This document shows, one piece after another, positions 1-64,000 of a stretch of 64,000 nt of DNA. Each line of letters starts with the position of its first letter. Position 1 is the stretch's first letter. The DNA comes from an uncultured Chitinophagaceae bacterium (GTDB taxonomy: Bacteria; Bacteroidota; Bacteroidia; Chitinophagales; Chitinophagaceae). The stretch is taken from contig CAWIHW010000001.1 of NCBI GenBank assembly GCA_963835995.1, forward strand, positions 1,687,700-1,751,699. Direction: 5' to 3'. Made by a program: the position numbers and the translations under genes. Below the pieces are notes generated by a model, which searched no databases, had not been told where the DNA came from, and saw nothing but the letters and a program-made list of their open reading frames with translations.

Positions 1-247
1 CAAGGCTGTGCAGGATAGGTAGTGTTTTTCCTGTCGCCTTCTTTACATCATTTTGCAGCCATTCTGCGGACTTTTGAACGAGAATGTAATCGTTTACATC
101 TGTATAGATGGAAGCCGTTTCATTATCGCTGACGACCGGAAAATAATTGCTTTTTTTTTGATCGGAAACGAACGACTGGGCACATGTGGTTTCAAATACA
201 ACTATCGTAACCAGGAAAGTAAATGAGAAACAAATTTTTTTTATCAT
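1..247 (-). CDS. N-terminal part of a secreted glycoside hydrolase, GH115-like (runs off the window start)
   Basis: Not in the ORF track. Manual translation from ATG at 247 gives MIKKICFSFTFLVTIVVFETTCAQSFVSDQKKSNYFPVVSDNETASIYTDVNDYILVQKSAEWLQNDVKKATGKTLP, open to the window edge. It has a signal peptide and an FP..IYxDxND..LQxDVxKxTG pattern typical of GH115/GH67-type N-domains. Confidence 0.6.
   Translation of the reverse strand, partial: MIKKICFSFTFLVTIVVFETTCAQSFVSDQKKSNYFPVVSDNETASIYTDVNDYILVQKSAEWLQNDVKKATGKTLPILHSL
85..98. promoter_or_regulatory. Putative LacI-family operator TGTAATCGTTTACA inside the GH115-like CDS
   Basis: Exact 14-bp match to the near-palindrome at 3372-3385. Confidence 0.45.
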
Positions 248-331
248 ATCAATACGATCATTGCAGGAAAGGTCTGTTTTTCCTTTGCCGCGTGTAATTA
301 TTTTTATTGCCAGAGGTAGTTCCGGTTATAT

Positions 332-1084
332 TTAAAATCCGATAGAATTGCCGCCATCCACAGCGAGCACAACTCCGGTTATATATTTTGCTTCGTCGGA
401 GGCAAGAAATAATGCCGCGTCCGCTACATCCGACGGGTTGCCGAGTGCACCCATTGGCGTGCGGGATAACACTTTCTGTTTTCGTTCCTGGTCATTATCC
501 AGTGCTTTGGCCGACATATCGGTTGCAATAAATCCCGGTGCAATGCAATTCACCCGGATGCCTTTGGGTGAAAGCTCCACCGCCATTGCTCTTGTCATTC
601 CTTCAATCGCGGATTTTGATGCGGTATACGCGATCACCTTGGGCAAACCGTACTGCGATGCCATTGAACTGATATTAACAATGGAGCCATTGCCTTTTTG
701 CAACATGTCTTTCACCACTTCTCTCGAAAGTGCAAAGACGGCATTCACGTTAGTGGTGATAATTCTCTGAAATTCCTCATCACTCACTTCTGTAAATTCT
801 TTCTTCAGGTTAATGCCCGCATTGTTTACCAATATATCTATGTGTCCGTATTTATCTTGTAATTCTTTCACCATCGCCGGGATTTCGTGTATGCGTGCGA
901 GATCAAATGTGACCGGCACACAATGCGGTCCGAGTTCTTGTTGAGTCGCATCTAATTTGCTCTGATCGCGTCCAATAATTATGGTCGTGATATTATTCGC
1001 AACAAATTTGCGCGTTATCGCCAGCCCTATACCAGATCCACCTCCCGTAATGATTGCTATTTTTTTGTTGTCAGATTTTTTCAT
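332..1084 (-). CDS. SDR family NAD(P)-dependent oxidoreductase (KduD/gluconate 5-dehydrogenase-like)
   Basis: TGGGSGIG, NNAG and YTASK motifs. Confidence 0.9.
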   Translation of the reverse strand: MKKSDNKKIAIITGGGSGIGLAITRKFVANNITTIIIGRDQSKLDATQQELGPHCVPVTFDLARIHEIPAMVKELQDKYGHIDILVNNAGINLKKEFTEVSDEEFQRIITTNVNAVFALSREVVKDMLQKGNGSIVNISSMASQYGLPKVIAYTASKSAIEGMTRAMAVELSPKGIRVNCIAPGFIATDMSAKALDNDQERKQKVLSRTPMGALGNPSDVADAALFLASDEAKYITGVVLAVDGGNSIGF

Positions 1085-1168
1085 TTTTTTTCGATAGCCC
1101 CAGGTTTTTTAAAGTTTTTTTGTATCGTGAAATAAGATAAATATGCATTACATAAAATATTAAAGGTG

Positions 1169-2206
1169 TCAGGTCGTAACAGTTTTCTTTTTTTCAGAAG
1201 AAGCACGCACTACTAATTCAGAGCGTAATAAAATGGTATTTGTCGTATGTATGGGCGACGTACCATTCAGGTGATTGATCAAATGACGTGCTGCTACTTC
1301 ACCCATTTCATATCCCGGATAATTGATCGTGGTAAGATTTGGCTCGACAACTGTTGAAACGGGGTCATTATTAAATCCCGCAAAGGCAATCTGCTCCGGA
1401 ATTTTAATACCTGCTTTTTTGAGAGCGAGCATACAACACACAGCGCAGTTGTCGTTGGCCACAAACACAGCATCAGGCAACGGTTTCATTTGCATAATTT
1501 GTTTTGCCGCTTCTCCGCCTGCCTTTTGGCTCAAATCAGTAACGAGTACATAATCATTTTTGAAAGCAATTCTTTTATCCTGCAGCGCCTGTTTGTACCC
1601 AGCCAGCCTGTCGGCATATACCGTGTTCCGGGATTGCGCTGTAATGTGTGCAATTCTTCTGCATCCCTGTCCTATCAGGTGACTCGTGATCTCATAAGCT
1701 GCTTTCCGGTTGTCGATTAGCACGTTGGTGCAATGTTCGTTTTCTGAAACACGATCAAAAAATATCAGGGGGATAGCCCTGTTAAAAAAAAGGTCGAAAT
1801 GAGAAATGTCGTCCGTGTCATAGGATAGGGAAACGAGCAATCCATCCACACGATTGTTGAACATTGTGCGGGCACAGGCTTGCTCTTTTTTTGTGGATTC
1901 TGATGACTGGCTGATGATAAGATTATAGCCGGCCTGGTTAGCTACACTTTCTATACCGGCAATTACAGTTGACATGAAATAGCTATTTAGCTTCGGCACG
2001 ATTACACCAATGGTATAGGTTCGCGGCTTTCGCAGGTAACTGGCAAAATGATTGGAGCGGTAGCCTAACTGTTCCGCAAGATCTTCGATTTTTTTTCGGG
2101 TTTTTTTACTTACTACCGGATCATTTTTTAACGCACGACTAACCGTTGCGATAGAGATATTCAGTTTCTCCGCGAGATCGTAAATGGTGACTTCTTTTTC
2201 TTTCAT
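1169..2206 (-). CDS. LacI family transcriptional regulator (paralog 1)
   Basis: HTH TIYDLAEKLNISIATVSRAL plus sugar-binding domain; start refined to ATG 2206 (MKEKEVTIYD). Confidence 0.93.
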   Translation of the reverse strand: MKEKEVTIYDLAEKLNISIATVSRALKNDPVVSKKTRKKIEDLAEQLGYRSNHFASYLRKPRTYTIGVIVPKLNSYFMSTVIAGIESVANQAGYNLIISQSSESTKKEQACARTMFNNRVDGLLVSLSYDTDDISHFDLFFNRAIPLIFFDRVSENEHCTNVLIDNRKAAYEITSHLIGQGCRRIAHITAQSRNTVYADRLAGYKQALQDKRIAFKNDYVLVTDLSQKAGGEAAKQIMQMKPLPDAVFVANDNCAVCCMLALKKAGIKIPEQIAFAGFNNDPVSTVVEPNLTTINYPGYEMGEVAARHLINHLNGTSPIHTTNTILLRSELVVRASSEKKKTVTT

Positions 2207-2271
2207 AATACGCCTTACTTTATAAATTCGCTTAAAGTTAGGTCGTTCATTTTGTATAATCACCTTTGCCA

Positions 2272-3303
2272 TTACGATCCTTTTTTTAGAGATGATTTTC
2301 GTATAATCAATTCGGTTCGTACGATGATTGTATTGGTGTGATGCATGTTACTTATTCCCTTTAAATGGTTGATAAGGTTTCTCGCTGCGATTTCTCCCAT
2401 CTCGAGCCCGGGATAGTTAATAGTAGTCAGCGACGGCTCAATGAGTTTGCAGATCGCATCGTTATTAAATCCCACTATCGCGATATCTTCCGGTATATTC
2501 AGGCCGTTTTCCCTGAGCGTACGCATACAAACAGCAGCCACAAAATCATTTGTTATGAATGCACCATCCGGCAGCGGTTTCATTTTCATGATCTGCATAG
2601 CGGCATCAATCCCGGCTCTTTCACTCAGGTCATTTATGATCAATAACTTTTCATCGTATGTAATGCCATGATCGAATAATGCATCCTGGTAACCTTTGTG
2701 TCGTTGCGAATAGACATTTCTTTTCAGGTTAGACGTCACATGCACAATTCTTTTGCATCCTTGCTCTATCAGGTGGTTAGTGGCCTGGTAACCGCACTTG
2801 GCGTTATCAATAATTACCACTGTATTGTTATTGGCTTGCTCTACGCGGTCAAAAAACATCACGGGAACCCCTTTATCTATATACGGCTTGTAATGATCAA
2901 GGTTGGGTGTATCGAATGCGAGTGAAGCGATTAACCCGTCTACTCTTTTATGGAAGAGGTTTTTTGCATTGGCTTTTTCTTTTGTATAGCTCTCTGAGGA
3001 GTGAGCGATAATCAGGTCATAACCAGCGTCAGCAGTTACCTTTTCTACGCCCGCCAGCACAGAGGTTATAAAGTTACTGTCGAGCTCATGAACGATAATT
3101 CCGATTGTATTTGTCTGTTTTTGACGGAGATTACGGGCGAAATGATTGGTACGATAACCCATTTCTTCGGCCAGTTCAAATATTTTTTTCTTCGTCTTCT
3201 TATTTACAACCGGGTCATCTTTTAAGGCCCTGCTTACTGTGGCGATAGATATGTTGAGCGCAGTCGCAATGTCGTAAATGGTAACTTCTTTCTGCTTTAT
3301 CAT
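2272..3303 (-). CDS. LacI family transcriptional regulator (paralog 2)
   Basis: HTH TIYDIATALNISIATVSRAL plus periplasmic-binding-like domain. Confidence 0.95.
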   Translation of the reverse strand: MIKQKEVTIYDIATALNISIATVSRALKDDPVVNKKTKKKIFELAEEMGYRTNHFARNLRQKQTNTIGIIVHELDSNFITSVLAGVEKVTADAGYDLIIAHSSESYTKEKANAKNLFHKRVDGLIASLAFDTPNLDHYKPYIDKGVPVMFFDRVEQANNNTVVIIDNAKCGYQATNHLIEQGCKRIVHVTSNLKRNVYSQRHKGYQDALFDHGITYDEKLLIINDLSERAGIDAAMQIMKMKPLPDGAFITNDFVAAVCMRTLRENGLNIPEDIAIVGFNNDAICKLIEPSLTTINYPGLEMGEIAARNLINHLKGISNMHHTNTIIVRTELIIRKSSLKKGS

Positions 3304-3317
3304 TACAATCGTTTACA
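3304..3317. promoter_or_regulatory. Putative LacI operator adjacent to the lacI-2 start codon (TACAATCGTTTACA)
   Basis: 12/14 match to TGTAATCGTTTACA; directly abuts the ATG. Confidence 0.55.
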
Positions 3318-3371
3318 TGGGCTTTAACGCATGTAAAGCTATATAAAAAAAATTTTTTTATGTAAAAAAAA

Positions 3372-3385
3372 TGTAATCGTTTACA
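3372..3385. promoter_or_regulatory. Putative LacI operator TGTAATCGTTTACA in the divergent lacI/susC promoter region
   Basis: Near-palindrome with central CG, the typical LacI/CcpA operator shape. Confidence 0.7.
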
Positions 3386-3527
3386 ATTTTTAAAAAAAAA
3401 TCCTACTTTAGCATAACGAATGTTAACGATTGGATTGTTTCACTAATCAATATTGACTTGATATGTTCCCTGCTAAAAGCGATTTTTTCTTCAATACTTC
3501 ATGATAATGTCGTGATAGCACTTGCTA

Positions 3528-3541
3528 TGCAAACGATAGCA
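3528..3541. promoter_or_regulatory. Putative secondary LacI operator TGCAAACGATAGCA upstream of susC
   Basis: Same TG..A.CG.T..CA symmetry. Confidence 0.45.
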
Positions 3542-3611
3542 GTGATGCCTTTAAAAACATCCCTTAACACAGGTTTTTAAATACACTCTATAATTTTTTA
3601 AATGATTGCTT

Positions 3612-6600
3612 ATGATAGTTACTTATCCGCCGCGTACATCTTCAGCTACCCGGCTTCTTTTTAAACAACTGATAAAAAATACCATTTTATGTGCAATCGC
3701 GCTATCGGCCGGTATGTCATTACTTGCACAACAGAACAAATCTAATATTACGATAAAAGGTATTATTCGAAATGACAATTCCGTCGCGATCGGCCATGCA
3801 TCGGTCATTGTGAAGGGCACAAATACAGGAACCTCCAGCAACGATGAAGGTGAGTTTGAGATCACTGCGCCGTCAGATGCAACACTGGTCGTTTCTTATG
3901 TAGGTTATGAATCGAAGGAAATTAAGGTAAATGGAAGGAAATCGATTTCGGTAGTATTGAACCAATCTGACAAATCACTCGAACAGGTAGTAGTTATTGG
4001 GTATGGTACGCAGCGCAAGGAAGCTATAACGGGTTCCGTTTCCTCTATTAGTGGAGAGAAGCTTAATCAGAATCCTTCGTCTAATATTTCGAACGCGTTG
4101 CAAGGACGTTTGCCAGGGGTGCAGATATCGCAAACATCAACTCAACCGGGATCTACTATGCAAATTCTCATACGCGGCCAGCGTTCGTTATCCGCCAGTA
4201 ATGCCCCTCTGATTGTGCTGGACGGTATTCCTTTTTCAGGTTCTTTCAGCGATATTAATCCACAGGAAGTTAAGAGTATCAGTGTTTTGAAAGATGCATC
4301 AGCAACCGCTATTTACGGTTCACGCGGTGCCAATGGTGTAATATTGATAACCACTAATAGTGGAAGAGTAGGACAAAAACCACAAATCAGCTACAATAGT
4401 TATGTAGGTGTACACAAACTCTGGGCGCCTTTTCCAATGATGAACGGGCCCGAATTTGATACACTTCGTAAGGCAGCCGGCATATACACAAACGGTCCTT
4501 CAGAATCCGACGATGTAAATACCAATTGGCAAAAACTTTTTTACAGGCCTTCTGCTCCTGTTACTAATCAAACTGTATCGGTTTCCGGCGGCACTGAAAA
4601 GGGTAGCTATCACTTCGGGATAGCTTATTACGATGATCAATCCCTGATCCCTACACAGGATTTCAAGCGCTTTTCACTTAACAGCGGTATCGACCAGGGT
4701 GTAGGTAAGTATGTGCGTATTGGTTTTACTACCAATACAGACTATAATGTTTCACAAGGCTCTCAGGTGGGGTTGTACAATATTTTGAGCATGTCGCCTC
4801 TCGCCAGCCCATATAATGCTGATGGGTCATTGAGACAAAGCATACAAATGCCTCTAGACAATGATTGGAATGAGACAAGATATATTGTTGATAGCTTGAA
4901 AAACCAATGGCTAAACCCGATCAAAACACTTGGAACATACAATAACCTGTTCGGAGAATTGAATATCCCGGGCGTTCCCGGACTAAAATACCGCGTCAAT
5001 GTTGGCTTAAACTACAGTACGACTGACAACGATAGTTATACCGGAACAGGTATAACCAGCACCAATGCAACGACTCCTTCTGTTGCCACTATCATTCATT
5101 CTGTGACGCTCAACAAGACAATTGAAAACCTGCTGACCTACGACCGCACATTTTCCGGAAAGCATCATGTGAATCTTACTGCATTGTATTCGGCTGAGCA
5201 GGATAATTACAACAGTTCGGATATTTCGGCCCAGGGCGTTCCAAACGATCAGTTTCAATTCTATAACCTGGGGCAGGCCCTTGGTCAAATTACAATCAAT
5301 CCCAACTACCAAAGCTACACGCAGAGCGGCCTCGAATCGTGGATGGGGCGTGCCATCTATGAATTTTCCGATCGCTATATGCTAACGGCTATCGTTCGGT
5401 CTGATGGATCTTCCATATTGGCGCCAGGTCATCAATGGCATACCTATCCTGCGGTGTCCGCCGGATGGAATATTGCCAATGAATCATTTATGAAGAACAT
5501 TACACTTATAAATGAATTGAAGCTTCGTGTGGGATATGGACAAACTTCCAACCAGGCAGTTGCACCTTATTCTACCCTCGGACAATTAAGTACCAGCCCT
5601 TATAACTTTGGCCCCAGTAATGATGTTGTGGGGTATTATGTATCACAACTCCCAAATCCCAATTTAGGATGGGAATATTCGAAAACGTGGAACTATGGAT
5701 TGGATTTTTCGCTCTTGAACCATCGGCTTTCAGGTACTATAGAATATTACATCACAAAAACAAATGATCTTCTGCTGGGCGTTTCTTTACCTGTGACTTC
5801 GGGAGTAAGCAGCTATACGGCTAACATTGGAAATACCCAAAACAAAGGTGTGGAACTTTCACTCAACGGTACAATCCTGGATAATAAAAACGGTTGGACG
5901 TGGACAGCCGGTGTCAATTTTTATGGCAACCGTAATAAGCTCGTGGCACTTGCTTCGGGTCAGACCCAGAATATTGGCAACAACTGGTTCGTTGGACACC
6001 CGCTCAATGTGATTTACGACTACAAGAAGATAGGACTTTGGCAAGCAAAAGATTCGTACCTGAGTACTTTGGAACCTGGAGGAAATGTTGGAATGATCAA
6101 GGTGGAATATACGGGAGCATATAACGCAGATGGTACGCCTGCAAGAGCAATAGGTCCTGCAGATGAGCAAATACAGAATTTAGATCCTAAATTCCAGGGT
6201 GGTTTCAATACTACGGTAACGTACAAAGATTTTGACTTTACTGCTGTTGGACTCTTCCAAAGCGGGGGTATGCTGGTGAGCACTTTGTATTCAGCATCAG
6301 GTTACCTTAATTTATTATCAGGACGCAGAAACAATGTAAAGGTAGATTACTGGACACCTTCGAACACAAATGCCAAATATCCGAAACCGGGAGGCATAAC
6401 GAGTGGCGACAATCCAAAGTACGGAAGCACCCTGGGTTACTTTGACGCATCGTATCTAAAGGTGCAAAGTATAGCTCTCGGATACAGCTTTACTCATATG
6501 AACTGGTTAAGAAATTCAGGCATCAGTAGGCTGCGGCTTTACTTCCTGGTGGAAAATCCATTTGTGATGTTCTCGCCTTATTACAGCCAGACAGGCATGG

Positions 6601-6734
6601 ATCCTCAGACCAATTCGTATGGAGATCAAAATGCCGCAGTACCACTGTCATCCAGTTTGCACCGTATTTTGACGATTGGTACAAACACGCCGGAAACACG
6701 AAACTACCTTCTTGGCCTCAACTTGACATTCTAA
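3612..6734 (+). CDS. susC: SusC/RagA family TonB-dependent outer-membrane transporter
   Basis: CarboxypepD-like N-domain, plug with VVVIGYGT, LKDASATAIYGSRGANGVILITT, C-terminal F. Confidence 0.97.
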   Translation: MIVTYPPRTSSATRLLFKQLIKNTILCAIALSAGMSLLAQQNKSNITIKGIIRNDNSVAIGHASVIVKGTNTGTSSNDEGEFEITAPSDATLVVSYVGYESKEIKVNGRKSISVVLNQSDKSLEQVVVIGYGTQRKEAITGSVSSISGEKLNQNPSSNISNALQGRLPGVQISQTSTQPGSTMQILIRGQRSLSASNAPLIVLDGIPFSGSFSDINPQEVKSISVLKDASATAIYGSRGANGVILITTNSGRVGQKPQISYNSYVGVHKLWAPFPMMNGPEFDTLRKAAGIYTNGPSESDDVNTNWQKLFYRPSAPVTNQTVSVSGGTEKGSYHFGIAYYDDQSLIPTQDFKRFSLNSGIDQGVGKYVRIGFTTNTDYNVSQGSQVGLYNILSMSPLASPYNADGSLRQSIQMPLDNDWNETRYIVDSLKNQWLNPIKTLGTYNNLFGELNIPGVPGLKYRVNVGLNYSTTDNDSYTGTGITSTNATTPSVATIIHSVTLNKTIENLLTYDRTFSGKHHVNLTALYSAEQDNYNSSDISAQGVPNDQFQFYNLGQALGQITINPNYQSYTQSGLESWMGRAIYEFSDRYMLTAIVRSDGSSILAPGHQWHTYPAVSAGWNIANESFMKNITLINELKLRVGYGQTSNQAVAPYSTLGQLSTSPYNFGPSNDVVGYYVSQLPNPNLGWEYSKTWNYGLDFSLLNHRLSGTIEYYITKTNDLLLGVSLPVTSGVSSYTANIGNTQNKGVELSLNGTILDNKNGWTWTAGVNFYGNRNKLVALASGQTQNIGNNWFVGHPLNVIYDYKKIGLWQAKDSYLSTLEPGGNVGMIKVEYTGAYNADGTPARAIGPADEQIQNLDPKFQGGFNTTVTYKDFDFTAVGLFQSGGMLVSTLYSASGYLNLLSGRRNNVKVDYWTPSNTNAKYPKPGGITSGDNPKYGSTLGYFDASYLKVQSIALGYSFTHMNWLRNSGISRLRLYFLVENPFVMFSPYYSQTGMDPQTNSYGDQNAAVPLSSSLHRILTIGTNTPETRNYLLGLNLTF

Positions 6735-6747
6735 AAATCATATAATC

Positions 6748-8709
6748 ATGAGAACTATAAATAAAAAGAACAATGTGACAGCAGTAGTAACGGTGATGGT
6801 TATGCTGCTATTTACGTCGTGTTCCAAACTTCTGAAAGAAACACCGCGTAGTATCTTTACACCTGATTTTTTCAGTACTCCTGCAGGTGTAACAGGGGGA
6901 ATAACGTCCTTATACGCGAACCTGCGTTATATTTACGGAAACGCTTATTACTATAACACTGGTGAAACAGGTACCGATGAAGTAACGTACGCCCAAAGCG
7001 CGGATCAAAATTTTAAGGTCATGGACCTTTCAGGGCAGGGAGACATTAGTTCTCAGACCAGCCGTTCTGATGTGTTGTGGAATAATTCCTTTGGCGCTAT
7101 TAATACCGCAAGCGGCGTGATTCAAAATGGTTCCGCAGCGGGGGTTTCGCCTTCACTGGTTGCTGAGGCCAGGTTTTTTCGGGCATTTTATTACTTTCAA
7201 CTGGTTCAGACATTCGGAGGTGTTCCGCTGGATTTGGGTGCGGGGGTACTAAAGTTTAATACGAATCCGGTAGCCATATCTACACGAAACACGGTACCGG
7301 ATGTTTATACTAAATGTATATTCCCTGATCTTGACACTGCATTAAATGAACTGCCGGTAAATCCACGAGTAACCGGTGGTGTAACGCAGAACGTTGCACG
7401 CCTTTATTTGGCCCAGGCTTACCTGACATATGCATGGTGGTTACTAAATCCAAATAATATTCCTACTTATCCGGCAGCCGATCGAACTGATCCGGATGGT
7501 CAGACTTCTCAATATTATTTTCAACAGGCTTATAACCTTGCGATTACCGCTATTGACGATCCGGGCCCCTATGGACTGATGCCAACATTCTACGACTTAC
7601 ATAATGGGGCCAATGATTATAATAAAGAAGAAATGCTTTACGCTGATCACACACAGTTGAATGAACTTTCTAATGGGGCCAGTCTCACTTATGGCGGCGG
7701 CGGCGGCGAAGATAACTTTGCCGGGTGGATGATGACGTGGAATTATACTGTCCTTAGAAGCAGTACTTCCAGCTCTACCTGGACTCCGGTAAGTTCTGTT
7801 CAGCGTGCGGCAACCCAACCTCTTGGACGCCCATGGACACGTATGTGCCCTACGATCGGCGCAATCGAAAACACATTTGCCGACAAAACCAATGATTCCC
7901 GCTATGATGGTACTTTTGTTACTACCTACCATGGTAACTGGAATTTAAACGGAACTGGTATCAGTCAGACTACATTATATAATGCAAATAACCTTCCGGT
8001 TCAACCAGGTGATGCTATATTGACATTCCTCGACCAGCCAGATCCTTCAATTAGCTATCCTTCTGGTGCGGGTAACAGTAATATAGGAGCAGGTACTTTG
8101 CCAGGAAGATCTGATTTCGTAGTGGACCCTGATGGTATCAGCCGTGTAGTATATCCAGGGCTTTGGAAACTTGGTGAATATCGCACCGATAATAATGGCA
8201 CTTTGGGTCAACCGAATGCAGCGAGTACCCGTCCTTTTGTTATTGCTTATTTCTCTGAGTTTTATTTTATCGGAGCGGAAGCGGCGGTCATGGGTGCTAC
8301 CACCCAAGCCGGCCAAAGTGCGAGAGATCTTATCAATGTTATTCGTGCACGAGCGGGCATGTGGGACTATGACAACAATGGAGATTCGACCTTAATACAA
8401 GATAATAGCGCAGCGATGATCGCCGCAACGCCTGCAACGATAACTATTGACTACATTTTGGCAGAACGTTCCCGAGAATATTACGGAGATGGCAGACGCT
8501 GGCTCGATTTAGTACGTACGCAGCAATGGGCAAATCTTGCTTCGTCTTACGAAATTGCGGGACCTAATTACGGGGATCATACGGCACAAACTGTAACGCG
8601 CGATATTCAGCCCTATCTTTATCTACGCCCCATTCCGATAGGCCAGCTAAATAATATGCAGGCGGATTCAACAACCTTGTCGGGATATCAAAACCCCTCA
8701 TATCAGTAG
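6748..8709 (+). CDS. susD: SusD/RagB family glycan-binding lipoprotein
   Basis: Lipobox FTSC, EARFFRAFYYFQLVQTFGGVP, ERSREYYGDGRRWLDLVR; directly downstream of susC. Confidence 0.96.
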   Translation: MRTINKKNNVTAVVTVMVMLLFTSCSKLLKETPRSIFTPDFFSTPAGVTGGITSLYANLRYIYGNAYYYNTGETGTDEVTYAQSADQNFKVMDLSGQGDISSQTSRSDVLWNNSFGAINTASGVIQNGSAAGVSPSLVAEARFFRAFYYFQLVQTFGGVPLDLGAGVLKFNTNPVAISTRNTVPDVYTKCIFPDLDTALNELPVNPRVTGGVTQNVARLYLAQAYLTYAWWLLNPNNIPTYPAADRTDPDGQTSQYYFQQAYNLAITAIDDPGPYGLMPTFYDLHNGANDYNKEEMLYADHTQLNELSNGASLTYGGGGGEDNFAGWMMTWNYTVLRSSTSSSTWTPVSSVQRAATQPLGRPWTRMCPTIGAIENTFADKTNDSRYDGTFVTTYHGNWNLNGTGISQTTLYNANNLPVQPGDAILTFLDQPDPSISYPSGAGNSNIGAGTLPGRSDFVVDPDGISRVVYPGLWKLGEYRTDNNGTLGQPNAASTRPFVIAYFSEFYFIGAEAAVMGATTQAGQSARDLINVIRARAGMWDYDNNGDSTLIQDNSAAMIAATPATITIDYILAERSREYYGDGRRWLDLVRTQQWANLASSYEIAGPNYGDHTAQTVTRDIQPYLYLRPIPIGQLNNMQADSTTLSGYQNPSYQ

Positions 8710-8753
8710 GTTGAAAAAACTTACGAAAAAATAGTTTTTCTTCTCACAGTCAT

Positions 8754-8784
8754 AAAACTGATTCTGTTTAGGGTCAGTTTTTTT
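8754..8784 (+). terminator. Intrinsic terminator after susD
   Basis: AAAACTGATTCT-GTTT-AGGGTCAGTTTT stem with T-run. Confidence 0.7.
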
Positions 8785-8981
8785 ATTTACATGAATTTTA
8801 AAAGATTAACTTATTGATTTCAATAAAACAATTTGTAGATATTCGTTTAACCGGTATGTATAAATGATAATTATAAGTGCCTGATTGAACAAGGCTGCTT
8901 AATGTAATTTTTTTTGGTAAATAATTATTTGTTTCGTTCATATATTGCGATCTCTTCTTTACATTTTCACATAAAAATTTT

Positions 8982-10232
8982 ATGAAAGAAATCGTTGTAA
9001 TTGGCGGTGGAATTATGGGACTCAGCAGTGCACTTTATTTGCGACGTTCAGGCCATCGTGTAACTGTTTTGGATAAAGACGGATTTACTGATAATTGTTC
9101 TTACGGCAATATGGGCTATGTATGTCCGAGTCATTTTATTCCTCTTGCTTCGCCGGGAATCGTATGGCAGGGCATTAAATGGATGTTCAACAGCCGCAGT
9201 CCGTTTTATGTGCAACCGGCACTCGATTCCGCATTGATCAATTGGGGATTGAATTTTATGCGTAGTGCTAACAAAGAAAATATGGCAAATGTTGCTATTC
9301 CCTTAAAAGATATTGCGCTGTTCAGTCAGCACGAATATTTTGAATGGGCAAAAATTCCGGGTTTCGATTTTACATTGGAACGAAAAGGAGTATTGGAAAT
9401 TTTTAAGACAAACAAAGTAGCGGAACATGCGGCGCACACCGTTGAGACCGGAAAGAAATTGGGGTTGGACGTAGAACTGCTCGATCAGCAACGATTGCAG
9501 GCGCTGGAACCGCAAACGAGGGTTGATGCAAAAGGTGCGATCAATTTTAAATGTGATGCACATTTATATCCGAATCAATTAATGGATAATGTAAAGAAAT
9601 ATTTGTTGGCAAATGATGTACAGCTAATAAAAGGGGAGGTGTCTGGTTTTGAAAATAGTGATGGTAAAATAATTGATGTATTGGCCAACGGCAATGCTTA
9701 CAAAGCAGATGAAGTGGTGATTGCTACAGGATCGTGGAGCAGGCAGATAGCTGCAAAGCTGCAAACGAAAATTCCTTTGATGCCCGGCAGAGGATATTCT
9801 TTTACACTGGAAAATTCCGCATATAGGCTTAATCATCCTGCCATACTCACAGAAGGACGCGTGGCTATAACGCCAATGGAGAATGGTAATAAAATGCGCT
9901 ACGGCGGTACAATGGAAATTGTCAATATTAAAACACCGCCGAGGTATAACAGGGTGGAGGGAATCGTTCAGGCAGTAAAAGAATTTTTTCCTGAGTTTAA
10001 AATTGAAATGCCTGCCAAGGAACAGATATGGTATGGCTTCCGGCCAACTTCGGCAGACGGACTTCCTTACATTGGCAGGATAAAAAAATTTAAGAATGTA
10101 ACGGTTGCAACAGGACATTCCATGTTGGGCCTCAGCCTTGGTGCGGGAACCGGGAAACTGGTAAGTGAAATCATTAATGAACAAAAGCCCGGTATTGATT
10201 TAAGACCTTTCGAAGTAGAAAGGTTTGGATAG
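8982..10232 (+). CDS. FAD-dependent D-amino acid dehydrogenase family oxidoreductase (DadA-like)
   Basis: GGGIMG FAD motif, GFRPTSADGLP, TGHSMLGLSLG. Confidence 0.9.
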   Translation: MKEIVVIGGGIMGLSSALYLRRSGHRVTVLDKDGFTDNCSYGNMGYVCPSHFIPLASPGIVWQGIKWMFNSRSPFYVQPALDSALINWGLNFMRSANKENMANVAIPLKDIALFSQHEYFEWAKIPGFDFTLERKGVLEIFKTNKVAEHAAHTVETGKKLGLDVELLDQQRLQALEPQTRVDAKGAINFKCDAHLYPNQLMDNVKKYLLANDVQLIKGEVSGFENSDGKIIDVLANGNAYKADEVVIATGSWSRQIAAKLQTKIPLMPGRGYSFTLENSAYRLNHPAILTEGRVAITPMENGNKMRYGGTMEIVNIKTPPRYNRVEGIVQAVKEFFPEFKIEMPAKEQIWYGFRPTSADGLPYIGRIKKFKNVTVATGHSMLGLSLGAGTGKLVSEIINEQKPGIDLRPFEVERFG

Positions 10233-10284
10233 CATTAGAAGTTTTTTACCTTCAACGAATAATTTTCTGATTAATAATTATAAC

Positions 10285-11403
10285 ATGAAAACGATTTGCT
10301 TAAACATTTTTTTTGCTACCGCAATATTATTTGCCTCCTGCAATACTGCTGATACAACTAATAAACCTGTAAAAGGAATTACAAAACAAGATTGGGGACA
10401 AGTAGATGGTAAACCGGTGTACCTGTACACGCTAACGAATGCGCAGGGAAATAAAGTTACCATTACAAATTATGGTGGCACGGTGACATCTTTTGTAGTG
10501 CCGGATAAAAATGGAAATAAATCCAGTATCATCATCGGTTTCGATACACTCGCTGAATATCTTAAACACCCGCCTTACTTTGGTGCATTGATCGGAAGAT
10601 ATGGCAACAGGATCGGCGATGCAAAATTTACATTAGGAGATAGTACCTATCATCTCGCGGCAAACGATGGAAAGAATACCTTGCATGGCGGATTGAAGGG
10701 GTTTGATAAAGTGGTTTGGGATCCATCTGTTGCCGATAGCACGATTCCATCACTTACACTTAAGTACACGAGTAAAGATGGTGAAGAGGGATTTCCGGGA
10801 AACCTCAATGTAACGATCGTTTACACGCTTTCCGATAGCAACGGTTTGAAAATTCAATATGTTGCCACTACTGATAAACCTACTCCGGTAAATCTTACCA
10901 ATCACAGTTACTTCAATCTTACGGGCGATGTAGACAATACTATTCTCGGTCATAAGCTAATGATCGATGCTGATTATTATACACCGGTTGATACCTCATT
11001 GATACCAACAGGAGAAATAAAAGCTGTAAAAGGAACGCCATTTGATTTTACAACTGCAAAAGAAATTGGCCGTGACATTGATTCTGTTCCCGGTGGCTAT
11101 GATCACAACTGGGTATTAAATAATAAAAATGGCTCACTGGCCAGGGTGGCGGTTCTTTCTGATTCGATAAGTGGTCGCACGCTGGAAGTGTACACTACGC
11201 AACCCGGACTGCAGTTTTATACCGGCAACTTCCTGGATGGCAGTTTCAAAAATCATGATGAGAAGCCGATAAAATTACATACTGCATTATGCTTGGAAAC
11301 ACAGCATTTTCCTGATTCGCCCAATAAGCCGAATTTTCCTTCTACGATTTTGAAGCCCGGAGAGAAATACGAACAAACAACAATTTATAAAGTGATTTAT
11401 TAA
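10285..11403 (+). CDS. galM: Aldose 1-epimerase (galactose mutarotase), lipoprotein-type signal
   Basis: GRYGNRI, NTLHGG, TNHSYFNL and ETQHFPDSPN motifs; start refined to ATG 10285. Confidence 0.95.
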   Translation: MKTICLNIFFATAILFASCNTADTTNKPVKGITKQDWGQVDGKPVYLYTLTNAQGNKVTITNYGGTVTSFVVPDKNGNKSSIIIGFDTLAEYLKHPPYFGALIGRYGNRIGDAKFTLGDSTYHLAANDGKNTLHGGLKGFDKVVWDPSVADSTIPSLTLKYTSKDGEEGFPGNLNVTIVYTLSDSNGLKIQYVATTDKPTPVNLTNHSYFNLTGDVDNTILGHKLMIDADYYTPVDTSLIPTGEIKAVKGTPFDFTTAKEIGRDIDSVPGGYDHNWVLNNKNGSLARVAVLSDSISGRTLEVYTTQPGLQFYTGNFLDGSFKNHDEKPIKLHTALCLETQHFPDSPNKPNFPSTILKPGEKYEQTTIYKVIY

Positions 11404-11426
11404 AATGTCTTTTAAAAATTGCTGAT

Positions 11427-13064
11427 ATGAGTTCTCCTTTCTTTTTTGAATATTATTTCAGCTTTAAGGGAAATAGACTATTGTCATTTGTAAAACAATT
11501 TCTCCTGTTAACTGCGTTTATGCTTATCCGTTATCAAGGTTATTCTCAGGATAGCTCAAAAATCAGATCTACAGTATATGACATTATAGATTACGGAGCT
11601 AAACCCGATGGTGTTACTGTTAATACGCTTGCAATTCAGCGTGCAGTGGATGCGTGCCATAAAAATGGCGGAGGGAAAATAATTATACCACCGGGAAATT
11701 TTGTAACAGGAACTGTACAGTTGTATAGCAATATGAACTTCTATCTTGAGCCGGGAGCCATTTTGACCGGAAGCAAAGACAACAAAGATTATCGATATCA
11801 AAAGGAATTCGGATTTGAAGGGCCGGGCGCCGGGGTAAAAACGGGCATTCTTGTTGCCAGTAATGAAGAAAATATTTCTGTTTCCGGGTTTGGAACTATT
11901 TCCGGCAATGGCACTAGTTTTATGTATATGGATAGCCTGCAACAAGGTGACAATTTGAATGTGAAGTATACACGTCAAGGTGCCGACTATATGAACCCGA
12001 AGTATGGGACGGAAGATGGACCGGTTCAATGGAAGGGCAATTATGCAGATAGACCGGGAGTGATGATTATTTTTTCCGGTTGTAAAAATGTTTCTCTTAG
12101 CAATATCAAATTTGTGGAGTCACCCAACTGGACAGTTGCCTTCACCAACTCGGCAGGTATAAAGATTAACAGAATCACGATTGATAATAATATGGATATT
12201 CCGAACAGTGATGGACTGGATTTTTATGATTCCAAAAATATTATTGTTTCAAATTGTAATATAAAAGCAGGCGATGATGCAATAGCAGTAATCAGCTCCG
12301 ACAATGTAAATGTGTCGGATTGCATTTTAAGTTCCCGATCTTCCGGTATTCGCGTAGGGTATAATGTTTTTAATAACAACAACTCCGGTAATTTGGTTTT
12401 TAATAATATCATTATTTATGACTCCAACCGCGGCATCGGCATTTTTCAACGCCAAAAAGGAAATATGCAAAACATGCTCTTTTCTAATATTATTATCTAT
12501 ACAAGATTGCATACAGGTCAGTGGTGGGGGCATGGAGAACCGATCCACATTTCATCCATTCCCGGCCTGGGGAGTAAAGAAACAGGAGTTATCAGCAATG
12601 TTCGCTTTTCAAATATTACCGCCACTTCAGAATCGGGAATAGTAATTTATGCTTCAGAAAAAAATCTTATAAAAAATATTTCCTTCGATAATGTAAGTAT
12701 ATCAATAAAGAAAAGCAGAATTGAAGGTGGGTATGGTGGTAACATCGATCTTCGGCCGGTAAATGATGTATCGCTCGGGATATTTAAGCATGATATTCCG
12801 GCGTTGTATTCAAAGAATGCTGATGAGATTTCAATCCGCAATTTAATCGTATCGTGGGAAGATAGTCTTCCGCAGTATTTTGTTCATGCCGTTGAATGCA
12901 CCGGTTTTAAAAATATTACGATTGATGGGGTAAATGAGCAAATACCCAAAGAGCAAAAGAGTACAAAAGATGCAACCATCTTGCTCAGCATAAACGGAAC
13001 TGCTCATATAAGTCATGTTGTTTCAACGGTCAAAAAAATGTTTGTTGAAAGAAAAGAAAATTGA
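11427..13064 (+). CDS. Glycoside hydrolase family 28 (pectin lyase-fold)
   Basis: DYGAKPDG, PPGNFVTG, NSDGLD and AGDDAI motifs; true start may lie further downstream. Confidence 0.85.
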   Translation: MSSPFFFEYYFSFKGNRLLSFVKQFLLLTAFMLIRYQGYSQDSSKIRSTVYDIIDYGAKPDGVTVNTLAIQRAVDACHKNGGGKIIIPPGNFVTGTVQLYSNMNFYLEPGAILTGSKDNKDYRYQKEFGFEGPGAGVKTGILVASNEENISVSGFGTISGNGTSFMYMDSLQQGDNLNVKYTRQGADYMNPKYGTEDGPVQWKGNYADRPGVMIIFSGCKNVSLSNIKFVESPNWTVAFTNSAGIKINRITIDNNMDIPNSDGLDFYDSKNIIVSNCNIKAGDDAIAVISSDNVNVSDCILSSRSSGIRVGYNVFNNNNSGNLVFNNIIIYDSNRGIGIFQRQKGNMQNMLFSNIIIYTRLHTGQWWGHGEPIHISSIPGLGSKETGVISNVRFSNITATSESGIVIYASEKNLIKNISFDNVSISIKKSRIEGGYGGNIDLRPVNDVSLGIFKHDIPALYSKNADEISIRNLIVSWEDSLPQYFVHAVECTGFKNITIDGVNEQIPKEQKSTKDATILLSINGTAHISHVVSTVKKMFVERKEN

Positions 13065-13083
13065 TGAAAAACTAAGTGCCTCG

Positions 13084-13725
13084 TCAGAGAAACGGATCTT
13101 CCGTTTTTACAAAGTTTACAAGCGCAGCCGTATTTTTGAGATTGAGTTTTTTCAAAATATTATAGCGGTGCACTTCCACTGTTTTGCTGGAAACCTTTAG
13201 TTGCTCTGCAATTTCTTTGGATGACAGGCCCTGCTTGATATAACCAACTACTTCCAGTTCTCTCGCAGATAAGGCATCGAGTCCGGGTTTCTGATTTTCA
13301 TCATTACCTGATTTTTCCGAAATGATTTTTTTTATTTCAGTGCATACATACGTTCCCCCATTCATTACCTCCTTGATTGCCTGGAAGATTTCGTCATAGG
13401 CAGAGTTTTTTGTTACGTATCCTTTGGCCCCTGCCTTGATCATGCGTTCTGCGATAGCAGGTTGGCTATGCATAGATACGCCAATGACTTTTGTTTTGGG
13501 AGATGAACTTTGAATTAAAGGTATTGCGTCTATACCAGAGGCTTCACGCAGATTGATATCAAGCAGCACGATATCAGGCTGCTTCTCTGCAATTAGTGCA
13601 ATCGCTTCACTAAATTCGCCACTTTCTCCCACCACATCCATTTCTGGATTCCAGCCAAATACATTGGCCCACATTTCTCTGATCATTTTGTGATCATCAA
13701 CGACCACGATAGTAATTTTATTCAT
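13084..13725 (-). CDS. NarL/LuxR family DNA-binding response regulator
   Basis: Receiver domain (VVDDH, LLDINL, K) plus LuxR HTH (LSARELEV..GLSSKEIA). Confidence 0.95.
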   Translation of the reverse strand: MNKITIVVVDDHKMIREMWANVFGWNPEMDVVGESGEFSEAIALIAEKQPDIVLLDINLREASGIDAIPLIQSSSPKTKVIGVSMHSQPAIAERMIKAGAKGYVTKNSAYDEIFQAIKEVMNGGTYVCTEIKKIISEKSGNDENQKPGLDALSARELEVVGYIKQGLSSKEIAEQLKVSSKTVEVHRYNILKKLNLKNTAALVNFVKTEDPFL

Positions 13726-14344
13726 ACAATTTTTTTTAATTCAGCTCCTTACTTGTTTAGTACTTGCTTTTCTGGTGGGCGATTGTCATAGTTCGGACAC
13801 GCAGTCGTTCCGTTAGCATTATATTTTTTAACGCATATAGCGTTGGTTACTAATTACCCGGTGACGGCTATCGCGAATCTTTCTTGGCTGAAGCTTTTTG
13901 TCAATGGGGATTGCTTGCTTTAAAAAATTTTTTCATTGTACGATGCAATGCAGGATTACCCTTTGTCTGTTAAATCCTGCATCGGCAACATTTACAACAA
14001 AACTAACGTTTGGTTTATCGATACAATCGTGGGTATTCAATTAATGGTGCTGAAGCGTCAGCCGGTAAGTGAATCTATATAATTGCGAGTGAGACTTCGG
14101 CGTCATTAATTCTTTACAAAGTTATAGAAGGTTTGTAATGTTAACAGCATAAAACGAACAAATTTTTCTTATTTTATAAATACCTATTATGTAAGTTCCC
14201 TGGCCTGACCGAAAAGTAGTTTTCTTTGACGGAGACGATTTGTAAAAAACTTTGCATTTCTAACTGCCAGGTATACACGAAAATCAAAAGCCATTGCTAA
14301 ATGGGTAAAGACTCATATTAAGCATGGAAATAGATATTTTTGTT

Positions 14345-14670
14345 ATGTTACTGACTGAATTGACAGGGTTAAGCAGTGCAGGCAAAATAACACCATGGAA
14401 TTATTGCTGGCGAAACATAACGCTAATTCAATTTTGGCTGCCATAAATCCTTATGAAGAAGCACGATAACAATTGAAGGATTCTGGTAATTCAGTGAAAA
14501 CCGTTTTTATAGATCGCCCGGCACGGTAGCGAAAAACGGGGTCCCAAAAATTTATATAAAAAACACATTTGACGGATGATCAGCAGGGGCATATTAAAAA
14601 CTTTACCGGCGTCAATGATCCTTTCGAAATACCTTTGGATGACGGCCAGATTATTAAATCCGTGGCATAA
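14345..14670 (+). pseudogene. cysC: Degenerate adenylyl-sulfate kinase (CysC) remnant
   Basis: Four colinear fragments in different frames: LTGLSSAGKIT (P-loop), LLAKHN..ILAAINPYEEAR*, EKRGPKNLYKK and GHIKNFTGVNDPFEIP. Confidence 0.75.
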
Positions 14671-14765
14671 GACAGGGAACAAGTGCCCAATGCCCTAGTG
14701 ATTTTATTGTATAGTCGATACAGAAAGCCGTAAATTGAAGAGAAAAAAGATCTGAATTATTTCCA

Positions 14766-15833
14766 ATGAATAATCCTCCTCCGCCATTTGCCTGCACTTA
14801 TTCACCCAATGTAGCAGAATTGCTTACGCAATTGAACTGCTCTATCGCGATTACCACTTACCAGGCGGGTAAATTAATTTTTCTCTCACCCGATGGCATA
14901 AATGCAATGCGGCAATTACCGCGTGACTTTGAAAAAGCTATGGGATTGGCTATAAATCAAAACCGAATGGCCATTGCAACAAAGCAGGAGGTAGTCGTGC
15001 TCGCCAATGCACCCGGGCTGGCCTTAGAATACGCAACAAAACCAGGTTTTTATGATACGTTCTATGTGCCGCGGGCATGCTATTACACGGGCACAGTTGA
15101 TATTCATGATATGGATTGGGACGAAGAGGGAAAATTATGGGCGGTAAATACATTATTTTCCTGCCTCGTGACCATAGATGATGAATATAGCTTTCGACCT
15201 CAATGGATGCCTCCTTTTATCAAAACCTTTGAAAGCATTGATGCCTGTCATTTGAATGGCATGTGCATGGTGAATGATAAACCAAAATACGTAACCATGT
15301 TTGGCACCACTACTACTGCAAAAGGATGGAGACCGGGTGTTGAAACAAATGGATTAATGATGGACATTGATACCAATGAAATTGTTATTCAATCATTACC
15401 TATGCCTCATTCGCCAAGATGGTTCGACGGGAATTTGTATTGCCTGCTTTCAGCAACCGGGCAATTAATAAAAGCAGATGTGCACAGCGGAAGGTATGAT
15501 GTTGTTTGCCAATTGAAAGGTTTTGTAAGAGGCATGGCAAAATATGGAGATTATGTATTTATCGGGCTTTCGAAGTTGCGACAAAATGCATCTACGTTCC
15601 GCGATCTTGCGATCAGCAAAGATGCAATGTATTGCGGGGTGGAAATAATTCATTTACCTACCGGCGCCAATGTAGGGAACATAAGATACCTTCAAAGTGT
15701 AGAAGAAATATATGATGTACAAATACTGTCAAATTCTTTGCGACCCGGGGTTCTAAATCACACTTCACCAGTGCATCGTCTGGCCCTGCACACTCCGCAG
15801 TCTACTTATTGGGCGGTGAGTGCAGAAAATTAA
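14766..15833 (+). CDS. TIGR03032 (DUF4915) family protein of unknown function
   Basis: TTYQAGKL, YYTGTVDIHDM, DACHLNGM and PHSPRW motifs characteristic of the family. Confidence 0.85.
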   Translation: MNNPPPPFACTYSPNVAELLTQLNCSIAITTYQAGKLIFLSPDGINAMRQLPRDFEKAMGLAINQNRMAIATKQEVVVLANAPGLALEYATKPGFYDTFYVPRACYYTGTVDIHDMDWDEEGKLWAVNTLFSCLVTIDDEYSFRPQWMPPFIKTFESIDACHLNGMCMVNDKPKYVTMFGTTTTAKGWRPGVETNGLMMDIDTNEIVIQSLPMPHSPRWFDGNLYCLLSATGQLIKADVHSGRYDVVCQLKGFVRGMAKYGDYVFIGLSKLRQNASTFRDLAISKDAMYCGVEIIHLPTGANVGNIRYLQSVEEIYDVQILSNSLRPGVLNHTSPVHRLALHTPQSTYWAVSAEN

Positions 15834-15899
15834 TTTCCATAGAAAATTAATTTCGTTAACTTTCCTATAAGTTAATCCATCAGCCAAAAACTTTAATAA

Positions 15900-17504
15900 T
15901 TGAATACGAAGCTTTACACTGCCAACAATTATTACAAAACTTTAGAACGACTCGAAAAAAGTTTGCAGTCGGGAAGATTTGTAACATATTCCCAGTACAA
16001 GAAACAACAGATATGGAACCGGCTTAAGCGATATGCACGACAGTTGGGAATTTCAATAAAATCGTCTCTTATCACCGCTTGTATTGCTGCGGGATTATGT
16101 TTGAGTTCCGGTAATGCTAATGCTCAAATAACTTTTACACCGGAAACCGGCATAAATAATCCTTTAGACGCAGTTGACGTGCATTATAATTCGACACCTG
16201 CCTTTGTTGATATTGACGGCGATGGAGATTTTGATTGTTTTGTCGGCACTTATAATGGAACAATATCTTATTATAAAAATACCGGGACTTCTACAATGCC
16301 GGTATTTGTGCAGCAGACGGGAACGAACAATCCATTAAACAGTGTGAACCTGACTTATCCTATAGTACCCTTCTTTGTTGATATAGATGGCGATGGTGAC
16401 AAAGATCTATTCATAGGCCTAAATGATGGAACGGTGATCTATTACAAAAATGTAGGCACAGCCACTGCTCCTTCTTTTGTTTTACAAGCCCCTGCGGCTA
16501 ATCCTCTTAATGGAATAACGAATGGGGCGGACTATGCCATCCCCGTTTTTGTCGATATAGACGGAGATGGTGATTTTGATCTGTTTTTAGCGGGTTCGCA
16601 TCTTGGGAATATTTTATATTTTAAAAATACCGGAACCGCTACAGCACCGGTTTTTACCGCTGAAACAGGGGCAGCCAATCCGTTCAATGGCTTTATAGCT
16701 AGTGGATACTACGCCGCTCCTGCTTTTGCGGATTTGGATGGTGACGGAGATCTTGATGCAGTAATCGGGTCGGGATCTGGTTCATTTGCATATTTTGAAA
16801 ACACAGGAAGCTCAACAACACCGATATTCACACCCCAGACAGGTTCAAACAATCCATTAAATGGTATTACATTGAGTTATGTTACCACACCAGCTTTTGT
16901 GGATATTGATGGTGACGGAGATCAGGATCTTTTTAGTGGAGAATATTATGGTAAGGTATATTATTTCAAAAACACAACCGGAGCACTACCACTCACTCTC
17001 ATCCGCTTCGCAGGTATAGGGCATGATGGCTTTAACCAGATCCAATGGACAACTTCAGCGGAACTGAATACCAAATCTTTTGAGTTGGAACACAGCAGCG
17101 ACGGCATTACATTTACTCAAATAGCAACAGTAGCAGCAACCGACAATACAAACAATAACTACAGCGCGGTTGATAATAATATTGCGGGCGGCAAAATGTA
17201 TTATCGCCTAAAAATGATTGATATCGACGGCCGTTATACCTACAGCCAGGTAATATGGATCAACAATGGAAATTCAAAGGGAATTGTTATCTATCCTAAT
17301 CCCGCCACCAATACGGTGAATATTAACATGGGTTATTTACAGGCTCTAAAAACCAAAGCATCTGTCTATAATGCTGATGGTAAGCTTATAGAAAATATTG
17401 AAATCAGCGACAACCAGTTACAAATAGATATCTCCGGGTATACCAAAGGAAAATATTTTATCAGATTTACAGACGGAGCAGTGCGGAGTTTTATCAAAAA
17501 TTAA
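15900..17504 (+). CDS. Secreted FG-GAP/VCBS-like repeat protein with T9SS type A C-terminal domain
   Basis: Five ~57-aa repeats each with a DxDGDGD Ca-binding loop; LPLTL linker; YPNPA..KGKYFIRF CTD. Confidence 0.9.
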   Translation: MNTKLYTANNYYKTLERLEKSLQSGRFVTYSQYKKQQIWNRLKRYARQLGISIKSSLITACIAAGLCLSSGNANAQITFTPETGINNPLDAVDVHYNSTPAFVDIDGDGDFDCFVGTYNGTISYYKNTGTSTMPVFVQQTGTNNPLNSVNLTYPIVPFFVDIDGDGDKDLFIGLNDGTVIYYKNVGTATAPSFVLQAPAANPLNGITNGADYAIPVFVDIDGDGDFDLFLAGSHLGNILYFKNTGTATAPVFTAETGAANPFNGFIASGYYAAPAFADLDGDGDLDAVIGSGSGSFAYFENTGSSTTPIFTPQTGSNNPLNGITLSYVTTPAFVDIDGDGDQDLFSGEYYGKVYYFKNTTGALPLTLIRFAGIGHDGFNQIQWTTSAELNTKSFELEHSSDGITFTQIATVAATDNTNNNYSAVDNNIAGGKMYYRLKMIDIDGRYTYSQVIWINNGNSKGIVIYPNPATNTVNINMGYLQALKTKASVYNADGKLIENIEISDNQLQIDISGYTKGKYFIRFTDGAVRSFIKN

Positions 17505-17593
17505 TTATTCAAAAAAGTAATTCGGCGTTTATCCGTTGACGTTAGTAAGGTTTTGGAATATCCTGCCCGGATGGGTTGACCTATATCGCTTCT

Positions 17594-17622
17594 TTTGGTA
17601 AGTTTAATTAATACTATATTTG
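17594..17622 (+). promoter_or_regulatory. Bacteroidota primary-sigma promoter (-33 TTTG, -7 TATATTTG)
   Basis: TTTG 17594-97, 17-nt spacer, TAnnTTTG 17615-22. Confidence 0.65.
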
Positions 17623-17626
17623 CAGC

Positions 17627-17642
17627 CCCCGACTCGTCGGGG
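17627..17642. repeat. Short REP-like palindrome CCCCGAC-TC-GTCGGGG
   Basis: 7-bp perfect inverted repeat in the 5' UTR. Confidence 0.45.
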
Positions 17643-17686
17643 CTTGTTGTTGAATTTTAATAATTCGATTATTAAAATATACATGT

Positions 17687-18337
17687 ATGAAGTTGCTGAA
17701 TTTTCTCATTAAATACCGGTTGCTACTGGGTATTATTGCTTTGGTTGCGGCCGTCGCTGTGAATCTGTACTCTGGATTTTGGCCGTCTTTTATTTTGTAT
17801 CTCATTGCTGCAATTGCCATTGTTGGGCATTTCCTTTTTGGCCCTTTGCGCCTCATTCAATCGCACATGGAGACCGGAGATATGGAAGGCGCGCAGAAAG
17901 TGCTGGACTCGATTAAGTTTCCCGGCCTGCTTATAAAGCCGGTGCGCTCTGTATATTATACGTTGAAAGGTAATCTTGCTATGGTGAATGAGGATTATGA
18001 AAATGCAGAAGCACACATGAAGAAGAGCCTTAGCCTTGGTATGCCCATGAAGGAAGCAGAGGGTGCCAACAAACTGCAGTTAGGGATGCTTGCCATGCAA
18101 AAAGGAAATATTCGTGAAGCAGAAAGTTATATCCGCCAGGCGATCCGCTCAGGGCTGCCCGATAAAGAAAATGAAGCGGCAGCTTACCTGCAACTGTCTT
18201 CTATCATGATCAATAAGAGAGAATTTCGTGCGGCTAAGGAATATTTCAGAAAAGTAAAATCACTGAAGCCCACCACGCCCCAAATTGTGGACCAGGTAAA
18301 ACAAATGGAAAAATATATCTCGCGAATTCCCGGATAG
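17687..18337 (+). CDS. Membrane-anchored tetratricopeptide repeat protein
   Basis: Two N-terminal TM segments followed by TPR-like helices. Confidence 0.75.
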   Translation: MKLLNFLIKYRLLLGIIALVAAVAVNLYSGFWPSFILYLIAAIAIVGHFLFGPLRLIQSHMETGDMEGAQKVLDSIKFPGLLIKPVRSVYYTLKGNLAMVNEDYENAEAHMKKSLSLGMPMKEAEGANKLQLGMLAMQKGNIREAESYIRQAIRSGLPDKENEAAAYLQLSSIMINKREFRAAKEYFRKVKSLKPTTPQIVDQVKQMEKYISRIPG

Positions 18338-18362
18338 GTTTCAGCCCGCTCTTTTTAGGATT

Positions 18363-19172
18363 TTATTTTTCTCCCTTAAAAAATCCGAGTTCAGTAAGTA
18401 TTGCTTTTGTTATGCGCATACGTACAGTGCTCATGTCGATATTTTTATCGGGAGATTTGATGAGTGTTACGAAAAAATAGGGATGCATATTTTCTTCTAT
18501 CCAGCCTGCTACCCAGCCCACTGCATTATTATTTTCATCAAATCCCCAACCTGTTTTATAACTCAGTTTATAGAGCGTGTTACTTTCCATGAGCATCACG
18601 TTTTGTACAATGGCCTGCGATCGTTTGGTAAAAGGCAGTTTGTCAAAATATAGTTTTTCAACCAGGCCAAGCTGTTCATCAGGAGATATTTTCAACGTAT
18701 TGTTGAGCCAGAACGAATCTATGGGCCCACTGATATCCATATTACCATAATGCAGTGTGTCGATCCAATATTTCATTGTATCTCTGCCGATTCTTCGGGC
18801 TACTCCCTGGTAATAGGGAACAGAAGAAACTCTAAACGCCTCTTCCATGGTCAGGTCTTTGTTCCAACTGCTGTTCGACCTTGTCACACTATCCCAATTT
18901 ATTACCATTTTTTCATCGGTAATTTTTCCTGTTTCCAATCCAATTAACGAATTGACAATTTCAAAAACGGATGCAGGTAAAATACGTTGAGTATCGAGTT
19001 TCATATTGTACACCGTTATTTCACCCATTTTGTTGTTGTATATGGCAAAGCAGCCATCCACATGAGCAGAATCAAAATATTTTTTCAGATCGTTATCTAT
19101 GTGAGCATGGTTTACCCTGCAGGAGGTGGAGATGAACGCAGCAACAGCGACGCATAATAGAATTTTTCTCAT
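18363..19172 (-). CDS. Class D beta-lactamase / BlaR-sensor-like serine penicillin-binding fold lipoprotein with SVFE replacing STFK
   Basis: Lipobox STSC; PASVFE, SSV, YGN, FWL and KTG motifs. Confidence 0.85.
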   Translation of the reverse strand: MRKILLCVAVAAFISTSCRVNHAHIDNDLKKYFDSAHVDGCFAIYNNKMGEITVYNMKLDTQRILPASVFEIVNSLIGLETGKITDEKMVINWDSVTRSNSSWNKDLTMEEAFRVSSVPYYQGVARRIGRDTMKYWIDTLHYGNMDISGPIDSFWLNNTLKISPDEQLGLVEKLYFDKLPFTKRSQAIVQNVMLMESNTLYKLSYKTGWGFDENNNAVGWVAGWIEENMHPYFFVTLIKSPDKNIDMSTVRMRITKAILTELGFFKGEK

Positions 19173-19190
19173 AGATGAGGTTGTATACTT

Positions 19191-19775
19191 TTATTTTTTT
19201 GTCTGATAAAATTTTGCAGAGACTGAAAGCGCTTCATAAAAATCTTTTCCATATTTTCTCATCAAAGCATCTTTGCAAAATTGATACACCGGCACTTTTA
19301 ATTTTTTGCCCAGTGTACACGCAGGTTTGCAAAGGTCTTCGCGGGGTTGATAGTTTACAAAATCGTTCTTTCCGTTTTTTGATTTTTTAATTTTTATGGG
19401 AAACAAATGGCAGCTCAAAGGTTTACGCCAGTTAATTTTTCCCTCATTGTATGCTTTTTCAATTCCACAATGCACAACGCCCTTTTCGTCTTTGATTCCA
19501 TAAGCACACACGCCCGAACCAATGGAGGGAGTTACCCATCCAAATTCCCGGTCATATAAGTACCCACCCTGCTTTTCAATTTCATTGATGGATTCTTTAG
19601 AAAGATAAGGCCTTACGAATTTGTAAGATTTGTTGATCTCTTCCAGTTCATTTTTGTCCAGTGGCGCGCCGGCATCTCCGTCCACGCAACAGCCACCTTT
19701 ACATTTTACCAGGTCGCATACAAAATGCTCTTCAACTATTTCATCACTGATCAAAACGGTATTAATACTTATCAT
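19191..19775 (-). CDS. DUF3109 family protein
   Basis: CDLVKCKGGCCVDGDAGAP and KPLSCHLFPI; start refined to ATG 19775. Confidence 0.85.
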   Translation of the reverse strand: MISINTVLISDEIVEEHFVCDLVKCKGGCCVDGDAGAPLDKNELEEINKSYKFVRPYLSKESINEIEKQGGYLYDREFGWVTPSIGSGVCAYGIKDEKGVVHCGIEKAYNEGKINWRKPLSCHLFPIKIKKSKNGKNDFVNYQPREDLCKPACTLGKKLKVPVYQFCKDALMRKYGKDFYEALSVSAKFYQTKK

Positions 19776-19873
19776 GCGGCAAAGGTAAAGTTTGATTGGT
19801 TTATTAGTTGATTGGTTTGTTGGTGGAGAGTGCAGTTTTTTGCCGGTGGGAAACATTATAAGAAGACTTTTGG

Positions 19874-20560
19874 TCAATCGCGCGAATTGTTCCGCCATTT
19901 CACTGAGTTGATGAGATGCTTCATATCCTGTTCGAGAAAATTGTTCACTGGTTTTAAAGAATCTTCATTAGGCGTCGCGTCAAAATACAGAGCTCCCCTT
20001 AAAAAATTATGTACTGAATCGGAAAGAAAGAATTGTTTTGCCGTAGCCACATTGCCGGAAAGACGGAAGAAAATTCCCGTAATATCGTTGGGAGTATGCA
20101 TCACGCTGTCTTCGATGGAATTGGCCTTTACATCATTTTTGTAGGTAAGATTGTAAGAATCGTTCACCAGGTTTTGAAAAACATTCTTACCGATGGAATC
20201 CCGGTAACCACCGCCAGGTTTCTTCACTTCATATACAGAAGTACCCCCGATTAATTTATAGGTAATATAAATTTTGCCATTCAGTTTAGGAAAATCGATG
20301 TTGATCGAATATGGGTCTTTTACATTGGGATTAAGGTAAAGCGAATCCTTGTCGATTATAGCATATACGGGGTATTCAAAGGTGTACGGGTATTTAGGAT
20401 CGTCAAATTCTCTGTATTCTCTTTTCGGCAAATCAATTTTATAATATCCTGTTCTTTTTGAAGTATAAACCGAATTGCAATTTGAAAATAAAATTAAGAT
20501 AAACGACAATGTGGTAGTTATTATCAAAGAAAATTTCTTCACGCAAACCAATTTATTCAT
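19874..20560 (-). CDS. gldD: Gliding motility lipoprotein GldD
   Basis: GYYKIDLP, YPYTFEY, GNVATAKQFFLSDSVHNFLRGALYF; follows gldE. Confidence 0.88.
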   Translation of the reverse strand: MNKLVCVKKFSLIITTTLSFILILFSNCNSVYTSKRTGYYKIDLPKREYREFDDPKYPYTFEYPVYAIIDKDSLYLNPNVKDPYSINIDFPKLNGKIYITYKLIGGTSVYEVKKPGGGYRDSIGKNVFQNLVNDSYNLTYKNDVKANSIEDSVMHTPNDITGIFFRLSGNVATAKQFFLSDSVHNFLRGALYFDATPNEDSLKPVNNFLEQDMKHLINSVKWRNNSRD

Positions 20561-21887
20561 TATCCTTTTGTTTCAATGTGAGCTTCACTTTTTCAATCCT
20601 GTTTTTATTGATCTCTAATGGTACAAAAGTATAGTCTTCCCATACCAATGGTTGATTTATCTCAGGGAATTCTCCTGCAATTTCCAATACAAGACCGGCA
20701 AGCGAATCACTGTCGCTGCGAATTTTATCAAATGTGTCAATAGGAAGATGAATTATTTTGCAAACATCATTGATCATGGTTTTGCCTTCAAAGATGTAGT
20801 TATAATCGTCGAGTTTTTTATTAATGCTTTGCTCGTCGTCAAACTCATCGTGAATGTCGCCGATTATTTCTTCCATTACGTCTTCAAGTGTGATAATGCC
20901 CGAAGTACCTCCAAATTCATCTACTACTACGGCGAAGTGGATGCGGCGGTTTCTAAAATCCTGTAAAATATCTTCGATCAGTTTTTGTTCATGCACATAG
21001 AAAACAGGACGCATCAGCGAATGCCAGTCATACTCTTGCTCAGCAAGGTAGGGCAACAGGTCTTTTGTGTGAAGAATACCGGCAATCTCGTCAAGATTAT
21101 TCTTGTAGATCGGTATTCTCGAATAATGCATCTCCTCTATTTTTCTCTTTACTTCTGCAAAGGAAGTGTTGAATTCAATTCCGCTTACATCAAGGCGTGT
21201 ACGCATCGTTTGCTTTACGGTAGTATTACCGAATTTTCTGATGCCTTTCAGAATTTGCTTTTCTTCATTACTTGCTTCATGTTCGGGTAAAAGGTCAATT
21301 GCATAATCCAGTTGCGAATCGCTCATTCCGGCGGACTTCGAATGAAAGCTCCGTTCTATAGAGTCGCTGAAATTGACAAGACGCCGGCTAGCTGGGGAAA
21401 ACAAGCGATGAAACATTTCTACAATAAAGGAAGACACCGATGCAAACCATATCTTGTGATTTGTGGCCCACACTTTAGGAAGCACCTCGCAGAACATCAG
21501 AAGCACTGCGGCAATAATTATCACCTTGCCCACGAACTCAACTAGAAAATGAATGTGCAGGGTCACTGCCCAGTTATTCAAAAGGGTGTTAGCTATAAGA
21601 ATGATGCCGAGATTTGCAAAACTGTTGGCAATAAGCATCGATGCCAGCAGATTTTTGGGATTTTCCAGCAGCCGGATGATACGTTTGTAAGAAGGTTGCT
21701 GTCTGGTTTTTAGAACATTAATATCCCTGTTACCGAGCGAAAAAAAAGCTACCTCGGATCCCGACACGAAGAATGATAGCAGCAACAGAATAAGTATGAT
21801 AAAGACAAGCACAGTGGTTGTCGTAGGATCTATCACCAACAGGTAGAGCAGGTTGTAGCTGTAATGAATAGACGAATGATAATCCAA
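20553..21887 (-). CDS. gldE: Gliding motility-associated protein GldE (DUF21-CBS-CorC)
   Basis: SGSEVAFFSL, CBS pair, VVDEFGGTSGIITLED; ssb-gldE-gldD context. Confidence 0.9.
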   Translation of the reverse strand: MDYHSSIHYSYNLLYLLVIDPTTTTVLVFIILILLLLSFFVSGSEVAFFSLGNRDINVLKTRQQPSYKRIIRLLENPKNLLASMLIANSFANLGIILIANTLLNNWAVTLHIHFLVEFVGKVIIIAAVLLMFCEVLPKVWATNHKIWFASVSSFIVEMFHRLFSPASRRLVNFSDSIERSFHSKSAGMSDSQLDYAIDLLPEHEASNEEKQILKGIRKFGNTTVKQTMRTRLDVSGIEFNTSFAEVKRKIEEMHYSRIPIYKNNLDEIAGILHTKDLLPYLAEQEYDWHSLMRPVFYVHEQKLIEDILQDFRNRRIHFAVVVDEFGGTSGIITLEDVMEEIIGDIHDEFDDEQSINKKLDDYNYIFEGKTMINDVCKIIHLPIDTFDKIRSDSDSLAGLVLEIAGEFPEINQPLVWEDYTFVPLEINKNRIEKVKLTLKQKDNE

Positions 21888-21932
21888 TCCGGGAAAATTT
21901 TAATTAAAGATCAGGAAAAATAATCTACTTTT

Positions 21933-22361
21933 TTAAAAAGGCAGCTTTTCTCCCCCATCGTCAATTGGAGGTATGTCGTTACCATGAAGCCCTTCATGTC
22001 CCGATTCAGTAGGGGCCGTACTGCCATCGCTGCGTTTATCCAGCATGATGAGATTGTCAGCAATTATTTCGGTGGCTACTTTTTTATTATGATCACGGTC
22101 TTCCCAATAGCGGGTTTTTAGCCGCCCCTCAATGTAAACAAGACTGCTTTTATGAAGATACTTCTGGGCCAATTCTGCAAGGCCCCGCCAGAGAACTACA
22201 TTGTGCCACTCTGTTTGAGATATGAGTTTACCTGTTTTGTCTTTATAAGTTTCGGTAGTTGCCAGGGGAAATTTGGCTACAGGAATGTTGCCCTCCAGGT
22301 ACTGTATTTCGGGGTCTTTTCCGAGGTTGCCGATTAAGATCACTTTATTGACGCCTCTCAT
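21933..22361 (-). CDS. ssb: Single-stranded DNA-binding protein with acidic C-terminal tip
   Basis: VNKVILIGNLGKDPE, TEWHNVV; ends DDGGEKLPF. Confidence 0.97.
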   Translation of the reverse strand: MRGVNKVILIGNLGKDPEIQYLEGNIPVAKFPLATTETYKDKTGKLISQTEWHNVVLWRGLAELAQKYLHKSSLVYIEGRLKTRYWEDRDHNKKVATEIIADNLIMLDKRSDGSTAPTESGHEGLHGNDIPPIDDGGEKLPF

Positions 22362-22416
22362 AAAAATCTCAGTTTCTTCTGTTGCGAATTAATTGAAACA
22401 ACTTTAAAGATACATT

Positions 22417-23472
22417 TTAATCCCGTAAATACGAAGTTATAAATTTTGGTAAAGGGAGATGATGGAGCTCACTATGAGAAACTTTTTTAAACCTTTTTAA
22501 CGAGACAATTTCTTTGTTCAGCATCACGTGGAAAAATCTTCCTTTGATAGTTTGATGCGTCAATTTTTGCTGAAAGTCACTTGAAATTTTTATTACTGTA
22601 TGGACGTTGCCAATTAATGCAATGACTTCGTCTGTTTGTAAAAATCTCTTTGCGGGCATAAAATCTTTAGTTTCTACCAGCACGAATTCATACAAATTTT
22701 GCCAGATATCTTTTTGAGTTCTTTTATGTACGTATAGCTTATTGTTATGCTCAATGATCAAATAATTAAGAAAGCGTGTTCGTTGCCTGACGGTCTTTTC
22801 CTTTACGGGCAGCGTTAACACAAGTTGTTGCTGATGTGCTGCACATTTTTTCCGAAGAACACATTCATTGCACAATGGCGACGCAGGCTTACATACTACC
22901 GCGCCAAAATCCATAATAGCCTGGTTATATAAGGCCGGATTTTTTTTATCAAGCAGTTCATTGGCAAGTTGCGTAAACTGATTTTTCCCTTTTATGGAAT
23001 CCACCGGCGTATGTATTCCAAAGAATCTTGCAAGTACGCGAAACACATTCCCGTCTACAACCGCATAGGGGAGGTTGAAAGCAAATGATGCAATTGCTGC
23101 TGCGGTATAGTTACCGATTCCTTTGAGTTTGAGAATATCGTCATACTTGTCAGGAAATTTCCCGTCAAGTTCCCGGGCGATGTACCTCGCAGAAACAACC
23201 AGGTTTCGGCACCTGCTGTAGTATCCTAATCCCTCCCATGCCTTATATACCTGCTGTTCGCCGGCAGCAGCCAGGCTTTTCACGTCCGGCCATTTTTTTA
23301 TAAATCGCCGGTAGTAGTCTAGCCCTTGCTGCACCCGGGTCTGTTGCAGGATGATTTCGCTGATCCATATCCGGTATGGATCCCGCTCACCCTTCCAGGG
23401 CATTTCGCGGGTATTTTGAATTCTATCCCATTTTCTTAAATTTTCAAAGAAAAATTTCTTATTTTTCATCAA
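22417..23472 (-). CDS. mutY: A/G-specific adenine glycosylase
   Basis: WISEIILQQTRV, HhH-GPD (GIGNYTA, VDGNVFRV), 4Fe-4S motif CKPASPLCNECVLRKKC. Confidence 0.96.
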   Translation of the reverse strand: MMKNKKFFFENLRKWDRIQNTREMPWKGERDPYRIWISEIILQQTRVQQGLDYYRRFIKKWPDVKSLAAAGEQQVYKAWEGLGYYSRCRNLVVSARYIARELDGKFPDKYDDILKLKGIGNYTAAAIASFAFNLPYAVVDGNVFRVLARFFGIHTPVDSIKGKNQFTQLANELLDKKNPALYNQAIMDFGAVVCKPASPLCNECVLRKKCAAHQQQLVLTLPVKEKTVRQRTRFLNYLIIEHNNKLYVHKRTQKDIWQNLYEFVLVETKDFMPAKRFLQTDEVIALIGNVHTVIKISSDFQQKLTHQTIKGRFFHVMLNKEIVSLKRFKKVSHSELHHLPLPKFITSYLRD

Positions 23473-23554
23473 ATATTAAAAGTTCGGGTAAGGAGTAAAT
23501 AAATAATTTTCAAAAGAAAGACTTTTATTTTTCGTTGTTGATTGTAAATAAACC

Positions 23555-23562
23555 TAAATTTG
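23555..23562 (+). promoter_or_regulatory. -7 promoter element TAAATTTG upstream of HU
   Basis: TAnnTTTG match about 60 nt before the ATG. Confidence 0.5.
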
Positions 23563-23622
23563 TTGTTGCCTGGTAAAACACTTATTATTTGGTGCTTCAT
23601 TCTTAACCCAATTATAAGTAAA

Positions 23623-23922
23623 ATGAGAAAAGTAGACGTCATTAATCAAATTTCAGAAAAAACAGGTATTCCAAAAGTAGACGTTTTGGTAACACTTGAA
23701 GCCTTCTTCAAAGAAGTAAAGGAAACTCTTGCCAAGGGGGAAAACATTTACGTAAGAGGCTTCGGAAGTTTTATTACTAAAAAACGTGCTGCTAAGATCG
23801 GCAGGAATATTAAGAAAAACATTGCCGTAGAAATTCCCGAACATTATATCCCTGCATTTAAACCCGCCAAAGAATTTGTTCAGGAAATAAAACAAAGCCA
23901 TCACAGCAGGACAGTACAATAA
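23623..23922 (+). CDS. HU/IHF family DNA-binding protein
   Basis: RGFGSF, GRNIKKN, IPAFKPAKEF; start refined to ATG 23623. Confidence 0.93.
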   Translation: MRKVDVINQISEKTGIPKVDVLVTLEAFFKEVKETLAKGENIYVRGFGSFITKKRAAKIGRNIKKNIAVEIPEHYIPAFKPAKEFVQEIKQSHHSRTVQ

Positions 23923-23960
23923 TTGTAACTTCGCGTTTCAATTAAAAGTACATTACTCAA

Positions 23961-24812
23961 TTGGTTAAAAGAATTGCATTAGCCGCAGGTGGCATTTTGT
24001 TATTACTGGTATTGCTCAGGTTTGGGAAAACATCCATACCACAGCCTCAATTGTCTGCGAGCCAGGCAATGGTACCTGCTTTTGACGTCAAGACTTATAT
24101 TTCCCGGGAAAAGCAACAACTTAAGCCATTACAGATCGCGTATTTGTCTAAAATTGAGAACAGTGTTACCCGCGGAGATGTGAAGGGGGAAACCGAAGGC
24201 CAGCTAAATCAGCTTGCCTCGTTTTGGAAAGATTCAGCCCGATCGTTCGTCCCTTATGCCTATTATTTAAGCGAAGCAGCCAAATTGGATAATTCCGAAA
24301 AAAACCTCACCTTTGCTGCCCGTTTGATATTGCAGCAGATGCGTGGAGAGGATAGCCTGGAGTTAAAATCGTGGGAAGCACAAACGGCAGCCTCCTTATT
24401 TGAACGAGCTTTAAAACTAGACCCCGATAATGAAGATTTGAAAGTTGGGTTGGGAAGCTGCTATGTTTATGGCGCCGGCATGATGGGTGATCCGCAGCAG
24501 ACGATGAAAGGCATTCAGCAGTTGCTGGAGGTGGTGAGTAAGGATTCGAACAACATGCAGGCTCAAATGGTGCTGGGAATAGGAGCGGTAATCTCCAGGC
24601 AGTTCGACAAAGGAATTATCCGGCTTAATAAAGTCGTTTCTTTTGATCCGACCAATCTTGAGGCGATTTCCTGGCTTGCTGATGCCTACGCAGGGGCGGG
24701 TGATAAACAAAACGCAGTGAAATGGTACGAGAAAGCTAAAAGCATGGTTAATAACCCTGAATTTAGCAAAGAGATCGATGAAAGAATAAAGGCTCTCAAT
24801 GGGCCACAATAA
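23961..24812 (+). CDS. Tetratricopeptide repeat protein
   Basis: N-terminal TM helix and TPR helices. Confidence 0.78.
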   Translation: MVKRIALAAGGILLLLVLLRFGKTSIPQPQLSASQAMVPAFDVKTYISREKQQLKPLQIAYLSKIENSVTRGDVKGETEGQLNQLASFWKDSARSFVPYAYYLSEAAKLDNSEKNLTFAARLILQQMRGEDSLELKSWEAQTAASLFERALKLDPDNEDLKVGLGSCYVYGAGMMGDPQQTMKGIQQLLEVVSKDSNNMQAQMVLGIGAVISRQFDKGIIRLNKVVSFDPTNLEAISWLADAYAGAGDKQNAVKWYEKAKSMVNNPEFSKEIDERIKALNGPQ

Positions 24813-24855
24813 AAGTAAATACTGATATTAGTAATATTATTAAAAATACTCACTT

Positions 24856-24945
24856 ATGCCTTGTGGTAAAAAGAGAAAACGTCACAAAATCGCAACACAC
24901 AAACGAAAAAAGCGTTTAAGAAAAAACCGTCATAAGAAGAAGTAA
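24856..24945 (+). CDS. Small ribosomal protein bS22/mS38-like (29 aa)
   Basis: MPCGKKRKRHKIATHKRKKRLRKNRHKKK; too short for the ORF track; matches the Bacteroidota bS22-type basic peptide. Confidence 0.85.
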   Translation: MPCGKKRKRHKIATHKRKKRLRKNRHKKK

Positions 24946-25027
24946 TACCGTACTTTTATAAGTATGGTTTTGACGGATTTGCTTGATACTCTCTTGTGTA
25001 TTGACATTAATTAAAAGACTTTGAGTT

Positions 25028-26575
25028 TTGAATAAGGAGCTTATTATAAATGTTGCTCCTCAGGCAGTAGAAATAGCCCTACTGGAGGACAAGAAACTTG
25101 TAGAATTGCATAATGAAAATGCGAATGCAAGTTTTGCAGTTGGGGATTTATACCTGGGTAAGGTGAAAAAGCTTATCCCGGGGCTCAATGCTGCATTTGT
25201 AGACGTGGGATTCGAAAAAGATGCATTTCTGCATTATACAGATCTCAGCCCATATGTGCGTTCCATTCTCAAGTTTACCAAAATGGCCATCAACGACAAG
25301 TCCGATGCGGGGCTTGACTTTACGGCATTTACCGTGGAACCCGAGATAGTCAAAACCGGAAAAATTTCCGAAGTATTGAGCGGCAAGCCGCAAATTTTGG
25401 TACAAATTTTAAAAGAACCCATTGCCGCCAAAGGCCCGCGGCTGAGTTGTGAACTTTCTCTGCCCGGACGATTTGTTGTTCTCACTCCTTTCAACGATAT
25501 TATTGCAGTATCCCGCAAAATTCATTCTTCTGACGAAAGGAAGCGGCTACAGAAAATAGTGGAAGCAGTGAAGCCGAAAAATTTCGGAGTGATTGTGCGC
25601 ACCGCAGCAGAAGGAAAACACACATCTGAGTTGCATGAAGATTTGCTAAATCTTATTAATACCTGGAAGACGATTCAATCTAACCTGAAGGGAGCCAACG
25701 CTCCCTGCAAGATCATGAGCGAAGAAGGAAAGACAAATAGCATACTCCGCGATTTGCTCAGTGAAGATTTTAACCGGATCGTAGTGAACGATAAGAATAT
25801 TTTTAACGATACAAAGAATTACCTGCAACGTATAGCGCCGGAGAAAAGGGACATACTTGCATTTCACAATAACGGTGCGCCGGTATTCGATAGTTATGGA
25901 ATTACCAGGCAGGTAAAAGCATCGTTCGGAAAAACGGTGAACCTACCGAGTGGAGCTTACCTTATCATTGAACATACCGAGGCACTTCATGTGATTGATG
26001 TAAACAGTGGCTACAAAAGCGTAAGCAACAACCAGGAACAAAATGCTTTTGAAACCAATCTAGAAGCGGCTGCGGAAATTGCCCGGCAGCTGAGACTTCG
26101 CGATATTGGCGGCATCATAGTGGTTGACTTCATTGATATGAAGCTTGCAGATAATAAGAAAAGGATTGCAGAGCAAATGGATCAATTCATGCGGATCGAC
26201 AGGGCAAAACATGCGGTGTTACCTATTAGCAAGTTTGGACTGATGCAGATCACCCGCCAGCGCATGAGGCCCGAAATGAAGATTAATACTTCCGAAGTGT
26301 GCCCCAGTTGTGATGGCACCGGAAAAATTTCATCGACACTTATTTTGGAAGATGAAATCGAAAAAAATCTCAGCTACCTGATAATGCAAAAGCATACGGG
26401 TCTTACCATAGAAGTGCATCCTATTTTGCACGCTTATCTCACAAAAGGATTTCCGTCTATACGGATGAAATGGAGATGGAAATACAAACAGAAGATTGCC
26501 ATTAAACCTAACACCAACTATCATTTAACTGAGTTTCATTTTTACGATTCTCACGATGAAGAAATCAAGTTATAG
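25028..26575 (+). CDS. rng: Rne/Rng family ribonuclease
   Basis: S1 domain, IDVNSG, RLRDIGGIIVVDFIDM, CPSCDGTG Zn-link. Confidence 0.95.
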   Translation: MNKELIINVAPQAVEIALLEDKKLVELHNENANASFAVGDLYLGKVKKLIPGLNAAFVDVGFEKDAFLHYTDLSPYVRSILKFTKMAINDKSDAGLDFTAFTVEPEIVKTGKISEVLSGKPQILVQILKEPIAAKGPRLSCELSLPGRFVVLTPFNDIIAVSRKIHSSDERKRLQKIVEAVKPKNFGVIVRTAAEGKHTSELHEDLLNLINTWKTIQSNLKGANAPCKIMSEEGKTNSILRDLLSEDFNRIVVNDKNIFNDTKNYLQRIAPEKRDILAFHNNGAPVFDSYGITRQVKASFGKTVNLPSGAYLIIEHTEALHVIDVNSGYKSVSNNQEQNAFETNLEAAAEIARQLRLRDIGGIIVVDFIDMKLADNKKRIAEQMDQFMRIDRAKHAVLPISKFGLMQITRQRMRPEMKINTSEVCPSCDGTGKISSTLILEDEIEKNLSYLIMQKHTGLTIEVHPILHAYLTKGFPSIRMKWRWKYKQKIAIKPNTNYHLTEFHFYDSHDEEIKL

Positions 26576-26645
26576 TTTATTATTGTTATTTTAATATTGC
26601 CGGCATAGCTTATGCTGCATTTTTTTGAATAATCATAGTGAACTC

Positions 26646-27068
26646 ATGAAAATATATCAGGAACAATTAACACTTCCCGCAAGAGAAAAAGGATTTCATC
26701 TTATTACTTCAGAAATCGTAAACTCACTGCCACGCATACACGAAATTAAAACAGGATTATGCCAGGTATTTATTCAGCATACCTCTGCGTCACTTTGTAT
26801 TAACGAAAATGCAGACCCGACCGTAAGAAAGGATTTTGAAACCTTTTTTAATAAAGCCGTTCCGGAAAATGATTCGGATTATATTCACGATACCGAAGGG
26901 AGCGATGATATGCCGGCACATTTAAAGGCAGCAATACTTGGAAGTTCTGTGCTGATACCAATTATCAATGGGAGATTGGCTTTAGGAATATGGCAGGGAA
27001 TTTATTTATGCGAGCACCGCAATTACGGCGGGCCAAGGAACGTAGTTGTAACGGTATGGGGCGAATAA
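26646..27068 (+). CDS. yjbQ: YjbQ (UPF0047) family protein
   Basis: HTSASLCINENADP, DMPAHLK, LGIWQGIYLCEHR. Confidence 0.92.
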   Translation: MKIYQEQLTLPAREKGFHLITSEIVNSLPRIHEIKTGLCQVFIQHTSASLCINENADPTVRKDFETFFNKAVPENDSDYIHDTEGSDDMPAHLKAAILGSSVLIPIINGRLALGIWQGIYLCEHRNYGGPRNVVVTVWGE

Positions 27069-27069
27069 A

Positions 27070-27576
27070 TTATTTACAAAGCCTTTCAAGAATTTCTTTA
27101 TGCCGGGGGAAAGATCGCAAGAGTTCTTTCTTATCAGCCATCTCAAAATCTGTAAAATCAAATCCGGGTGATACGGTACATCCGCCAAGTATAAAAGAAT
27201 TTTCCGGTGCCGGCTCCGACGCAAACCAAACAGTTGCCGGTACCACGAACTGAAATACCTCACCGTCCTCCAGATTTTTTCCGAGTTTTTGACATTTGTA
27301 ATTTCCTTCGTTATCAATCATGTGCACTAATAAAGTGCCACCCGCATAAAAGTGCCAGCCTTCATCGCTCTTGATACGGTGAAACGCAGAATGCTCTCCC
27401 TGTCTTAGTAAATAATAAATAGAAGTGGAAAAGCTTCTGGTGCCGGTAAATCTTTGCGGTAGTGCGTTTGCGGCGACGCTTTCAGAAGCCCTGTATATTT
27501 CCCTATAAAATCCGCCTTCTGGATGAGGCTTCAATTGTAAGTGGTCTATATAATACCACGCATCCATTTGTGTCAT
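27070..27576 (-). CDS. Cupin domain protein (DUF985 / cupin_5)
   Basis: LKPHPEGGFY, TSIYYLL, HRIKSDEGWHFY, VSPGFDF. Confidence 0.9.
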   Translation of the reverse strand: MTQMDAWYYIDHLQLKPHPEGGFYREIYRASESVAANALPQRFTGTRSFSTSIYYLLRQGEHSAFHRIKSDEGWHFYAGGTLLVHMIDNEGNYKCQKLGKNLEDGEVFQFVVPATVWFASEPAPENSFILGGCTVSPGFDFTDFEMADKKELLRSFPRHKEILERLCK

Positions 27577-27702
27577 TACATTTCAATAAGCAAATTAAAA
27601 GAAAACTATCACTCACTTATTTTCGGGATTAATAATTTTACTAAAGGTAAGAGATTGTGCAGTACACTGATTCTGATTAATGAATTAATATTGTTCCATA
27701 TT

Positions 27703-30102
27703 ATGAAAATGAAAAAGATTTCAATATTCGTTTTGGTCTGCTTATTTAGCAGGACCGACGCACAGACTATATCAAAAGAGATTCTTGCAAAGAGATGGGA
27801 TGGCTACTGGATCTGCCCATATGGAGCATCGGCTCATAATTATGGAGTATATTATTTCCGTAAAAAGGTTTCTTTGGACAAAAAGCCATCATCATTTATA
27901 ATTCATGTATCTGCAGATAATCGTTATAAATTATACGTAAATGATTCCCTGGTATCACTGGGCCCGGCAAGTGCTGATCTGTTTCACTGGAATTATGAAA
28001 CGGTAGATATTGCGAAATTTCTTCGTGTAGGTGATAACGTTTTAGCGTCTGTGGTTTGGAATTATGGTGACTATAAACCGGAGCACCAGGTATCTTTCCG
28101 TACCGGTTTCATTCTTCAGGGAGACGGCAATGAAGAAAAGATAGTGAACACCAATAACTCCTGGAAAAGTATGGTGGATAGTAGTTATAGCCCGTTGCAG
28201 CCGGATTTAATTTACTGTTATTATGTGGCAGGGCCAGGAGAAAGAATTGATTTGAACAAATACCCGGAAGGCTGGCGAAGAATTGACTATGATGATAGCA
28301 GATGGGGAAATTCCATAGCAATTGTGAGCGGATTGCCTAAAGGCGTATTGCAATCTGATCTTAGCTGGATGCTGATTCCGAGAAGTATTCCCCAGGTGGA
28401 ATTACAAAAGGAAAGACTACAAAGAGTAAGATTAACCTCGGGAATTGATGTGCCTTCCGGATTTCCTGAATCAAAAACTTCATTTACTGTTCCCGCCAAC
28501 AGTAGCGTAAAAATATTGCTCGATAATGGCGTTCTCACAAATGCTTATCCTGTTCTTCAATTTAGTGGTGGTAAAGAAGCAGACATAAAAATTGGCTATG
28601 CAGAGAGCCTTTACATAAAAGAAGATAATGGTAAAAATTGGAAAGCGCAGCAGCAAAAAGGAAACCGTAATGAAGTGAAAGGAAAAAGATTTGTTGGCGT
28701 GAAAGATGAACTAATTGCGAATGGAAGAGATGACGAAACATTCACTCCACTTGTATGGCGAACGTATCGCTATGTGCAATTGGAAATTAAAACAGCAGAC
28801 CAACCTTTAATTATTGATGATTTCTATGGAATATTTACAGGCTATCCTTTTAAACTAAAAGCAAGCTTCGTTTCGGGTAATGATACACAGCAAAAAATAT
28901 TTGAGACAGGATGGCGCACTGCGCGCCTTGATGCAGTTGAAACTTATATGGATTGCCCGTACTATGAACAATTGCAATATGTTGGCGATACGCGCATCCA
29001 GGCAATGGTGTCATTATATAATAGCGGGGATGACCGGCTGATGCGAAATGCCATTACTCAGATAGACTATTCAAGGCTGGCGGAAGGTGTCACACTGAGT
29101 CGTTATCCTACTGCCAATGCACAGGAAATACCGCCGTTTTCTTTGTGGTGGATCGGGATGTTGTATGATTATTATATGTACAGGAACGATCCTGCATTTG
29201 TAAAGCAATTTCTTCCCGGGGAAAGACAGGTGTTGAATTTCTTTTCAAAATATCAGCAGGCAGACGGGAGTTTGAAAAATGCACCTTATTGGGAATTTAC
29301 CGACTGGTGCGACGGCAAAGGATGGGGCAGCGGTGAGGCGCCCTTTGGTAAAGATGGTAATTCTGCAGTGCTCGATCTGCAATTACTTTGGGCTTACCAA
29401 CTTGCGGCTATTCTTGAAGATAAATTGGGAATGAAAGCTTATGCAGACGAATATTCGAAAAAGGCAATAATACTAACGCAAACAATTAAACGGAAATATT
29501 GGAATGGCGAAAAAGGGTTATTTGCCGATACTGATAAAAAAAATTTATTTTCTCAACATGCCAATACCCTTGCAATATTAACGGGAGTCGTGAAGGATGA
29601 TGCTGCCACACAAATTGCCAAAAAGATTATTCGTGATACTTCGTTAGCACAGGCAACCATTTATTTTCAGTATTACGTAAACCAGGCTTTGAGAAAAGCC
29701 GGTTTTGGCGATCTCTATTTGAATCGTTTACAAATATGGAAAGCGGACCTTGACAGCGGATTAACTACATGGGCCGAGATGAGTGACATTAATAATTCCC
29801 GGTCCGACTGTCATGCATGGGGGGCAAGCCCCAATATTGAGTTTCTAAGAACGGTGTTGGGAATAGATACGGATGCCCCGGGCTTTGCAAAAATCAAAAT
29901 AGAACCACATTTGGGGCTATTAAAAAATGTGTCTGGCTCCATGCCACATCCGCTTGGGGAAATAAAAGTGAGTTATCAGGTAAATACCGCCGGTAAATTG
30001 ACGGCAAATATCTCTATCCCGGATAGAACCACCGGCGTTTTTATTTGGCATGGCAGAACGATCCCTTTGAAGGCGGGAGAAACGAACTTTGAAAATTTAT
30101 AG
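27703..30102 (+). CDS. Alpha-L-rhamnosidase (GH78)
   Basis: Signal peptide; SADNRYKLYVN, DCPYYEQLQYVGD, SRSDCHAWG; start refined to ATG 27703. Confidence 0.9.
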   Translation: MKMKKISIFVLVCLFSRTDAQTISKEILAKRWDGYWICPYGASAHNYGVYYFRKKVSLDKKPSSFIIHVSADNRYKLYVNDSLVSLGPASADLFHWNYETVDIAKFLRVGDNVLASVVWNYGDYKPEHQVSFRTGFILQGDGNEEKIVNTNNSWKSMVDSSYSPLQPDLIYCYYVAGPGERIDLNKYPEGWRRIDYDDSRWGNSIAIVSGLPKGVLQSDLSWMLIPRSIPQVELQKERLQRVRLTSGIDVPSGFPESKTSFTVPANSSVKILLDNGVLTNAYPVLQFSGGKEADIKIGYAESLYIKEDNGKNWKAQQQKGNRNEVKGKRFVGVKDELIANGRDDETFTPLVWRTYRYVQLEIKTADQPLIIDDFYGIFTGYPFKLKASFVSGNDTQQKIFETGWRTARLDAVETYMDCPYYEQLQYVGDTRIQAMVSLYNSGDDRLMRNAITQIDYSRLAEGVTLSRYPTANAQEIPPFSLWWIGMLYDYYMYRNDPAFVKQFLPGERQVLNFFSKYQQADGSLKNAPYWEFTDWCDGKGWGSGEAPFGKDGNSAVLDLQLLWAYQLAAILEDKLGMKAYADEYSKKAIILTQTIKRKYWNGEKGLFADTDKKNLFSQHANTLAILTGVVKDDAATQIAKKIIRDTSLAQATIYFQYYVNQALRKAGFGDLYLNRLQIWKADLDSGLTTWAEMSDINNSRSDCHAWGASPNIEFLRTVLGIDTDAPGFAKIKIEPHLGLLKNVSGSMPHPLGEIKVSYQVNTAGKLTANISIPDRTTGVFIWHGRTIPLKAGETNFENL

Positions 30103-30145
30103 GGAGCTAACGCTTACGTATACACGAAAATGATTTTTTGATGAA

Positions 30146-31477
30146 TCATACATCAGGCAATTTGTATCCATTGTGATATTCTTTCATCATGTATTGTTGA
30201 TTTACCGCTTCGTCAGTGAACTTTTTGTTTACGGCATCCCATTCTAATTTCTTTCCGCTGCGATAAGCAATGTTACCCATTTGCGCTACAGTAGCTATGT
30301 GTGCTCCCGCCTGGATCGGGCAATGCAAATCTTCCAGTTTTCTTGATTTTATCACATCGACGAAGTTTTGCAAATGCTTGTCGACGCCTTTATCGGTCAC
30401 CGGGGCAAATGGTTTACTTACTTTGTTTTTACTCCCTTTTTCTTCAATTACTTCCCACCCTTCCCTGTTTAATATCAGCGTTCCATTATTGCCAATGTAA
30501 GCAATGCCGTGATCACGATTATAAGATCCGTTATCAATGCCCATAGCTGAATCCCAAACCATATTGAAATTGTCAAACTCGTATAATGTTGTTAGTGTAT
30601 CGGGCGTTTCTTCATACAGATCAGGATAGGCAAAGCGCCCGCCCAATGCCGCTACCGACTTAGGTGTTGGAGATTTCATTCCCAGCAGACCATAATCCAG
30701 TAAATGAACGCCCCAGTCTGTCATCAATCCTCCTGCATAATCCCAAAACCATCTGAAATTAAAATGAAAACGACTGGAATTAAATGGCCTGGTCGGAGCT
30801 GGCCCCAGCCACATCGTATAGTCGACACCGTTAGGTGGTGCACTATCGGGCACAACAGGACCTGGTTTCATCCATCCCTGGTAGCACCAGACTTTTACTG
30901 TTCTGATATTTCCTAATACACCGCTTTGTACATAATCTACTGCATCTTTAAAATGTTGTTCGCTTCTTTGCCATTGGCCGCATTGTACTACTTTATTGTA
31001 ATGTTGCTGGGCTTTCACCATCGCACGACATTCACCTATTGAATTTCCAACAGGCTTTTCGCAATACACGTCTTTTCCGGCTGCACAGGCATCCATCATG
31101 ATCAAAGCGTGCCAGTGATCAGGAGTGCCTATGATTACTGCATCAATATCTTTATTATCTAAAAGCTCCCGGTAATCTCCATAAGTTTTTACTTTCGACG
31201 CATCTTTGCCCATTGAGGCATAATTTTTCAATTGCCGGGCAATTACATTCTGGTCTACATCACACACTGCCAAAAGATTAACCCCCGGTATTCTCAGTGC
31301 AGCGGATGTATCAGCCCAACCCATTCCATTTATCCCAATAGCGCCAATATTTAACTGGTCACCTGGAGCGATTGAATTTTTTAATATGGCAAAAGCGCTG
31401 TTAGTAGCCGTTGTCGCAAGCATACTGCCGCCAATGATAGTGGCAGAATTTTGCAAAAATTTTCTGCGTGATGTCAT
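30146..31477 (-). CDS. Gfo/Idh/MocA family oxidoreductase with Tat signal
   Basis: SRRKFLQ twin-arginine, IGTPDHWHA, CEKP, DWGVHLLD. Confidence 0.92.
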   Translation of the reverse strand: MTSRRKFLQNSATIIGGSMLATTATNSAFAILKNSIAPGDQLNIGAIGINGMGWADTSAALRIPGVNLLAVCDVDQNVIARQLKNYASMGKDASKVKTYGDYRELLDNKDIDAVIIGTPDHWHALIMMDACAAGKDVYCEKPVGNSIGECRAMVKAQQHYNKVVQCGQWQRSEQHFKDAVDYVQSGVLGNIRTVKVWCYQGWMKPGPVVPDSAPPNGVDYTMWLGPAPTRPFNSSRFHFNFRWFWDYAGGLMTDWGVHLLDYGLLGMKSPTPKSVAALGGRFAYPDLYEETPDTLTTLYEFDNFNMVWDSAMGIDNGSYNRDHGIAYIGNNGTLILNREGWEVIEEKGSKNKVSKPFAPVTDKGVDKHLQNFVDVIKSRKLEDLHCPIQAGAHIATVAQMGNIAYRSGKKLEWDAVNKKFTDEAVNQQYMMKEYHNGYKLPDV

Positions 31478-31680
31478 GTGATATAGTTAAGGATTTGAGG
31501 AAATAAAATCAAGCATTTATATAAATGTAAATCATTCCTGTTGAAATGATACTTGACGGCTTAATTTATCACGAACTTTGATATGTGTCATTAATGTTAT
31601 AATAATAAATTAAATGTGTAATTAGGATAAAAAATGTTTACATTTTAGAGATTCTCAAACTGATTTAAAAATTAAAAACT

Positions 31681-32802
31681 ATGAACTTCCTGGAAAGAAT
31701 TTTTTTTGGTAATCCAATTAGAGACTGGCTTATTGCAGCCGGAATTATTATCGTTGCGTTTGCAGCGATAAAAATTTTTAAAGGCCCGGTGCTGAGGCGA
31801 CTCGAGAAGTGGTCAAAAAAAACCAAAAATACATTTGATGATTTTGTAGTGATGGCGATTGAAAAAGAGGTAGTGCCGTTTTTATACTTTGCTGCGTTGT
31901 TCGGCGCTCTTCAATACCTCGCTTTTTCGACGCATGTGGAACACGTGATACAAGTGGCGATGATGTTCGTTACGACCTTTTTTATTTTACGGTTTATTTC
32001 TTCTGCCATTCAATACTCGGTATTCGCATTCCTGGCCAAACAGGAAAACAGTGAAACCAAACAGAAGCAGGCACGCGGCTTATTGATCATTCTGAAAGTC
32101 ACCATTTGGATTTTGGGGATGGTTTTCCTTATCGACAACCTGGGGTATAATGTAACCACTATTATCACAGGACTTGGTATTGGAGGTATTGCAATTGCAT
32201 TGGCTGCGCAGGCCATTTTGGGTGATCTCTTCAGCTACTTTGTTATCTTTTTCGACCGGCCATTTGAGATCGGTGACTTTATTATTGTAGATGATAAAAC
32301 TATCGGCGCGATTGAATACATCGGTGTGAAAACCACGCGTATCAGGGCTATCAGCGGCGAACAGATCATTTGTGGCAATAAGAATCTTACCGACTCACGG
32401 GTGCATAATTATAAAAGAATGTTGAAAAGAAGAGTGGTATTCAGTCTCGGCGTTACCTATCAAACGTCACCGGATATTATGAGAAAGATACCGGAAATGA
32501 TAAAAGATATTATCGTGAGCAAAGAGAACGTCACGTTTGACCGATGTAATTTTTCGGGTTTTGGCGATTTCAGTCTCAATTTTGAAACCGTGTATATCAT
32601 CGATGGCGCCGACTATAACATTTACATGAACCTTCAGGAAAATATTTACCTGGAAATTCTTGAGAAATTTAATAACGAAAAAATTGATTTTGCATATCCA
32701 ACACAGACCTTGTTTGCGGCTAATTCATTTTTGCAGCAAAAAGAAATAAAGATAAATGGTTTGGTAAGCACATTCCCGGAGAACAACGGGAATAATTCAT
32801 AA
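31681..32802 (+). CDS. MscS family mechanosensitive channel
   Basis: GLGIGGIAIALAAQ, DRPFEIGDFI, FAYPTQTL. Confidence 0.92.
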   Translation: MNFLERIFFGNPIRDWLIAAGIIIVAFAAIKIFKGPVLRRLEKWSKKTKNTFDDFVVMAIEKEVVPFLYFAALFGALQYLAFSTHVEHVIQVAMMFVTTFFILRFISSAIQYSVFAFLAKQENSETKQKQARGLLIILKVTIWILGMVFLIDNLGYNVTTIITGLGIGGIAIALAAQAILGDLFSYFVIFFDRPFEIGDFIIVDDKTIGAIEYIGVKTTRIRAISGEQIICGNKNLTDSRVHNYKRMLKRRVVFSLGVTYQTSPDIMRKIPEMIKDIIVSKENVTFDRCNFSGFGDFSLNFETVYIIDGADYNIYMNLQENIYLEILEKFNNEKIDFAYPTQTLFAANSFLQQKEIKINGLVSTFPENNGNNS

Positions 32803-32818
32803 GGGTGGGACGAAATCG

Positions 32819-33898
32819 CTACCACTTAACGTGCTCATCCATAAAATGAATTAATTGCTCAGCCAATACTTTTTGCTCATTCGTCTGCGGATGACCGTTT
32901 GTGTTTTTATATGGAGCCAAAAATGTATAGATTCTATTATCATGTAATTCATTTACTGCCTCTTGCACATATCCCGGCCACGGTGATCCGTCTTTGGTAA
33001 TATCCATATTGCCCAGCATGCAAATAATTTGTGCATGCAGATAGGTCGCACGAATGGTTTGCACAAAGTCCCTGTACGATTTTATGATGAATGCTTCGTC
33101 CGGAGGCTTCGTTCCAAAGCGGTTTTTAAATTGTTCATTGTCCGGAAGCTTTACTATCCAGGAATCATTTTGAAGAAGATTGATCACCACTACATCGGGT
33201 GTATATTTTGAAAAATCCCATTTACTTGTAGAATCTGTCGGATCAAGCCTGTCATACATTTCAGGCATGATCAGCGGAAACCAGCTAACCATAATGCCAA
33301 TGCCACTCTTGGAGGTGCAATGGTATTGAGCGTTGTAATGGCGTGCTACAATTGCTGCGTAATCATCATAATTATTTTCGTAGTAGCCCGTTGGTGAATT
33401 ACCGGCGGGGTCACTTATTGCATATCCACAGGTAATAGAATTTCCAAAGAATTCAATTTTTCTTTTAGGTAATTTGTCCGGCTTCAATAATTTGTTTTTG
33501 GCTTGCAGGTCAAAACCATAAAACCATGTTTTGCCTTTGTCCCATTCCGTGCGTTTAAATATTTCGATGCTGTGCTTGCCATAGGGCAAGTCGTGAGCTA
33601 ACCGGTAACTTTTTTTTTCTTTATCAAACTGAATTTCATAGATACTGTCTTTGTCAATAATTATGTTGTAATAGTTGGATGTATCCTGGTCTTTGAATGT
33701 TCCTGCGATGCCCGTTCCTTTAAAATTGACCCTTATTGCGGTACCCGGCCACATTAAAACAGCTGCATCGTTGGTGTAAGAAATTCTTCCTTCGTAGGAA
33801 ATGTGCTTATTAAAAAAATTTAGAAATGTATTTTGCGAAAAGGTGCTTACAGAAATTAAAAAGAGAACCCAGAAAAGAGGAGTAATTTTTTTAAACAT
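32819..33898 (-). CDS. SGNH/GDSL hydrolase (CE2-like esterase)
   Basis: FFGNSITCGY, NLLQND, GHP; signal peptide. Confidence 0.85.
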   Translation of the reverse strand: MFKKITPLFWVLFLISVSTFSQNTFLNFFNKHISYEGRISYTNDAAVLMWPGTAIRVNFKGTGIAGTFKDQDTSNYYNIIIDKDSIYEIQFDKEKKSYRLAHDLPYGKHSIEIFKRTEWDKGKTWFYGFDLQAKNKLLKPDKLPKRKIEFFGNSITCGYAISDPAGNSPTGYYENNYDDYAAIVARHYNAQYHCTSKSGIGIMVSWFPLIMPEMYDRLDPTDSTSKWDFSKYTPDVVVINLLQNDSWIVKLPDNEQFKNRFGTKPPDEAFIIKSYRDFVQTIRATYLHAQIICMLGNMDITKDGSPWPGYVQEAVNELHDNRIYTFLAPYKNTNGHPQTNEQKVLAEQLIHFMDEHVKW

Positions 33899-33955
33899 TT
33901 ATTTTTTTTAGCGTTACTAACGGATAAGCGTACTCGAATTTATGATCTTCCTTTC

Positions 33956-34666
33956 TTAATCCCTGCTTCTGCCCTGATAAATCAGAATATATTGAATTAA
34001 CAATGCAATGGACGCAAGCGCAGCAATCACATAAGTTAAAGCTGCCCACTTCAATGCATCTTTAGCTTTTTCATGTTCCTCCGGCGAAGTGATGTGTGAC
34101 GAATCCAGCCACTTCAGTGCCCGCGCAGATGCGTCAAACTCAACCGGCAGTGTAATAACCGAAAATAATGTAGACACGGCAAATAAAATAATTCCGATGA
34201 GCAAAATAGTAGGATTACCACCGCCAAAGGTGAACAGGCCAAGGCCAATCAAAATAATCCATTGTGCAAGACTACTGCTTATTTGGACGAAGGGTACAAG
34301 CGCACTTCTAAGCGTTAGCATGGAATAGGCAGTAGCATGCTGAACAGCATGGCCACATTCATGTGCAGCCACTGCCGCTGCAGAGATATTTCTTCCTTCG
34401 TATACCTTGGGACTGAGATTTACTGTTTTTTGGGAAGGATCGTAATGGTCACTTAAAAATCCTGGGACTGAGATCACACTTACATCATAGATTCCATTAT
34501 CATGAAGCATTTTTTCTGCTACTTCCTTCCCGCTTAAGCCGCTTGAAGTAGGTATTTTCCCATATTCCGAAAACTTGCTTTTCAGCCTGAATTGCACGAT
34601 CATTCCCGCGAACATAAAAACAATCGAGATCAGGAAAATTCCAGGCATCGTCGAAAAATAATTCAT
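33956..34666 (-). CDS. Neutral zinc metallopeptidase (YugP-like, membrane)
   Basis: DHYDP, AAHECGHAVQH (HExxH), LPVEFDAS. Confidence 0.9.
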   Translation of the reverse strand: MNYFSTMPGIFLISIVFMFAGMIVQFRLKSKFSEYGKIPTSSGLSGKEVAEKMLHDNGIYDVSVISVPGFLSDHYDPSQKTVNLSPKVYEGRNISAAAVAAHECGHAVQHATAYSMLTLRSALVPFVQISSSLAQWIILIGLGLFTFGGGNPTILLIGIILFAVSTLFSVITLPVEFDASARALKWLDSSHITSPEEHEKAKDALKWAALTYVIAALASIALLIQYILIYQGRSRD

Positions 34667-34920
34667 ACAAAATTACAGATTCGGGACTTGTCGGAGGGCG
34701 AAATCTGGCGGTATAACGTATCAGCATTTTTAAAGTTCTGGTTTCAAAGACAGTTGATAAGAAAAATTTGCCGGGACAAAGAACTTTTTCTAAATTAGAG
34801 TTCTCCCCGATTTAAGCAGGCCAAAATAAATACTCTCTGATCTCACCGGAAGTTCCAGTCATTGCTAATGTATGAATCATGGCACCCGGAAATTTCTTTT
34901 CAAAAAAATAAAGTTTATTT

Positions 34921-35295
34921 ATGACAAAAATCAAAAAAGTTGTGGCCAGCTTTATCGGAATTTTTCTGATAGGATCTTCTACCAATGCTGCAAATGTGGC
35001 CACCCCCAAAAACAAAGTGGAATCGAAAATTAACAACATTATCAAAGCATTGCATGCAAAGAAAATTCAGAACGAGCAATCCAAAAGGATGTTCGAATAC
35101 CTGGAGAAAAATCACAAACTGAATGCTATCGAAATGAATAAACCCCCGGCGCCGGAGGAGGGTGAAATGAATTCGGGTAATTGGGACAACTGGAACAACT
35201 GGAGTAACTGGGATACGTGGAATAACTGGAGTAACTGGGACACATGGAATAACTGGAGTAATTGGGATACATGGAACAACTGGAGTAATTATTAA
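34921..35295 (+). CDS. Trp/Asn-rich repeat peptide, candidate multi-cyclophane RiPP precursor
   Basis: Signal-like N-terminus (TNA-A), helical leader, C-terminal core of 12 W-x-x triplets; repeat divergence is almost all synonymous, supporting real coding. Confidence 0.8.
35182..35289 (+). repeat. 4 x 27-nt tandem repeat encoding WD(N/T)WNNWSN
   Basis: Units at 35182, 35209, 35236 and 35263. Confidence 0.95.
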
Positions 35296-35357
35296 TTTGA
35301 TGAGATTTTAAATTGCGCGTAACTAACGGTGACGCGTATGCGATATATCAAAAATAA

Positions 35358-35382
35358 AAGAGGGAGAACATTTCTCCCTCTT
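35358..35382 (-). terminator. Intrinsic terminator after atpA (possibly bidirectional)
   Basis: AAGAGGGAGAA-CAT-TTCTCCCTCTT 11-bp stem with a T-rich tail on the minus strand. Confidence 0.75.
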
Positions 35383-35405
35383 CAGTGTTCTTTTAGCTAT
35401 TATTT

Positions 35406-36986
35406 TTATCGCTTAAACTGGTTCATTATGCCTTTGGCCAGTTCTGTCATCTTCTTAAGACCATCTTCCGGTAAATTCCCTTTTTTAAACTCGGCGAGAA
35501 TTTCAGGATGTTTGTTTTCCATTTCCAGGAGGAATTGTTCTTCAAAAGCGCGGATATTCTTTACCGGAACACTGCTGAGCAATCCGTTGGTGCCCAGGTA
35601 AATGATCGCGATTTGTTTTTCAACAGCGTATGGAGTAAACTGGGGTTGCTTTAATATTTCCACATTCCTTGCCCCTTTGTCCAACACTGATTTTGTAGCG
35701 GCATCGAGGTCTCCACCGAACTTTGAAAACGCTTCCATCTCGCGATAGAGCGCCTGGTCAAGTTTAAGCGTACCAGCCACCTTTTTCATGGACTTGATCT
35801 GGGCATTACCACCTACACGACTTACGGATATTCCTACGTTGATGGCAGGGCGTATACCTGAGTTGAATAAATTATTTTCCAAAAATATCTGTCCGTCGGT
35901 AATAGAGATCACGTTGGTAGGAATGTATGCCGATACATCTCCGGCTTGTGTTTCTATAATTGGAAGTGCAGTTAATGAACCACCTCCTTTTACCATTTGT
36001 CTGATATTGTCAGGGAGATCATTCATCTTTTGCGCAATCTCATCTTTCGAAATGATTTTTGCGGCTCTTTCCAGCAGGCGGCTGTGCAGGTAAAATACGT
36101 CACCGGGGTATGCCTCACGTCCGGGAGGTCTTCTTAATAAAAGTGAAACTTCACGATAAGCCACAGCCTGTTTACTCAAGTCATCATAAACAATCAATGC
36201 ATCGCGACCTGTATCACGGAAAAACTCACCAATAGCAGCTCCCGCAAATGGTGCATAAAACTGTAGCGGCGCGGGGTCGGAGGCCGACGCCGCAACAATA
36301 GTTGTATAAACCATTGCACCGTTATCTTCCAATACTTTCATCACATTGGCAATAGTAGAAGCTTTCTGGCCAATTGCTACGTAAATGCAATAAACAGGCC
36401 TACCCGCTTTGTAGAATTCTTTTTGATTAATTATGGTATCGATACAAATGGCACTTTTACCGGTTTGGCGATCGCCAATTACCAACTCTCTTTGCCCGCG
36501 ACCGATGGGGATCATCGCATCAATAGCTTTGATACCGGTTTGCAGCGGAGTCTTTACCGGCTCCCTGAAGATAACACCCGGAGCTTTGCGCTCAAGAGGC
36601 ATTTCGAAAAGTTCCCCTGTAATAGGACCTTTCCCGTCAATGGGCTCTCCGAGAGTATTAATCACTCTGCCCGCCAACCCATCGCCTACTTTTATAGACG
36701 CAATCTGGCCGGTGCGGCGAACAGTGCCACCTTCTTTAATATCCCCGCTATCGCCCATAAGTACCACACCTACATTATCTTCTTCAAGATTTAATGCAAT
36801 AGCTCTGACGCCATTTTCAAATTCCACTAGTTCGCCTGAGCTAACATTATTCAGGCCATACACTCTGGCAATCCCATCGCCTATCTGAAGTACACTTCCT
36901 ACTTCTTCAAGATTTGCTTCCGCATTAAAATTGGTAAGCTGGCTTCTGAGTATTGCTGATATTTCGTCTGGTTTTATATCCGCCAT
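35406..36986 (-). CDS. atpA: F0F1 ATP synthase subunit alpha
   Basis: [31 protein letters not shown]; start refined to ATG 36986. Confidence 0.98.
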
Positions 36987-37009
36987 AAAATGGTTTATTT
37001 TTCGAGGTG

Positions 37010-37041
37010 CAAATGTAAAATAAGATGGGGGTAGTAACAAA
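37010..37041 (-). promoter_or_regulatory. Dedicated atpA promoter (-33 TTTG, -7 TACATTTG)
   Basis: TTTG at 37041-38, 20-nt spacer, TAnnTTTG at 37017-10. Confidence 0.7.
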
Positions 37042-37190
37042 TAAGGTTTGCTGGTAATTTTATCCACAAATAATCAATTTGATATTATAAATTTGTAGAT
37101 GAAGTTTCAAGTGTAAGACTTCCAAAACCCTTTACATCTTTGCATAAATGATCCCGACTACCGATTTCTTTTACCTCCAAATATTTGCAT

Positions 37191-40100
37191 ATGAGAAAAC
37201 GTATACTTACTGCCCTTGGGATTATCACTTGTTTTTTTGCCTTTCTGATTTTTTTGCATAAAAATGTAATTAAAGATCATCCTTTGAAAAGGTTCAGTGC
37301 CACGCCCATTCAAATATCGGATGAGGATGGTGGTGAGGGTGAGGATGGAATTCTCGCTGCACAAAAAATGGAGTTTGAACTCACGAAGGATATTTCATTG
37401 GGCTATGTTCCAAAATACAGACTTGTGAATGCCTATCTTGGTCTGATTAAAAACCGGAATCTGAATACACCAACCAATATTAATGCACTGACCTGGGCGG
37501 AGCGGGGGCCGAATACAGACACTGTTGGGCCAAGTAATGGAAATACACGTGCTGATAATGGTGTAGCCAGCGGTAGAATGAGGGCCATCTGGGTTGATCT
37601 TTCTGATCCATCTTATCATACGGTATGGATTGGAGGAATAGACGGAGGACTTTGGAAAACGACGGATATTTCTGCCTCGCCCGCAACATGGACTCCAATC
37701 AATGATTTTTTCTCAGATCTGGCAATAAGCAGTATTTGCCAGGATCCGCTTGGAACGATGGATACGATGTATTTTGGTACAGGGGAAAAAACATATAATG
37801 TAGACGCTGTTCGTGGGGGTGGTATTTGGAAAAGTACCGATCATGGTGCCACCTGGAACTTGCTTCCTTCCACTACTTCATTTTATAATGTTTCTAAAAT
37901 TATCTGTGATGCTTTGGGCAATGTATATGTGGCTACAATTGGTAACAATAAAGGAATACAGCGTTCCAAAGACGGAGGTGCTACGTGGACGAATATTACA
38001 CCCTCCGGTCTTAATACTGCAGTAACAGATATGAAACTCAGCAGCTATGGGCGAATGCATATCGTATGTGGGTATTACAATGGACCAAATGCTGGTTACA
38101 GATATACCGACAGGCCTGATATCGTTACAGCATCAGGCTGGACTGCGCCTACTACTCCTTTTCCAAATGTTAAGTATAATACGGAACTTGCCGTTGGCCC
38201 GGATTCTGTGCTATATGCGCTGGTAGCAGATTCTGTTTACCAGACACCACAGATTTATAAATCGACCGATAGCGGTGCTGTCTGGACCGCAACCACCACA
38301 TCGCCACCAGCCTCAGGGGGTACCAACGATTTGAGTAGCGGGCAGGCCTGGTATAACATGGCTATTGCAATGGATCCGGCAGACGATAAGAATGTATTGG
38401 CAGGTGGACTTAATTGCTATCTCTCTATCGATGGCGGGGATACTTGGACCCAGGTTTCCAAATGGATAGGCACTTCGTCCAGCTATGTGCATGCCGATCA
38501 ACAAACTGCTGTATGGAATGCAAACCAGGTATTGGTCGGAAGTGACGGCGGGATTTTTTATTCGTCCGACGGCGGCGCTACCTTTCATGATCGTAACACA
38601 GGACTGAGGATAAGGCAACTATACTCTTGTGCTATCCATCCTACTGCCAGCAATTATTTTCTTGGCGGTGCACAGGATAATGGAGTAAACCAATTCAAAA
38701 CAGCAGGACTTGCGGGTATAACTGAGGTTACAGGTGGTGATGGAGCATTTGTGCATATTGACCAGGATGAACCTCAATATCAATTCGGCTCTTATGTTTA
38801 CAATCAGTATAGAAGAAGTACCGATGGGGGTAATAGCTGGACCTATATAAATTACTCTAATAGTGTGGGTCAATTTGTAAATCCTACAGATTATGACAAT
38901 GTGAACAATAAAATGTATTGTGGAGGATCTTCCAATCAATATATACGATGGGAGAATCCCCAGACCGGAAGCCTCTTTACACCTGTTACTATTTCTGCGT
39001 TTTCAGGTGCGGTGAGAAGTGTAACGGTATCTCCCTACACATCCAACAGGGTCTTTTTTGGTACAAACTCCGGTAAGGTAGTACAGGTTGATAATGCGAA
39101 TTCTGCTTCTCCTACAGCTACCAATATTACAGGGTCAGGAATGTCGGCAGCCTCGATCCTTTGCATAGCAGTTGGCACCAACGATAGTAATTTGTTGGCA
39201 GTATTTCCTAATTACGGAGTAAGCGGACATGTTTGGGTTACTTCTACAAAAGGGGGTAGTTCCGGGTGGACCAATATTACGGGTAATTTGCCTGACATAC
39301 CTGTTCGCTGGGCCATGTTTTATCCTGACGATAATACAAAAGCAATCATAGCTACTGAAATGGGAGTGTATGAAACTTCTGACATTAATGGATCTTCCAC
39401 AGTATGGACAAGAGATGCAAGTTTTCCGATCGTGCGAACAGATATGCTGAAATATAGAAAAAGTGACGGAACCGTTGCGGCAGCAACACATGGGCGTGGA
39501 TTATGGACAGCCAATATTCCCCTTACCACACCGTACATTCGTTTTGCGTCCAACTATAATGAGCAAACGGAAAGTACTACAACCACATCAGGTTGTCGAG
39601 CTTACACCGACTATACGGTAAATATGACGATTGATGCTGCACCTATTGGAGATGCAACCGTCACGTTAAGCGTATCGCCAACAAGTACCGCAAAGCAGGG
39701 AGCAGATTTTGATTTTACCACGAATGGAAATTTTACTTCTCCTTCTAGCACTTTGACTTTTCCCGACGGATCCACCACTTCTGAGCCCGTGACCATTCGT
39801 GTGTATGACGATGCTGAAGTGGAGAATTCTGAAAGTTTCACACTCGCCTACAATGTATCCGGGTCTACTAATGCCCTGGCGGCTCCAAGCAGTCCGAGCT
39901 ATACATTCACGATAGATGATAATGATGTTGCTCCTAATTCTACAGGGCCTACCAATACATATACGGTTGGTTCCGCTGTATATTATTTGAATGCTGGCGC
40001 CGAAGCCCCTCCTTTCAATGCAGTACTTCCGAGCCAGCGTAGCCAGATGCTTTACCGGGCCAGTGAATTAACAGGAGCCGGAATAACCGCCGGAATCATA

Positions 40101-41516
40101 AACAGCATTGGTATTTATATGACCAAACAAAGTACGAGAGCTTATCAGAATATTCAGATAAAAATGGCTACCACGTCACTTACCAATCTTGTTACGAGCG
40201 ATGTAATTAGTCCCGTCAATACTTCCACCGTGGCCACATTATCATCGTATAATACGGTAAATGGTTGGAATACATTTAACCTTGACGCACCGTTTTCCTG
40301 GGATGGCACCAGCAATATTGTCATAGAAATTTGTTATGATAACGGCACCGGCGATACTGGTGACCTTTTTGATAAAACATTTGGCTATTCGGATGGAAGC
40401 GGTGCATCCGATGGAAATATCTTATGGCAGGATAGTATTAATTGCAGCGGAACATTCACTCAAGCAGATGCAAATTATTTTTCTAATGGTATTAAGCCGG
40501 AATTGCAATTAAATGTTACAACATACGGCAACCTGATTGCCACTGCCGGTTCGCATACGGAAGATGTAGCGGATACGGGTAATTACTATTATTTTACCGG
40601 CAATAATATTATGAATAGCATCGCGGGTGCGAGTGCCGATCTGGGATGTGTAAGTTCAGATTTGTCGGGTACTGGCAATACGTGGCAACCATTTATAGCG
40701 GGCATGAGGTCGGAAAAGGTCTTTACCATTACACCTACTACTAATTCCGGTGCATCTTATACTGTCGGATTGTATTTCACAACTGCTGAGCTCGGAGGGT
40801 TTGATCCGGCAACACTTAAGATCGCGAAAACGGACGCGGCAACACTGGCGGGGGCAGATGGCACTAATACGATTATCGCGCCGACTAACTACACTCCTTA
40901 TGGAAGTGGTTACTTGTTCACTGCTTCGTTCTCAGGATTCTCTCAGTTTTTCCTCGTTGATCCTTCCGTTGTGCTGCCCATTACATTGCTTTCGTTTAAT
41001 GGTCACCTCAATAATAGCAGTATATTCCTGCAGTGGCAAACCAGTTCAGAGCATGGCTCTAAATATTTTGATATTGAAAAGTCTGCTGATGGTGTAAACT
41101 TCTATAATATTGGTTCGAAGCCCGCCGCAGGTATTAGCAATTCTACGTTGAAATATAGTTATACCGACATGCAGCCGGCCGAATTGAATTATTACAGGTT
41201 AAAGTTCGTAGATATCGATGGCAGGTTTATTTATAGCTCTACCATACTTATTAAGGATCAATCGGTTTCGCAACGGTTATGGATAGACGAAAACCCGTTT
41301 CGCAGCAGCATTACAATTCATCTTGCCAGGTTGCCGCAGCAAGTAGTGAAAACAGAATTGGTAACCATAAACGGGTCCAGAATACTCACCAAAGAATTTT
41401 CGAACACGACGTTGCTGAACCTCGATGTTTCTGGTCTGAACTTATCGAGAGGTGTGTATATATTGAGAACCGTAATCGGTAATAAGATTTATACAAACAA
41501 ACTAATCAAACAATAA
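37191..41516 (+). CDS. Large secreted modular protein: BNR/sortilin-like beta-propellers, Calx-beta domain, beta-sandwich, T9SS CTD
   Basis: SxDxGxTW repeats, VYDDAEVENSESFTL, LPITLLSF linker, LSRGVYILR CTD; start refined to ATG 37191. Confidence 0.85.
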   Translation: MRKRILTALGIITCFFAFLIFLHKNVIKDHPLKRFSATPIQISDEDGGEGEDGILAAQKMEFELTKDISLGYVPKYRLVNAYLGLIKNRNLNTPTNINALTWAERGPNTDTVGPSNGNTRADNGVASGRMRAIWVDLSDPSYHTVWIGGIDGGLWKTTDISASPATWTPINDFFSDLAISSICQDPLGTMDTMYFGTGEKTYNVDAVRGGGIWKSTDHGATWNLLPSTTSFYNVSKIICDALGNVYVATIGNNKGIQRSKDGGATWTNITPSGLNTAVTDMKLSSYGRMHIVCGYYNGPNAGYRYTDRPDIVTASGWTAPTTPFPNVKYNTELAVGPDSVLYALVADSVYQTPQIYKSTDSGAVWTATTTSPPASGGTNDLSSGQAWYNMAIAMDPADDKNVLAGGLNCYLSIDGGDTWTQVSKWIGTSSSYVHADQQTAVWNANQVLVGSDGGIFYSSDGGATFHDRNTGLRIRQLYSCAIHPTASNYFLGGAQDNGVNQFKTAGLAGITEVTGGDGAFVHIDQDEPQYQFGSYVYNQYRRSTDGGNSWTYINYSNSVGQFVNPTDYDNVNNKMYCGGSSNQYIRWENPQTGSLFTPVTISAFSGAVRSVTVSPYTSNRVFFGTNSGKVVQVDNANSASPTATNITGSGMSAASILCIAVGTNDSNLLAVFPNYGVSGHVWVTSTKGGSSGWTNITGNLPDIPVRWAMFYPDDNTKAIIATEMGVYETSDINGSSTVWTRDASFPIVRTDMLKYRKSDGTVAAATHGRGLWTANIPLTTPYIRFASNYNEQTESTTTTSGCRAYTDYTVNMTIDAAPIGDATVTLSVSPTSTAKQGADFDFTTNGNFTSPSSTLTFPDGSTTSEPVTIRVYDDAEVENSESFTLAYNVSGSTNALAAPSSPSYTFTIDDNDVAPNSTGPTNTYTVGSAVYYLNAGAEAPPFNAVLPSQRSQMLYRASELTGAGITAGIINSIGIYMTKQSTRAYQNIQIKMATTSLTNLVTSDVISPVNTSTVATLSSYNTVNGWNTFNLDAPFSWDGTSNIVIEICYDNGTGDTGDLFDKTFGYSDGSGASDGNILWQDSINCSGTFTQADANYFSNGIKPELQLNVTTYGNLIATAGSHTEDVADTGNYYYFTGNNIMNSIAGASADLGCVSSDLSGTGNTWQPFIAGMRSEKVFTITPTTNSGASYTVGLYFTTAELGGFDPATLKIAKTDAATLAGADGTNTIIAPTNYTPYGSGYLFTASFSGFSQFFLVDPSVVLPITLLSFNGHLNNSSIFLQWQTSSEHGSKYFDIEKSADGVNFYNIGSKPAAGISNSTLKYSYTDMQPAELNYYRLKFVDIDGRFIYSSTILIKDQSVSQRLWIDENPFRSSITIHLARLPQQVVKTELVTINGSRILTKEFSNTTLLNLDVSGLNLSRGVYILRTVIGNKIYTNKLIKQ

Positions 41517-41524
41517 TTAATTTT

Positions 41525-41549
41525 AAAGGCCGGGCTTCCGGCCTTTTTT
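41525..41549 (+). terminator. Intrinsic terminator
   Basis: AAAGGCCGG-GCTT-CCGGCCTTT followed by a T-run. Confidence 0.8.
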
Positions 41550-41566
41550 GTAAATTATTATGGCTG

Positions 41567-42064
41567 ATGAAAAGACTCAAAAGATCACTTTTTTATTTTT
41601 TCATTTCTATTCATTTGTTCGCATGTGCTCAATCGAAGAGCGTGATCAAAAATGCATGCGCCACCTATACGATTCATATACCTGGCAATATTCCTGTAGA
41701 TCGCAATGGCAATGAAATCCCGCTTAGAGATACCGTTTTGATAATTTATATTGAAACAACATCACCAGACATAACCTGGAATAGGGCATGGCTGAATGGT
41801 AAAACTTACTCGGTTATACCAACGCTCATTGATTCCAATTACGTTGAAGCAGGTATAAAGCAAATCAACAATGAAAAATTGGTCATTAAAAGTTCAGGCA
41901 ATGATAAGTTGTGGCGGCTGCAACTGATTCCTGCTGAAAAATTCGAATTCGCTCCTGCAGAGATACAGCGCGGTGAATTACTCATTTCGGGAACATATAA
42001 GAACAGGAAAATATTGCAACGAATTAATTCAATGACCGAATTAACAGGTATCCCTACGCCCTAA
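41567..42064 (+). CDS. Hypothetical lipoprotein
   Basis: Basic N-terminus, hydrophobic stretch, LFAC lipobox. Confidence 0.65.
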   Translation: MKRLKRSLFYFFISIHLFACAQSKSVIKNACATYTIHIPGNIPVDRNGNEIPLRDTVLIIYIETTSPDITWNRAWLNGKTYSVIPTLIDSNYVEAGIKQINNEKLVIKSSGNDKLWRLQLIPAEKFEFAPAEIQRGELLISGTYKNRKILQRINSMTELTGIPTP

Positions 42065-42083
42065 ACATAGAAAACAGGAAAGA

Positions 42084-42647
42084 TTACCTGAGCTTGTGGA
42101 TATAATCGTTGTTGGCGAATTGTTTTTTAACATCATTCAAATCGCGTAATATACTTGCATCTACGAGTTTGCCATCCATTTCCAAAACAAAACCGCCTAT
42201 TAGGTTTTTATCCACTTTCGCTTCGAGCTGAATATCTGTTATGGAAGCGGCGTCCTGTATTTTTTTAATGAACAGGTTCTTTATGTTGTCAGACACCGGC
42301 AAAGCTGTAGTCAGCTTCACTTTGTGGATTCCTTTGAAACTATTGTATTGGTCAATGAAGGAATTGATTATTTCAGGCAGGTTAGACTCACGCCCCTTCA
42401 CACAAAGAAGCCTTATAAAGTTCAACGCAAGGTCAGATATCTTTCCCTGGGCTACCGCAGTGACGATCTTTATTTTTTTATCATGTTTAATGATCGGACT
42501 GTCCAGCATCAATACAAAATCTCTGCTCACTTTGCAAATAGTTTGCAGGGTAAGAATATCCAGGTGTATTGCGTCCAGTCGATTGAACTCGATGGCGAGA
42601 TCTATCAGGCTTTTGGCGTATCTTTCTGCTAACCGGTGATTCTGCAT
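42084..42647 (-). CDS. atpH: ATP synthase F1 subunit delta
   Basis: LAERYAKSL, LIGGFVL, DASI. Confidence 0.95.
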   Translation of the reverse strand: MQNHRLAERYAKSLIDLAIEFNRLDAIHLDILTLQTICKVSRDFVLMLDSPIIKHDKKIKIVTAVAQGKISDLALNFIRLLCVKGRESNLPEIINSFIDQYNSFKGIHKVKLTTALPVSDNIKNLFIKKIQDAASITDIQLEAKVDKNLIGGFVLEMDGKLVDASILRDLNDVKKQFANNDYIHKLR

Positions 42648-42664
42648 TTCTTACTTCGGCTTTA

Positions 42665-43159
42665 TTAGTTCAGGTCAATTTTTTCTGCGAGCTGATTGAT
42701 GTATTTTTCCTGCTCTTCCTTGCTGGCCAGTTCGCGGTGCAGTATTTTTTCACTTACTTCAATTACGAGTTTGCCTACCTGATTTTTCAATTCAATAATA
42801 GAAGCCATCTTCTGCTGATTGATTACCGCCTGGGCATCTGCAATCATTTTATTGCCTACCACCCTGGCTTCTTCGCGGGCATCATTGATAATCTTATCGC
42901 GAATTTCTTTTGCTTCTCTCATCATTTGTGATCTCTCTTCACGCGCCTTATTCAGTAATGCTTCGTTTTCATTCTTCAGGTTCGCCATTTCCTGCTTTAC
43001 CCTGTCTGCCGTTGCGATAGACTCATTGATATTCCTTTCTCTTTCTGCAAGCGAATCCAATATGGGCTTCCAGGCAAATCTTTTTAAGATGAGAAATACT
43101 ATGACAAACACCAGCAGTGTCCAGATGATAAGACCAAAGGAGGGAGTAAGTAAATCCAT
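42665..43159 (-). CDS. atpF: ATP synthase F0 subunit b
   Basis: N-terminal TM (GLIIWTLLVF..KRFAWKPI) and coiled coil. Confidence 0.96.
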   Translation of the reverse strand: MDLLTPSFGLIIWTLLVFVIVFLILKRFAWKPILDSLAERERNINESIATADRVKQEMANLKNENEALLNKAREERSQMMREAKEIRDKIINDAREEARVVGNKMIADAQAVINQQKMASIIELKNQVGKLVIEVSEKILHRELASKEEQEKYINQLAEKIDLN

Positions 43160-43279
43160 ATAACGAGTTTAAATTTTATCTTTTATATAAACGCGACTAA
43201 TTAAGTACAACTATCAAAAGTAAGACCAGCCAAATTGAGGGACTGATCAATTCCATAAATTTCCGTTTTACTCTTAATA

Positions 43280-43318
43280 AAAACTGCACCCGCCGCCCTG
43301 TGCTTAGGGTGCAGTTTT
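43280..43318 (-). terminator. Stem-loop / partial terminator between atpE and atpF
   Basis: AAAACTGCACCC...GGGTGCAGTTTT 12-bp stem with a T-tail on the minus strand. Confidence 0.7.
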
Positions 43319-43329
43319 GACATTGTTTC

Positions 43330-43584
<255 letters not shown>

Positions 43585-43618
43585 TTATACTGTTTAAAAA
43601 AAATTATTCAATTAATAA

Positions 43619-44722
43619 TTATACAAAAGCGATATCGTCTTTATCCGCTTCAGCTCCATCGTGATTGTGAGAACCTTCCATTGCCTGCCCGACAAATACC
43701 GCCGTTAAGTTGGTGAAAATATATGCCTGGATAAAGGCTACCAATATTTCTATAAAGTAAATGAAAATAGCGAATGCCAGGGATACGGGAGCAAATCCAT
43801 AACCGATCCATTTGTTCAGTGCACCAAAAATAAAGATCAACGATATTAAACAAATAATGACGATATGTCCGGCGAGCATATTCGCAAACAGACGTATCAT
43901 TAATGCAAAAGGCTTGGTAAATATTCCAAGTACTTCAACAATTACGAGAATCGGTTTTACCCACCAGGGTACATCAGGATTAAAGATGTGGCCCCAAAAG
44001 TGCTTATTGCTGCTGAACATTATCACAATAAATGAAATGACTGCCAATATCATGGTAAAGGCGATATTGCCGGTTACGTTTGCCAGGCCCGGAACTAACC
44101 CAAAAAAAGTATTAATTAAAATAAAGAAAAATATGGTAAGCAGGTAAGGCATGTATTTCGCATAACCTTTACCGAGGTTAGGTTTCGCTACATCATCGGC
44201 TATGAAATTCACAACGACCTCAATCGCATTCTGCGTCCCTTTCGGCGCCCTGATTACACCATGCCCTTTCTTATATTTTTTCGCAATGGAGATCATCAGC
44301 CATACGAATAGAAAAGTGGCAATAAACATTTGTATTACGTTGCGCGTTAGAGAGATATCATAAACTTTAACTGCGGGATCTACCGGAACAATTTTCCCCT
44401 CCTCCAGTTTATATCCATCTACTACAGCATCGTGATAAAAGGCAGATGACATGAAGACCGAAAATCCTTTCTGCGGCGAGTATAAAATTACCGGTAACGG
44501 AATTACAGCTTCATGTTCCTCTCCGTCGCTGCTCTTATATGTAAGAAAATGAAACTCATGCGCATCTTTTACGTGGCCGAAAATAACCTCGTTGGCATCA
44601 AACCCTTTTTTGGGCTCGTTGGCCGAAGCTTCTTTTTCCTGTGCAAAACCACCCAGGCAGGAAAACAATAAAAAACTGCTGAAAGCCGCTACCAACATAG
44701 ATTTCAACCGATTTTTCCGCAT
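43619..44722 (-). CDS. atpB: ATP synthase F0 subunit a with Bacteroidota-type N-terminal extension
   Basis: KPFALMIRLFANMLAGH, AFIQAYIF; start refined to ATG 44722, downstream of the -7 box. Confidence 0.95.
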   Translation of the reverse strand: MRKNRLKSMLVAAFSSFLLFSCLGGFAQEKEASANEPKKGFDANEVIFGHVKDAHEFHFLTYKSSDGEEHEAVIPLPVILYSPQKGFSVFMSSAFYHDAVVDGYKLEEGKIVPVDPAVKVYDISLTRNVIQMFIATFLFVWLMISIAKKYKKGHGVIRAPKGTQNAIEVVVNFIADDVAKPNLGKGYAKYMPYLLTIFFFILINTFFGLVPGLANVTGNIAFTMILAVISFIVIMFSSNKHFWGHIFNPDVPWWVKPILVIVEVLGIFTKPFALMIRLFANMLAGHIVIICLISLIFIFGALNKWIGYGFAPVSLAFAIFIYFIEILVAFIQAYIFTNLTAVFVGQAMEGSHNHDGAEADKDDIAFV

Positions 44723-44741
44723 CTGTTTTCTCAATTTGGCG

Positions 44742-44749
44742 CAAAGATA
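44742..44749 (-). promoter_or_regulatory. -7 element TATCTTTG of the atpBEFH promoter
   Basis: TAnnTTTG match 20 nt upstream of the atpB ATG. Confidence 0.6.
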
Positions 44750-44883
44750 AGTGGTTTGCATGAGGATTTGTAAGGACGATAATTTAATTTTTTAATAATG
44801 CAGACCCGGCTTGTTCGGGGTTGTAGGCAATCGCCGTCGGATTAAGTAAATTTGCAATGCCTTTAAAGGGAATTATTGAAATA

Positions 44884-45114
44884 ATGCAGACCGTGAAAAT
44901 AATATTAGCCGCTCCTTTTATAGCTCTTATAAAATTATATCAGCTCATCATTTCTCCATGGATGGGGCCGCAATGTCGTTTTACTCCCACCTGCTCGCAA
45001 TACGGTATCGAAGCATTGCAGAAATATGGACCAATAAAGGGCCTTTGGCTTGCTATTAAAAGAATTTCCAAATGTCATCCCTGGGGGCCTCACGGGCATG
45101 ATCCTGTTCCATAA
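44884..45114 (+). CDS. yidD: Membrane protein insertion efficiency factor
   Basis: [26 protein letters not shown]. Confidence 0.93.
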
Positions 45115-45139
45115 TGAGAAACGGTTAGATACAATCAGG

Positions 45140-46231
45140 TTAGTGGAGCTTTTTTCTTAAAAGATATGATTCATAGTACCGGTAGCTTATCACACTTATC
45201 AGGTAGCTCATCGAGATACATATAAAGGCCGACACGATTGTAGCGGTTGTATTGGTAAAATTTGCTTTTTGTGTGAACCAGTTGACAAAACGTTGTTGAA
45301 AAGCTATTAGTATCAGCCAATGAAAAATATAGAAGCCATAGGAAATTTTCCCTGTAAATTTTAGCCACCTCCAATTAAAAATACTTAAGGCAACTTTGGA
45401 ACTGTTATTAATGATAACATCTATAAGACCTGCAAAGAAAATAGCGATTATGGTAAATCCCATAGTATCAAAGAAAGGATTGGAGATGCCACTTGCACTT
45501 CGTGTGAAGAAAATTCCGGCGATGATGCAGAGAAAGGCGGCAAAGTAACAGTTCGTATTAATTGACTGTTCATCCTTCTTGTGTCGTATAAATAAAACCG
45601 ATCCTATTAAAAATCCATCCATTCTGCAGAAGGTATTGTAAAAATAATGCCGGTAATCCTGCCAGGCAGGGTAGTAAAAAAATATCAGGGACCTGTAAAT
45701 GATGATCAATGCTATGATTACGAGAATCAACTTGGCGAAGTATTTTTTTTGCCAAAAGAAATATAAAAACCAGGGCCATAAAAGATAAAATTGTTCTTCC
45801 ACCGCAAGAGACCAGAAATGATCAAGGAAATTTTCTTTAACGCCACTGGAAAAGATCATGCTCCAGTTTTGTACGAAGAAAACAAAGCTTGCCCAGTTCC
45901 GATTGTAAAATGTAAACAGGTGAAAGTTTTCCTTTTTAACCAGGAGATTAAATGACAAATAAAAAACCGCAAGCACTAAATAATAAATCGGCAAAATTCT
46001 CAGTGCCCGGTTTATGTAAAATTTTTTTAAAGGACTTTTTTTCTGCTGCAGAGCAATCAGCCGCGACGTAATCAGATAACCGGACAGCACAAAAAACAGA
46101 TCGACCCCACTCCATCCAAAAGAAAACGCAGCATAATTGCCAAAGTAGTGAAAGGTAACAACCAGAATAATTGCCAGTCCTCTCAGTCCATCTAACTGAG
46201 GAATATATTGTTTTGTAATATTAGAGCGCAT
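45140..46231 (-). CDS. Acyltransferase family 3 (OafA/YrhL-like)
   Basis: LDGLRGLAI, GVDLFFVLSGYLIT, HFWSLAVEEQFY. Confidence 0.93.
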   Translation of the reverse strand: MRSNITKQYIPQLDGLRGLAIILVVTFHYFGNYAAFSFGWSGVDLFFVLSGYLITSRLIALQQKKSPLKKFYINRALRILPIYYLVLAVFYLSFNLLVKKENFHLFTFYNRNWASFVFFVQNWSMIFSSGVKENFLDHFWSLAVEEQFYLLWPWFLYFFWQKKYFAKLILVIIALIIIYRSLIFFYYPAWQDYRHYFYNTFCRMDGFLIGSVLFIRHKKDEQSINTNCYFAAFLCIIAGIFFTRSASGISNPFFDTMGFTIIAIFFAGLIDVIINNSSKVALSIFNWRWLKFTGKISYGFYIFHWLILIAFQQRFVNWFTQKANFTNTTATIVSAFICISMSYLISVISYRYYESYLLRKKLH

Positions 46232-46253
46232 ATCGAAACTGATAAAACCGGTT

Positions 46254-47789
46254 TCAGTTAAATTTTAAACGATTATTCCGGGGTAAATATCGCCTAAAAT
46301 AGCCGTTGGGTTAAAAACATCAGCGCTGTCCAAAAGAAGATCCTTTTGAAAAGGTGTATTATAGTACAAGACGTAGTAGTTAATGTGGTATCGTTTGATC
46401 GCATCAATAATTTTCTAGTCAGTATAGTCGGTAGTGAAAGGTCCATACTGTCTGTTGCGTGAAAGAAAATTAATAATTACCGACTCGAAAGATTTTCACT
46501 GCTTTGATTACTGTACAGCAGGTTGCCGGAAATATGATTTTTCTTAAATGCATCTGCTATCTGAAAGTAGCGTTTACCTGAGCCATATTGGTTCTTCATT
46601 TCTATTATTGGGTATATCCAAAACTTACTAATAATGATCAGGCTGAAAATATACAACAGCTTTTTGGTGAAGTTAAAATGATTGATTAATGCAGAGATCA
46701 ATATACCCGAAAGCAATAGTACAGTCAGGCCAATAATCCATAAGTAGCGCGATTCCACATGAAAGAATAAATACCCCAGCGGAAAGATTATGATGAAGCT
46801 AAGCAATAACATTGCTTTTCTTTGATCAGGATAACTTTTGTAGAAAAAAATACTAGCCAAAATGATCACGATAAGCCCAAATGAGAAATCGTTAAAGCTG
46901 TGTATAGCCTCAATGATGTTAAAACCGATAAGCTTTAATTGTGCAACGAAAACCTTCTAACTCGTAAACGGCGTAATGGGAATTTGCTTCTTGTAAGTAA
47001 TGTCGTCAAATACAGAATACGCCCCCCGGGAATGGTGGTGCATAAAAGACCTCCCGTGGTTGCGCATATGAATAAGAAAGAGAGCCGGTAAAATTCTGCT
47101 GTCCTAGGAAAAAGTGACCATATTTGACGTTGAGCACAGCCAAACGCCGGCTACAACGACAAGGGGTATTATACCCGTTAATGCTTTTTTTAAAATATTT
47201 TCCAGGCGAATTTATTATCACTATTTCTTTCTGCTACATAGATGGCAACCGGTAAATGTAAAAGTGCAAAATAAAATGTATATGCCTTGGCATAAAAAGC
47301 AATGCCCGCTATAAATCCTGCTAATAAAATTTTTTTATAGCTCTTACTGAAGCTATCTGAAAAAATAATATTAAGATAGGTTAATAAGAATACAAGCACC
47401 AGCAGGCTGGCAAATAAGCGGGAGAAAGTAAAATCTAAAATGAGTATGACGGCACTCAATGTGATCGCCATTTCGATAAAAAACCGAATCCGGAATTTCT
47501 TTACCAGGTAAAAGAATGCAACAATAGATACTGCTCCGTATTGGCCATTTAAATATTTGGCAGCGAGTATTTCATTGACATGCAGTTGTATCAGGGGTAG
47601 CAGCAACCAGGATCCTAAAGGACTCCAGATACCATTGATCGAGTTGAAGAAATTTCCTTTTACAATCTGTTCAGCCACACTAAAATAGTCGGTGGAGTCG
47701 GGATCGATCACATACCGAAACCCCGGGAACAAAACAAAGAATAAGATACAGTAAATAATAAGAAAAAGAAAGAGATGTTTTGGTTTCAT
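46254..47789 (-). pseudogene. Disrupted multi-pass membrane protein, GT-C/ArnT-PMT-like glycosyltransferase (~500 aa when reassembled)
   Basis: N-terminal DPDSTDY loop motif; the reading continues across frameshifts near 47190, 47130, 47020 and 46480 and in-frame TAGs at 46957-59 and 46415-17. Confidence 0.7.
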
Positions 47790-48385
47790 TATTTTTTTTC
47801 ATTGAGGGTCATCATTCGATGCACGTATTTGCCCAAAATATCAAACTCTATGTTGGCTATGTAGCCTGTTTTGGTGCTTTTAAAATTGGTATTACTAAAA
47901 GTATAAGGAATAATTGCCACCGTAAAATTATTGTTTGAAACATTAAATGCTGTCAGACTTACGCCATTTAGGCAAACTGATCCTTTTTCAATTATGAGTG
48001 GAGCAAATTTCTCATCGAAGCTAAAAATGAATTCAATGCTACCCTGCCTGTCTTTTCTGTCAGTGCATATGGCGGTACTATCCACATGCCCTTGCACTAT
48101 ATGTCCGTCCAGCCTTTCCCCTAGTTTCATAGAGCGCTCAAGGTTTATTGTATCTCCAATTTGCCATTGACTAATATTGGTTTTACTGATCGTTTCCTGT
48201 ATGGCTGTTACTCTGTAGATATTACCTTCAATTGCTTCCACGGTAAGGCATACTCCGTTGTGGCAAACACTTTCATCCACCTTTAGGTCAGGTGTAATGC
48301 CGGTTTCTATCGAAAAAATTTTATTGGTTTTATCGGAACCTATTTTGACGATTGTCCCTAAACTTTCAATGATACCAGTAAACAT
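47789..48385 (-). CDS. ribE: Riboflavin synthase alpha chain
   Basis: MFTGIIE, NGVCLTV, DGHIVQGHVD, NIEFDILGKY. Confidence 0.96.
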   Translation of the reverse strand: MFTGIIESLGTIVKIGSDKTNKIFSIETGITPDLKVDESVCHNGVCLTVEAIEGNIYRVTAIQETISKTNISQWQIGDTINLERSMKLGERLDGHIVQGHVDSTAICTDRKDRQGSIEFIFSFDEKFAPLIIEKGSVCLNGVSLTAFNVSNNNFTVAIIPYTFSNTNFKSTKTGYIANIEFDILGKYVHRMMTLNEKK

Positions 48386-48420
48386 TGTGCTATTACATTT
48401 CTAAATTTAAAAAATTACCT

Positions 48421-48428
48421 TATCTTTG
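48421..48428 (+). promoter_or_regulatory. -7 element TATCTTTG upstream of rpsU
   Basis: TAnnTTTG match. Confidence 0.65.
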
Positions 48429-48452
48429 CATCCCTAAAAATAAAAAATATTT

Positions 48453-48650
48453 ATGCTCATTATTGATTCAAAGGATTGCGAAAATATCGATAAAGCGCTC
48501 AAAAAGTACAAGAAGAAATTTGAGAAGAGCCGTACGTTGTTGCAGCTTCGCGATCGGCAATCATTTACCAAGCCATCTGTAAGAAGACGCAGCCAGGTAT
48601 TAAAAGCTGTTTACAGGCAGCAAATCGCCAGCGGGAAAATCGAACTTTAA
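48453..48650 (+). CDS. rpsU: 30S ribosomal protein bS21
   Basis: ENIDKALKKYKKKFEK..FTKPSVRRR. Confidence 0.95.
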   Translation: MLIIDSKDCENIDKALKKYKKKFEKSRTLLQLRDRQSFTKPSVRRRSQVLKAVYRQQIASGKIEL

Positions 48651-48719
48651 TATATCAACTCCGATCATATATCTGTGCGGATAGCATTAGTTTACTAACT
48701 TTACGCTATCCGTTTTTTT

Positions 48720-49622
48720 ATGCAACCAACCGAGCCATCCTCTGTCCGAACGTTTTTAGATTATATCACGTTTCAGAAGCGCTATTCCCGGCACACTATT
48801 ATCTCTTATCAAAACGACCTGGTGGCTTTTTTTGATTTTATTGCTGTTCAATATCAAAATATAGCTCTGCAGGAAATTTCACCGGCAGTGGTTCGGTCAT
48901 GGCTCGTCTCTTTGAAAGAACAGGCTATTACTTCCAAATCCATTAACCGGAAAATATCCACGCTAAAGTCTTTTTTTAAATATCAATTGAAGATGGGGAG
49001 GGTAGCCGTAAACCCGATGTATTCAATTGCTTCACTCAAGGTAAACAAGAGGTTGCCATCTTTTATTGAGCAAAGAGATATTAATACGCTCTTCAGCCAT
49101 GTCGAATTTCCGGAAACATACGAAGGGAAGACTGAAAGATTATTATTAATGATCTTTTATCAAACAGGTATGCGCCTGAGTGAGCTGATTAGTATTAAAG
49201 AATCGCATATTGACAAGAGTAATAGGAGTATTAAGATATTGGGAAAGGGCAACAAGGAACGGATCATACCCTTGGGTGCTGCCTTGATTCAGGAAATTGA
49301 CAATTACATTCCGCTAAAAAGAGCTGCTGTGAATGTACAGGAAAATCCGTATTTATTGGTAAGCACAAAGGGCAGAAAACTATATGGGAAATACGTATAT
49401 AATGTCGTAAAAAAGTACCTCGGTAATGTTTCTACCAGTGAAAGAAAAAGCCCACATGTGCTGAGGCATACTTTCGCAACACATCTTACAAATAATGGTG
49501 CGGACATAAATGCTGTGAAAGAATTGTTGGGGCATGCCAGCCTTGCTTCCACACAGATTTATACGCACAATTCAATCGATAAGTTAAAAGAAATATACAA
49601 GTTGGCCCATCCGAAATCATGA
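48720..49622 (+). CDS. xerC: Tyrosine recombinase XerC-like
   Basis: TGMRLSEL, GKGNKER, HVLRHTFATH, LGHASLASTQIY; conserved rpsU-xer-hpf context. Confidence 0.88.
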   Translation: MQPTEPSSVRTFLDYITFQKRYSRHTIISYQNDLVAFFDFIAVQYQNIALQEISPAVVRSWLVSLKEQAITSKSINRKISTLKSFFKYQLKMGRVAVNPMYSIASLKVNKRLPSFIEQRDINTLFSHVEFPETYEGKTERLLLMIFYQTGMRLSELISIKESHIDKSNRSIKILGKGNKERIIPLGAALIQEIDNYIPLKRAAVNVQENPYLLVSTKGRKLYGKYVYNVVKKYLGNVSTSERKSPHVLRHTFATHLTNNGADINAVKELLGHASLASTQIYTHNSIDKLKEIYKLAHPKS

Positions 49623-49777
49623 TTTATATCAGGCAAATTTTGTATCAAATTTATTTTGAAAAATCATGTCTGAAACGTAATTTAGTTCACATGGATTATA
49701 ACTGCTCACCTTCACTTAATTCATTGACCCTTGTAGGTACAATTAATCCAGTTTTTTTTACATTTAAAATACATTCC

Positions 49778-50077
49778 ATGAACGTTAACATTCAGTCTCT
49801 GCATTTCGACGCAGATTCGAAATTGGTTTCCTACGTTGAAAAAAAGATTACCAAGCTCAACCAATTTCATGATCGGATTACCAAAGTAGATGTTTTTCTG
49901 AAACTTGATAACGTAGTGCATACGATTAAGGACAAAGTGGCCGAAATAAGAGTGCACGTGCCGAGGCATGACTTTTTTGTGAAGCATTCTTCCAAGTCTT
50001 TTGAAGAAAGTTTTGATCTTGCGCTCGATTCCGTAATAACGCAAATGAAGCGTAAAAAAGATAAAATGGCAGCCTGA
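49778..50077 (+). CDS. hpf: Ribosome hibernation promoting factor (HPF/RaiA)
   Basis: MNVNIQSLHFDAD..SKSFEESFD; start refined to ATG 49778. Confidence 0.92.
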   Translation: MNVNIQSLHFDADSKLVSYVEKKITKLNQFHDRITKVDVFLKLDNVVHTIKDKVAEIRVHVPRHDFFVKHSSKSFEESFDLALDSVITQMKRKKDKMAA

Positions 50078-50101
50078 TATTATTTATAATAGATACTGGT
50101 C

Positions 50102-50126
50102 CCCCGCATTTGCGGGGTATTTTTTT
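50102..50126 (+). terminator. Intrinsic terminator after hpf
   Basis: CCCCGC-ATTT-GCGGGG followed by a T-run. Confidence 0.75.
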
Positions 50127-50198
50127 GTCTTCCCGAATCTTCCTGAAACCGCCCGGCATACAGGTTTGTAAGCTCCTTAAAATTTCTGTTTCAAAATT

Positions 50199-50227
50199 TT
50201 TGCATTAAACAATTTCCATTACCTTTG
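50199..50227 (+). promoter_or_regulatory. Promoter of the tRNA-tuf operon (-33 TTTG, -7 TACCTTTG)
   Basis: 17-nt spacer between the elements. Confidence 0.7.
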
Positions 50228-50298
50228 CCTTCCCAAAAAAATAGCCTTGCAGAGGTATGTGCAATTGGGGAGTTCATTTACAGGTAAAGTAGGCAATT

Positions 50299-50372
50299 GC
50301 CAGTGTAGCTCAGTTGGCCAGAGCAGCTGATTTGTAATCAGCTGGTCGGGGGTTCGAATCCCTCCACTGGCT
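50299..50372 (+). tRNA. tRNA-Thr(TGT)
   Basis: GCCAGTG/CACTGGC acceptor stem, anticodon loop TTTGTAA, GGTTCGAATCC. Confidence 0.96.
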
Positions 50373-50453
50373 CTTTGGTTCCGAGATATATGATTGCAGT
50401 TTGTCAGCAAAATATTACAACTGGGTTTCATTTTTCAGCCGAAGCATGCTAAC

Positions 50454-50536
50454 GGGCAGTTTCCAGAGCGGCCAAATGGGGCGGACTGTAAATCCGCTGT
50501 CTTTCGACTTCGGTGGTTCGAATCCACCACTGCCCA
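50454..50536 (+). tRNA. tRNA-Tyr(GTA)
   Basis: GGGCAGT/ACTGCCC acceptor stem, loop CTGTAAA, long variable arm. Confidence 0.96.
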
Positions 50537-50585
50537 CATATTTTGTTTGGCTTTATGGAGATGGATGAGTTTTGACTTCTTTCAA

Positions 50586-50639
50586 GCTGTTATAGCTCTG
50601 ATAAAGAGCATCCCGATGGGTAATCGGGAAGGTAGTGAG
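50586..50639 (+). pseudogene. Degenerate 3'-truncated copy of tRNA-Thr(GGT)
   Basis: Shares the 20-nt leader and GCTGTT.TAGCTC..GAGCA with the intact gene; GGT loop in a TCCCGA/TCGGGA stem; no T-loop or 3' acceptor strand. Confidence 0.7.
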
Positions 50640-50683
50640 AAAGAGGATAGTTTTTTGAGATAAATGAGTTTGACTTCTTTCAA

Positions 50684-50755
<72 letters not shown>

Positions 50756-50785
50756 CTAATAAAAATGGTATTATTAACTATATAA

Positions 50786-50858
50786 GCGGAAGTAGCTCAT
50801 TTGGTAGAGCGATAGCCTTCCAAGCTATAGGTGGCGAGTTCGAGCCTCGTCTTCCGCT
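50786..50858 (+). tRNA. tRNA-Gly(TCC)
   Basis: GCGGAAG/CTTCCGC acceptor stem, loop CTTCCAA. Confidence 0.96.
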
Positions 50859-50912
50859 CAGAAAGGTGTGTAACAAGCGCCTGAATATTTAAAACATACA
50901 AAAACAAAAAAA

Positions 50913-52100
50913 ATGGCAAAAGAGAATTTTAAAAGGGATAAACCCCACGTTAACGTTGGAACCATCGGTCACGTGGATCATGGTAAAACAACGCTGACTG
51001 CCGCTATAACCGATATTTTGTCTAAAAAGGGTTTGGCGGAGAAAAAAGGTTATGATGAAATTGATGGTGCTCCTGAAGAAAAAGAAAGGGGTATTACGAT
51101 TAATACAGCTCACGTAGAGTATGCGACTGCCAATCGCCATTACGCTCACGTAGATTGCCCCGGTCACGCCGATTATGTGAAGAACATGATTACCGGTGCC
51201 GCGCAAATGGATGGTGCTATATTAGTGGTAGCAGCTACGGATGGTCCTATGCCTCAAACAAGAGAGCACATTTTGCTGGCACGTCAGGTGGGTGTACCCC
51301 GTATGGTGGTGTTTATGAATAAAGTAGATCTCGTGGATGATCCTGAGTTACTCGAACTGGTAGAAATGGAAATTCGTGAATTACTTACCAAAAACGGCTT
51401 TGATGGTGACAATACGCCGATCATCAAGGGATCTGCAACCGGCGCATTAGCTGGCGATGATAAATGGGTAAAAGCTATTGATGAGCTGATGGATGCAGTT
51501 GACTCTTACATTCCATTACCACCCCGTCCTGTAGATCAGCCATTCCTTATGAGTGTGGAAGACGTATTTTCTATCACAGGTCGTGGTACGGTGGCAACCG
51601 GCCGTATCGAAAGAGGTCGAGTAAGAGTAGGTGATCCGGTGGAAATTGTAGGTCTAATGGAAAAACCTCTTACGTCTGTAGTTACCGGCGTGGAAATGTT
51701 TAAGAAATTGCTGGACGAAGGTGAAGCCGGCGACAATGCAGGTATCCTGTTGCGCGGTATTGAAAAAACCCAGATCCGTCGCGGTATGGTAATCTGCAAA
51801 CCGGGAAGTATTACTCCGCACACCGAATTCAAAGGTGAGGTATATGTACTGAGCAAAGATGAAGGCGGACGTCACACTCCATTCTTCAATAAATATCGCC
51901 CCCAGTTTTATTTCAGAACTACAGACGTAACTGGTGAAGTAGAATTACCGGCAGGAACCGAAATGGTAATGCCCGGCGATAATACTTCGCTCACTGTAAA
52001 ACTGATTGCGCCCATCGCTATGGAAAAAGGTCTCAAATTCGCTATCCGCGAAGGCGGACGTACAGTAGGCGCAGGACAGGTTACTGAAATAATAAAATAA
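50913..52100 (+). CDS. tuf: Elongation factor Tu
   Basis: [34 protein letters not shown]. Confidence 0.99.
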
Positions 52101-52101
52101 A

Positions 52102-52248
52102 GCCCTCTAAATCTCCCGAAGGGAGTTTTTGGGAAAGCTATAATGAAAACAAAGTACCTTTGGTAAGTAGCCATTGGTACTTTGTTTTTTAAAAAGTTCT
52201 TCGAATATTCAGAGCCTTTTAAGCTCTCCTTGGGAGGGTTTAGGAGGC
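52102..52248. repeat. REP/MITE-like element with imperfect ~28-bp terminal inverted repeats enclosing a terminator-like hairpin
   Basis: Left GCCCTCTAAATCTCCCGAAGGGAG vs right CTCTCCTTGGGAGGGTTTAGGAGGC; inner 13-bp stem 52146-52188. Confidence 0.55.
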
Positions 52249-52253
52249 CATTT

Positions 52254-52324
52254 ACGGGTATAGTTCAATGGTAGAATAGAGGTCTCCAAAACCTTTGATC
52301 AGGGTTCGAATCCTTGTACCCGTG
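52254..52324 (+). tRNA. tRNA-Trp(CCA)
   Basis: ACGGGTA/TACCCGT acceptor stem, loop CTCCAAA. Confidence 0.95.
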
Positions 52325-52357
52325 CGCTAAACGAAATACTATTTTTAAAAAAGGTTT

Positions 52358-52552
52358 ATGAATAAAATTTCAGTATACATCCGGGAGTCTTACAAAGAAA
52401 TGATGCAAAAGGTAACCTGGCCAACATGGGAAGAGTTGCAGCAATCCACCATGATTGTACTGGCGGCTACTTTAATTATTACGGGCCTGGTGGCATTGAT
52501 GGATTTCGCGTCCAATGGTGTATTAAAATTTATTTATTCTTTATTTAACTGA
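52358..52552 (+). CDS. secE: Preprotein translocase subunit SecE
   Basis: KVTWPTWEEL followed by one TM helix. Confidence 0.95.
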   Translation: MNKISVYIRESYKEMMQKVTWPTWEELQQSTMIVLAATLIITGLVALMDFASNGVLKFIYSLFN

Positions 52553-52554
52553 TC

Positions 52555-53184
52555 ATGACAGACAACAATATAGATGAAGCAAAAACCAGCGAAACTTCCG
52601 CTGAGCAGCCTTCCGTACCGGAGAAGGAAACAAAATGGTACGTATTACGGGTGGTGAGCGGAAAGGAAAGAAAAGTGAAAGAATACCTCGATAAGGACAT
52701 TGTGCGCAATGGCTGGGATAAACTCATCCTCCAGGTTTTTTTGCCGGTGGAAAAAGTTTACAAAGTGCAAAACGGCAAAAAGGTGATGCGCGAACGCAAC
52801 TTTTATCCCGGATATGTAATGATAGAAGTAGTAGATGGCAAACTTACCGACGAGATGGTACAGCACCTCAGCAACATCAGCAATGTAATGCATTTTCTTA
52901 CCGACGGAAAAGGTTCCAAAGGCAATATTATCAGCTTGCGTAAGGCGGAAGTAAATAAAATGCTTGGTAAAGTGGATGAAATGACTGATGCAGGGGGAAT
53001 GAAGATGAGCGAGCCTTTTATTGTTGGCGAAACAATTAAGATCATCGACGGACCTTTCAATGATTTCAATGGCGTAATTGAAGAAGTTACTGATGAGAAG
53101 AAGAAGCTGAAAGTACAGGTAAAAATCTTCGGCCGTGCTACTCCGGTAGAATTGAGCTATATGCAGGTAGAAAAGATTTCTTAA
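52555..53184 (+). CDS. nusG: Transcription termination/antitermination factor NusG
   Basis: KWYVLRVVSGKE, YPGYVMIE, KOW (GPFNDFNG), IFGRATPVEL. Confidence 0.97.
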   Translation: MTDNNIDEAKTSETSAEQPSVPEKETKWYVLRVVSGKERKVKEYLDKDIVRNGWDKLILQVFLPVEKVYKVQNGKKVMRERNFYPGYVMIEVVDGKLTDEMVQHLSNISNVMHFLTDGKGSKGNIISLRKAEVNKMLGKVDEMTDAGGMKMSEPFIVGETIKIIDGPFNDFNGVIEEVTDEKKKLKVQVKIFGRATPVELSYMQVEKIS

Positions 53185-53236
53185 AAAGGATATTTTGATT
53201 TCACGAAGCCATTTCAGCAATGAAGTGGTTTTTTAT

Positions 53237-53611
53237 TTACTCCTCTTTTCTTTTAACCAACAAATACCAGTCATTCTCCAGCGGCAGATATCCAAGGTCA
53301 TAGCAAAAGAAATACACAGTACCTTTTTTATTTGTATAAGTATTAGTGATATACTTAAACTGAAATCCTTTTTGTAATAATTTTTCTTTTGTTGTTTTGG
53401 TCATTTCTTCCCCAGCGAAAAACATGCTTTCCAGTATACGCCGGTTTTTTCCAAGAGCATTGTTGATGTTTCTCACAAGATTGTTGGTGACTGATTTAAG
53501 CTGGTTGTTGTAATTGTTCCGGCAATAATCATCACAAAACTTTTTATCAGTGCGGCCTTTCAACGGTTTTCTGCAGCTAAGACATTCTCGCGTGTTTGTT
53601 GCTGCTGCCAT
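53237..53611 (-). CDS. Hypothetical protein with N-terminal Cys4 zinc ribbon
   Basis: CLSCRKPLKGRTDKKFCDDYC. Confidence 0.75.
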   Translation of the reverse strand: MAAATNTRECLSCRKPLKGRTDKKFCDDYCRNNYNNQLKSVTNNLVRNINNALGKNRRILESMFFAGEEMTKTTKEKLLQKGFQFKYITNTYTNKKGTVYFFCYDLGYLPLENDWYLLVKRKEE

Positions 53612-53822
53612 GCTTATTGGTATTAAGTTTCAAAGGAAGGTACGATAAATATTTTACATGTACAAGTGCTTACAAACGGTTATATCCATATAGAAACGAT
53701 TAAAATACAAGTATCGCTTTTTCACAATAGCATCTTTGCGGTGTTGATGTTGCGCAACAATCGTCAACTGAAATAAACAAATTTTAAGAACATGCTCTTG
53801 AATGAGCGCAAAACTCAAAATC

Positions 53823-54167
53823 ATGAATGCTTTAAAAAACAAAGTTCAATTGATCGGAAACTTAGGTAATGCACCTGAAGTACGCGACACGGAAAGTGGT
53901 AAAAAATTAGCCCGTTTTTCCATCGCCACCAATGAAAACTATCGTAATGCAAAAGGAGAAAAAGTTACCGAAACGCAATGGCACAATCTCATAGCGTGGG
54001 GTAAGGTGGCAGAAATAGTTGAAAAATATCTTGGCAAAGGAAGCGAAATCGCCATTGAAGGAAAATTAGTAAACCGTAGTTATACCGATAAAGAAGGTAA
54101 TAAAAAATATGTTACTGAAATACAGGTGCACGACCTATTGATGCTTGGTAGTAAGTCTGCTGCATAA
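53823..54167 (+). CDS. ssb: Second single-stranded DNA-binding protein (short, no acidic tail)
   Basis: NKVQLIGNLGNAPE, TQWHNLIAWGK; start refined to ATG 53823. Confidence 0.92.
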   Translation: MNALKNKVQLIGNLGNAPEVRDTESGKKLARFSIATNENYRNAKGEKVTETQWHNLIAWGKVAEIVEKYLGKGSEIAIEGKLVNRSYTDKEGNKKYVTEIQVHDLLMLGSKSAA

Positions 54168-54177
54168 TTCTATCTTT

Positions 54178-54221
54178 ACCGCGGATGATATTGTATTATT
54201 ATAATATCGTCCGCGGTTTTT
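54178..54221 (+). terminator. Terminator-like hairpin between ssb2 and the helicase
   Basis: ACCGCGGATGATATT...AATATCGTCCGCGGT followed by a T-run. Confidence 0.7.
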
Positions 54222-54249
54222 TAACTTTATTCATCGGTAATATGACGTC

Positions 54250-56745
54250 ATGCAAACTATCGGTTCTATCGAACACAATGAATTATTCGATCTGGCCTTT
54301 CGCTTCGTGTCAGAGACGAATGAAAATATTTTCCTGACCGGCAAGGCAGGAACAGGCAAGACTACTTTTTTGAAATACCTGATTCAGCATTGTGCTAAAA
54401 ATATAGTAGTGGCAGCACCCACAGGCGTTGCCGCAATTAATGCAGCCGGTGTTACATTGCACAGTCTCTTTCAGCTTCCTTTGCATCCGTTTTTACCCAC
54501 TGCCGCAAATCGAAAGGAGTTACTATCCCGGATGAAATTTAACCGGCATCGCCAGCATTTGCTTCACAAAATGGAATTGCTCGTGATTGACGAGATTAGC
54601 ATGGTTCGTTGTGATGTGCTGGACGCAGTAGATACTATTTTAAGATCGGTGCGAAGAAATTATGATGCACCATTTGGCGGTGTGCAGATGCTCTTCATTG
54701 GTGATATGTTCCAATTGCCGCCGGTGGCGCAGCAGCAGGAGTGGGAGATTTTGAGAGAGTATTACAACACACCTTTTTTTTTCAATAGTAATGTAATAAA
54801 AGACCAGGTGCCTCTGTTGATCGAACTGAAAAAAATATATCGCCAGAAAGATGGCGACTTCGTTTCATTGCTCAATAAGGTGAGAAACAATGAAATGACT
54901 TCAGGTGATTTTGCAAACCTGCATCAGCGCTACGATGCCACCTTTCGTCCGGGGCATGATGAAAAATATATCACGCTCACTTCTCATAATAACATTGCCG
55001 ACCAGATCAATCATAGGGAGTTATATAAACTAAATAGTGTATCGCACAAATATGAAGCATTTATCGAGGGAGATTTTCCAGAAAAGAATTATCCTGCCGA
55101 AGCAGAACTTATATTGAAAGAAGGCGCCCAGGTAATGTTTTTGAAAAACGATTTGGTAAATAAGAGGTACTTCAATGGAAAGATTGGCGTGATCAAAGAG
55201 TTGAAAGATGATAAAATAATAGTTAACTGCGATGATCTGGATATTGATGTATCAAAGGAAATATGGGAAAATACAAGATACGCGCTGAACAGAAGTGATG
55301 GCAAGCTGGAGCAGGAGAGGGTAGGAGCATTTACGCAATTTCCTTTGCGGCTAGCATGGGCCATCACCATTCACAAAAGCCAGGGGCTTACTTTTGATAA
55401 AGTGATGATCGATGCCGCCGCTGCTTTCAGCAGCGGCCAGGTATATGTGGCACTCAGCCGTTGCACGAGTCTCGATGGAATAGTGTTGATGTCGAAGCTT
55501 TCACCTTCGGTTATTTATTCGAACGACACGGTGGTGCAGGCAGAAAAAAAGTTTTTGCCCAAAGGGTCGCTTGCCGAACGATTTGAAGGTGCCCGCCAGA
55601 TATTTACACAACAATTGCTTGAAGAAATTTTCTCTTTTGATAACATTGCTACAGCGATTGGAACAATCGACGAAGCCATAAAAAACGCATCGGATAAATT
55701 GAATAAAGAATCGGCAGAATGGATTGAAAAAATTAAAATGCAATTTTCAGTCGATAAGGCAACAGGTGCCAAATTCCTCAGCCGCATTGGTGAAATGATG
55801 CGAACAGAACCGGTGATTGAAAACAATGAGTTATTGCAAAAGCGCGTTAGTGATGCGGCAGCCTATTTTATAAATCAAATGGGTTTTTATCAGCGATCAA
55901 TGAAAGAATATCCTCTTGTTACCGAACATCGCGAAGTGGCGACGGTGATAAATGAATCATTAAACCAGTTGGCACTTGCACTTCATACTGCAGAATATTA
56001 TTTGCATTACTGCCTGCAGCCATTTATGATTTCAACATTTTTAAAGCATAAACTGCAATATGCACAGCCTCGTTTTAATCTCACCTGTTATGCAGGAAAC
56101 AGAAAGCAATTGGCGAGCGATATGCCCAACTTGCCATTATATATAAGCCTGAAACAATGGCGCGATGCCATATGCGACAGGGCAAACCTGCCGATTTATC
56201 TGGTTGCCAACCAGGCCACGCTAAAAGATATTGCTAATTATCTTCCGATGAGCAAAAGCGATCTTATGAAGTTGTACGGCCTTGGGGCCGCCAAGGTGGA
56301 TAAATACGGAGATGAAATATTGAAATTGGTAAGCGAGTATTGCGAGAGATATCATATTGCAACCAACATGGAAGCGAAGGCTGATGAGCCTAAAAGAGAA
56401 AGGAAACCAAAAGCAGACGGCAATAGCACGGATTCCAGAACAGTGTCCTTGAAACTGTATCGTTTGGGGAAAACCACAGGAGAGATTGCTGCCGAGAGAA
56501 ATCTTGCAATCAGTACTATCGAAGGGCATCTTGCATGGTTTGTTGGCAACGGCGATATTCCGATTGATGATATTGTTCCTAAAGAAAAGCAGTCATTAAT
56601 AATTGAAGCGGCCGAAAAACTGGGATGGCAATCAATAACAGAACTTAAGAAGCATCTTCCCGCCGATATCAGTTACAATGAAATAAGAATGGTGGTTTCA
56701 AAACACAGGGATACAACTGGAAGTGATGATTCTAAGTATGAATAA
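54250..56745 (+). CDS. PIF1/RecD-like SF1B helicase with HRDC and C-terminal helix-turn-helix domains
   Basis: TGKAGTGKT, IDEISM, GDMFQLPP, WAITIHKSQGLT, YVALSR; HRDC (LKQWRDAIC..GAAKVDKYG). Confidence 0.9.
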   Translation: MQTIGSIEHNELFDLAFRFVSETNENIFLTGKAGTGKTTFLKYLIQHCAKNIVVAAPTGVAAINAAGVTLHSLFQLPLHPFLPTAANRKELLSRMKFNRHRQHLLHKMELLVIDEISMVRCDVLDAVDTILRSVRRNYDAPFGGVQMLFIGDMFQLPPVAQQQEWEILREYYNTPFFFNSNVIKDQVPLLIELKKIYRQKDGDFVSLLNKVRNNEMTSGDFANLHQRYDATFRPGHDEKYITLTSHNNIADQINHRELYKLNSVSHKYEAFIEGDFPEKNYPAEAELILKEGAQVMFLKNDLVNKRYFNGKIGVIKELKDDKIIVNCDDLDIDVSKEIWENTRYALNRSDGKLEQERVGAFTQFPLRLAWAITIHKSQGLTFDKVMIDAAAAFSSGQVYVALSRCTSLDGIVLMSKLSPSVIYSNDTVVQAEKKFLPKGSLAERFEGARQIFTQQLLEEIFSFDNIATAIGTIDEAIKNASDKLNKESAEWIEKIKMQFSVDKATGAKFLSRIGEMMRTEPVIENNELLQKRVSDAAAYFINQMGFYQRSMKEYPLVTEHREVATVINESLNQLALALHTAEYYLHYCLQPFMISTFLKHKLQYAQPRFNLTCYAGNRKQLASDMPNLPLYISLKQWRDAICDRANLPIYLVANQATLKDIANYLPMSKSDLMKLYGLGAAKVDKYGDEILKLVSEYCERYHIATNMEAKADEPKRERKPKADGNSTDSRTVSLKLYRLGKTTGEIAAERNLAISTIEGHLAWFVGNGDIPIDDIVPKEKQSLIIEAAEKLGWQSITELKKHLPADISYNEIRMVVSKHRDTTGSDDSKYE

Positions 56746-56772
56746 ATTTTGCTTAGGAAACTTTAAGGCAGC

Positions 56773-56808
56773 AAACTTTTGGAAGGTTTCAGAACTTTCC
56801 AAAAGTTT
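56773..56808. repeat. REP-like palindrome AAACTTTTGGAAGGTT-TCAG-AACTTTCCAAAAGTTT
   Basis: 16-bp stem with one G:T pair. Confidence 0.65.
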
Positions 56809-56828
56809 TACAAGCGCTACATTTGTGT

Positions 56829-57290
56829 ATGTCCAAAAACATTTCTCAGCTTCTCATAGGCGCTATTGTTCTGCTGGCAATAGGTTATTATGTTGGCAAA
56901 TATTACTCCGGTTCAAAAAGCACTAATACTACCGTTACAAACCCGGTGAGTAAAACCAACGGGACTAATGAACAAACATCCACTTCTGTCCCGGTTGGTA
57001 ATACAACACGATCCGTTGCAGGTGTTCCACAAAAGGCGTTGAATGTACTTAAATATGTGCGTGCGCATAACGAGCCAATGGACGGCTATGTAGGCGGAAG
57101 AACATTTGGTAACTATGAACATCGCCTGCCGGAAACGGACGACAACGGCAACCCGATGCGTTACCAGGAATGGGACGTGAATCCCAAAGTGGAGGGCCAG
57201 AACAGGGGAACACAACGACTCATCACCAGCGCTAACGGCAGAGCGTGGTACACGGGTGATCATTACCAAACATTCATTGAAATAAAATAA
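56829..57290 (+). CDS. Barnase/RNase Sa-like guanyl-specific ribonuclease with N-terminal membrane anchor
   Basis: GGRTFGNYEHRLP, YQEWDV, RGTQRL, YTGDHYQTF (catalytic E/R/H present). Confidence 0.9.
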   Translation: MSKNISQLLIGAIVLLAIGYYVGKYYSGSKSTNTTVTNPVSKTNGTNEQTSTSVPVGNTTRSVAGVPQKALNVLKYVRAHNEPMDGYVGGRTFGNYEHRLPETDDNGNPMRYQEWDVNPKVEGQNRGTQRLITSANGRAWYTGDHYQTFIEIK

Positions 57291-57292
57291 GG

Positions 57293-57601
57293 ATGTCTGT
57301 AAATAATTTTTATACGGAGGGGCATACGCGTTATGTTTTTATTGACGGTTTGCTATGTGATACGATGGAGAAAATATATGCTACATTGAAAACACAACTT
57401 TCGTTGCCAGACTATTTTGGAAATAATTTAGACGCGTTGAGCGATGTGTTGAATGACCTGGAATGGGTGAAAGAAAAGAAAGTGAAGCTGATCATTTTGA
57501 ATAAAGATGCATTGTTGAGTAAAGAAAAAGATAAACTGAAAAATTTTCTGTCTGTATTAAGCAATGCTGCCTCAAACAGGTTAGATGTAATCAATCCATA
57601 A
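57293..57601 (+). CDS. Barstar family ribonuclease inhibitor
   Basis: LSLPDYFGNNLDALSDVLNDL; 2 nt downstream of the RNase gene. Confidence 0.92.
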   Translation: MSVNNFYTEGHTRYVFIDGLLCDTMEKIYATLKTQLSLPDYFGNNLDALSDVLNDLEWVKEKKVKLIILNKDALLSKEKDKLKNFLSVLSNAASNRLDVINP

Positions 57602-57620
57602 TCATAATAAATCAACGGCT

Positions 57621-57830
57621 ATGGAAAGTAAGGAATATTCAAATGGTGAAATAACCATTGTATGGCAATCCAAATTGTGTCAGCATTCGGGAGTATGTGT
57701 AAAAACTTTACCTGCCGTTTATCGTCCGAAAGAGCATCCGTGGATAAAAATGGAAAATGCTAAATCAGAAGAATTGATAAAGCAGGTGGCAAAATGTCCG
57801 TCGGGTGCGCTGAGTATAAAAAAAGGATAA
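57621..57830 (+). CDS. YjdI-like divergent (4Fe-4S) mono-cluster protein
   Basis: CQHSGVCV..RPKEHPWI..CPSGALS. Confidence 0.85.
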   Translation: MESKEYSNGEITIVWQSKLCQHSGVCVKTLPAVYRPKEHPWIKMENAKSEELIKQVAKCPSGALSIKKG

Positions 57831-57832
57831 GT

Positions 57833-57866
57833 GATTTTTTGAAAAGTTTGAGACTTCTAAAGGTTT
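57833..57866. repeat. Degenerate REP-like palindrome related to 56773-56808
   Basis: GATTTTTTGAAAAGTT-TGAG-ACTTCTAAAGGTTT. Confidence 0.4.
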
Positions 57867-58023
57867 TCGTTGATTAATGAGCTATCAATCAACGGCTAAA
57901 GGATGTGTATACCCAGTGTGTATGTTAGCGAAGTAGCAGAGCCAAGCGGTGCCCGAAGCAGCCTGAACTATAGCTGATGCATGCGCCGTTGCCGATAGCC
58001 CAAAAACCAATCAAAAAAACTTC

Positions 58024-58053
58024 TTGCGGGATTCAGTTCTTTTTATACCTTTG
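58024..58053 (+). promoter_or_regulatory. rplK promoter (-33 TTG, -7 TACCTTTG)
   Basis: About 19-nt spacer; TAnnTTTG at 58046-53. Confidence 0.7.
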
Positions 58054-58087
58054 CCGTCCCAAAAAAGTTCTTTTATAAAGTTATTAA

Positions 58088-58122
58088 TTGGGAGCCCGCC
58101 ACAGGCGAGGCGCTAACACCAA
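58088..58122 (+). promoter_or_regulatory. Putative uL1-binding translational operator in the rplK leader
   Basis: TTGG-GAG-CCCGCCACAGGCGAGGC-GCTAACA-CCAA resembles the L1 autoregulatory internal-loop hairpin. Confidence 0.55.
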
Positions 58123-58132
58123 AATTTTTTAT

Positions 58133-58579
58133 ATGGCTAAAGAAATATCCGGCTATGTTAAGCTCCAATGCAAAGGAGGACAAGCCAACCCGGCACCGCC
58201 GATAGGACCTGCACTTGGTTCCAAAGGTGTCAACATCATGGAGTTCTGCAAGCAATTCAATGCGCGTACGCAGGACAGACAAGGGAAAGTACTCCCGGTA
58301 ATCATTACTGTTTACAGCGACAAATCCTTCGATTTTATTATTAAAACTCCCCCGGCAGCAGTGCAACTGAAAGATGCTGCCAAAATTCAAAGCGGCAGTA
58401 AAGAACCTAACCGCAACAAGGTGGGCAAGGTAACATGGGCACAGGTGGAGACTATAGCCAAAGATAAAATGGCTGATCTCAACGCCTTCACCCTCGAAAG
58501 CGCCATGAAAATGGTGGCTGGTACCGCTCGCAGCATGGGCCTTACTGTAGAAGGAGATGCCCCATGGACAAAAAATTAA
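58133..58579 (+). CDS. rplK: 50S ribosomal protein uL11
   Basis: [18 protein letters not shown]; start refined to ATG 58133. Confidence 0.98.
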
Positions 58580-58609
58580 TGATTTGTATCGCTATTAAAC
58601 TTTTTAAAA

Positions 58610-59293
58610 ATGATTAGCAAAAAAAGAAAGGCAGCTAACGCTAAAGTTGATCAAAGCAAGGCGTATTCCTTAAAGGAAGCTTCTGCCCTGATAAAAGATA
58701 TTAATACCACCCGGTTTGACGCATCGGTGGATCTTCATATCCGACTGGGTGTGGATCCAAAAAAAGCCGACCAGGCAGTTCGGGGAACTGTTTCACTTCC
58801 TCACGGCACTGGTAAAACAAAGAAAGTACTGGTATTATGTACGCCTGATAAAGAACAGGCTGCTAAAGACGCAGGCGCTGATTTCGTCGGTTTGGATGAA
58901 TTCATTACCAAAATAGATGGCGGGTGGACCGATGTGGATGTGATCATTGCTACTCCGTCTGTGATGCCTAAGATCGGTCGTTTGGGTAAAATATTAGGTC
59001 CGCGTAACCTGATGCCTAATCCTAAAACAGGAACGGTGACCAACGATGTAGCTGCAGCAGTGAATGAGGTAAAGGGCGGTAAGATTGCTTTCAAAGTGGA
59101 CAAGGTGGGTATTATTCATGCTTCGATTGGAAGGGTAAGTTTTTCGCCGGATAAGATTGAGGCTAACAGTCAGGAATTAATTAACGCGGTTATTAAATTG
59201 AAGCCTTCCAGTGCAAAGGGAATTTACCTGAGAAGCCTGAGCATGGCCAGCACCATGAGCCCGGGCATAACCATTGATGCAAAATCTGTTTAG
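58610..59293 (+). CDS. rplA: 50S ribosomal protein uL1
   Basis: [28 protein letters not shown]. Confidence 0.98.
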
Positions 59294-59341
59294 AACAAAA
59301 ATTTGCTTTTGTATTTTATATAAAAGCTAAAAACAAATTGT

Positions 59342-59980
59342 ATGAATAAAGAACAAAAACAGGAAGTAATAGATGCTTTGAAAGACAAATTTTCACAGTA
59401 TACTAATTTCTATATAACCGATACGGAAAAGCTTACGGTGGCACAGGTGAATACGCTTCGCCGTCATTGCTTCGACAAACAGGTGGAAATGAAGGTGGCC
59501 AAGAATTCCCTTATTAAAAAGGCTTTGGAGAGCCTTGGTAACGATAAATATTCCGGTGTGTACGATTCGTTGCACCAGGTGACAGCACTGATGTTTAGCG
59601 AAAGCCCTAAAGATCCGGCGCTAATCATCTCTAGTTTTCGTAAAGAGATGCATGGCGACAGGCCGGTATTAAAAGCTGCTTTTCTGAATGGTGACATCTT
59701 TGTAGGCGATAACCAACTGGTAACGCTTACTAAGATCAAAACTAAAAATGAAATGATTGGCGAGGTGATCGGATTGCTGATGTCGCCGATACAACGCGTG
59801 ATTGGTGCGTTGCAAAACAGGTCCGAAACTGTGGAAGCTAAAGTTGAATCAACTATTCAGGCTGAAGCGACTGCTCCCGAAACCAAAGCAGATACCCCTG
59901 CTTCGGATGCACCAACAGCTCCCGAGGCGAAGGCAGATGATGCTCTTGCTTCAGACACAACACTGGCGCCGGAAGCATAA
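59342..59980 (+). CDS. rplJ: 50S ribosomal protein uL10 with acidic C-terminal tail
   Basis: MKVAKNSLIKKAL, EVIGLLMSPI; rplA-rplJ-rplL context. Confidence 0.95.
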   Translation: MNKEQKQEVIDALKDKFSQYTNFYITDTEKLTVAQVNTLRRHCFDKQVEMKVAKNSLIKKALESLGNDKYSGVYDSLHQVTALMFSESPKDPALIISSFRKEMHGDRPVLKAAFLNGDIFVGDNQLVTLTKIKTKNEMIGEVIGLLMSPIQRVIGALQNRSETVEAKVESTIQAEATAPETKADTPASDAPTAPEAKADDALASDTTLAPEA

Positions 59981-60104
59981 AATGGTATTTTGATAGATAT
60001 GATGAATAGTCATACCTGTTTAAATAAATGAAACAATTTTTTTAAAACCATCCACCGGACTCCGATAATGGGGAAAGAAGGCGGAAAAAATTAAACTCAA
60101 TAAA

Positions 60105-60482
60105 ATGGCAGACGTAAAAACATTAGCTGAAAGTTTAGTAAGCTTAACAGTAAAAGAAGTTCAGGAACTGGCTGACTTTTTAAAATCAGAATATGGCATC
60201 GAGCCGGCTGCAGCTGCGGTAGTAGTAAGCGGCGGTGGTGAAGGTGGGGGTGCTCCTGCAGCTGAAGAAAAGACCTCATTCAATGTAATTCTGAAGGCAG
60301 CAGGCGCTAACAAACTGGGCGTTGTAAAAGTGGTGAAAGAACTTACCGGTCTCGGCCTGAAAGAAGCCAAGGACCTGGTAGATGGCGCTCCTAAAGCTAT
60401 AAAGGAAGGTGTTGACAAAGTTACGGCAGAAGATATTCAGAAGAAACTTGCTGATGCAGGTGCTGAAGTAGAAATTCAGTAA
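60105..60482 (+). CDS. rplL: 50S ribosomal protein bL12
   Basis: [24 protein letters not shown]. Confidence 0.98.
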
Positions 60483-60505
60483 GCGAATATTCTTAAGAAA
60501 TTTTG

Positions 60506-60529
60506 AGGCCGGATTTTTCCGGCCTTTTT
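60506..60529 (+). terminator. Intrinsic terminator after rplL
   Basis: AGGCCGGA-TTTT-TCCGGCCT followed by a T-run. Confidence 0.8.
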
Positions 60530-60583
60530 ATTTGCAGGGAAATATAACGGTAACGGTTATACGAAGTTAAATAGTACCCGGGC

Positions 60584-62404
60584 TTAATTGCTGTCCTTCC
60601 TTTTGCGCCTCCATCGTTTTTCATGATAAATAGCTTTGCACTTATCTGTCATTTCAATGAATTCCTCTTCAAGATAATTGCCTTTCTTCAGTGCTGAAGT
60701 GGCAATGTCTTTTATATCGTCCCATTCCACATCATCCGGGAAATATTTAGATTCTCTCAATTTGAGGCCGAGCATAGTAACTGCAGTAGCAAATCGGAGG
60801 TCAGAAGAAACAGAATCAAACGGAAGGTAATTATCAGGGCAAATATAGGTGACATAATTTCCTGTAGTATCGTGCGGTAACTCGTAATGCAACGTGACAT
60901 TTGCATAATAGGGAAGATTGTTTTTAATACTATCCTTTGGTACCGGCACTATCTCAAATATTGCAGTATTGCCGGTTTGCGGGCCTAATTCGCCACCCTC
61001 CAATTCTTCCCCCTGCATATCGAGTATGTTTCGTTTGTTTTCATAACCGATCAGCCGGTATTCTCTTACAAGATTTGAATTGAAGGTTACAGACAAATAC
61101 ACATCGTTTGCAATAGTGTACAGTGTTTGCGTAAATTCTTTTACCAAAACCTTTTCGGCCTCCCTGATATCATCGAGGTAAGCAAAGTTGCCGTTGCCTT
61201 TTTTGGCGAGAACCTCAATTTTAGAGTCCTTATAGTTGCCCATGCCAACGCCGAGGCAGGTCAGATAGACCCCGGTTTCTTTTTCTTTTGAGATCAATTC
61301 TTCCAATGCTTTTTCGCTCGATTCGCCGATATTAAAGTCTCCGTCAGTGGCGAGAATAATACGGTTGTTACCATTCTTGATAAAGGTGCTTTTGGCAAGT
61401 TTGTATGCGGCCCGGATAGCCGCTTCGCCAGGCGTATCGCCTTCTGCATTCAGTTCTTCAATGGCTTTGGTGATCTTATTTTTTTGATCACCGCTTGTGG
61501 GAGGCAGCCATATGCCAACTGTACCGCCATAGGTAACGATTGAGACGGTATCTTTTGCCCTTAAATTTCTCACCAATAACTGAAACGCTTCTTTTAACAA
61601 GGGCAACCGGTTGGGCAGATCCATGCTGCCCGATACGTCAATAAGAAAGACCAGATTGGAAGGAGGTACGTTTTCCAGGTTGAGTTTTTTGTCCGAAAGG
61701 CTTAAGAACAACAAGCGGTGATCATTGTTCCATGGACAGTCAGTTAGTTGAGATTCTAATCTGAAGATATTTTTTCCCTGCGGTTCTTTATAATTGAAAT
61801 TGAAATAATTTAACATTTCATCTATCCTCACGGCATCAATAGGTACTTTTTCACCCTGGTTTATAAATCGTCTCACATTGCTATAAGATGCCTTATCAAT
61901 GCGCATCGCAAGAGCAGTGGTATGGCTGCTTCCTGTCTTTATAAAATCATTTTCTAAAATGCTGTTGTAGGTTTCATCATTATAGTAAGAGGCGGGATAA
62001 ATATGCCCCTCGCTGCCAAATGTGAGCGAAATAAGTTTTTGCTTTTGCGTATTAATGCCGCCTGCTCCAACGCCGCCGATCATTTTTAAAGTGATTTCCT
62101 GGTAGACGTTCGTCTTAATTTTTAAGGCCCGTGTCTCATAACCATCTGCGCTGAAAATGAGGGAATCGTATAAGTAAGAAGACGGAATACCAAATCCGCC
62201 GGTGTTGCCACTGTAATAGAGACGACGGGTAGCGGGCATATATATTTTTACATTCTGTAAGGGTTGATTTCGTTCGTCCTTTACATCGCCCCTGATGTAG
62301 TATTGTGCGGCTGCAGGCAGTATCAGGGCTAAACAGAAAAAAGTAATAAATACTTTCCGCAAGCAGTTTTTATTTTGTAAGGTATACGCTTCTTTACAAA
62401 GCAA
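60584..62404 (-). CDS. YfbK-like von Willebrand factor A domain protein (CarboxypepD-like N-domain, vWA, DUF3520)
   Basis: DKASYSNVRRFI, VFLIDVSGSM, ILATDGDFNIG, YRLIGYENKR; probable start TTG 62362. Confidence 0.9.
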   Translation of the reverse strand: MLCKEAYTLQNKNCLRKVFITFFCLALILPAAAQYYIRGDVKDERNQPLQNVKIYMPATRRLYYSGNTGGFGIPSSYLYDSLIFSADGYETRALKIKTNVYQEITLKMIGGVGAGGINTQKQKLISLTFGSEGHIYPASYYNDETYNSILENDFIKTGSSHTTALAMRIDKASYSNVRRFINQGEKVPIDAVRIDEMLNYFNFNYKEPQGKNIFRLESQLTDCPWNNDHRLLFLSLSDKKLNLENVPPSNLVFLIDVSGSMDLPNRLPLLKEAFQLLVRNLRAKDTVSIVTYGGTVGIWLPPTSGDQKNKITKAIEELNAEGDTPGEAAIRAAYKLAKSTFIKNGNNRIILATDGDFNIGESSEKALEELISKEKETGVYLTCLGVGMGNYKDSKIEVLAKKGNGNFAYLDDIREAEKVLVKEFTQTLYTIANDVYLSVTFNSNLVREYRLIGYENKRNILDMQGEELEGGELGPQTGNTAIFEIVPVPKDSIKNNLPYYANVTLHYELPHDTTGNYVTYICPDNYLPFDSVSSDLRFATAVTMLGLKLRESKYFPDDVEWDDIKDIATSALKKGNYLEEEFIEMTDKCKAIYHEKRWRRKRKDSN

Positions 62405-62433
62405 AAATTCTTAATAAAAAAATAATATTTCTA

Positions 62434-62970
62434 TTACTCAACCAGTTGGTAAATTTCTTTGATATTTCTTCCTAAGCCGTCGTAGTCGAGGCCATATCCG
62501 ATTACGAATTTGTTGGGGATAGTAAATCCAAGATAGTCAATTTTTATTGGATGTACCATAGCGTCAGGCTTGTGAAGCAGCGCAGCGATTTTCAGAGAGG
62601 CCGGATGTTGGTGTTTCAGCTGCGGCAAAAACTGATGCAACGTTTTGCCCGTATCCACAATATCTTCTACGATGATCACGTGCCGGTTGTGGAGGTCTGC
62701 ATCGAGACCGATAGCTGTCACCACTTTACCTGTTGATTTTACTCCTTTATAAGAGGCAAGTTTAATAAAACTAATCTCGGATTCAACCGACACTTGCTTG
62801 AAAAGATCCGACGCAAAGATGAAGGCACCGTTTAGAATAGCAATAAATAACGGACGCTTATCTTTATAATCTCGGCTGATCTCAATGGCAACTCTTTCTA
62901 CTTCTTTTTCAATTTGCGCAGCACTTAAGTAAGGAGTAAATTTCTTATCGTGTACCTGGATGATATTCAT
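62434..62970 (-). CDS. hpt: Hypoxanthine phosphoribosyltransferase
   Basis: ILNGAFIFASDL, IVEDIVDTGKT, FVIGYGLDY. Confidence 0.96.
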   Translation of the reverse strand: MNIIQVHDKKFTPYLSAAQIEKEVERVAIEISRDYKDKRPLFIAILNGAFIFASDLFKQVSVESEISFIKLASYKGVKSTGKVVTAIGLDADLHNRHVIIVEDIVDTGKTLHQFLPQLKHQHPASLKIAALLHKPDAMVHPIKIDYLGFTIPNKFVIGYGLDYDGLGRNIKEIYQLVE

Positions 62971-62971
62971 A

Positions 62972-64000
62972 TTATTTTGAAACGATCAAGCGCTGACCTG
63001 TTTTTAAATTATTACTGTCAAGTTTATTCCACTGCTTCAGTTGATCAATGGTGACACTATAGTGTCGTGAAATGGTATACAAATTTTCCCTTTCCCGCAC
63101 CGTGTGTATCACAACAGGTCTTTTTTCGTGCCCGGTATTTCCGTTAGTTACATCATTATCTGAAACGGCTTGAGTAATTTGTGGCCTTAAATATATTTTG
63201 GTACCTGGGTAAAGATGATCTGCAGAAGTGATATCGGAATTATAGTCGTAAAGGTTTTGCAGCAGCACACCATTTTTTTGCGCCACATCATAAAGCGATT
63301 CATCTCCCTGAACGATATAAAAATCTTTATCGCCTTGCTTCTGTTTTTTTTCCAGAAAGATATATTGGTCCTTATCGAGCAATCCGTCGTGTTGCAGATC
63401 GTTCATCTCCAGTAATCGGTTCAGGTTGATATTGTTTTGTGTAGCGATAGCCAGCAATGAAGTTCCTTTTGTTGCAAATAAAGCCTTACTGCCATTAATG
63501 GTTACCGGGTTTATTGATGTACCATTCACTATATCTTCAGGCTGCAACGTGTCATTTGTATTTAGCTCACTGTTCACCGCATAGCTCGGGTTATCGGAAT
63601 ATGGGATCTCATTTAGCCCGGCAATGGTGTACTGTTGCAGGTTATTGTCTTCAATATATTTTATAAGTATTTCCGGATATTTTGGATTGGTGGCATATCC
63701 TGCCTTGCTGAGGCCGTACGCCCAGCCTTTGTAATCCAGTGGATCAAGCCTGAAAAGAAAAGCGTAGCGATCACTGCCGCGAAGAAAGTTAGAATGATCT
63801 CGGTAAGAATCTTCCGCTGATTTATAAACACGAAAGCATTCTCCAGGGGCATCATCGTCATGATGGAAGGTGGCAGCCGTCCATGTGCTTTTACATTTTA
63901 TTCCAAAATGATTGTTTGCTTTTGTCGCCAGTTCGCTGTTTCCATTTTCTGATTCCAGCAGGCCTTGTGCCAAAGTAATTGCGGCGGGTATTCCCATTCT
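62972..64000 (-). CDS. GH73 glucosaminidase with LysM domains (N-terminus beyond the window end)
   Basis: AQGLLES, NNHFGIKC, AGYATNPKY; LysM repeats (HTVRERENLYTISRHYSVTIDQLKQWN). Confidence 0.92.
   Translation of the reverse strand, partial: RMGIPAAITLAQGLLESENGNSELATKANNHFGIKCKSTWTAATFHHDDDAPGECFRVYKSAEDSYRDHSNFLRGSDRYAFLFRLDPLDYKGWAYGLSKAGYATNPKYPEILIKYIEDNNLQQYTIAGLNEIPYSDNPSYAVNSELNTNDTLQPEDIVNGTSINPVTINGSKALFATKGTSLLAIATQNNINLNRLLEMNDLQHDGLLDKDQYIFLEKKQKQGDKDFYIVQGDESLYDVAQKNGVLLQNLYDYNSDITSADHLYPGTKIYLRPQITQAVSDNDVTNGNTGHEKRPVVIHTVRERENLYTISRHYSVTIDQLKQWNKLDSNNLKTGQRLIVSK

Follow-up and report, generated by a model that had tools for sequence, protein, structure and literature searches.

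A conserved Bacteroidota gene pair encoding a DUF4915 propeller and a T9SS-secreted FG-GAP protein with an extended signal peptide

The cassette and its gene products

The window analysed here is a stretch of 64,000 nucleotides from an uncultured Chitinophagaceae bacterium. Three genes follow each other on its forward strand: a decayed cysC (APS kinase) gene, a gene of the TIGR03032/DUF4915 family and, after a spacer of 66 bp, a gene for a secreted FG-GAP protein that we refer to as the cargo (Table 1). A first-pass annotation had described a cytoplasmic TIGR03032/DUF4915 protein, a T9SS-secreted protein with five DxDGDGD repeats and an upstream cysC remnant, and all three were confirmed.

Table 1. 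Features of the cassette and the basis on which they were assigned.
Feature	Positions	Strand	Description or basis
cysC (APS kinase) pseudogene	14345..14733	+	PF01583 remnant; alignment to the intact L021 orthologue
TIGR03032/DUF4915 gene	14766..15833	+	355 aa, ATG start, intact; PF16261 and TIGR03032 matches
Cargo gene	15900-17504	+	534 aa, TTG start; T9SS cargo with five FG-GAP blades
Extended signal peptide, aa 1-76	15900..16127	+	Alignments, AF2 helices, HMM match
Five-bladed FG-GAP calcium-binding propeller, aa 77-360	16128..16979	+	PF13517, loops, AF2, Foldseek
Beta-sandwich spacer domain, aa 365-458	16992..17273	+	AF2 strands 367-456; weak F5_F8_type_C match
T9SS type A C-terminal sorting domain, aa 464-534, plus stop codon	17289..17504	+	PF18962, TIGR04183

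The DUF4915 protein matched PF16261 with 374.1 bits (cut-off 35), with profile positions 2-316 of 316 aligned, and TIGR03032 with 347.1 bits (cut-off 251.5). It has no signal peptide and is, as modelled with AF2, a cytoplasmic all-beta propeller with 28 strands (pLDDT 92, pTM 0.91). Foldseek matches in the PDB were confined to generic propellers of the Kelch and YWTD types and to designed ones, at a TM of about 0.5 and about 10% identity, and neither this search nor a profile search of PDB sequences (best E 0.61) gave an enzyme relative. The motifs HD/HE, D..CHLNG, GWR, MPHSPR and RG, which are invariant in two family alignments, were all found in the protein. Among 59 divergent members about 22 residues were invariant, including H114, D159, H162, N164, H215, S216, R218, R255 and R272, and these are spaced about 50 residues apart at the strand starts of consecutive blades. 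Based on the alignment and the model they look like an active site or an anion-binding site. At E <= 1e-3 the family numbers 3175 representative clusters, and the searched literature yielded no paper on TIGR03032/DUF4915.

The cargo matched FG-GAP_3 (PF13517) in five stretches with 98.7 bits, and its sorting domain (aa 464-527) matched PF18962 with 50.6 bits (cut-off 27) and TIGR04183 with 38.1 bits (cut-off 23). In the AF2 model the propeller has five blades of four strands each, and in the homologue alignment a DxDxDGDxD loop and an NxG are invariant in each of the five repeats. Foldseek matched the propeller to CRTAC1, integrin alpha-V and the PVL lectin. The TTG start is common to the closest relatives. 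The repeats had initially been called Tyr-rich. This did not hold, and conserved sulfation sites at these positions were ruled out, as they vary between Tyr and Phe and no propeller Tyr is invariant. The homologue alignment of the cargo contained no invariant Tyr, Ser or Thr as a sulfation acceptor.

The N terminus of the cargo carries a Sec signal peptide, with an h-region and an ANA↓Q cleavage site kept across homologues, which is atypical in being preceded by an extension of about 55 aa. AF2 placed two basic helices in this leader (aa 8-24 and 32-49), followed by the h-region, which starts at aa 55 and was delimited as aa 55-63 or 55-70, and by the cleavage site. Apart from the Q at the cleavage site no leader residue was invariant in the alignment. 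A leader HMM matched exactly one of the 23,517 ORFs in its own 5.1-Mb genome, with 76.5 bits (next best 11 bits). The conserved extension, which is the key specific feature of the locus, was absent from the first-pass annotation.

In comparison to an 86%-identical orthologue, dN/dS was 0.064 for the DUF4915 gene and 0.12 for the cargo; for the leader it was 0.125. DUF4915, cargo and leader are under purifying selection. The TPR gene (17687-18337) and the response regulator gene (13084-13725) were rejected as members of the module, as their synteny extends to the closest relative alone. An annotated GldD-type lipoprotein in the matching position of a relative's locus is indirect evidence of T9SS machinery. 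Promoter-like sites in a scan of the locus were at shuffle expectation and the scan found no terminator in the spacer between DUF4915 and cargo; one terminator-like site lies 3' of the cargo gene (17627-17642).

The cysC remnant matched PF01583 at 14359-14640 with 36.6 bits (E 1.4e-8) and contains three in-frame stops. Aligned to the intact cysC of a syntenic relative (L021), it showed a conserved ATG region at 14345, substitutions, stop codons, small indels and an internal deletion of 142 bp that removes the LDGD..ENIRR motifs, and the P-loop, LDGD and DLGF..ENIRR of an APS kinase were not present in one open frame. A second, intact cysC of this genome is located in a polysaccharide cluster. 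The cassette could be read as a decaying relic without function in this genome, with the remaining two genes being lost as well. The pseudogene agrees with this, as do the patchy distribution in the genus (4/37 genomes) and decay elsewhere, namely a deletion in G021 that joins DUF4915 codon 40 to about cargo residue 185 next to an intact cysC, and a partial DUF4915 duplicate in G004. However, neither ORF is truncated, both retain every invariant residue and have low dN/dS (0.06 and 0.12), the second APS kinase can replace the lost one, and in most loci across the phylum the pair works with no cysC beside it. We therefore consider a relic very improbable.

Conservation of the gene pair and its leader

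Neighbourhoods were compared in 81 Bacteroidota loci, consisting of 80 species-level loci and the window. The only widely conserved neighbour of DUF4915 was the FG-GAP cluster, found in 50/75 loci and immediately downstream on the same strand in 40. The first-pass annotation had named both FG-GAP proteins and sulfotransferases as frequent neighbours of the family. The former was borne out, whereas an HMM built from fused sulfotransferase domains detected no sulfotransferase gene within 10 kb of DUF4915 in the 81 loci. DUF4915 is followed directly by an FG-GAP_3 protein of about 530-545 aa in five unrelated contexts, and most loci contain the pair only, with no other enzyme. A homologue search seeded with a distant representative (P0144) led again to Bacteroidota. 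Cultured carriers of DUF4915 include Lacibacter cauensis, Phnomibacter sp. MR, Niastella vici and Fulvivirga.

The N-terminal extension of about 55 residues ahead of the signal peptide is common to the cargo partners of DUF4915 and was also found on non-FG-GAP T9SS cargo adjoining DUF4915. In total 59/81 DUF4915 loci had the leader, always on the DUF4915 strand, and 43 of these leaders begin 0-400 bp downstream; no leader-bearing gene was detectable in 15 loci whose sequence continued for 2 kb or more downstream. The leader was present in 8/9 DUF4915-positive and 0/52 DUF4915-negative relatives (Fisher p = 3e-9, uncorrected for phylogeny), and in a phylum sample in 4/10 positive and 1/391 negative genomes (p = 1e-6, likewise uncorrected). 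The reverse case, a leader in a genome that lacks DUF4915, was seen once (G200). In a second DUF4915 subclade the genes are ordered FG-GAP/T9SS cargo, TPR-GT41, DUF4915, and the cargo there carries a different extension of about 65 aa ahead of an h-region and an A↓Q site. Because the pair recurs in many unrelated contexts and co-occurs strictly, DUF4915 and the FG-GAP cargo form a conserved functional module and not a chance adjacency.

Domain fusions, APS kinase and the possible roles of DUF4915

Among the best 150 DUF4915 representatives 83 were multidomain, with a sulfotransferase domain fused to DUF4915 in 31 of the 150. The fusion partners were Sulfotransfer_3, Asp/Asn hydroxylase, TPR, GT41, GT2 and GNAT domains. 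The association with sulfotransferases and hydroxylases raised by the first reading was thus seen in the form of domain fusions. Outside Bacteroidota, a DUF4915-TPR-GT41 fusion is followed by an FG-GAP_3 protein.

In relatives an intact cysC was located 33-65 bp upstream of DUF4915 or overlapped it. The suggested co-occurrence with cysC was in this respect correct, but the adjacency was restricted to one Chitinophagaceae subclade (about 6/81 loci). G004, G011 and G012, which belong to the same genus as the window genome, have no APS kinase other than that of the module, and a genome-wide search for Sulfotransfer_1, _2 and _3 found none of these three families in G011 or G012. G018 has a cysH-cysD assimilation pair and no APS kinase, and sulfate assimilation therefore does not need CysC. 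An APS kinase was found in 9/9 DUF4915-positive relatives in comparison to 25/52 others (p = 0.003) and, in the phylum sample, in 9/10 DUF4915-positive genomes in comparison to 140/391 (p = 8e-4), with both p values uncorrected for phylogeny. These sequence comparisons support a link of the DUF4915 pair to sulfate activation, and partly support one to sulfation.

DUF4915 itself could be a PAPS-using enzyme of a new fold, either a beta-propeller protein sulfotransferase or a sulfate-handling enzyme, docked to the full-length T9SS cargo via the cleavable extension. This is suggested by G011 and G012, because their sole APS kinase lies directly upstream, no sulfotransferase of families 1, 2 or 3 is detectable and assimilation does not need CysC. 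ASST and Cpz4, which are beta-propeller sulfotransferases with His/Arg active sites, set a precedent for sulfotransfer on such a scaffold. They are periplasmic and PAPS-independent, and DUF4915 had no Pfam match to PF05935 or PF14269, nor were ASST and Cpz4 among the 50 Foldseek matches listed. In the fusions the evident sulfotransferase chemistry belongs to a domain of its own, which speaks against DUF4915 being the transferase, and we regard a PAPS-using DUF4915 as unlikely. If true, a protein-sulfation pathway in Bacteroidota and a leader-guided modification of a Sec/T9SS substrate would both be firsts.

A non-catalytic role is a more serious, though still somewhat doubtful, possibility. 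DUF4915 could be an adaptor or holdase that maintains the pre-cargo in an export-competent state by binding either its extended signal peptide or its acidic Ca-binding loops. In other lineages it would recruit modifying enzymes that are fused to it or encoded next to it, and the APS kinase would be an add-on for a modifier encoded elsewhere. Its fold matches peptide-binding Kelch and YWTD propellers, the joining of one domain to many catalytic domains (sulfotransferase, hydroxylase, GT41, GT2, GNAT) is typical of a substrate-docking module, and the pair has no other enzyme in most loci. The invariant Arg/His/Lys-rich surface of DUF4915 could also bind the invariant poly-Asp loops of the cargo, and HMW1C has been proposed to be a chaperone for HMW1A (PMC8151025). 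On the other hand, about 22 strictly invariant residues, with three His among them, facing a leader with hardly any invariant residue fit a universal small ligand or catalysis better than peptide binding. TPR domains, which are protein binders already, are often fused alongside DUF4915, and the dedicated APS kinase of G011 and G012, with no detectable sulfotransferase, would be left unexplained.

The GT2 fusions, together with an ACP with P450, GNAT and methyltransferase genes as neighbours in some loci, would fit an action of DUF4915 on a small molecule or glycan, for example a sulfated sugar, whose product would go on to decorate cargo or cell surface; the two genes would then be adjacent because a surface structure is co-regulated. 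Polysaccharide sulfation likewise uses PAPS as its donor, and two clusters of this kind are present in this genome. However, a 1:1 coupling with an extension that is lost from the signal peptide during export is not what a sugar pathway predicts, no gene for a glycosyltransferase or for sugar nucleotides was conserved across the 81 loci, and the GT41 and Asp/Asn hydroxylase partners are protein-directed enzymes. This makes an action on a glycan quite unlikely.

A proposed pre-export step and comparison to known systems

The explanation that we favour, with moderate confidence, is that the locus is a three-gene accessory cassette of Bacteroidota in which DUF4915 acts on the cargo before export, guided by the leader, and that the Chitinophagaceae version is PAPS-dependent. 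The cassette would consist of an APS kinase, here a pseudogene, followed by the cytoplasmic DUF4915 propeller and the T9SS-secreted five-bladed FG-GAP protein. The cargo pre-protein would be made in the cytoplasm and engaged there by DUF4915, most likely via the extension, which signal peptidase I would afterwards cut off at the conserved A↓Q site. DUF4915 would modify the cargo or ready it for export, and the cargo would then exit by Sec and T9SS. In the Chitinophagaceae version this step would need PAPS from the cassette's own CysC, and in the present genome, with the cassette cysC decayed, the second CysC from the polysaccharide cluster could supply it.

Observed properties of the cassette are its gene order and conservation, its co-occurrence patterns, the dedicated kinase in relatives and purifying selection. 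On our best reading DUF4915 would act in the cytoplasm on the cargo ahead of export, guided by the leader and probably in need of PAPS. That it physically binds the extension, that it is catalytic and that the transferred group is sulfate are inferences. The dedicated system acting on a secreted propeller that the first-pass annotation envisaged is partly supported, by the conserved module and the sulfate-activation link; the cargo has no conserved Tyr acceptor. If our proposal is true, T9SS cargo undergoes a further, new kind of maturation before export, and a domain found fused to sulfotransferases, hydroxylases and GT41 enzymes in bacteria at large gains a function. Extended signal peptides could then serve as docking sites for dedicated cytoplasmic partners. 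The locus is a compact two- to three-gene version, with a small T9SS-secreted propeller as the partner, a signal-peptide extension found once per genome as the likely recognition element, and PAPS as the likely co-substrate.

The conserved pairing points to an undescribed step on a T9SS cargo ahead of its export. In RaxST/RaxX of Xanthomonas and in eukaryotic TPST, a secreted polypeptide undergoes PAPS-dependent tyrosine sulfation by a dedicated enzyme encoded nearby. The proposed step would resemble these. DUF4915 is often fused to Sulfotransfer_3 domains, and a dedicated PAPS supply exists in the relatives for which the module kinase is the only one, whereas it has decayed in this genome. 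The cassette differs in having no sulfotransferase-fold protein in or near it, and its cargo is a folded 50-kDa propeller without a conserved Tyr and not a peptide. Leader-guided RiPP maturation is similar in that an N-terminal leader, later cleaved off, is found together with the cytoplasmic protein that processes it. Unlike in RiPPs, an entire Sec/T9SS protein would take the place of the core, the leader also serves as the n-region of the signal peptide, and there is no RRE domain.

In type V secreted proteins the ESPR (PF13018) is removed together with the signal peptide and has been suggested to influence targeting or the kinetics of export (PMC8151025). It is similarly an N-terminal extension ahead of an otherwise normal signal peptide on large surface proteins. 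However, the cargo extension had no PF13018 match at E <= 0.01, is unrelated in sequence, and forms two helices over about 55 aa, against 25 aa in the ESPR. It is also located on T9SS cargo and co-occurs strictly with one specific cytoplasmic protein.

A parallel in organization is found in the GT41 N-glycosyltransferases HMW1C and EtpC with their two-partner-secreted adhesins HMW1 and EtpA, where a dedicated cytoplasmic enzyme adjoins a large secreted repeat protein and acts on it before Sec export. Substrates of the HMW1 type have an unusually long signal peptide (PMC8151025). The sister DUF4915 subclade has its TPR-GT41 gene between cargo and DUF4915. In contrast, the window and the Chitinophagaceae contexts have no GT41 and their conserved partner is a beta-propeller; the cargo is exported via T9SS instead of T5SS, and the associated kinase makes PAPS and not a sugar donor.

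The DUF4915 gene and its secreted partner

The first-pass annotation had placed a TIGR03032 gene 66 bp upstream of a gene for a T9SS-secreted FG-GAP protein (the cargo), with a cysC (APS kinase) remnant ahead of both, and the ORFs, their domains and the pseudogene were all confirmed. The two genes run in the same direction, and no ORF was found in the 1040 bp upstream of the first. Its product is a full-length DUF4915 protein (PF16261, 374 bits; TIGR03032, 347 bits at a cut-off of 251.5) that lacks a signal peptide, and the cargo matched profiles for FG-GAP_3, in five repeats, and for the T9SS C-terminal sorting domain. A close relative (L021) has an intact cysC at the syntenic position, and in alignment with it the remnant retains the start region at 14345, lacks 142 bp encoding LDGD..ENIRR, and contains stops and small indels. 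It is a true pseudogene rather than an assembly artefact.

Coordinates of cassette features in the window (upper rows) and in related loci or elsewhere in the genome
Feature	Location	Strand	Details
cysC remnant	window 14359-14640		PF01583 (APS kinase) match, three in-frame stops
DUF4915/TIGR03032 gene	window 14766-15833	+	355 aa, ATG start
FG-GAP/T9SS cargo gene	window 15900-17504	+	534 aa, TTG start
ORF in cysC position	L023/L032 9230-9994		254 aa
Small secreted proteins (f51 subclade)	L119 12614-12886; L119 16023-16271; L121 5236-5487		82-90 aa
Cassette with deletion	L126 (G021:C14:225000-237000) 5240-6996		DUF4915 joined to cargo
Cassette with second DUF4915 copy	L127 (G004:C8:648000-662000) 3945-8983		spacer of ~1.2 kb
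Polysaccharide-type sulfation cluster 1	C1:3442311-3450161, outside window		296-aa CysC and Sulfotransfer_2 gene
Identical ORFs beside cluster 1	C1:3446830-3447162; 3447714-3448046		110 aa each
Polysaccharide-type sulfation cluster 2	C1:4533706-4535805, outside window		Sulfotransfer_1/3 gene next to CysQ-like ORF

The closest homologues were found in Ginsengibacter and other Chitinophagaceae MAGs. Five DUF4915 proteins of increasing distance (86-59% identity) came from five different genomic contexts; the next gene always encoded an FG-GAP_3 protein of ~530-545 aa, and an APS kinase gene was immediately upstream in three. We also called ORFs and clustered all neighbours at 80 species-representative loci (52-86% identity) from Chitinophagales, Saprospirales, Cytophagales, Flavobacteriales, Bacteroidales and a few other taxa. 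The FG-GAP partner was the sole broadly conserved neighbour family (50 of 75 loci, in 40 as the next gene on the same strand), and the next commonest cluster occurred at 13 loci. DUF4915 and the FG-GAP cargo are a real module. The cassette is accessory, being present in 4 of 37 genus genomes and in ~2.5% of the phylum sample, and among the loci surveyed cysC adjoins DUF4915 in a Chitinophagaceae subset only. In one Chitinophagaceae context the cysC position is taken by an ORF 6 bp from the DUF4915 start, which had no Pfam match.

A signal-peptide extension coupled to DUF4915

In all FG-GAP partners a basic N-terminal segment of ~55 residues comes before the hydrophobic core and the A|Q cleavage site. 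This cleavable signal-peptide extension of the cargo is strictly coupled to DUF4915, the most specific of the new results. Its HMM was positive in 59 of 81 loci (the window included), on the DUF4915 strand every time and starting 0-400 bp downstream in 43; 7 of the 22 negative loci were truncated. In the window's own 5.1-Mb genome it matched one of 23,517 ORFs (76.5 bits; next match, 11 bits). TIGR03032 was above cut-off in 9 of 61 related genomes, and the extension was found in 8, all among those 9 and adjoining DUF4915 in 6, as compared to none of the 52 TIGR03032-negative relatives (Fisher p = 3e-9, kinship ignored). Across 401 evenly sampled Bacteroidota genomes it was found in 4 of 10 DUF4915-positive and 1 of 391 negative genomes. 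The same extension was also found on other, non-FG-GAP T9SS cargo (600-2500 aa) at loci where DUF4915 is followed by a TPR-GT41 (glycosyltransferase) gene.

AF2 predicted two helices in the extension (aa 8-24 and 32-49) ahead of the h-region. The reading that we favour, at about an even chance, is one in which DUF4915 would act on the pre-cargo in the cytoplasm, guided by the leader and dependent in this lineage on PAPS (activated sulfate made by CysC), and the cargo would afterwards be exported by Sec and T9SS.

The extension was ruled out as an ESPR of type V systems, because it has no match to PF13018, the ESPR family. The TTG start of the cargo immediately follows a stop codon, and there is no ATG in the leader. 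TTG is common to the three closest relatives checked (L036 11134, L033 11207, L039 11133), and 20 of 26 more distant homologues start with ATG.

Fold, fusions and variant cassettes of the DUF4915 family

The AF2 model of the window protein (pLDDT 92, pTM 0.91, 28 strands) resembled only generic six-bladed Kelch/YWTD propellers, and 28 strands would fit seven blades too. No solved structure was found among its sequence relatives, and no papers in the literature searched under the family's identifiers. About 22 residues are invariant in divergent members, including three His and several Arg as well as Asp, Asn and Ser; they are placed at strand starts about one blade apart and may form a central-channel catalytic or anion-binding site. 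DUF4915 might instead serve as a non-catalytic dock or holdase for the cargo, which we consider possible but rather doubtful.

An exhaustive search gave 3175 representative clusters. Among the best 150 of these, 83 were multidomain, and a custom HMM detected 31 sulfotransferase fusions. In 59 multidomain representatives scanned we found Sulfotransfer_3 (22), TPR (19), Sulfotransfer_1 (9), Asp/Asn beta-hydroxylase (9), GT2 (5), GT41 (4) and GNAT (3), in architectures including hydroxylase-ST-DUF4915, ST-DUF4915, DUF4915-TPR-GT41, TPR-GT41-DUF4915, GT2-DUF4915 and DUF4915-GNAT. DUF4915 might act on a glycan or a small molecule, which seems unlikely to us. A DUF4915-TPR-GT41 fusion of a flagellated non-Bacteroidota organism again has an FG-GAP_3 protein encoded downstream.

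DUF4915-positive genomes without the window-type extension come from a second subclade (families f51 and f44 of the phylum sample), with the order FG-GAP/T9SS cargo (~1030-1060 aa), small PID-CTERM-like protein, TPR-GT41, DUF4915. Their cargo has a ~65-aa N-terminal extension ahead of the h-region and the A|Q site, unrelated in sequence to the window type. The small secreted proteins of two such loci, whose genes separate the FG-GAP cargo genes from TPR-GT41/DUF4915, end in the PID-CTERM-like sorting tail PIDGGLG(L/I)LAAAGGAYALKKLR. ORFs of ~327-340 aa in f51 genomes match only TIGR03032 positions 183-320 (33-53 bits) and probably represent a distantly related, paralogous family of propellers. 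In Fulvivirga and relatives (L054, L056, L076, L084, L092) the two genes after DUF4915 encode an ACP (~86 aa) and a cytochrome P450 (~399 aa); a leader-bearing FG-GAP gene follows ~2.2-2.8 kb downstream in four of these loci and was not detected at L092. This variant cassette suggests acyl or oxidative chemistry.

Sulfate activation and decay of the cassette

The cassette CysC is a divergent subtype (~150 bits, versus 200-240 for housekeeping copies). Three genomes of the same genus (G004, G011, G012) have one APS kinase each, directly upstream of DUF4915; in the last two, both 100% complete, profile searches found no Sulfotransfer_1, _2 or _3. These genomes have the cysH-cysD assimilation pair, as does a relative without APS kinase (G018), so sulfate assimilation does not depend on CysC. 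In the window's genome the cassette cysC is dead, and a second cysC lies with a Sulfotransfer_2 gene in a polysaccharide cluster. The pattern across just these four genomes is complementary: where the cassette cysC is the sole copy it was kept, and where there is a second one it was lost. APS kinase was found in 9/9 DUF4915-positive relatives versus 25/52 others, in 4/4 versus 2/11 genus genomes at least 90% complete, and in 9/10 versus 140/391 genomes of the phylum sample.

The association of the module with PAPS is real. Four observations count against a simple sulfation model: no sulfotransferase was found near DUF4915 at any of the 81 loci, cysC is absent from most loci, no Tyr, Ser or Thr of the cargo is invariant, and in DUF4915 fusions the evident sulfotransfer function is a separate domain. 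The dedicated, sulfation-linked maturation module proposed earlier is partly supported: the module and its PAPS association hold, and sulfation of the cargo is putative.

Erosion of the cassette differs by genome. In G021, of the same genus, decay is opposite to that in the window's genome: cysC is intact and a deletion has fused DUF4915 at codon 40 to the cargo at about residue 185. G004 has cysC, a full DUF4915 gene, the spacer, a partial second copy (residues 218-350) and the FG-GAP gene, an order suggestive of a local duplication or an insertion within the cassette; a second leader-bearing gene lies on another contig. Extension, DUF4915 and cargo are under purifying selection (dN/dS 0.125, 0.064 and 0.116). 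That the cassette is a functionless relic in the window's genome, where cysC was lost, is in our view quite improbable.

The CysC of sulfation cluster 1 has an apparently hydrophobic N-terminal extension, and two identical ORFs lie beside this cluster. The CysQ-like ORF of cluster 2 was named from its N-terminal sequence only.

Follow-up and report, generated by a model that had tools for sequence, protein, structure and literature searches.

A remotely encoded tryptophan-repeat peptide gene in Chitinophagaceae: a probable triceptide precursor of the GrrA/OscA kind

RiPP precursors are not always encoded next to the enzyme that modifies them; the prochlorosins, for example, are scattered away from their single maturase, ProcM. 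The triceptides, which carry three-residue cyclophanes, are a second group of interest here, and a catalogue of some 3900 putative pathways exists for them (PMC11499958). OscB-type Trp-to-Asn cyclophanes have been published (Nguyen et al., 2020, as cited in the review PMC11002830), and OscB is described as joining Trp-C7 to the Cβ of Asn or Asp at i+2 (PMC11002830). The minviopeptin pathway (MicA/MicB/MicC) is a triceptide pathway with a radical SAM cyclophane synthase and the α-ketoglutarate non-haem iron enzyme MicC (PDB 9VKM); MicC carries out oxidative backbone cleavage at Gly, by which a C-terminal follower is removed and an amide is left (PMC12912966). ChlB (PDB 9GM3) is a solved radical SAM enzyme that installs several three-residue cyclophanes per peptide (Ruel et al., 2025, as cited in PMC12636437). 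A literature search for papers on cyclophanes from Bacteroidota found none in the library searched, and Bacteroidota gene clusters with a MicC homologue and a radical SAM gene have been noted (PMC12912966).

The gene discussed here lies in 64 kb of DNA from an uncultured Chitinophagaceae bacterium; this whole stretch is termed the window. The features of the locus are as follows.

34761..34821, plus strand: conserved 60-nt upstream element, a candidate promoter and start of the 5′ UTR, found with an nhmmer profile
34921..35295, plus strand: precursor peptide gene, ATG start, 124 codons and stop
34921..34989, plus strand: signal-peptide-like N-terminus (aa 1–23), with a K-rich start, a hydrophobic stretch and a TNA/A site
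34990..35181, plus strand: leader (aa 24–87), with predicted helices at 29–46 and 52–64, a Pro/Glu linker that varies and an N84-x-G86-N87 junction that is invariant
35176–35178, plus strand: G86 codon, at the leader/core junction
35182..35292, plus strand: core of 37 residues, 12 contiguous Trp-x-[Asn/Thr] motifs and a terminal Tyr, candidate cyclophane sites
35358..35382, strand not assigned: G+C-rich hairpin, terminator-like on both strands, with an 11–12 bp stem (a consensus match only)

An initial annotation of this DNA described a 124-aa open reading frame with 12 consecutive Trp-x-x motifs, and the translation reads exactly as it was given there. The 12 Trp residues stand at a strict period of three from W88 to W121 and are followed by Y124. 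Residues 88–123 consist of WDN WNN WSN and then three copies of WDT WNN WSN, with no interruption between triplets, and because the Trp residues are all in register a chance origin of the 12 triplets is ruled out. At the DNA level, Tandem Repeats Finder reports a 27-nt unit repeated 4.2 times with 88% match (35177–35290). The differences between the four 27-nt units are almost all synonymous, and therefore the array has been maintained as protein and there was no recent DNA slippage. Two minus-strand open reading frames of 48–55 aa inside the repeat (35112–35279 and 35126–35272) arise mechanically from the TGG-AAC repeat and do not represent genes. The hairpin sits between the precursor gene and the convergent atpA (35406–37067, minus strand).

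Read by eye, the N-terminus fits the Sec (SPase I) layout of n-, h- and c-regions with small residues at −3 and −1, in that it has MTKIKK, a 12-residue stretch and SSTNA/A; L16, G18 and S19 of this region are invariant within the subfamily. The leader residues that are invariant in the subfamily are E34, I37, A43, L44, S54, K55, E59, Y60, L61, N84, G86 and N87. The window precursor retains every one of them, and the same residues are found in the paralogues encoded in the biosynthetic cassette described below; one of these, P0020, is identical to the window precursor at 38 of 64 leader positions. The dipeptide GN directly precedes the first Trp in all 21 of the 21 subfamily members. The AF2 model is of low confidence (mean pLDDT 44.8 for the whole precursor, about 56 in the leader helices), with the leader helices alone weakly predicted, and thus a solenoid is neither favoured nor disfavoured. 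The window protein has no meaningful Pfam match and no NCBIfam match even at E ≤ 10.

The protein belongs to a family of some size. A search of 5.8 billion proteins returned 33 relatives, 20 of which are 60–80% identical and, where named, come from Chitinophagaceae. When a profile of the 33 was run against 1.84 billion representatives, 200 clusters were matched at E ≤ 1e-3. Most listed family members are 90–130 aa long and begin with a signal-like segment, after which come a helical leader and, at the C-terminus, aromatic residues in a run of period three. In 153/177 wider-family members the first 50 aa contain 10 or more consecutive uncharged residues. A scan of a genome collection, for which a 17-sequence alignment was used, returned five loci, none of them from the window's own genome. 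One relative from a JGI metagenome (P0017, 130 aa) has a repeat that changes frame midway and reads LEQLGYLEHLEQLGYLEHLE; this may have arisen as an error in sequencing or assembly, or the frameshift may be natural.

In 153 members from outside the Chitinophagaceae, with 1440 motifs, the first position is W in 95% and F in 4%, the second is free (N, G, S, D, A, R, P, V), and the third is N in 80%, D in 7%, T in 6% and K in 4%. The Chitinophagaceae subgroup has W at the first position, S, N or D at the second, and N and T at 50% each at the third. As judged from the sequences, a pattern of fixed W, free X2 and N at X3 is what would be expected for Ω1-X2-X3 cyclophane motifs, and an aromatic residue at position 1 with a cross-linkable Cβ at position 3, by which triceptide cores are recognized, is present in all 12 W-x-[N/T] motifs of the window core. 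The initial annotation proposed up to 12 cyclophanes. Nine motifs have Asn at position 3, and the proposal is not supported for the other three, which have Thr, a residue that is not documented as an OscB acceptor in the OscB literature examined. The GrrA/OscA1 precursor model TIGR04260 is matched by 5/104 wider-family members (best E = 3.1e-7) and not by the window protein, and therefore the link to GrrA/OscA is transitive.

The window open reading frame is a real gene under purifying selection. Compared with its 80%-identical orthologue at locus L014, pS is 0.82, which is saturated, versus a pN of 0.10, and over the 37 codons of the core there are 11 synonymous and no nonsynonymous differences. 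A further orthologue (L023) differs from the window gene at 15 nucleotide positions in the core, and all 15 changes are synonymous and none nonsynonymous. The core protein is therefore identical in three genomes. A spurious open reading frame or a decaying pseudogene is ruled out by the pS and pN values and by the synonymous-only changes in the core. Among public sequencing runs there were three matches, all of them soil metagenome DNA, the best of which contains 21% of the words; no RNA runs were among those matched.

In the window, the precursor gene is flanked by a Zn_peptidase_2 gene and atpA. At L014 the order orphan–atpA–BNR protein is kept, with atpA 94% identical, and L023 has the order rhamnosidase–GFO/IDH–MscS–CE2–Zn_peptidase_2–orphan–atpA. 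The Zn_peptidase_2 neighbour was considered as a dedicated leader peptidase and was dropped, as it is absent upstream of the L014 orphan. It should be pointed out that the ATP synthase genes are split in this part of the window (35406–43159): atpA is apart from OSCP and b-subunit-like open reading frames (42084–43159, minus strand), and between them are plus-strand genes for a 1443-aa BNR-like protein (37185–41516) and a 165-aa open reading frame (41567–42064). At L023 the 165-aa open reading frame alone intervenes.

A radical SAM gene immediately follows the precursor gene in 10 distinct relatives with readable flanks: P0028 (L003–L007), P0025 (L001), P0020 (L008), the L009 precursor, P0019 (L010), the L012/L013 precursor, P0033 (L016/17), P0032 (L018), P0027 (L019–21) and P0015 (L022). 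Two neighbouring maturases were scored against TIGR04261, the title of which is ‘cyclophane-forming radical SAM/SPASM peptide maturase GrrM/OscB’, and gave 578.9 and 434.8 bits relative to a cutoff of 310. The genes without an adjacent radical SAM gene, here called orphans, are the window gene, its orthologues (L014/L015, L023/L024) and the gene at L011. The last of these, from a Flavobacteriales MAG (7463–8056), encodes 197 aa, in which some 37 W-x-x units, for the most part WDT and WET, follow one another without a gap; its flanks encode an FkbM methyltransferase and a peroxidase, and there is no radical SAM gene within 1.3 kb downstream.

In Bacteroidota the cassette consists of four genes, which encode in order a 266–286-aa MicC-like protein, the precursor, the radical SAM enzyme and a 2OG-Fe(II) oxygenase of ~180 aa; the pairing of precursor and radical SAM genes is present in L009, L010, L012/13, L019 and L022. 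The cassette around P0020 (at L008) can serve as an example. Its radical SAM protein, P0298, is the one that scores 434.8 bits with TIGR04261, over model positions 1–363 of 363. It has the CX3CX2C radical SAM motif at residues 19–26 and a total of eight Cys, those outside the motif being C109, C324, C328, C334 and C357, and four of them are in the C-terminal region. The Pfam SPASM score is 20.8 bits, just under the cutoff of 21.5. The first protein of the cassette, P0299 (266 aa), is of a type with no Pfam or NCBIfam family, and it matches the MicC structure 9VKM_A over residues 2–251 (E = 8.6e-23). The positions of the H-x-D...H iron triad, as defined for MicC (PMC12912966), are conserved (GLHLDS vs GMHIDN), and NIIHDGSTEG is the same in both. 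The product of the last gene, P0300, resembles bacterial prolyl 4-hydroxylases (P4H-like).

No transporter is conserved in the cassette. The genes for PorV2 and PorU2 are downstream in L008 and L010 and not in L009, and were dropped as cassette members; this pair, which may constitute a second type IX sorting system (L008 3336–9529, L010 12227–18420), is probably linked to the cassette by coincidence. The cassette cores differ in their number of Trp residues, with 4 in P0020 (L008 1156–1458), 9 in P0019 (L010 10001–10345) and 12 at L009 (10001–10375). The remote copy (35182–35292 in the window) has the same 12 motifs in three genomes, which suggests that repeat expansion and contraction are confined to the cassette copy.

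More distant pairs of a W-x-N precursor and a GrrM-type radical SAM enzyme are found repeatedly beside STAND or conflict-system genes (L003–L006, about 735–7100; L016 6022–10134; L018 2–5394; and the 19.5-kb JGI contig of P0025). The conflict genes include nSTAND1-WD40 with SIR2/CHAT/Metallophos, nSTAND1-TPR with TIR, EAD11-TPR, and DO-GTPase1 with GAP1-N1 and an SLFN-type helicase. This may mean that defence-like islands house some of the triceptide pairs.

No maturase is encoded within the window. The initial annotation stated that no radical SAM or P450 gene is present in the 64 kb, and this is correct: tblastn with two GrrM-type maturases as queries detected none, and a motif scan of all stop-to-stop open reading frames of at least 100 aa found a single CxxxCxxC, in a spurious 133-aa antisense open reading frame, and no P450 haem motif. 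By exact-sequence look-up, the window protein and P0020 (the paralogue, of 100 aa) are each placed on one contig of 5,097,100 bp, and P0298, P0299 and P0300, which flank P0020 in L008, are likewise recorded on a 5,097,100-bp contig. Thus, a candidate maturase cassette is present in the window's own 5.1-Mb genome, around P0020. The two-locus layout is also seen in an uncultured Ginsengibacter MAG (GCA_964627765.1), where the cassette (L010) is on contig 41 and the orphan (L023) is on contig 58; this orphan shares the order Zn_peptidase_2–orphan–atpA with the window.

The two loci are tied together by a short sequence. An alignment of the region upstream of the orphan with that upstream of the first cassette gene revealed the pattern AAAAATTTG-N13-ACTTT-N2-3-TAAATT-N6-8-CCCCG-N-TTTAAG-NN-GGC. 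An nhmmer profile was built solely from the three cassette-operon copies (L008, L010 and L009) and run against both strands of the window. It found 34761–34821, about 100 nt 5′ of the ATG, with E = 1.3e-10, and the next best match in the window has E = 3.1; the window thus has a single copy of the cassette element, in front of the orphan, and it is this that links the two loci. The profile also matches a fourth cassette (L022, E = 4e-12), and it detects the element upstream of the orphan orthologues (L014/L015, E = 1e-4; L023/L024, E = 8e-8). The cassette copy precedes the MicC-like gene and not the precursor gene, and therefore the orphan does not simply duplicate what immediately surrounds the cassette precursor. 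The element has been retained at saturating synonymous divergence, which argues for a function, most simply co-regulation.

The primary-sigma promoters of Bacteroidetes have TTTG at −33, about 20 nt, and TAnnTT at −7. The element presumably fits this layout, as we take 34767–34770 to be the −33 TTTG, with a 20-nt spacer and the −7-like TAAATTAG at 34791–34798. From its sequence the element is a candidate promoter, and it might equally well be an operator or a 5′-UTR element. Rfam models run on 34600–35450 gave sub-threshold chance matches only.

We consider it likely that the orphan is a functional precursor of the triceptide type, encoded remotely and matured in trans. Transcription would start from the promoter-like element that the orphan has in common with the biosynthetic cassette, and the GrrM/OscB-family maturase of the cassette would then bind the conserved two-helix leader in the cytoplasm. 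Trp-to-Cβ cross-links would be formed at the nine W-x-N sites and possibly at the three W-x-T sites, and the MicC-like and P4H-like 2-oxoglutarate oxygenases may further tailor the peptide. As the cassette has no conserved transporter, the Sec-type N-terminus is taken as the probable export route; with such a signal on the substrate of a cytoplasmic Fe-S enzyme, modification would have to precede export. The orphan may even be the principal substrate in this lineage, given that the cassette cores vary and the 12-motif core of the orphan is invariant. A radical SAM/SPASM maturase acting in trans had been proposed in the initial annotation, and the proposal gains support from the GrrM/OscB maturases that adjoin the relatives, from the one beside the paralogue in the same genome and from the shared element. 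The lack of any candidate maturase in the genome or beside homologues had been named there as the finding that would speak against it; P0298 is in the genome and 10 relatives have an adjacent radical SAM gene.

Other readings of the orphan have to be weighed. It might have been duplicated from a RiPP precursor and now function independently of the maturase as an unmodified, secreted Trp/Asn-repeat peptide, e.g. a structural, amyloid or solenoid-like surface peptide. The signal-like N-terminus and the distance from any maturase are in keeping with this, the extreme conservation of the core also fits a structural role, and the Flavobacteriales MAG offers a second orphan with an even longer repeat. 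However, the leader residues that the orphan and the cassette precursors have in common would be of no use to a repeat that is simply secreted, and the orphan retains all of them and has the same upstream element as the cassette. In addition, the fold of the core is not confidently predicted (pLDDT < 50), and every relative that is not an orphan is linked to a radical SAM gene. An unmodified peptide is therefore judged improbable. Modification by a different enzyme encoded elsewhere in the genome, such as a P450 that forms Trp-Trp links (an alternative raised in the initial annotation) or another radical SAM enzyme, has in its favour that 64 kb of the 5.1-Mb genome were readable. Yet there is no P450 gene beside the relatives in the loci examined, where the conserved partner is always a GrrM-type radical SAM gene; nothing was found to support the P450 or Trp-Trp alternative, and we regard modification by such an enzyme as a very slight prospect.

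There is also the question of whether the orphan regulates the pathway and does not supply its product. It could be a leader-bearing decoy that ties up the maturase, or it could serve the cassette product as a peptide for immunity or signalling. The shared promoter element implies co-regulation, which would suit such a role, and so would the far shorter core (four Trp) of the cassette copy in this genome. But the strongest constraint is on the core, with no nonsynonymous change across three genomes, and not on the leader alone, and in other Chitinophagaceae (L009, L022) it is the cassette that encodes a precursor of this 12-motif form. We find this role quite improbable, and return to the orphan as a precursor that is probably matured in trans.

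If the orphan is such a precursor, a more specific picture can be drawn, which is put forward tentatively and which we think rather unlikely as a whole: that the MicC-like oxygenase acts at Gly86, before the first Trp, and that the maturase also links Trp to the Cβ of Thr. Cleavage at Gly86 is suggested by the fact that it is the sole conserved Gly and that the precursor has no follower. A marine relative (P0027) has no Gly before the core and does have a follower that contains Gly. Cleavage of Gly86 by the MicC-like enzyme is speculative, and if true, the leader would be removed oxidatively and not by a protease; the leader would end in a C-terminal amide and the core would have an N-terminal glyoxylyl cap. 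Linking to Thr would give a rod of 12 contiguous cyclophanes without spacer residues. Taken with the shared promoter element, the pathway would be a split, regulon-organized triceptide pathway in which the main product comes from the remote gene and not from the cassette copy.

For natural-product chemistry the gene represents an uncharacterized triceptide target from Bacteroidota, with room for 9 to 12 adjacent cyclophanes in its 37-residue core, and a candidate maturase and two candidate tailoring oxygenases can be named in the same genome. Genome mining centred on clusters would miss the best-conserved substrate of the pathway, because its gene is outside the cluster. Remote precursors of this sort can be sought by means of the short upstream element that the two loci share.

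No new kind of system is uncovered by the window gene. The initial annotation spoke of an undescribed system, and here it went too far: TIGR04261 is a curated family, OscB cyclophanes are published (PMC11002830), and MicC-homologue clusters of Bacteroidota were on record (PMC12912966). On sequence grounds, the gene is best placed as a divergent Bacteroidota branch of the known GrrA/OscA–GrrM/OscB triceptide kind. As in OscA/OscB and GrrA/GrrM, the maturase, here the one beside the paralogue, passes TIGR04261, and NCBI names its orthologue GrrM/OscB. In the precursor, as in the wider family with its few TIGR04260 matches, a repeat core comes after a signal-like start and a helical leader, and this core consists of contiguous W-x-N motifs of the type that OscB cross-links. 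Unlike OscA/GrrA, the window protein has no TIGR04260 match, its host is of the Bacteroidota (Chitinophagaceae), and Thr is at position 3 in half of the subfamily motifs. The presence of MicC-like and P4H-like oxygenases in the cassette, and a window copy encoded away from the maturase, are further differences from OscA/OscB.

The cassette resembles the minviopeptin pathway in that a radical SAM enzyme is paired with an α-ketoglutarate non-haem iron enzyme of the MicC type. It differs in that it has no ADP-ribosyltransferase and that the motifs are W-x-N/T, versus YSK/HAS/FTK in minviopeptin. In contrast to the MicC substrate, the window precursor has no follower, and its sole conserved Gly (G86) is just before the core. 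The cassette radical SAM enzyme is detectably homologous to ChlB (E = 1.9e-22), but the relation is distant, and ChlB is fused to an α-KG-HExxH hydroxylase and acts on Tyr/His motifs.

With the prochlorosins and ProcM the window gene shares a distant location, a conserved leader and a proposed maturation in trans. It departs from them in chemistry (cyclophane vs lanthionine) and in having a single remote gene, which is connected to the cassette by the upstream element that both have. What is new here is the remote and better-conserved precursor copy, the shared upstream element and the specific W-x-N/T core.
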